This document shows, one piece after another, positions 1 to 21,827 of a DNA stretch of 21,827 nucleotides. Both the position numbers and the translations under genes were made by a program. The DNA lies in contig JBGAQA010000007.1 in assembly GCA_044220955.1 (NCBI GenBank), forward strand, positions 25,468 through 47,294, in the 5' to 3' direction. Numbering within the stretch: the first letter of the stretch is position 1; each line of letters starts with the position of its first letter. The DNA comes from Sandaracinaceae bacterium. GTDB lineage: Bacteria; Myxococcota_A; Polyangia; Polyangiales; Sandaracinaceae. Below the pieces are notes generated by a model. It saw only the letters and a program-made list of their open reading frames with translations. It was not told the origin of the DNA and did no database searches.

Positions 1-358
1 CTTCGGCCACGTGCGTCCTCGTCGCGAGGATCATGGCCTGCACGCGATCGAGCGCGTCGGGACGCACCTCCGTGAGCCGCGCGCGTGCGAGATCTGCGCT
101 CCGCGCCTCGTTGTCCGCGCGCGTGGGATCGTAGATCGCGTCGTGGAAGAGCAGAGCGGCCAGCACCTCACCCGGACGCTCCGCGAGGTCGCGGTGATCC
201 TCGAACAGGGCGAGGCACGCCTCGAGGTGACAGAGCCCGTGGTAGTGGCGATGCGGCTCGGACCAGCGGGCGAGCAGATCGTCCACCGCCGCGCGTCGCG
301 CCCGGATCCCGAGCGCCCAGCAAGCCTCCTCCCACGCGCGCGTGACCGGCTCAGACAC
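1..358 (-). CDS. HD-superfamily metal-dependent phosphohydrolase (COG4339-like), 3'-truncated by window edge
   Basis: Absent from the ORF track because it has no stop in the window. My translation from GTG at 358: MSEPVTRAWEEACWALGIRARRAAVDDLLARWSEPHRHYHGLCHLEACL...AALLFHDAIYDPTRADNEARSA...MILATRTH. The motifs EPHRHYH, FHDAIYDP, DNE.RSA and ILAT..H match this family. GGAGG lies upstream and the start overlaps the end of the HIT-like gene. Confidence 0.85.
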   Translation of the reverse strand, partial: MSEPVTRAWEEACWALGIRARRAAVDDLLARWSEPHRHYHGLCHLEACLALFEDHRDLAERPGEVLAALLFHDAIYDPTRADNEARSADLARARLTEVRPDALDRVQAMILATRTHVAE

Positions 359-731
359 CGAGCAGCCTCCGCATGATGGGCCAGCGCCGGGGGCGCAGCA
401 GGCGCTTCAGCGAGAGGCACAGCAAGACCCAGCGCTTCTCGCCGGGCGTGCGCGCCGGGATCAGGTGGAAGTGCGGCCAGGGCATCCGCCGCGTGCGCGC
501 GCCGTTGTAGAGGACGGTGAAGCACTCCGGATCGCCGAAGAGCTCCTCGCCCCGCGCCCGCGCGAACGCGTGCGCGATCGACCACATCTCGTCGATCTCG
601 CCGGGAGTCGCGGGGCCCTGATCCTTCGGCCACGCGAGGACGTGGTAGTGGCGCACGAGCGGCAGGGCCGGCGAGCGCAGCTCGGCGAGGCGGCCGCTCC
701 GCAGCGGATACGAACGATCGAGGGTCGTCAT
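351..731 (-). CDS. HIT-like (histidine triad) family protein, 126 aa
   Basis: C-terminal part of track ORF 351..3548 from MTTLDRSY. The ATG at 731 overlaps the TetR stop (ATGA). Motifs HYHVLAWPK (cf. GHxLVIPK), VLYNG and WPHFHLIP (cf. HxHxHxxP with the first His replaced). Confidence 0.65.
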   Translation of the reverse strand: MTTLDRSYPLRSGRLAELRSPALPLVRHYHVLAWPKDQGPATPGEIDEMWSIAHAFARARGEELFGDPECFTVLYNGARTRRMPWPHFHLIPARTPGEKRWVLLCLSLKRLLRPRRWPIMRRLLGV

Positions 732-1345
732 CCTCGCTCCCTCCTCGGCTGCGCGGTCACGAGCCCGCGCGCCACGTGGCGCGTCATCGCGGCGGCCGAT
801 CCGAACGGGATCACGTCGGGCGCCGCGGCCCCGAGCGCGAAGTACCCCTCGATCGTCGCGACGAGCGCGCCCGCCATGGATCTGGCGCCCGCGCCGCTCC
901 GGCCCTCGGCGCGGCACGCGCTCGTGAGCAGCCGCGCGAGCTGCTCGGCGAGCTCGCCGACGAACGCCCGGTACAGCGAGCGTACCTCCGGCTGCGTGAC
1001 GGCCTCGGCCCCGATGAGCGCCCAGCACGCGGCTGCGTCGGGATCGGCGTCCTCCCGTCGGTCGAGGAGCGCGTCGATGAACGCGTCGAGCTTCGCGTCC
1101 GGGCTCGTGGCGCCGGCGACGCGCTTGTCGATGCGCGCGCGTGCACCGCGGACGAGGCCCTCGACCAGCACGCGGAGGATCTCGGCCTTCGTCTCGAAGT
1201 GGTAGTGGACGAGGCCCGGCGCGAGCCCCGCTTCCTTGGCGATCGCCGCGATGCTGGCTCGCTCGTACCCCTGACGCGCCATGACCCCGCGTAGCGCCAG
1301 CGCGATCTCTCGCCGCCTCTCCTCGGTGTTCGATGGACGACCCAT
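728..1345 (-). CDS. TetR/AcrR family transcriptional regulator (BetI-like C-terminus)
   Basis: N-terminal HTH: MGRPSNTEERRREI...GYERASIAAIAKEAGLAPGLVHYHFETKAEIL. I placed the start at the second Met (1345) because the track start (1357) falls inside the predicted -10/operator. Confidence 0.93.
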   Translation of the reverse strand: MGRPSNTEERRREIALALRGVMARQGYERASIAAIAKEAGLAPGLVHYHFETKAEILRVLVEGLVRGARARIDKRVAGATSPDAKLDAFIDALLDRREDADPDAAACWALIGAEAVTQPEVRSLYRAFVGELAEQLARLLTSACRAEGRSGAGARSMAGALVATIEGYFALGAAAPDVIPFGSAAAMTRHVARGLVTAQPRRERG

Positions 1346-1381
1346 TAAGTTGGTCATAGGACCAATTTACTGGGCGCGCAA
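1346..1381 (-). promoter_or_regulatory. Probable sigma70-type promoter with overlapping TetR operator (autoregulation)
   Basis: Inverted repeat TAAGTTGGTC-ATAG-GACCAATTTA (1346-1369; 10-bp arms, 1 mismatch), AT-rich in a high-GC background. The minus strand reads TTGCGC(1381-1376)-N17-TATGAC(1358-1353)-N7-ATG. Confidence 0.7.
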
Positions 1382-1414
1382 GTCCACCCCTGCCCGCACC
1401 CGGCGTCGCACCCG

Positions 1415-3586
<2,172 letters not shown>

Positions 3587-3605
3587 CTACGATGCGTCAC
3601 CCGCC

Positions 3606-5078
3606 GTGTCGTCGCTCGAACGAGAAGAGACGCTCGACGGTCCCTTCGACGGGCCGCGCCGGCTCGTCCACGTCGAAGGCGAGACGCGCTGGACCGTCAC
3701 GCCGGCGCGCGCGGCCGCCGAGCTCGAGGCCCACGCGCGGCTCGCAGCGCATCCGCTCGCCGTCGCGTCTCTCGAGCGACGGGGGGACGCGCTCGTCTTT
3801 CCACGCCTCGCCGCCGCCGATCCGGCAGAGGCGGTCGACATCTTGCCCCTGGGAGAGGCGATCGTCCTCGAGACGACGCCCCGACGCTTCCTCGACGCGC
3901 TCGGGGGCCCCGTCGACGCGGTGCGGGCGCTCGGCCGCATCGAGCTCGCTCGTTCGCGCATCGATCGCTTCCTCGATCGCCGCCTCACGCTGCGCACGAC
4001 GCGCGGCGTCGACCTCGGCGGGGTGATGCCCGCCTCGATCCGGAGCCGCGCGACCGGCCTCGCCGCGCTCTCGGTGCGCCTCGGCCGTGTCGAGGGCTGG
4101 CCGGTCCTCGATCTCGCCTCGCTCGCGCTGCGCGCCGGGCTCGACACCGCGCCGGCGCATGCGTCGGCGGGTGGAGACGACGACGCGTTCGAGCTGGCTC
4201 TGCTGCACCAGGCGCTGCGGGAGCTGAGTGCGGAGCGCGACGAGGGGCGCCGCGCGCGCCTGCGGGAGCTCGCGCGAGCATCGATCGAGCGCTTCGTCCC
4301 GCGCGAGCCGGCCCGCGTGCAGCTCCGGGTCGCCGCGCCGGCGTTTCTGCCGCCTGCCGTCTTCGCGCCGCTCGGCGAGGTGGACAGCGCGCACGCGCGC
4401 CGGATCCTCGGCGCGTGGGACGGACTCGCCGTGGGCGGCGACGTCGTCCGGGTGGTGACCGAGCCCCCCCTCGCGCGACCGGCGCGTTGCTTCGCGTTCG
4501 AGCCGCGCCGCGCCCGGCGCGCGCGCCTCTTCTCGCGCTTCGAGGAGGGCATCGCGTTCGACGACGAGGGGCTCTTCTCGGCGACGCCGGAGGCCCTCGC
4601 CCTGCGCATCGCGGCCGGGCTCGAGGGAGTCGTGGTCGACGCGACGTGCGGCATCGGCTCGATCGCGATCGCCATGGCGCGCAGCCCGCGGGTGTCGCGC
4701 GTCGTCGCGATCGACCGCGACGCCAGCCGTCTCGCCATGGCGGAGCACAACGCGCGGATCTACGGCGTGCACGACCGGATCGACTTCCGCGCGGGCGACG
4801 CCCTGGCGCTCGTGCCGACGCTCGCGTTCGACGCGCTCGTGGTCGACCCGCCCTGGGGCGGGCGCGGCTACGATCGCGAGCACACAGGGCTCGGCGACCT
4901 CCGGATGCCGATCGCGCCGCTGCTCGGGCTCCCGGGAGCGCTCGTGCTCAAGCTGCCGCGCAGCTTCGACGTCCATGCGCTGCCCGCCGATTTCGAGATC
5001 GAGGCACTCCTCGACGAGCGAGGCGTGCTCAAGATGCTCGTGGCGCGTCGCGGGGTACGCTCGGGCTCATCGCGATGA
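3606..5078 (+). CDS. Multidomain SAM-dependent methyltransferase with C-terminal Tgs1-like (RNA cap guanine-N2 methyltransferase family) domain
   Basis: Frame of track ORF 3453..5078; start moved to GTG 3606 to avoid overlapping ligA (start uncertain). From nt 4527: LFSRFEEGIAFDDEGLFSATPEALA, VVDATCGIG (motif I), VVAIDRD, AEHNARIYGVHDRIDFRAGD, DPPWGGRGY, KLPRS. These are colinear with Tgs1 motifs as I recall them (LFSRFDDG..LD.EGWFSVTPE, DAFCGVGGN, NNAEVYG, SPPWGG, LPRN). Confidence 0.8.
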   Translation: MSSLEREETLDGPFDGPRRLVHVEGETRWTVTPARAAAELEAHARLAAHPLAVASLERRGDALVFPRLAAADPAEAVDILPLGEAIVLETTPRRFLDALGGPVDAVRALGRIELARSRIDRFLDRRLTLRTTRGVDLGGVMPASIRSRATGLAALSVRLGRVEGWPVLDLASLALRAGLDTAPAHASAGGDDDAFELALLHQALRELSAERDEGRRARLRELARASIERFVPREPARVQLRVAAPAFLPPAVFAPLGEVDSAHARRILGAWDGLAVGGDVVRVVTEPPLARPARCFAFEPRRARRARLFSRFEEGIAFDDEGLFSATPEALALRIAAGLEGVVVDATCGIGSIAIAMARSPRVSRVVAIDRDASRLAMAEHNARIYGVHDRIDFRAGDALALVPTLAFDALVVDPPWGGRGYDREHTGLGDLRMPIAPLLGLPGALVLKLPRSFDVHALPADFEIEALLDERGVLKMLVARRGVRSGSSR

Positions 5079-5629
5079 AGAAGCCGCCACAGGACCACAC
5101 GAGCGCGCACACGCCCTTCGAGACCTACGTGTTCCGGCCGATCGCGGTCGCGCGCACTCCGTACAAGGAGCGCTTCGGCGCGCCTCACCAGGCGGCGGTC
5201 GTGAGGGGCACACGCGCGCACGCCGACGCCGAGGGAACGATCGAGCTCGCGCCGCACATCCCCGTCGAGGCGTTGCGGCACCTCGAGGGCTTCGACTACG
5301 TCTGGGCGATCTACGTGTTCCACCTCAACGCCGGCTACCGCCCGCTCGTGAGACCGCCCCGCACGCCCGACGTCGCGCACGGCGTCCTCGCCACGCGGGC
5401 GCCGCACCGTCCCTGCAACGTCGGGCTCTCCGCGCTCCGCTTGCTTCGGATCGAGGGCCGCACCCTCGTCGTGCGCGGGATCGATCTCCTCGACGGGACG
5501 CCCGTGCTCGACCTGAAGCCCTACCTCCCCTACGCGGATGCGTTCCCCGAGGCCCGCGCCGGGTGGGTGGACGAGGCCGGCGGCGGCCCGGCGCACGAGC
5601 GCGAGCACGACGAGCCCTGGGACACGTGA
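5075..5629 (+). CDS. tsaA: tRNA (N6-threonylcarbamoyladenosine(37)-N6)-methyltransferase TrmO/TsaA (YaeB family), short form, 184 aa
   Basis: C-terminal part of track ORF 1883..5629 from MKKPP. The ATG at 5075 overlaps the upstream TGA. Motifs: TPYKERFGAPHQ, LEGFDYVWAIYVFH, VRPPR, GVLATRAPHRPCNVGLS, GIDLLDGTPVLDLKPYLPYADAFPEARAGW. Confidence 0.92.
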   Translation: MKKPPQDHTSAHTPFETYVFRPIAVARTPYKERFGAPHQAAVVRGTRAHADAEGTIELAPHIPVEALRHLEGFDYVWAIYVFHLNAGYRPLVRPPRTPDVAHGVLATRAPHRPCNVGLSALRLLRIEGRTLVVRGIDLLDGTPVLDLKPYLPYADAFPEARAGWVDEAGGGPAHEREHDEPWDT

Positions 5630-5648
5630 ATGCCGACCCCGCGGGCCT

Positions 5649-7724
5649 CTACATCGACGGGGCGCCCTGACAGCAGTTCACGGGCATCAGGAAGGGCACG
5701 CAGAGCGGCGTGACCGTCCCGTCCGCCTCCACGCGGTAGTCCTCGTTCGGCACCCGCATCTCGCGCGTCATGTGGCTGCCGCTCGCGTCGGCGCGCACGC
5801 CCTCCGGGTACCCCGCGAGGGTCGCCTCGTCGCGGAGCGGGCAGAGCGGAAGGTCGCAGAAGCGCCGGATCGGCTCGCAGCACTGTGCGGGCACGTCGGT
5901 CTGCATGCTTCGGTCGATCGGGCCGACCATTCCGGCCATCGGCCCGCTCGTGTGGAGCGCGCTCTGGCACGCCATGACGCCGCGGCCCTCGCTGCGGTCG
6001 GTGCGCTGCGCGTCGGCGGCCGGTGCGTGGGTCGCGAAGTCGGCGGGATCCACGACCGCGAAGCTGCCGCGACGGCTCTGGGTCGCGAGCAGGAGGCTCC
6101 CCGACGCCGGGACGTCGTGCGGGGCGCACTGCGGGATGCGCCCCATCGCGTCCACGGGATCGAGCTGGTTCAGCGCTCCGGGGTGGTAGTCGAGATCCGG
6201 GCAGCCCAGCTCGTTCGGGACGGACCAGGCCTGGCTCGAGTACTGCCCACCCTCGTAGATGATGCCAGTGTCCGTGCGGAGCGTGGCCGCGAGCTGGCAG
6301 CTGGTCTGGCAGTCCGCCATCGGCGTCCCGGCTGCGACGCAGCTCGTCATGCAGTCCTGATAGACGTCCACCACGCGCGCGCCAGCGACGCCCGCGAGCA
6401 CGTTCACGTCGTAGTTGCCGCTCGGGATCACCTGGCACTCCGAGCGCTGTGCCTCGTAGATGTCGGCCGCATTGCCGGGCGGGATGTAGGGGACGCGGCA
6501 GAGGATCGGCTGTAGCGGGTTGGTCACGATGACGCCGACGGGCGGCACGATCACGTCGGCCGCGCTGAACGTCTCGCGCGCGATGAACCCCTGAGAGGCG
6601 CCGCCCGCGACGGTCGGGCGGATCGAGCCGATCATGAGGACGTCCGGGATGCCCGCCCGGACCTCGAAGTCGTTGCGCGCGCGCTGGAGCAGGATGATGG
6701 GCGTGTACCAGTCGACGCCGTTCGAGCCGAGGATCGGGTGGGGATCGCCGAACCCGTTCCCATCGGCGTCCACGTGCTGCACCGGCATGCCGTGGACGAG
6801 CGGGTTGAAGTCGTACTGGATGCCCGCGGCGCTCAGCGCCGGGCCCCAGGGCCGGGTCATCCCGGTGGCGTCCGCGTCGAGCTGGTCACCGCTCGCCACC
6901 AGGCTGATGCGCATCGCCGTGAGATCCCAGAGCGCCGCCTCGGCCATGATGGCGTCGGAGATGAGCGGGATCGTCGCGGTCGACGGGAGGGCTCGCGTGG
7001 TGTCGTCGACCGTGAACATCGGGCGCTCGGTGTCGATGAGCGCCCCGAGCGCCACCGCGACGCCCTGGATCCGCTCGCCCAGCGGCTCCTCGGCCTCGTT
7101 GTGGAACGTGATGTGGCGGAACACGGGCACCGCGGCGGTCGCATCGACGAGCGCGCCTCCGCCGACGTCGCCAGCCGTCGCGAGGCTGCGCGTCCCGAAG
7201 AACGGGTTGAAGTCGCCGTCGTTGTCGTAGAAGCCGCGGATCTGGTAGTCGCGGCCGGGGTACGACCCGTCCGTCTCCTGCGGCCCCGTGCCCAGCGGGA
7301 TCGAGGGCCACGTGAAGCGGCCCGTCCGCGTGATGGGCAGCAGATCGTCCGCCGTCGGCGTCAGCGGCATGCAGTCCGAGAGGTTGAAGATGTCGCGGCC
7401 ATTCAGCGCGAACAGGCTCTGCGCCGTCGTCGCGCTACCCGTCGGCGGAGGCGGGTTGTCGTAGTCGAACATCAGCATGATCACGTTGCCGCGGATCGCG
7501 ACGGGCAGGGCCGGCTCGCTCTCCGTCCAGAGGCACTGCGGCCGCGGTCCGACGTAGAGGACGCTGCCCTGGATCACACCGAGCGGGTTCGGCGAGGCGC
7601 CGCCCTCGCGACGCTGGGTGTCGATGTGCGTGTCGACGCAGCCTGCGCTGCTCGCGAGCGCGAGCGCGGAGCCGAGCGCGAACGTCGTGCGGAGGAACCT
7701 CATGTCCGTGACTCGGTCGCGCAT
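5649..7724 (-). CDS. Large Cys-rich lipoprotein of unknown function (about 691 aa), partner of the TonB-dependent receptor
   Basis: C-terminal part of track ORF 5649..10397 from MRDRVTDMRFLR. The ATG at 7724 overlaps the receptor stop (TGATG); 7703 is an alternative start. Signal peptide with lipobox ALALASSAG-C, 19 Cys, and DNDGD and DADGNG acidic loops. Confidence 0.85.
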   Translation of the reverse strand: MRDRVTDMRFLRTTFALGSALALASSAGCVDTHIDTQRREGGASPNPLGVIQGSVLYVGPRPQCLWTESEPALPVAIRGNVIMLMFDYDNPPPPTGSATTAQSLFALNGRDIFNLSDCMPLTPTADDLLPITRTGRFTWPSIPLGTGPQETDGSYPGRDYQIRGFYDNDGDFNPFFGTRSLATAGDVGGGALVDATAAVPVFRHITFHNEAEEPLGERIQGVAVALGALIDTERPMFTVDDTTRALPSTATIPLISDAIMAEAALWDLTAMRISLVASGDQLDADATGMTRPWGPALSAAGIQYDFNPLVHGMPVQHVDADGNGFGDPHPILGSNGVDWYTPIILLQRARNDFEVRAGIPDVLMIGSIRPTVAGGASQGFIARETFSAADVIVPPVGVIVTNPLQPILCRVPYIPPGNAADIYEAQRSECQVIPSGNYDVNVLAGVAGARVVDVYQDCMTSCVAAGTPMADCQTSCQLAATLRTDTGIIYEGGQYSSQAWSVPNELGCPDLDYHPGALNQLDPVDAMGRIPQCAPHDVPASGSLLLATQSRRGSFAVVDPADFATHAPAADAQRTDRSEGRGVMACQSALHTSGPMAGMVGPIDRSMQTDVPAQCCEPIRRFCDLPLCPLRDEATLAGYPEGVRADASGSHMTREMRVPNEDYRVEADGTVTPLCVPFLMPVNCCQGAPSM

Positions 7725-10444
7725 CAGAACCTCACCGTGACCGTGCCCATGAACCGGCGCGGGATCGCTTGTCCGTACGGGTGCTCGCGGTGTCCGTCGT
7801 CGATCAGGTTGTAGCCGACGACCGCGAGCTCGAGCTGGTCGTCGAGGAAGCGCCAGCCGATGCGTGCGTTGAGCGTCGTGTACGACGCGAGCGGGAAGTT
7901 CTGGAACACGATGCCGCGGACCGGATCGAGCTGCTGCTCGAACCACGTCTGCGCGCTCTGCCAGGAGAAGTCGGCCGCGAGGTCGAGGCCGAAGGGCGCG
8001 CGGTACTGGAAGCCGCCGTTGACCATGTGCGCGCTCGTGCGCTGATCCGAGTGGTAGGGGCCTGCGGCGCCGCCGAAGGGCAGCGTGTAGCTCAGCGCGT
8101 AGTTCGCGTAGAGGTCGAGGCCGTCGATCGGGTACACGCGGACGCCGACCTCGCCGCCGGCCTGCTGGAACTGCTCGGGCGAGTTCTCGTAGAGGCCGGT
8201 CGAGAAGACGTACGAGCTGAGCGTGGGGTCGTAGCCGGGCGTCGTGCCCGCGATGCTGTTCCCGTTGACGTAGTCCGTGAGGCGGAAGATCTGGTTCTGC
8301 GTCAGCGTGATCAGGTCGAACGCCAGGTTGTAGTAGGCGTTGAACTCCAGCGTGAAGTAGTCGGTCATGGCGTTCATGTAGCCAATCTCGCCCGACACGA
8401 TGCGCTCGGGGTTCATGCTGGGGTTGCCGCTGCCGAACGCCGTGACGCCGCGGAAGGGCGTGCCCTGGGGCACCAGCACGTACGACTCGGTGAACGTCGG
8501 CGAACGGAAGGCGCTGCCCGCCGTGAAGCGCAGCGTGTTGCCCGGCGCCGGGTGGATGACGAGCGAGCCACGCGGCGAGACCTGCACGTTGAGCAGGGGA
8601 TGCAGGTCGCCGCGGATCGAGAGGACCAGGTCCACGTCCTCGCTGAACGAGATGGTGTCCTGGAGGAAGACAGCGCCGTGGTTCTGCGACTGGACCTCGC
8701 CGCGCAGCCACGTCCAGTCGATCTCCTTGAACCGGTAGCCGACGCCGGCGATGAGGTGGTTGCGGATGGCGCCGAGATCGAACGTCGCGTTGTAGAGCAG
8801 CTCGACGTCGATCACGTCCGACCGGCGCACGCTGGTGTTCTGCGAGAACGCGATGCCGCCGTTCAGCTGGTCGGGCGCGCCGATGTCCGGCGCCGAGAAG
8901 CGGTTCCAGAACACGCGCCCCGACAGGCCGACCGGCGAGGTCAGCTGGATGAAGCTCTGCGACTGGTAGGTCCCGCGCATGTCGAGCTGCCGGAGGTTGG
9001 CGACGGCCTGGAAGTTCAGCGATCCCTCGGCGACCGCGACGCCGCCGCGGATGCCCCAGCCGCCGTCGAGGCGGACCTGCGCCTCGCCACCGAAGAAGAG
9101 GCGCTCGAAGCCGCCGGTCGAGCCCGGACGCGGCGTGTAGTCGACGCGCGCGGGGTCGACGTTGAACGTGTAGTTGTCGCCGCGCTCGTAGCCGCCGCTG
9201 ACGCGGAAGCGCCAGCGATCGGCGTGGCCGCTCGCGCCGGCCGCGAGGCGGTAGACGCCGTTCGTGCCGACGCCGCCCGTGACGTAGCTGCCGCCCTCGC
9301 CGAGCTGCCGCGTGATGATGTTGATGACGCCCGTGAAGGCGTCGGCGCCATAGAGGGCCGAGGCGGGGCCTCGGATGACCTCGATGCGGTCGATGTCCTC
9401 GATGTTGACGGGCAGCAGGTGGAAGAGCGTGACGCCGATGAAGTCCAAGTACACCGAGCGGCCGTCCACGAGGACGATCGTGCGGTTCGAGAGGCGCTGG
9501 TTGAATCCGCGGATGCTGATCTGCGGATCGGCCGGGTCGGACGACATGATGGACAGACCCGCGACGCGACGCAGCGCGAACGCGGGATTGGTGTAGCCCG
9601 ACAGGCGCAGGTCCTGAGCGGTGACGATGGCGGTCGAGTTCGGCGCGTCGAGGGGCGACTGCGCGACGCGCGACGACGAGACGACGCTCTCTTCGTACGC
9701 GTCGGCCTCGTGCCCCGCGCCGAGCTCCAGCGTCGCCGGCAGCTCCTCCTCCTCGCCCTCGGCAGACGTCTCGGTGACCTCTGCGGTCTCGGTCTCGGCC
9801 GTCTCGCCGGTCTCCGCGGTGCCCGTCTCGCCCGTCTCGGCCGTCGTCGTCGAGGCGGTCTGGCGCTCGCGCAGCGACGCCGCGAGCTCGCGGAGGCGCT
9901 CGGCGCGGTGGCGGAGCTCCTCGGACTGCGCGGCCTCGGCCAGAGCCTCGATCTGCGTCGCCGAGTCCGTCAGCGCGCGGATCTCGTCGTCGGAGGCGAC
10001 CGGCGACGTCGTGGTCGTGGTCGTGGTCTCGCCGGTCTCCGCGGTGGTCGTCGTCTCCGCGACGTGGGTGCGCCCCTCCTGTGCGGCCACGCGCTGCTCG
10101 AGCGCGGCCAGGAACTGCTCGACCTCTTCGCGGTCGGCCGGGTCGCTCTCGAGGTACTGCCGGTAGTAGTCGATCGCCTCGGTGTAGCGACCGGCCTCCG
10201 CGTAGGCGCGCGCGATGTTGTAGAGGGCGTTGGGGTGCGGAAGGATGTCGTAGGCTTCGCGGAGCTCGGCGATGCCGTCGTCGAGGTGCCCGTCGGCGAT
10301 CAGCGCCATTCCGTGACGAAAGTGCTGGCGAGCTTCCGTTCGAACGTCGGCGTGCGCGACGTTGATCCCGACGATCGATGCGGCCAGCGATGCGCACAGG
10401 GCGAGCACGACGCGCGTCGCGCTCTCCCGATAGCGTTCCTTCAT
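7724..10444 (-). CDS. TonB-dependent outer-membrane receptor with N-terminal TPR domain
   Basis: Signal peptide ending ...AHA, then TPR-like helices (EARQHFRHG...EAYDILPHPNALYNIARAY...AIDYYRQYLE) and a Thr/Glu linker. Plug domain: VVSSSRVAQSPLDAP, ISIRGFN, VLVDGRSVY, IDRIEVIRGPASALYGADAFTGVINIITR. Barrel ends ...GYNLID...RRFMGTVTVRF with a terminal Phe. Start at MKERY (10444), with GAGGGA upstream. Confidence 0.95.
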   Translation of the reverse strand: MKERYRESATRVVLALCASLAASIVGINVAHADVRTEARQHFRHGMALIADGHLDDGIAELREAYDILPHPNALYNIARAYAEAGRYTEAIDYYRQYLESDPADREEVEQFLAALEQRVAAQEGRTHVAETTTTAETGETTTTTTTSPVASDDEIRALTDSATQIEALAEAAQSEELRHRAERLRELAASLRERQTASTTTAETGETGTAETGETAETETAEVTETSAEGEEEELPATLELGAGHEADAYEESVVSSSRVAQSPLDAPNSTAIVTAQDLRLSGYTNPAFALRRVAGLSIMSSDPADPQISIRGFNQRLSNRTIVLVDGRSVYLDFIGVTLFHLLPVNIEDIDRIEVIRGPASALYGADAFTGVINIITRQLGEGGSYVTGGVGTNGVYRLAAGASGHADRWRFRVSGGYERGDNYTFNVDPARVDYTPRPGSTGGFERLFFGGEAQVRLDGGWGIRGGVAVAEGSLNFQAVANLRQLDMRGTYQSQSFIQLTSPVGLSGRVFWNRFSAPDIGAPDQLNGGIAFSQNTSVRRSDVIDVELLYNATFDLGAIRNHLIAGVGYRFKEIDWTWLRGEVQSQNHGAVFLQDTISFSEDVDLVLSIRGDLHPLLNVQVSPRGSLVIHPAPGNTLRFTAGSAFRSPTFTESYVLVPQGTPFRGVTAFGSGNPSMNPERIVSGEIGYMNAMTDYFTLEFNAYYNLAFDLITLTQNQIFRLTDYVNGNSIAGTTPGYDPTLSSYVFSTGLYENSPEQFQQAGGEVGVRVYPIDGLDLYANYALSYTLPFGGAAGPYHSDQRTSAHMVNGGFQYRAPFGLDLAADFSWQSAQTWFEQQLDPVRGIVFQNFPLASYTTLNARIGWRFLDDQLELAVVGYNLIDDGHREHPYGQAIPRRFMGTVTVRF
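9775..10065 (-). repeat. Low-complexity Thr/Glu-rich linker repeats (TAETGET-like) within the receptor
   Basis: Protein segments AETTTTAETGETTTTTTT and TTTAETGETGTAETGETAETETAEVTETS flank a helical segment. On the + strand they appear as repeated gtctcg/gtctcc units. Confidence 0.7.
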
Positions 10445-10591
10445 TCTTCCCTCTTCAGAGAAACGGCCCCGACTGCCCACCCTGTTCTGAGCAGGCTCGC
10501 AGAGTCCGGGGCGACTTGTCGAGCTTCGTGTGGCCCGGCATTCGCTCTCACTTACCGCCCGGGTGGATCGTCCGTGGGGCCCGAGCCGGGC

Positions 10592-12073
10592 TCAGCGCGT
10601 GACGCCGTAGGCCTCGCCCATCCGCGTCCAGAGGTAGTCGAGCAGGTCCAGGACGTGATCGCGTCGACCGACGGCCGCCCGCACGATCTCGGGCGCCTCG
10701 TGCAGGTGCCCGACGTCGTGAACATGCCCGCGCAGCCACGTGAGGATGGGCGCGAACTCGCCTTGGCCGATGCGCTGCCAGAACCCGTCGACGCCCCCCT
10801 GCTCCATCGTCTTGCCGAGGCTGGCGGCGTAGAGGTTGCCCAGGGTGTAGCTCGGGAAGTAGCCGAAGAGCCCCGCCGACCAGTGCACGTCCTGCAGGCA
10901 GCCGCGCGCGTCGTCGGGGGGTGTGACGCCGAGGTACTCGCGGTACTTCGCGTTCCACGCCGCGGGCACGTCCGCGACGCTCAGCTTGCCCTCGAAGAGC
11001 GCGAGCTCGAGCTCGAAGCGCACGATGATGTGCAGGTTGTAGGTGACCTCGTCCGCTTGCACGCGGACGAGGCTTCGCTCGACGCGGTTCTGGGCCGCGA
11101 ACACCTGCTCGGGCGTGACCTCGGCTCCGGGGAACTGCTCTCGGATGCGCGCCGCGAGCCACCCGGCGAAGGGGCGGCTCCGTCCGACGTAGTTCTCCCA
11201 GAAGCGCGACTGCGACTCGTGCAGACCGAAGCTCGCCGCCTCGCGCACGGTCGTCCCCGCGTGCCGGTGCGGCAGCCCTTGCTCGTAGAGCGCGTGGCCG
11301 GTCTCGTGGATGGTGCTGCCGAGCCCGCCGAGCAGATCGTCTTCGTGCAGGTGGGTCGTGATGCGGACGTCGCCCTCGCCCTGACCCGTCGAGAACGGGT
11401 GCTCGGCCGCGTCGAGGCGCCCGGCTTCGAAGTCGTAGCCCAGCCCGGCAGCGACGGCCTTGCTGAGCGCCCACTGCTTCTCGAGGTCGAACTCGCCGGT
11501 GAGCGGCGCGAGCGCCGGCCTCCGTGCGATCGCCTGGATCAGGGGGACCAGACCGTCGCGCAGGCGCGCGAACATCGCGCGCAGGCTCTCGACGTCGGTG
11601 CCCGGGTCGTACTGCTCGAGCACGACCTCGTAGGGGTGGCGCTCGGCGTCGATCGCGCGCGCCCGCTCGAGCTGGAGCGCGAGCAGCTTCTCGAGCACGG
11701 GCGCGAACGTCGAGAACGAGCTGGTCTTCTTGGCCTCGATCCAGGCCTGGAACGCGTCGCTCTTGGTGCGCGCGAGGCGGTCGACGAGATCCGCCGGGAC
11801 GCGTCGCTCGCGTCGGTAGGCGCGCCCGAGGTTCCGCGCGCACGCGCGCTCGATCGGATCGTTCGCGTCGAGCCCCTCGAGCCAGTCACCGATCCGCGCG
11901 TCGGTGATGCGCTCGTGCGAGAGCCGCGAGAGCAAGGCCATCTGCGCGCCCCGGAGCGCGGCCGCCTTCTTCGGCATGTACGTCTGCTCGTCCCAGCCGA
12001 GCGTGGCCGCGACTCCGTCGAGCGTCTCGAGCTCGGTCAGGTGCGCACGTAGCGATGCGAAGGCCGCCGTCAT
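10592..12073 (-). CDS. Carboxypeptidase, peptidase family M32 (Taq-type)
   Basis: LGWDEQTYMP, GRLDAAEHPF, DVRITT, IHETGHALYEQG (HEXXH), LHESQSRFWEN, VRVQADEVTYNLH, GCLQDVHWSAGLFGYFPSYTLGN. Confidence 0.97.
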   Translation of the reverse strand: MTAAFASLRAHLTELETLDGVAATLGWDEQTYMPKKAAALRGAQMALLSRLSHERITDARIGDWLEGLDANDPIERACARNLGRAYRRERRVPADLVDRLARTKSDAFQAWIEAKKTSSFSTFAPVLEKLLALQLERARAIDAERHPYEVVLEQYDPGTDVESLRAMFARLRDGLVPLIQAIARRPALAPLTGEFDLEKQWALSKAVAAGLGYDFEAGRLDAAEHPFSTGQGEGDVRITTHLHEDDLLGGLGSTIHETGHALYEQGLPHRHAGTTVREAASFGLHESQSRFWENYVGRSRPFAGWLAARIREQFPGAEVTPEQVFAAQNRVERSLVRVQADEVTYNLHIIVRFELELALFEGKLSVADVPAAWNAKYREYLGVTPPDDARGCLQDVHWSAGLFGYFPSYTLGNLYAASLGKTMEQGGVDGFWQRIGQGEFAPILTWLRGHVHDVGHLHEAPEIVRAAVGRRDHVLDLLDYLWTRMGEAYGVTR

Positions 12074-12118
12074 ATGGCCGTCGTTCGTATCACGAGACGG
12101 TCGCAGGCGATTCGACGG

Positions 12119-12171
12119 AAAAAAAAGCGGCGGCTCGTGGGCTGGGGGGGGACGCCTTCACGAGCCGCCAC
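12119..12171 (-). ncRNA. Candidate ~53-nt sRNA: single hairpin with C8 loop plus U8 tail (the hairpin is also an intrinsic terminator)
   Basis: Minus strand: GU-GGCGGCUCGUG-AA-GGC-GUCCCCCCCCA-GCC-CACGAGCCGCC-GC-UUUUUUUU. Perfect 11-bp stem (12129-12139 with 12159-12169), extendable to 13 bp. It begins where the adjacent sigma54 promoter predicts +1. Confidence 0.55.
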
Positions 12172-12180
12172 CCTCGCTGT

Positions 12181-12197
12181 TAGCGACAGCCGTGCCA
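12181..12197 (-). promoter_or_regulatory. sigma54 (RpoN) -24/-12 promoter
   Basis: Minus strand TGGCACG-GCTG-TCGCTA against consensus TGGCACG-N4-TTGCW (one mismatch). GG (12196-12195) and GC (12184-12183) are exactly 10 nt apart. Confidence 0.7.
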
Positions 12198-12259
12198 CCG
12201 CCCGTGTCCTGGCTTCCCCCGCAAATCCAGCGATCGGCGGCATGGATGGTGGGGAGGCG

Positions 12260-12293
12260 TTTCAGTTCTGCATTTCAGATGTGCAATGTGCAC
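12260..12293. promoter_or_regulatory. Putative upstream activator sequence for a sigma54 enhancer-binding protein
   Basis: AT-richer patch with TGCA-N9-TGCA (TGCATTTCAGATGTGCA, 12269-12285), GTGCA-ATG-TGCAC (12281-12293) and TTTCAG twice (13-bp period). It lies about 90-120 bp upstream of the predicted +1. Confidence 0.5.
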
Positions 12294-12316
12294 CGGGATG
12301 CGCGCTCGCCTCGTGC

Positions 12317-13672
12317 TCAGTCGCCTCCGCCCGAGCCGAAGATGAACGGGAACACCACATCGACCTCGCCGCCGTCGGGCTGGTCGAAGCGCCAGTTCCG
12401 CACCTGCCGCACGATGCACCCCTCCACGCCTGGGTTGCCCATCGTCGAGCGCGCGACGCGCGAGGTCGTGACGCGCCCCTCGCGGTTGATCCGCCAGGCG
12501 ATCTCGATGCGCCCACGCAGGCTCGGCTGTCGCTGGAGCTGGGCCTCGTAGCAGTAGCGGACGGCGGCCTGGTTCTGCCGCACCACGCGCATGATCTGCT
12601 CGGGCGAGAGGTAGCCGGACACGTGCGGCGTCTCGGTCTGCATGCGCACCGCGACCTCACCGTGCGGACGGCCGCGGGCGCCGGGGCCACCGCTGCCCCG
12701 TCCGCCGCCGGAGCCGCTGCCGACGCCGACGCCGGTTCCGACGCCGCCGCCTCCGAACAGCGTCCCGGGCCCGGTGCCACCACCGCCCGAGCCGGTGCCG
12801 CGCAGGCCCGTACCGCCCGAGCCGCGGCCCCAGACGGTCCGGGCCGATCCCAGCCCGCCGAGGATGTCGCTCACGCTCGGCCCGTCCGCGAGCGCGGCGA
12901 GGGGCGAGTCGGAGTGGAGGGCCTTCAAGAGGCCCATGTCGGACACGCGCTCGGCCGCGCCGCCGCCGCCGTTCACCTCACCCTCGAGCTCGGTCTGGTC
13001 TTGCTGCGCGTCTTCCTGCCCGACGCGGCCTTCCTCGTCCTCCGCCTGTGCACCCCCCGCCTCGTCGCGATCCTGGATGCCGGGATCCTCGGTGTCGGTG
13101 CCCCCCGTCTGCTGCTCGATGAGGTCCTCCGGAGGCGGCGTGACCATGAAGCGGGTGATCAGGTCCGTCGGCAGCTCGAGCGCGTCGAGGTCGTCGCTCT
13201 CCTCGCGCGCGAGGTACATCATCCCGCCGAAGGCGGCCGCGAAGAACGCCGAGAGCATCTGGCTCGCCCAGTACGTCCCGTCGAAAGCGAGGGACCACCC
13301 TGGCTTCTTGGCGGCGCGGACGTGCTGGAAAAAGAAGGCGACCTGCCCGAGCGTGACGACCCCGTAGTCGTCGGGCCCCAGATCGAGGCTCGGGCCGCTG
13401 GCCCTCAGGGACGACACGTCCTGCCGCGCGCCTCCTCGCCAGACGGCGCCGCCCAGCTCCGAGGCGAGGTTGAGGCGGTACCCGTTGCCGGCGGGCGTGA
13501 GCAGCGTGACGTCGCTCGGCGCCAGGTCGGACGGGAGCGGGAGCAGCGCCGCCGCCGTGTTGCCCGCGATGATCGGCCGCGGCTTGTCGATGGTGGTCTC
13601 CATCTGGAGCGACCCGTTCCAGACGAGGGCCACGCGGAGCTTTCGGTCGGAGGCGCTGACGGCTGTGCTCAT
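12317..13672 (-). CDS. AgmX/PglI C-terminal (TonB-C-like) domain protein, GltG-like gliding-motility paralogue
   Basis: N-terminal beta-rich cytoplasmic domain (KLRVALVWNG...), one TM segment (MLSAFFAAAFGGMMYL), an acidic then Gly-rich linker, and C-terminal GYLSPEQIMRVVRQNQAAVRYCYEAQLQRQPSLRGRIEIAWRI...VEGCIVRQVRNWRFDQPDGGEVDVVFPFIF. Confidence 0.85.
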   Translation of the reverse strand: MSTAVSASDRKLRVALVWNGSLQMETTIDKPRPIIAGNTAAALLPLPSDLAPSDVTLLTPAGNGYRLNLASELGGAVWRGGARQDVSSLRASGPSLDLGPDDYGVVTLGQVAFFFQHVRAAKKPGWSLAFDGTYWASQMLSAFFAAAFGGMMYLAREESDDLDALELPTDLITRFMVTPPPEDLIEQQTGGTDTEDPGIQDRDEAGGAQAEDEEGRVGQEDAQQDQTELEGEVNGGGGAAERVSDMGLLKALHSDSPLAALADGPSVSDILGGLGSARTVWGRGSGGTGLRGTGSGGGGTGPGTLFGGGGVGTGVGVGSGSGGGRGSGGPGARGRPHGEVAVRMQTETPHVSGYLSPEQIMRVVRQNQAAVRYCYEAQLQRQPSLRGRIEIAWRINREGRVTTSRVARSTMGNPGVEGCIVRQVRNWRFDQPDGGEVDVVFPFIFGSGGGD

Positions 13673-13722
13673 GATCTGCTCGACACCTCGGATGCAGCGC
13701 GGTTCTCGATTCCCGGGCCCGC

Positions 13723-14208
13723 CTAGAAGGATTTCTCGTGCGTGGAGCGCTCCATCTCCCCGATGAAGGAGCGATGCGGCAGGCGCGGGCGATCGAACTC
13801 GGCACGCACGCGGTTCAGGAAGTAGAGGAGCTGGGGCGACTTGAGCCGGCCCGAGACGTCGAGGCCGGTGAACTCGAGCACCTTCACCTTGGAGCCGCCC
13901 TCCTCGTGGAAGCTGCTCGACGCGTCGGCGCCCTCGCTGTCGCGGCCCTCCGGCGCGTCGGGCTCGGCGGTGTCCGATGCCGGACCGTGCTCGGTCGTGT
14001 CGTGCCCGGTACCGGTGCCCGTCTTGGCGTGCGGCGACGTGTCCGCGGCTGGCGTGGAGGTGTCGCGCTTGGTGTGGCGGCCGCGGCCCTGGCGGGCGTG
14101 CGTCGGGGAGCCGTCCTGCCCCTCGGCGAGGCTCGCGGTGCCCGCGCCGGCGAGCGCGCCGCAGAGGGCGAGCGCCAGGAGCCGGCGAACGGTCGGTCGC
14201 AGCACCAC
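13723..14208 (-). CDS. Secreted GltF/CglF-like small protein
   Basis: Signal peptide (RRLLALALCGALAGAG...AEG), disordered middle, and C-terminal VLEFTGLDVSGRLKSPQLLYFLNR...SFIGEMERSTHEKSF resembling the GltF-family tail. It sits directly upstream of the GltG-like gene, the same order as gltF-gltG in Myxococcus. Confidence 0.65.
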   Translation of the reverse strand: MVLRPTVRRLLALALCGALAGAGTASLAEGQDGSPTHARQGRGRHTKRDTSTPAADTSPHAKTGTGTGHDTTEHGPASDTAEPDAPEGRDSEGADASSSFHEEGGSKVKVLEFTGLDVSGRLKSPQLLYFLNRVRAEFDRPRLPHRSFIGEMERSTHEKSF

Positions 14209-14309
14209 GGACGGAAGCCTACGGAAAACGCCGTCCCGAAGGAAGCGACAAATCCGCCCGGGCGGGGGAATGCGCGCGGGCGATCTGCGTACTATCCTCG
14301 CGCCCCGCC

Positions 14310-14852
14310 ATGACCCGACTCACCTCGCTCGCCCTCGTGATGCTCTCCCTCGCCCCCTTCGCCCTGCCCGGCTGCGGCGGCGGCGGGAGCGGCGCGGCCC
14401 TCGCATATCACGTGTTCCCCGGCGACCGGATGGTGAACGGACGCCGGCTCGAGAGCCTCGCGCGCACGTTCGAGAACAACTACGGGTGTGTCGAGACCGA
14501 CTCGATCACCATCGTCGGCTTCGCGCCCCAGACCTACAACGTCGACGGCTGCGGGCACACGAACGACTACGTGCTCCAGTGCCGGGCGGGCGGCTACTCG
14601 CAGATCTGCGAGTGGGAGCAGCTGCCGGACCTCTCGGCGCAGGCCGCGGCGGACTTCCGCTGCGACGCGGCGGCGATCGACTACCAGGTGACGCAGGGCT
14701 ACGTGCGGACGGTGAGCGGCTGCGGCTACCAGGCGCAGTACGGCTTCGAGCGCGGCCAGTGGATGCTCATGGGTCGCATCGAGCAGGTCGGCCCGGTCAC
14801 CACCGGCACCACGGGCGGCGTGGTCGTGCAGGGCGGCGCCTACGTCCAGTGA
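14310..14852 (+). CDS. Lipoprotein with two tandem Cys-containing (C...GCG...Y) repeats
   Basis: From MTRLTSLALVMLSLAPFALPG-C (lipobox) within track ORF 13977..14852. Repeats: NYGC...YNVDGCGHTNDY and DFRC...RTVSGCGYQAQY. Confidence 0.85.
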   Translation: MTRLTSLALVMLSLAPFALPGCGGGGSGAALAYHVFPGDRMVNGRRLESLARTFENNYGCVETDSITIVGFAPQTYNVDGCGHTNDYVLQCRAGGYSQICEWEQLPDLSAQAAADFRCDAAAIDYQVTQGYVRTVSGCGYQAQYGFERGQWMLMGRIEQVGPVTTGTTGGVVVQGGAYVQ

Positions 14853-14886
14853 ACCGCCCGGCTCCTCCGGGGAGCACTCCGGCTGA

Positions 14887-16416
14887 TCAGTGAGCCCGGC
14901 GTGAGCCGCCGCTGCGCTGGAGCGTCAGCGTCAGCTCGTGGGGCCCGTCGGCCGTGAACGGCGTCGTGATCGTCGCGTAGCCGTCGGCCGAGATCGCCAG
15001 CTCGTGGTTCGTCCCGTCCTGCGTGACGTCGAACTCGGTCCCCGGCATCTGGACCCCGTCCCAGGTCACGCGAGGCGTCACCGACGCCGGCAGCACGTGG
15101 ATCACCATGTGCGCCTGGTGGACCGTCGGTGCGTGCTGCGTGTCGATGGGCGTCACGACCGCGTGGACCTGCTGCTGGCGCAGGCGACGCTCTTCGTCGA
15201 GGCGCTGCCGGTGGACGTAGAGGATCCACGCGATCGTCGCGCCGATCATCAGGACGACGACGATGCGCAGCGCGTGGAAGACCGGGCCGTTGCCCTTGAA
15301 GAACTTCTCCGGCGGGACGGCCTCGTCGGGCGGCTTGGTGAAGAGCTTGTCGCGGTTGTGCTGCTCGCCGAGCGTCCTGGACCAGTCGAGCTGCATCAGG
15401 CGCCGCCGGACGTTCTCGGCCGAGCCGGGGCGCTCGGTCGGCATCTTGCGGAGCAGCTGGTCGACGATGTCCTCGACCGCGGGCGGCACCTCGAGGTCCG
15501 GCGCCACCTCGCGCAGCCGCGGCGGCTCCGTGCGCAGGTGGTGGCCCATGAGGATCACCGGCTCCTTGTCGGTGAACACGGGCCGGCCGGTCAGCATCTC
15601 GAACAGGATGCAGCCCATCGCGTAGAGGTCGGCGGCGGGCCCGACGGGCATCCGCGCGACCGCCTCGGGGCTCATGTAGCGCGGCGTGCCGAGCATCTGC
15701 CCGACCTCGGTCAGCGCGGAGCGGTCCTGCCCGGCTGGCGCGGGCGTGTCGCCCCCGCGCTCGACCATGCGCGCGATCCCGAAGTCGAGGACCTTGACGC
15801 CGCCGCTCGCGAGCAAGGTGATGTTGTCCGGCTTCAGGTCGCGGTGCACGACGCCGGCCTCGTGCGCGGCCTCGAGCCCGGCGAGCACCTCGGCCGTGAT
15901 GCGGATCGCGTCACGGGGCGCGAGGCGGTTCACGCGCTTGAGCCGCGCCGAGAGGCTCTCGCCCTCGAGCAGCTCCATCACGAGGAAGAGCGTTCCGTCG
16001 TCCGTCTGCCCGAACTCGTGGACGACCACGACGCTCGGGTGGTGGATGCTCGCCGCGGCCGTCGCCTCGCGCTGGAAGCGCTTGGCCATCATGGGGTCGC
16101 CGGCGAAGTCGGCGCGGACGACCTTGAGCGCGACCCTGCGCCCGATGTTCAGCTGCGTGGCCTCGTAGACCGCGCCCATGCCGCCGATGCCGAGCACGCG
16201 CTCGATGCGGTAGCGCCCGGCGACGACCGAGCCCTGCCCGAGCTGCGTGACCTGCGCGACCTCCGGCCTGGTGACGCGCCCCGGCGGGGGCGGTGGCGGC
16301 TTGTACGTCGAGCGGCCGCGCGCGCCGGACGCCTCGCCGCTCATCACGCCGGTCGAGCCGCCGGTCACCGGGTGCTCGTTCGACGGGGTCGAGCGCTTCT
16401 GCGGATCGCCGCTCAT
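14887..16416 (-). CDS. Membrane-anchored Ser/Thr protein kinase with C-terminal PEGA-like domain
   Basis: LGIGGMGAVY, VALK, HRDLKPDN, VKVLDFGIA, GTPRYMSPE, DLYAMGCILFEMLTG. TM segment IVVVLMIGATIAWILYV, then PEGA-like ...VTWDG...HELAISADGY...LTLTLQR. The start is uncertain (16416 chosen; 16458 and later Mets are possible). Confidence 0.95.
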   Translation of the reverse strand: MSGDPQKRSTPSNEHPVTGGSTGVMSGEASGARGRSTYKPPPPPPGRVTRPEVAQVTQLGQGSVVAGRYRIERVLGIGGMGAVYEATQLNIGRRVALKVVRADFAGDPMMAKRFQREATAAASIHHPSVVVVHEFGQTDDGTLFLVMELLEGESLSARLKRVNRLAPRDAIRITAEVLAGLEAAHEAGVVHRDLKPDNITLLASGGVKVLDFGIARMVERGGDTPAPAGQDRSALTEVGQMLGTPRYMSPEAVARMPVGPAADLYAMGCILFEMLTGRPVFTDKEPVILMGHHLRTEPPRLREVAPDLEVPPAVEDIVDQLLRKMPTERPGSAENVRRRLMQLDWSRTLGEQHNRDKLFTKPPDEAVPPEKFFKGNGPVFHALRIVVVLMIGATIAWILYVHRQRLDEERRLRQQQVHAVVTPIDTQHAPTVHQAHMVIHVLPASVTPRVTWDGVQMPGTEFDVTQDGTNHELAISADGYATITTPFTADGPHELTLTLQRSGGSRRAH

Positions 16417-16490
16417 TCTCCGATCTCGCAGCGTACGCGCGCGGCGCGGATGGGCCAAGCGGATCCACCCGCGTTACGCTCGCGCCGACG

Positions 16491-16949
16491 ATGACCCAGA
16501 GGCGCGTGAAGCCCCGGATGCTCGAGTGGTATCGCGCGGACCGGAGCGCCCGGATGGAGCGCGTGCTGGTCCGGGCGTCGGCGTTCGTGGTCGTGGGCGC
16601 CATCGTCGGCGCGGCGGCGATCCGCTACGGGCTCGCGCTGGGGCTCGTCTCGCTCGGGCTCGTCGTGTCGGGCGGCGCCACGGCGATGGCCGGGCTGCGA
16701 CGCGAGCTGATCGAGGAGCGCTGGCTCGCGCTGCGCACCGACGGGCTCGTCTACGCGCGCGACGGCAAGACGCGGCGGATGCCCTGGCGCTTCGTCGACG
16801 ACGTCCGGGTCGAGGGCCGGAGGGTCGTGGTCGTGCTCCGGAGCGGAAAGCGCGTGGAGATCACCGAGCGCTTCGCAGGGACGACGCGCGCGCACCTCGT
16901 CGAGAACATCGCGCGCGCGCGCGCGCGGTCGGCGCACGGGCTGCTCTGA
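16491..16949 (+). CDS. Hypothetical membrane protein (two TM helices followed by a bacterial PH-like beta domain)
   Basis: From MTQRRVKPRMLEWYRAD within track ORF 16293..16949. Two hydrophobic helices, then LALRTDGLVYARDGKTRRMPWRFVDDVRVE (the 'l...Gl......ipW..i..v' pattern). It fills the gap between the kinase and GMC genes. Confidence 0.75.
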   Translation: MTQRRVKPRMLEWYRADRSARMERVLVRASAFVVVGAIVGAAAIRYGLALGLVSLGLVVSGGATAMAGLRRELIEERWLALRTDGLVYARDGKTRRMPWRFVDDVRVEGRRVVVVLRSGKRVEITERFAGTTRAHLVENIARARARSAHGLL

Positions 16950-16955
16950 TCGGGC

Positions 16956-18461
16956 TCACGCGGCCTTCGACGCGGCTGCGCGCTCCGCGAGCTGCTCCGA
17001 GGCGACCCAGACCAGGCCCATGATCGAGTGCTGTGGGTTCACGCCGAGGTTCGTCGGGAACACGCTCGCGTCCATCACGTAGAGCCCCTCGCGTCCGTGC
17101 ACGGCCAGGTCCGCGCCGACCACGCCCCTCTTCGGATCGCTCGACGCGCAGGCCGTGCCGAAGAGGTGCGAGGCGACCAGATGCACCTGCGAGCGCGAGA
17201 GAGGTGCGCGCTCGAGGGCGCGCATCTCCTGCTCGGAGCGGACCACCTCGGGGAAGCCTGCCACGCCCGGGTACACCTCGGTCGCGCCAGCGGCGAACAT
17301 CATCCGGCCCGTGAGCACGAGCACCTCGCGGATCTTGGCGAGGTCGTTCGCGGTCGGCTCGTAGCGCACCGAGACGCCGTCGAGCCACGAGCGCTTCACC
17401 CGGCCCATCGCCTCCATCCGCACGTTGCCGCCCCACTGGGCGTAGTGACCGAGCGCCGCCAGGCGCTCCTGCCAGACGCGCCCCGCGCCCGGCAGGCGCG
17501 CCGCGAGCATGTCGGGCGGCAGCGCGAGCGCCTCGAGCTTGAAGCCCCGATCGCGCATCGGAACCTCGTAGCCCTGCGACGCGCCGAAGCCCATGTGCAC
17601 GGGCTCGGCGAAGCGGCCGACCACCGCCGCGCCCGGGTGCGCCGAGAAGCGCTCCCCGAGGAGCGGGTGACGGATGCCGCTCGCGGCCAGCAGGAGCGGC
17701 GTCCAGATCGCGCTCGCCGCCACGATCACCCCGCGCCGCGCGCGCACCGAGAACGTCCCGGCCTTGCGCCCCTCGGCGTCGTTCACGGTCCCGGTCACGC
17801 CCACCGCGCGCGCGCCCTCGAAGACGACGCGCTCCACGTGGCAGCGCGTGTGCAGGCGCGCGCCCTTGTCGATCGCTCGCGGCACGTAGCTCACGTCCAT
17901 GCTCTGCCGCGCGCCGTTGGGGCAGCCCTGCAGGCAACGCTGCGAGCCCTTGCACCCGCGGCTGTTGCGAACGATGACGTGGCCGGGCAGGCCGAGCTTC
18001 TCGGCGGCCCGCTGCATGAGCAGGTTGTTCTCGCCGGCCACGCTCGCGTCGGTCGGGCCGATCATCAGCTCGTCCTCGATGCGGTCGAACGCGCGGTCGA
18101 GCGCGGACTGGCTGGCGATCGCGCCGAGCCCGAACTCGCTCACCCAGGTGCGCCGCACGTCCTCGGGCAGGCGCCAGATGATCCCCGAGTTGATCGCCGT
18201 CGAGCCGCCGACCGCCTTGCCCTGCAAGAGCGGCATGGGCTGGAGGCTGTCCGTCGCGAGCGTGGCCATCCCGCGCACGGCCAGCGCCATCGCGTCGACG
18301 AGCTCGCGCGGGCGATCCTCGGGCCTGAGGTACGCCCCCTCCTCGATCATCGCGAGCGAGAAGCCCGCCTCCGAGAGCACGCGCGCCGCGGTCGCCCCGC
18401 CCGCGCCCGTCCCCACGATCACGAAGTCGGCCTCGTCCTCGAGCTTCAGCGTCTGCGGCAT
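16956..18461 (-). CDS. GMC family FAD-dependent oxidoreductase
   Basis: DFVIVGTGAGG (Rossmann fold), GKAVGGSTAINSG, CKGSQRCLQGCP, HLFGT, GLYVMDASVFPTNLGVNPQHSI. Confidence 0.95.
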   Translation of the reverse strand: MPQTLKLEDEADFVIVGTGAGGATAARVLSEAGFSLAMIEEGAYLRPEDRPRELVDAMALAVRGMATLATDSLQPMPLLQGKAVGGSTAINSGIIWRLPEDVRRTWVSEFGLGAIASQSALDRAFDRIEDELMIGPTDASVAGENNLLMQRAAEKLGLPGHVIVRNSRGCKGSQRCLQGCPNGARQSMDVSYVPRAIDKGARLHTRCHVERVVFEGARAVGVTGTVNDAEGRKAGTFSVRARRGVIVAASAIWTPLLLAASGIRHPLLGERFSAHPGAAVVGRFAEPVHMGFGASQGYEVPMRDRGFKLEALALPPDMLAARLPGAGRVWQERLAALGHYAQWGGNVRMEAMGRVKRSWLDGVSVRYEPTANDLAKIREVLVLTGRMMFAAGATEVYPGVAGFPEVVRSEQEMRALERAPLSRSQVHLVASHLFGTACASSDPKRGVVGADLAVHGREGLYVMDASVFPTNLGVNPQHSIMGLVWVASEQLAERAAASKAA

Positions 18462-18474
18462 GGCGTTCGTTCCT

Positions 18475-18927
18475 TCACGCGGCGAGCACGCGCAGCTGCA
18501 CGCGCGCGGGGACAGGGGTGGTCTCGGCGAGGTCGTGTCCGGGGTCGTCGTAGCCGGTGCGCGCGCGGAGCGAGCCGACGCGGAACATCGCCATGCACGC
18601 GACGAGCTTCACGAGCAGCGCCATCTCGCGCACGAGGAAGAAGCGGTGGTCGAGCAGCCCCTCCATCGCCGCGGCGCGCTCCTCCATCGTCGAGCGCGCG
18701 AGCGTCCGGAATCGGCCCAGCACGAAGAGCGGCGCGAAGAAGAACGCGACGAGCGAGATGGCGATCCCGAGGCGCGCCTTGTCGGAGGCCTGGGCGAGGA
18801 AGCGGTCGAGCCCCGCGGCCCAGTCCACCTCGCCCGCGCCGATCGAGAACCCCGAGGGCAGCGCGAGCGGCGCGAAGCTCGACAGGACCACGGGCGCGAG
18901 CGAGCGTTCGATCGACGAGAGCTTCAT
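18475..18927 (-). CDS. Hypothetical helical protein, probable GMC accessory subunit (gluconate 2-dehydrogenase subunit 3-like)
   Basis: ATG overlaps the GntR stop (ATGA) and the gene ends 13 nt before the GMC start. Pattern RFRTLARSTMEERAAAMEGL...LVKLVACMAMF...RARTGY is typical of small proteins found before GMC genes. The family assignment is an inference. Confidence 0.7.
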   Translation of the reverse strand: MKLSSIERSLAPVVLSSFAPLALPSGFSIGAGEVDWAAGLDRFLAQASDKARLGIAISLVAFFFAPLFVLGRFRTLARSTMEERAAAMEGLLDHRFFLVREMALLVKLVACMAMFRVGSLRARTGYDDPGHDLAETTPVPARVQLRVLAA

Positions 18928-19748
18928 CGGGGCGTCTCCTTCTTCCTGGCGGCAGGGCCCGGCGTGGCCGGGCCGATCTGTTCCGAGTCCGGCGGCGGCG
19001 ACTTCATCTGCGCGAGCATCCCGATCGCCATCGTGATGCGATCGAGCGTCGTGCGATCCAGACGGTGCAGCAGGCGCTCGGCGGTCTGCCGCGCGCGCGT
19101 CGCGTCCCGCGCCTCCATGCGATCGAGCAGGCGCCCGTACACGGCGATCGTGGCCGGTGCGTTGGCGAAGAACGCGAGCTCGACGCCCTGGTTGCGCTCG
19201 ATCGTCTTCTGCACCGTGTTGAAGAGCAGCTCGAAGGCGAGGTTCTTCGTCGAGCGCACGAGCATCCGCGCGAACGCGAGGTCGGCCGTCATGAACGCGT
19301 GGGGATCGGAGAGCTGCGTCGCGAGGTGCGCGACCTGGGCCCGCATCCCGCGCAGCTCCTCGATGCTGGCGCGCTCGGCCGCGATCCCGATCGCCTCGAC
19401 GGCGACCGCGCGCCGCAGCTCGAGCAGGCCGGCGACGACGTCGAGCCCGATGCGCTGCCCCGTGAGCGCGAGCTCGGCGAGGTGCCCGAGGAGCGCCACG
19501 TCGCCGTGCTCGTGGAAGTCGAGCACCCGCGTCCCGGAGCCGTGGACCGACTGCACGAGCCCCTCGCTCGACAGGCGCGTGAGGGCCGCCCGCAGGGTCA
19601 GCCGGCTCACGCCCAGCTGCTCGGAGAGCTCGCGCTCGCCCGGTAGGGTGGTCCCGGGGACGTACCGGCCGGTCAGGATCGCCGAGCGCAGCTTGCCGGC
19701 GGCGGCGTCCACTGCGCTGGGATCCTTGATGTTTTCAGCCTTCGCCAC
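18924..19748 (-). CDS. GntR family transcriptional regulator, FadR subfamily (wHTH + FCD)
   Basis: LRSAILTGRYVPGTTLPGERELSEQLGVSRLTLRAALTRLSSEGLVQSVHGSGTRV, then LLELRRAVAVE...ADLAF...STKN. GAGGTG lies upstream of the GTG. Confidence 0.95.
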   Translation of the reverse strand: MAKAENIKDPSAVDAAAGKLRSAILTGRYVPGTTLPGERELSEQLGVSRLTLRAALTRLSSEGLVQSVHGSGTRVLDFHEHGDVALLGHLAELALTGQRIGLDVVAGLLELRRAVAVEAIGIAAERASIEELRGMRAQVAHLATQLSDPHAFMTADLAFARMLVRSTKNLAFELLFNTVQKTIERNQGVELAFFANAPATIAVYGRLLDRMEARDATRARQTAERLLHRLDRTTLDRITMAIGMLAQMKSPPPDSEQIGPATPGPAARKKETPR

Positions 19749-19756
19749 GTCGCCAC

Positions 19757-19794
19757 CTCACTGGTATGACCAGTGAGAGATGTGGTAATACCAC
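19757..19794. promoter_or_regulatory. Tandem FadR-type operators (TGGT-N3-ACCA x2)
   Basis: CTCACTGGT-ATG-ACCAGTGAG (19757-19777; perfect 9-bp arms) and GTGGTA-A-TACCAC (19782-19794). Their centres are 21 bp apart, directly upstream of the FadR-type gene. Confidence 0.8.
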
Positions 19795-19843
19795 TTCGCT
19801 GCGAAGGCAAGTACGCACTTGCCCCGTGGCCGAACCGTGACGA

Positions 19844-20245
19844 TCAGCGCGCCGCGACCGGGCCGCCGAGCGCGCTGCCGAGCTCGGCCTCGCGGCAGGT
19901 GCAGCGGGCGCCCTCCGGCATCTCGTTCATCGCGCCACAGGTCGCGATCGCGCCCTCGAGCGAGCTCGCGGCGAGCGTCTGCGTCTGCGTCTCGCTCTCC
20001 CCCGGGATCGTGCACACGAACGCGGGCTCGCCGCCGAAGCTCGCGCCGTCGGGCCCCGTGTGCGTCGTCGTCCGCGCCTCTCCGCCCGACGTCAGCCCCG
20101 AGAGAGCGGCGTTCACCATCGCCGCATCGAGGTCCCCCGCCGCGCGCGCGGACGTGCCCGTCGCGCCGAGCGCGGAGGCGATCGCGCTCGCGCACCCGGG
20201 CGTTCCGAGGGCGAGGGCCAGGGCGAGGCCGATCCGGGCGCGCAC
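19844..20245 (-). CDS. Small putative lipoprotein (about 133 aa)
   Basis: From GTG 20245 in track ORF 19844..20344: MRARIGLALALALGTPG-C (lipobox), with a four-Cys C-terminal domain (FVC...ATC...RCTC). Confidence 0.7.
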   Translation of the reverse strand: MRARIGLALALALGTPGCASAIASALGATGTSARAAGDLDAAMVNAALSGLTSGGEARTTTHTGPDGASFGGEPAFVCTIPGESETQTQTLAASSLEGAIATCGAMNEMPEGARCTCREAELGSALGGPVAAR

Positions 20246-20325
20246 GAGCCCATCGTACGCCCATCTCGCCGCGGGATTGCTCCGGTCGATCCATCGCGCT
20301 CGAGATGCTGGTAGCTTCCCCCGCC

Positions 20326-21827
20326 ATGACCGAGACCTTCCCAATCGACCTCCGCGCCCTCAAGCCGCTCTCGCTCGACGTGCACGCGAAAGCCCTCACC
20401 GCCGAGCAGAGGTCGACGCTCGAGCACAACATCCAGCTCTGCCGCGACGCGATCGTGTTCTTCACGGCGCTCGCGGGTGCGCGCGGCCTCTCGGGTCACA
20501 CGGGCGGTGCCTACGACACCGTGCCGGAGGTGATGATCACCCGCGCGTTCGTCGCGGGCGGCGCGCCGATCGTGCCGATCTTCTTCGACGAGGCGGGCCA
20601 CCGCGTCGCGACCCAGTACCTGCTCAGCGTGCTCGACGGCCACATGCCGGCCGAGAAGCTGCTCCATTACCGCGAGTACGACAGCAAGCTCCCGGGCCAT
20701 CCCGAGAAGCACCTCACGCCCGGCATCCACTTCAGCTCGGGCCGCCTCGGACACATGTGGGCGTTCGTGAACGGCGTCGCGCTCGCGAACCCCGGCAAGG
20801 CCGTCGTGATGCTGGGCTCGGACGGCAGCCAGATGGAAGGGGACAACGCCGAGGCCGCGCGCCTCACCGTCGGCAGGTCGCTGAACGTGAAGGTCGTCGT
20901 CGACGACAACAACGTCACGATCGCCGGCCACCCGCAGGAGTACATGCCCGGCTACGACGTCGCCAAGACGCTCGCCGGGCACGGCATGACGACCGCGACG
21001 GTCGCGGGCGAGGAGCTCGAGTCGCTCTTCCTCGCGCTCGGCCGCGCGTTCTCGGACGCCTCGCCGCACGCGCTCGTCGTCAAGCGCCTGATGGCGCCCA
21101 AGATCCCGCACGCCGAGGGCAGCCCCCACGCCCACGAGGTCCTCAAGACGGACGTCGCGGCGGCGTACCTCGAGTCGCGCGGCCACGCGGCGGCGGTCGC
21201 GATGCTCAAGGCGGCCAAGGGCGACAAGAGCCCGCTCACCTTCGAGGGCTCCTCGGGCGCGGGCAAGAACCGCGACGACTTCGGCAAGATCGTCACCGCG
21301 ATCCTCGATGCGCGCACGCCCGAGCAGCGCCTCGCGAGCGTGCGCGTGTTCGACAACGATCTCGAGGGCAGCTGCGGCCTGCACCACATCCGGAAGAAGT
21401 ACCCGGAGGTGTTCGTGCGAGGCGGCATCATGGAGCGCGGCAACTTCTCGGCGGCCGCGGGCTTCGGCTCGAGCGAGGGCAAGCAGGGCATCTTCGCGAC
21501 CTTCTCGGCCTTCCTCGAGATGTGCATCAGCGAGATCACGATGGCGCGCCTGAACTACTCGAACGTGCTGGCGCACTTCAGCCATTCCGGCTGCGACGAC
21601 ATGGCCGACAACACCTGCCACTTCGGCATCAACTCCATGTTCGCCGACGGGGGCCTCGCGCCCGGCCACGCCGCCGACACGACGCACCTCTACTTCCCCG
21701 TGGACCAGCACCAGTTCGCGGCGTGCGTGAAGACGATCTTCGACGACCCGGGCCTGCGCTTCGTGTTCAGCACGCGCGCGCCGGTGCCGGACATCCTCGG
21801 CGAGGACGGCAAGCCCATGTTCGCCGG
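20326..21827 (+). CDS. Transketolase-like thiamine-diphosphate enzyme (divergent subfamily), 3'-truncated by window edge
   Basis: Absent from the ORF track because it has no stop in the window. My translation from ATG 20326: MTETFPIDL...SGHTGGAYD...DEAGHRVATQY...LPGHPE...SSGRLGH...GSDGSQMEG...VVDDNNVTI (ThDP motif)...DLEGSCG...GIMERGNFSAAAGF...FATFSAF...SHSGCDDMADNTCHF. Confidence 0.85.
   Translation, partial: MTETFPIDLRALKPLSLDVHAKALTAEQRSTLEHNIQLCRDAIVFFTALAGARGLSGHTGGAYDTVPEVMITRAFVAGGAPIVPIFFDEAGHRVATQYLLSVLDGHMPAEKLLHYREYDSKLPGHPEKHLTPGIHFSSGRLGHMWAFVNGVALANPGKAVVMLGSDGSQMEGDNAEAARLTVGRSLNVKVVVDDNNVTIAGHPQEYMPGYDVAKTLAGHGMTTATVAGEELESLFLALGRAFSDASPHALVVKRLMAPKIPHAEGSPHAHEVLKTDVAAAYLESRGHAAAVAMLKAAKGDKSPLTFEGSSGAGKNRDDFGKIVTAILDARTPEQRLASVRVFDNDLEGSCGLHHIRKKYPEVFVRGGIMERGNFSAAAGFGSSEGKQGIFATFSAFLEMCISEITMARLNYSNVLAHFSHSGCDDMADNTCHFGINSMFADGGLAPGHAADTTHLYFPVDQHQFAACVKTIFDDPGLRFVFSTRAPVPDILGEDGKPMFA

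Follow-up and report, generated by a model that had tools for sequence, protein, structure and literature searches.

The window, i.e., the whole stretch of 21,827 nucleotides of Sandaracinaceae DNA that was analysed, carries a gene for a methyltransferase of the Tgs (cap guanine-N2 methyltransferase) family. The gene lies between those for a DNA ligase and for TrmO, with the trmO start overlapping the Tgs gene's stop codon (ATGA). The features are as follows.

1415..3499, minus strand: NAD-dependent DNA ligase LigA, divergently oriented (Pfam)
3606..5078, plus strand: whole gene, 490 aa, with kinase-fold domain, small alpha/beta module and Tgs-family methyltransferase
3633..4301, plus strand: APH/choline-kinase-fold domain (residues ~10-232), a two-lobed atypical kinase fold in the model
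4302..4490, plus strand: small alpha/beta module (residues ~233-295), from homologue alignments
4497..4592, plus strand: Tgs N-terminal extension (R304-R305, L308-F309, E321, S325, T327-P328-E329), from alignment to 3GDH, residue counts and model
4638..4664, plus strand: SAM motif I, DATCGIGSI, with D345 equivalent to human D696 (residue counts, 3GDH alignment)
4845..4871, plus strand: catalytic and guanine-stacking motif DPPWGGRGY (D414, W417, Y422), with DPPWGG invariant in 35/35 homologues
4950..4964, plus strand: KLPRS, with Lys449 at human Phe804 (34/35) and Arg452 equivalent to the phosphate-binding Arg807 (counts, 3GDH alignment)
5075..5629, plus strand: TrmO/TsaA tRNA m6t6A37 methyltransferase (TIGR00104 above cut-off)

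The reading frame is open from 3453, and the 490-aa database product (P0003), which is 100% identical over the query, begins with the GTG at 3606. Codon-position GC takes on a gene-like pattern only at 3606 and beyond (GC2 0.55 and GC3 0.88, vs 0.76 and 0.76 upstream), full-length homologues run to about 430-550 aa at 32-69% identity, those with an organism name suggesting Sandaracinaceae as the source, and the predicted structure of the 490-aa protein has a pLDDT of 93.7. A preliminary description of this DNA had started the gene at 4527, but the region so delimited is the last 183 residues of the longer gene beginning at 3606. The motifs described there do lie where they were placed, that is, LFSRFEEGIAFDDEGLFSATPE from 4527, DATCGIGSI, DPPWGGRGY (its D at 4845) and LKLPRS.

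This gene is a true bacterial branch of the Tgs family. Set against RsmD, Trm11/Trm14 and the THUMP types, TGS1 is the best match in sequence, profile and fold alike, by wide margins. With phmmer against the PDB, human TGS1 (3EGI/3GDH) has an E of 2.7e-25, whereas the methyltransferase that follows it reaches 4.8e-6. The methyltransferase domain scores 98 bits against fish TGS1 (P0225), with 16 of 23 identities over its first 23 residues, and the best of 200 shuffles, 72 of which gave any score, reached 3.0; judged from these comparisons the likeness to TGS1 is far beyond chance. The model of the protein superposes, from residue 298, on the active, m7GTP-bound human form (3GDH) with an rmsd of 1.8 A and 37% identity, the fold including the active N-terminal extension. 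The Pfam family PF09445 is not by itself diagnostic, as 11 of 14 control genomes contain a match above its cut-off.

RsmD and Trm11/Trm14/TrmN share with the query a class I fold and (D/N/S)PP(Y/F/W) chemistry on guanine N2, and PG_1098, Trm14, Trm11 and TrmN are the next-best folds after TGS1. TIGR00095 (RsmD) has no match to P0002/P0003 at E 0.001, however, and Pfam finds no THUMP domain, the mark of Trm11/Trm14/TrmN/RlmL, the N-terminal domain having a kinase fold instead. The PG_1098-type methyltransferase (PF18096; 3LL7) carries a THUMP-like domain, which the query does not, shows no pocket signature of GG..Y and LPR, and stands apart in a 133-row tree. Displacement of RsmD was considered and rejected, as this genome's RsmD lies elsewhere (C282) and is a separate gene in 39/39 carriers.

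To describe the pocket, residues from the accessible text of PMC2709555 were mapped onto the first 35 of the 38 rows of a homologue alignment, the three most divergent being dropped. In human numbering, the SAM and cap contacts are kept as follows, out of 35: F655 35, E667 34, S671 31, T673 35, D696 35, D719 34, N731 35, D747 33, P764-G768 35 each, Y771 (the motif's Tyr) 33, and P806 35; at R807 there are 28 Arg and 4 Lys. The (S/D)PPWGGxxY motif with its stacking Trp is thereby present, as is the pocket-completing N-terminal extension, to which F655, E667, S671, T673 and N731 belong. The query itself has in common with human TGS1 the pocket residues W766, S671, T673, E667, Y771 and R807 along with the SAM contacts D696, D719 and D747. 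The methyltransferase domain is, too, the best conserved part of the protein (61% mean identity vs 37% for the N-domain).

Differences from human TGS1 nevertheless exist, and three of these, DPPW, GIGSI and LPRS, had been named; missed were Phe804 to Lys, Asn704 to Ile and the loss of Lys646-Tyr647-Trp648. Among the 35 rows S763D, N808S and W669L are found in 35 each and F804K in 34, and Lys646 and Tyr647-Trp648 are lost from these bacterial homologues, an Arg-rich stretch standing in place of the human KYW motif of the extension. Of the polyphosphate contacts K646, Y771 and R807, the first is lost and the other two are kept; as Arg807 is instead Pro in 103/120 of a sister Myxococcota form, such contacts are not a constant feature of the bacterial clade. 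Human TGS1 with S763D is reported to be 97% active (PMC2709555, in the part available), and Giardia Tgs2 R186A to keep 73% of activity (PMC1865056, likewise).

More consequential may be the residue closing SAM motif I. Here it is Ile353, in place of human Asn704 or Giardia Asp76, and across the 35 rows it is Ile (18), Leu (16) or Trp (1), a polar residue thus being absent, vs Asn in 118/120 of the sister Myxococcota form. Excerpts of PMC2709555 and PMC1865056 give 5% activity for human N704 changed to Ala and 2.5% for Giardia Asp76 so changed. We treat this as a variable position, its loss presumably being a variant within the Tgs family, while loss of the Asp76 equivalent is the main point against full activity. 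The earlier interpretation is partly supported.

Giardia Tgs2 has DPPWGGVDY where the query has DPPWGGRGY and, by motif spacing onto the available text of PMC1865056, 10 of its 11 important residues are kept, with Asp76 the exception. The DGT/DAT form of motif I is common to the query and to Giardia Tgs2 and giant-virus Tgs. In the 133-row alignment giant-virus homologues have, as in the query, Asp at 763 (23/23) and Lys at 804 (21/23), vs Ser at 763 (32/32) and Phe or Tyr at 804 (27/32) in the eukaryotic SPPW clade. Giardia Tgs2 and giant-virus Tgs differ from the query group, however, in that the equivalent of Asp76 is Ile/Leu in the latter, and in that they work in cells which make m7G caps. 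The marks of the two-methyl eukaryotic Tgs1, i.e., SPPW, an aromatic 804, KYW and a place within the eukaryotic clade, are all absent from the query, which unlike human TGS1 has a kinase-fold domain and small module in front, occupies a separate tree branch, and is without an snRNA/snoRNA substrate.

The kinase-fold domain keeps the alphaC Glu (Glu39, 34/35). When the other residues are placed by eye, using secondary structure and a consensus for the fold, Gly139 (33/35) falls where the catalytic Asp would be, Trp/Ala where the metal-binding Asn would be and Ser/Arg156 where one expects the DFE Asp; there is no Asp at the columns so mapped for HxD...N and DFE. Relative to the APH/choline kinase/fructosamine kinase fold (LicA, FN3K), the catalytic Asp, Asn and DFE-Asp thus appear to be replaced, and the domain is probably an inactive ‘pseudokinase’. 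At the sequence level no match joins it to those families; hhalign against one APH-like protein gave 0.1% probability and was uninformative. Fusion of such a probable pseudokinase to a Tgs domain is undescribed in the literature examined. The small module is missing from some homologues and is the sole N-terminal domain of the shorter Myxococcota form; its similarity to SRp46 and SR-protein fusion RRMs is weak and non-significant (E 0.2-1.4), with no Pfam RRM match in 21 members, and it is possibly a reduced RRM.

The gene is conserved by lineage, with strong matches (E below 1e-60) in 20/24 Sandaracinaceae genomes; in other families of the order 4/16 genomes match below 1e-20, and in a phylum sample 49/301 match at 1e-12, one match each, i.e., single copy. 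These phylum matches cluster by family (e.g., 10/10 and 6/6 vs 0/26, 0/23 and 0/18). Of 19 family loci, 17 include the kinase-fold domain, and contig ends truncate the other two; among 29 phylum loci it occurs in 9, in two of these incompletely. The remaining phylum loci hold a form of ~270 aa with the small module only, of which named examples come from Enhygromyxa salina and Nannocystaceae. There is also a third, short form (~210 aa), in which the YW motif is retained; 30 of the 51 loci returned match it with E values no worse than 3e-30. One of those 30 is probably a eukaryotic contaminant contig, and the rest belong to Pseudomonadota, Planctomycetota, Bdellovibrionota, Actinomycetota, candidate phyla and one archaeon.

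Several side observations concern these other forms. The short group (L051-L080), which includes one Iainarchaeum, keeps a YW...R...LFSRF extension and is nearer the eukaryotic motif set than is the query. One Planctomycetaceae bin (L079) has Vps16 and an SPPW Tgs1 on its contig and is probably a eukaryotic contaminant, and L084 and L087, which cluster with giant-virus sequences, may represent viral contigs binned with bacteria. A Bdellovibrionota genome has two short Tgs-family genes in tandem (L070:6905-8356). A further bacterial architecture (P0124, P0131, P0143; L181:4430-9198, L182:6028-7083) joins Fic, a TadA-like deaminase, a further Fic, a second methyltransferase and a Tgs-type domain, near toxin-antitoxin/IS genes or within a Mu-like prophage, and could be an assembly line for nucleotide transfer, N7 and N2 methylation. 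Viral contigs yield giant-virus-type homologues at 22-35% identity, and a search for phage-borne copies only 7 generic partial matches.

Trees were built from subsets of 133 and 71 rows by quick search with SH-aLRT support only, the 71-row tree under a mixture model. Support in the two trees, respectively, is 99 and 98 for the kinase-fused group, 99 and 96 for the eukaryotic SPPW clade, and 99 and 99 for the giant-virus homologues' own branch, which among the 133 rows also includes one Elusimicrobiota row. All Myxococcota forms group together at 99 (133 rows) and at 82 under the mixture model, there with two long-branch THUMP-like proteins inside. The phylogeny that had been suggested as a check places the query outside of the eukaryotic clade, and does not fix the deep order of Myxococcota, short, viral and eukaryotic groups. 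On these trees the query is not nested among eukaryotes, and they name no donor. Eukaryotic contamination or recent transfer was rejected given host-like GC and codon pattern, bacterial neighbours, presence in 20/24 family genomes and a position outside of the SPPW clade.

No conserved operon was found: trmO lies within the 1.5-kb flanks at 4 of 19 loci from relatives, all of the same genus, ligA in 0/19, an exonuclease-III-like gene in 9/101 loci, and the rest vary. The neighbours scanned were 104/111 and 65/76 listed ORFs, plus one more. Nucleic-acid genes recur loosely (Nudix in 2, nucleotidyltransferase in 3, HD in 2), a count made with no control and given little weight, and trmD with an RNA methyltransferase, and a pseudouridine synthase, adjoin two short-form genes. 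The exonuclease-III-like gene is found in at least two Myxococcota families (L026, L029, L030, L031, L034, L038, L044, L050, L081), in family f33 PP2C-like and metallophosphoesterase genes flank the Tgs gene, and in one lineage (L055, L059, L061) the short gene has folK and other genes of folate/pterin type close by on the opposite strand, pterins having the same 2-amino-pyrimidinone ring as guanine. Elsewhere in the window, on the minus strand, are a 918-aa TPR and TonB-dependent receptor followed by a long protein without Pfam match (5649-10480), and a 451-aa Gly-rich protein with a small partner, without Pfam support (12317-14208), which look like gliding-motility genes (AgmX/GltG-like) of myxobacterial type. 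Rfam and promoter scans returned nothing.

What the enzyme does is suggested by its better-known relatives. We tentatively favour a single N2-methylation of an m7G 5'-polyphosphate, ahead of an internal rRNA/tRNA guanosine, then a non-catalytic role or other acceptor, then an unmethylated terminal guanine. Prior N7-methylation is a requirement of Tgs1, Tgs2 and TvTgs alike (PMC4615557, PMC2588526, in the text available), an m7Gp4Gm cap is reported from E. coli RNA, its methyltransferases being there not known (PMC7044304, in part), and RNA turnover would presumably release m7G nucleotides; it is this combination that favours m7G. With SAM bound in the Rossmann core, N7-methylguanine would stack on Trp417 and be walled by Ser325, with the N-terminal extension closing the guanine pocket while Tyr422, Arg452 and the Arg-rich extension hold the phosphates. 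N2 would then be activated by Asp414 and the DPP carbonyls so that one methyl is added, giving m2,7G, with Lys449, at human Phe804, probably blocking a second round. The acceptor would most likely be an m7Gp4Gm-type RNA cap or m7GDP/m7GTP from RNA turnover, and the kinase-fold domain and small module would be non-catalytic RNA-docking or regulatory parts. That only one methyl is added is inferred from Giardia Tgs2 doing so (PMC4615557, as excerpted) and from Phe804 being proposed to hold the first methyl in human TGS1 (PMC2709555, same limit), but this inference is soft, as TvTgs has Ser in its motif yet methylates once (accessible text of PMC2588526). Literature examined reports no m7G caps in any myxobacterium, and this genome (88% complete) has no Pfam match to a capping guanylyltransferase or cap N7-methyltransferase. 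For bacteria the available text of a modified-nucleoside review lists only m7G of this series and no m2,7G (PMC7694415), and m2,7Gm is mentioned, in the portions consulted, only in thermophile or archaeal contexts (PMC8818000, PMC7668247).

Somewhat unlikely, by comparison, is that the enzyme N2-methylates an internal rRNA or tRNA guanosine, either plain G or m7G (e.g., tRNA m7G46 or 16S m7G527), with N-terminal modules that dock folded RNA. The gene's single copy and conservation by lineage would fit this, as would the trmO overlap, the RNA-modification genes by two short-form genes, the eroding phosphate-binding residues, the next-best folds and the weak RRM likeness. TrmB and RsmG occur in 36/39 and 38/39 carriers (chosen from positives), so that internal m7G is available, though uninformatively, both being near-universal; TrmB was not found in this genome at 1e-12, probably through incompleteness. 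Against this stand the retained Tgs-specific extension, closing the pocket over a terminal nucleotide, RsmD kept by all carriers, two other THUMP/RlmL-type methyltransferase genes in this genome, a trmO linkage confined to the genus, and an RRM match that is non-significant.

It is unlikely, too, that the protein has little or no methyltransferase activity and works instead by binding m7G or nucleotides or in regulation, or that it methylates another amino acceptor (adenine N6, pterin, deazaguanine). The lost SAM-loop Asn/Asp and the fusion to an apparently dead kinase point that way, and (D/N/S)PP(W/Y/F) motifs are general to amino-methyltransferases (PMC2709555, in part). The remaining SAM and catalytic residues vary little or not at all, however, in a strongly conserved domain, and the guanine-reading backbone and Trp are kept. 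Unmethylated terminal guanines, i.e., of pppG-RNA, GpnN caps, GTP/GDP and (p)ppGpp, are abundant in bacteria. Their N2-methylation here, Asp414 acting as the general base in the manner of Trm1/Trm11, is quite improbable, for while DPP motifs serve plain-G methylating enzymes (PMC2709555, PMC1865056) and m7GTP in human TGS1 has its 3'-OH exposed to a solvent additive (PMC2709555), Giardia Tgs2 with DPPW still needs N7-methylation (PMC4615557, PMC1865056) and TvTgs does not methylate GTP (PMC2588526), all as given in the accessible passages.

Relatives of this gene are auto-annotated by NCBI and JGI as trimethylguanosine synthase. Prokaryotic look-alikes of Tgs were reportedly first noted by Mouaikel in 2003. 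The Tgs family is said, in the available text of PMC2588526, to appear exclusively eukaryotic, with a similar uncharacterised family cited for archaea as well as Gram-positive bacteria. A full-text literature search, with subscription papers and supplements outside of its scope, returned no study of a bacterial Tgs. No bacterial capped RNA is known upon which a Tgs-type enzyme acts. The literature examined treats Tgs as eukaryotic with viral copies, whereas here the m7G pocket is kept in a conserved bacterial gene. Such a pocket implies that bacteria have a substrate containing m7G or G that has yet to be described, and possibly m2,7G, a nucleoside unlisted for bacteria, and offers a handle, in the cultured Sandaracinus amylolyticus (WP_236607502.1), on which enzymes methylate bacterial polyphosphate caps. 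It bears as well on the origin of cap hypermethylation. Decidedly doubtful is the broader proposal that Myxococcota and short-form bacteria make m2,7G RNA 5' caps via Tgs, under control of the fused pseudokinase, and so shield chosen RNAs from decapping. Were that true, there would be several deep bacterial Tgs lineages, i.e., kinase-fused, small-module, short and Fic/deaminase-fused, and a cap-modifying enzyme of bacteria could be the ancestor of TMG capping in eukaryotes.

Follow-up and report, generated by a model that had tools for sequence, protein, structure and literature searches.

A conserved sigma54-promoter-plus-hairpin unit in Sandaracinaceae and its likely relation to the myxobacterial small RNA Pxr

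Pxr and other small RNAs with C-rich loops

Pxr is a small RNA that gates fruiting-body development in Myxococcus, and PMC5568312, PMC5684412, PMC8538405 and PMC11928866 present it as a recent invention of a single suborder. In Myxococcus, the gene order is pxrR, enhancer region, sigma54 promoter and pxr; PMC5684412 locates the functionally critical C in the loop of the first stem-loop (SL1) and assigns to SL3 an 8-bp stem needed for accumulation. The sequence-only reading that first drew attention to the present locus had placed the critical poly-C in the terminal stem-loop, which is at odds with that source. For the 6C sRNA of Actinobacteria, PMC6486639 describes chaperone-free G-C pairing between C-rich loops and mRNA.

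Here, we analysed a window of 21,827 nt (the whole stretch of DNA under study) from a Sandaracinaceae bacterium with a genome of 7.5 Mb (72.5% GC, 88% complete) in which rpoN was found. On the minus strand, at 12119-12293, lies a unit predicted to yield a 53-nt hairpin RNA. Like pxr, it combines a sigma54 promoter with an upstream region bearing the same palindrome consensus, the activator PxrR has an orthologue in the host, and a family paralogue sits directly downstream of that activator. The hairpin apex, in which a 3-bp apical stem with a 5'-side bulge beneath it carries a U-C7/8 loop, resembles that of SL1 when the fold is set against the Rfam consensus. As with Pxr, the hosts appear to be without Hfq (found in 0 of 5 genomes tested by a search that detected 5 of 14 controls). 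Unlike Pxr, which comprises three hairpins (SL1-SL3) in about 109 nt, the predicted RNA is one hairpin of about 53 nt with no SL2, close relatives having one or two, and its C-loop and terminator are merged in that hairpin. Whereas pxr stands directly downstream of pxrK-pxrR, the 12119-12293 copy is far from the activator gene and has no adjacent kinase; and whereas Pxr belongs to Cystobacterineae, the family described here belongs to a different order and often occurs in two to six copies.

The unit also resembles the 6C sRNA (RF01066) in being a GC-rich hairpin with a C-run loop and a U tail. The locus matches that model weakly, at 16.9 bits (E 2.5, gathering cut-off of 47 not reached), and its two-hairpin relatives do so at 28.8-31.6 bits. 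However, 6C has two C-loops and comes from another phylum while the locus has one hairpin, and convergence is the preferred account of their similarity. Cuckoo/CcsR and Scr3202 (RF02791, RF02833) share C-rich loops and modular hairpins, and family members score 10.9-34.8 bits on their models, below the gathering cut-offs of 65.3 and 52; unlike theirs, the loop here is pure poly-C, not CCUCCUCCC, and we take their promoters to be of a different type from the sigma54 unit. Rfam scans of the locus and of family members returned nothing above any cut-off, and our literature search, with most subscription papers outside its reach, found no publication on such RNAs outside Cystobacterineae.

Anatomy and conservation of the unit

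The sequence-only reading had proposed a promoter, a hairpin and a U8 tail in the order and spacing of a transcription unit, and each element indeed lies where it had been placed on the minus strand. The sigma54 -24/-12 promoter (GG-N10-GC, 12182-12197) reads TGGCAC-N5-TCGCT from 12197 to 12182 and has its predicted +1 near 12171. The putative 53-nt RNA (12119-12171), predicted from its fold, from covariation and from the covariance models R1 and R2, consists of a stem (12127-12171), a loop and a tail. The stem has a 13-bp base (arms 12171-12159 and 12139-12127), an AA bulge (12157-12158) and a 3-bp apical stem; the 11-nt loop (12143-12153) contains a C8 run (12144-12151) as the predicted pairing seed; and the U8 tail (12119-12126) is the predicted intrinsic terminator of the RNA, which in this genus may have the additional role of ending the upstream mRNA. 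T/A runs of at least 8 occur only seven times in the whole 7.5-Mb genome. The 53-mer has a folding energy of -31.7 kcal/mol (z = -7.65), equalled by 0 of 200 shuffles.

Upstream of the promoter, a 12-bp palindrome, T[TG]CA-N4-TG[AC]A, occurs twice on the minus strand, as a distal (12274-12285) and a proximal (12261-12272) activator site, predicted to be of PxrR type; the distal site is conserved in relatives. The TGCA-N9-TGCA activator-like site read earlier at 12269-12285 is present, but it is a composite of the left halves of these two tandem palindromes, and relatives preserve the 12-mers rather than the TGCA-N9-TGCA form. The distance from the unit to the preceding stop codon is 145 nt, in agreement with the initial estimate. 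A coding role was rejected: as already proposed, the unit holds no credible ORF, the overlapping plus-strand ORFs are judged to be antisense shadows, and homologues carry indels of 1-2 nt.

This combination of features exceeds what chance would give in the host genome. Among 1105 sigma54-like sites, 15 are followed by a C6+ run at a distance of 15-70 nt, 4 are preceded by the palindrome, and 2 show both, namely the 12119-12293 locus and a locus directly behind the pxrR orthologue. A C6+ run was present in only 3 of the 336 terminator-like hairpins in the genome.

The dependence on conservation that the sequence-only reading had built into its proposal was borne out among relatives. Blastn over 61 related genomes gave strong matches in 9 other genomes of three genera, all of which keep the promoter, the hairpin and the palindromes while the spacers diverge with indels; the TGGCA and GCT parts of the promoter are invariant in all 10 close homologues. 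With model R1, built from these 10, matches came from 57 of the 150 genomes sampled in the order and, at family level, from 24 of 32. Model R2, built from 33 of the R1 hits, matched 92 of the 150, with up to six copies each, so that the search for a wider family and for paralogues suggested earlier yielded both. Outside the order, in genome samples not demonstrably including cultured Myxococcaceae or Anaeromyxobacteraceae, R2 matched 2 of 125 genomes; these two were not counted as members, having a CCUCCC-type loop and no operator. In both (L146 and L152, family f52), a sigma54 promoter accompanies a hairpin whose loop is CCCCCUCCCUCC; they may form an anti-SD RNA family of their own.

Across the 33 members, two-sided changes occur at 12 of the 14 pairs in the model, and 97.5% of cells are paired, a level reached by 0 of 500 shuffles and compared with 32-66% in slid controls, although these figures are biased upward because the alignment was fitted to the model and its members were found by the model. 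Within the 10 closest homologues alone covariation is uninformative, as 11 of 16 pairs never vary. When members were folded singly, free of any alignment, all 33 of 33 left the C-run open (at most one C paired) within a stem of 10 bp or longer, whereas shuffling the flanks gave this outcome in 22%. On this comparative evidence, the conserved sigma54-promoter-plus-hairpin unit is a real, uncatalogued small-RNA gene family with a predicted transcript.

Several loci depart from the one-hairpin layout. Four two-hairpin paralogues (L080:1431-1575, L082, L084 and L085:1495-1640) place two C-loops behind one sigma54 promoter and have a variant upstream site (TTTCGGATCTG), and another locus (L157, G153:C4 about 75300-75514) has several C-loop hairpins in a tandem array.

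The predicted PxrR operator, the activator and probable kinship with Pxr

The palindrome is rare in the host genome (60 sites, once per 125 kb, 0.0016 per 200 nt), and the pair at 12274-12285 and 12261-12272 is the only tandem pair among the 60. An exact palindrome lies within 200 nt of the -24 element in 24 of 38 family loci and in 9 of 16 further loci left out of training. The exact operator is missing in 14 of the 38; in 7 of these a 14-mer with a single mismatch takes its place, against a background of 0.0009 per 200 nt. The sites fall into clusters near -55, -65, -76, -88 and -99, a spacing of about one helical turn. The same consensus was found upstream of all 9 true pxr loci, which were taken from metagenome contigs, in two to three copies each. 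Our search, which most subscription papers lay beyond, found no publication describing a PxrR binding site. Palindromes fitting the operator consensus also occur in a repeated element of the host genome (G000:C52:7177, C93:6212, C290:108574 and C294:8) that resembles an insertion-sequence end.

Using a PxrR query taken from one of the metagenome pxr loci, we identified one clear orthologue in the host genome at C253:686-2017 (53% identity), which scored 462 bits in tblastn versus 363 for the next of 48 and is the sole carrier among the 48 of the PxrR recognition helix TTLWRKMKRL. In a quick tree of the AAA core, 6 PxrR sequences and 16 orthologues of this order grouped together (SH-aLRT 98), apart from 43 other activators of the host genome. 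The PxrR-type helix-turn-helix is present in 131 of 150 genomes of the order. R2 matches were found in 89 of these 131 versus 3 of the 19 others, a comparison in which kin are not independent, and two of the three exceptions are less than 80% complete. In family f7, 9 of 10 genomes have the activator and 0 of 10 the RNA as searched with R2. A PxrK search with one query (L110) brought out no clear orthologue, and no kinase stands beside the activator in the host genome. One genome of the order with only 1.8 Mb (G148, locus L149) retains an activator of PxrR type as well as a family RNA, the latter preceded by two operator sites.

The 12119-12293 copy is on a different contig from the pxrR orthologue. 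Directly behind that orthologue, a second family hairpin (L115, G000:C253 about 2044-2215), overlooked by R1 and scoring 39.8 bits with R2, has a palindrome, a sigma54 promoter and a C8 loop, followed by a weak tail and a single-domain receiver gene. We inspected 70 of the 131 pxrR-orthologue loci (the 30 best-scoring, then 40 chosen for family spread) and found a promoter plus C7-8 hairpin directly downstream in 11 of them, from four families; one genome, G026, counts both among these 11 and among the 10 close homologues, and none of our conclusions depends on it by itself. The adjacent hairpin is absent from the other 59. In many of these the promoter drives a single-domain receiver gene, and the remainder have neither promoter nor hairpin. 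We predict that this receiver gene is a conserved protein member of the regulon. Examples are L121-L123, L128, L135-L139, L167, L174 and L176, where a sigma54-type promoter, often with a palindrome, precedes a single-domain receiver gene and no hairpin is present.

Direct comparison with Pxr is less clear-cut. The sequence-only reading had proposed a scan against the Rfam model of Pxr (RF01812, gathering cut-off 80 bits), and neither the window nor its 131-nt piece was listed at E<=10; the best family member, L085, reached 27.1 bits. Scans of 121 genomes of the phylum with RF01812 and of 301 with a Pxr probe pattern returned no match, but the positive controls were silent too, so that absence is not implied. 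Because similarity to Pxr outside the C-run reaches only borderline values when aligned (SL1, p about 0.05; SL3, p 0.29; 2 of 33 members at p<0.05 for each) and R2 gives true pxr loci only 15-21 bits, the 53-nt hairpin, as judged from its sequence, is outside RF01812. On the other side stand two resemblances. The apex motif GGY-C6+-RCC, as in Pxr SL1, occurs in 31 of 33 members, and an 8-mer like that of Pxr SL3 occurs in 16 of 33 versus 3 of 336 genomic terminators. The base of the hairpin agrees with the 8-bp stem of SL3 at 7 of 8 positions with a compensatory pair, but its alignment to SL3 is not significant (p 0.29). The two-hairpin paralogue L085, which comes from a relative and is the sequence most like Pxr among those examined, aligns with both SL1 (p 0.018) and SL3 (p 0.002), values that are uncorrected and belong to a locus chosen after inspection, and is a possible bridge to Pxr.

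The shared regulon could also have acquired its RNAs separately. In such a scenario, an ancient PxrR promoter was copied, and behind its copies a PxrR/sigma54-driven C-loop sRNA came into being with no descent from Pxr, its anti-SD poly-C loop being convergent, as with 6C in Actinobacteria. We regard a separate birth as rather unlikely. It would accommodate the want of significant alignment to Pxr beyond the C-run, the frequency with which the promoter behind pxrR orthologues drives a receiver gene with no hairpin, and the weak matches of the C-loop hairpins to the unrelated 6C and Scr3202 models as well. Against it count the hairpin at the pxr position in four families, the shared apex and SL3-like 8-mer, and the two matches and 27.1 bits of L085, with the reservation given above.

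We favour common descent with Pxr because of the operator, the activator, the position and the shape. The earlier wording, a Pxr analogue or a new C-loop sRNA family, held as to an uncatalogued family, while the tie to Pxr is stronger than "analogue" conveys, since the operator is common to both, the activator is orthologous and a paralogue occupies the pxr position. These observations suggest a greater age and a broader distribution for Pxr-like RNAs than the literature grants them. It is, in our estimate, an evenly balanced question whether Pxr, rather than arising de novo in Cystobacterineae, is an elaborated representative of poly-C-loop RNAs that together form an ancient PxrR regulon, with the 53-nt hairpin as the minimal unit and the palindrome as the PxrR operator. 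The PxrR regulon would then predate the split of the main myxobacterial lineages, and seed loop and terminator would share one stem, so made that the primary transcript already has the form for which Myxococcus depends on processing to Pxr-S. A family of this kind, sharing the operator, governed by an orthologous activator and present in 92 of 150 genomes of a different order, would push the origin of Pxr back and alter a much-cited case of small-RNA birth. It also puts at hand a precise prediction of the PxrR binding site, open to mutation in M. xanthus, and a natural 53-nt hairpin with which to ask if a C-loop on a stable stem suffices to block development, the answer to which would define what Pxr-S is.

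Proposed action, targets and gene neighbourhood

We consider that the locus probably encodes a PxrR/sigma54-driven, Hfq-independent sRNA of 53 nt that acts through its C8 loop on G-rich ribosome-binding sites and is likely a minimal, one-hairpin relative of Pxr. The phosphorylated PxrR orthologue would bind the two palindromes, which lie in tandem at a distance of 64-88 nt upstream from the -24 element, and open the sigma54 complex; transcription would run from 12171 to 12119 and stop at the U8 tail, leaving a nuclease-resistant hairpin that, unlike Pxr with its steps from Pxr-XL to Pxr-L and Pxr-S, would need no processing. The open C8 loop could then form G-C pairs with the G5-G7 Shine-Dalgarno variants of many mRNAs and repress their translation. 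The output may be a growth-versus-starvation switch as in Myxococcus, which is the weakest step of the scheme.

Start-region and target analyses were based on a set of 6104 genes that we called ourselves. Around predicted starts, the frequency of GGGGG is highest between -15 and -6, with 169 versus about 40 per 5-nt bin elsewhere, and strong loop pairing at start regions is only weakly, 1.5-fold, enriched (93 vs 62 of 5976). Target prediction on these calls brought out one appealing candidate, a G7 preceding the activator's own start, and no conserved mRNA target. Feedback through this G7 was rejected, as it is not conserved beyond the genus.

An RNA made from the locus might instead serve as a decoy, its poly-C loop titrating a factor that binds C-rich RNA (e.g., Rho or a KH protein) with no mRNA pairing involved. 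A homopolymer loop whose length varies from C6 to C10 among members carries little target information, and the tandem array of such hairpins at L157 and the want of a conserved target fit the same picture. We nevertheless hold a decoy to be improbable. The preprint bioRxiv 10.1101/2025.09.11.675593 reports, by TRIC-seq, that Pxr contacts regions near the SD sequences of several mRNAs in vivo, 6C loops are described as pairing directly with mRNA (PMC6486639), and G5 variants of the SD sequence are enriched in the host genome.

The neighbours of the unit bear on two further readings. Upstream, and outside the unit, lies a GltG-like gene with an AgmX/PglI C-terminal domain (12317-13672, minus strand; NF033768 above cut-off, the GltG model below its cut-off), and downstream an M32 carboxypeptidase gene (10592-12073, minus strand; PF02074). 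The GltG-like neighbour is retained only within the genus, and the upstream gene is divergent in 4 of 12 near-identical loci (2 with Pfam support). The M32 gene is linked downstream on the same strand in two genera only; elsewhere, the unit is placed after sspB, rlmH or HMGL-family genes, often facing a convergent gene. Because these neighbours vary, neither a plain terminator nor a leader of one gene fits well. A recurrent arrangement, seen at L074, L078, L057, L059, L077 and L067 in three genera of the family and in one other family, is sspB, the RNA and a convergent sigma54-activator gene.

Four metatranscriptome runs from three studies contained 5-12% of the sequence words, as contigs, with fragments covering 12179-12353 and 12003-12157, the first over the promoter region, the second beginning within the loop and crossing the U8 tail to enter the M32 gene. 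No contig of these four runs contains the whole predicted RNA or makes a transcript end or strand visible, and DNA carry-over is possible. The contig crossing the U8 tail, together with the M32 gene being next on the same strand in two genera, would agree with a cis-acting leader or attenuator of a PxrR/sigma54 transcript that runs into the next gene, as would the weak-tailed paralogue beside pxrR, which precedes a receiver gene whose promoter persists where the hairpin is lacking. Such a leader seems to us marginally less probable still than a decoy: other genera and families have a convergent or an unrelated gene in the next position, G007 and G023 possess a second strong terminator between hairpin and M32 gene, and folds of the longer region contain no competing antiterminator.

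An ordinary intrinsic terminator of the GltG-like gene, with promoter-like sequence present by chance, is very improbable. In its favour, no other strong terminator stands between the stop of the GltG-like gene and the gene that follows, and one RNA-library contig covers the promoter region; against it, conservation of the loop, promoter and operator persists where the upstream gene differs or is divergent, and only 3 of 336 terminators have a C6+ run. The initial preference for a stand-alone sigma54 unit over a plain terminator is supported, with an upstream gene that varies or diverges and stems that covary.

Two minor features of the surrounding region may be added. A GTGAT(A) motif at 12074-12100 (minus strand) is found again in relatives; it precedes the start of the M32 gene by about 20 nt and may serve as that gene's own promoter. 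Further along the minus strand, a TonB-dependent receptor gene with an N-terminal TPR region (7724-10444) is followed by a long gene with no NCBIfam match (5649-7685).
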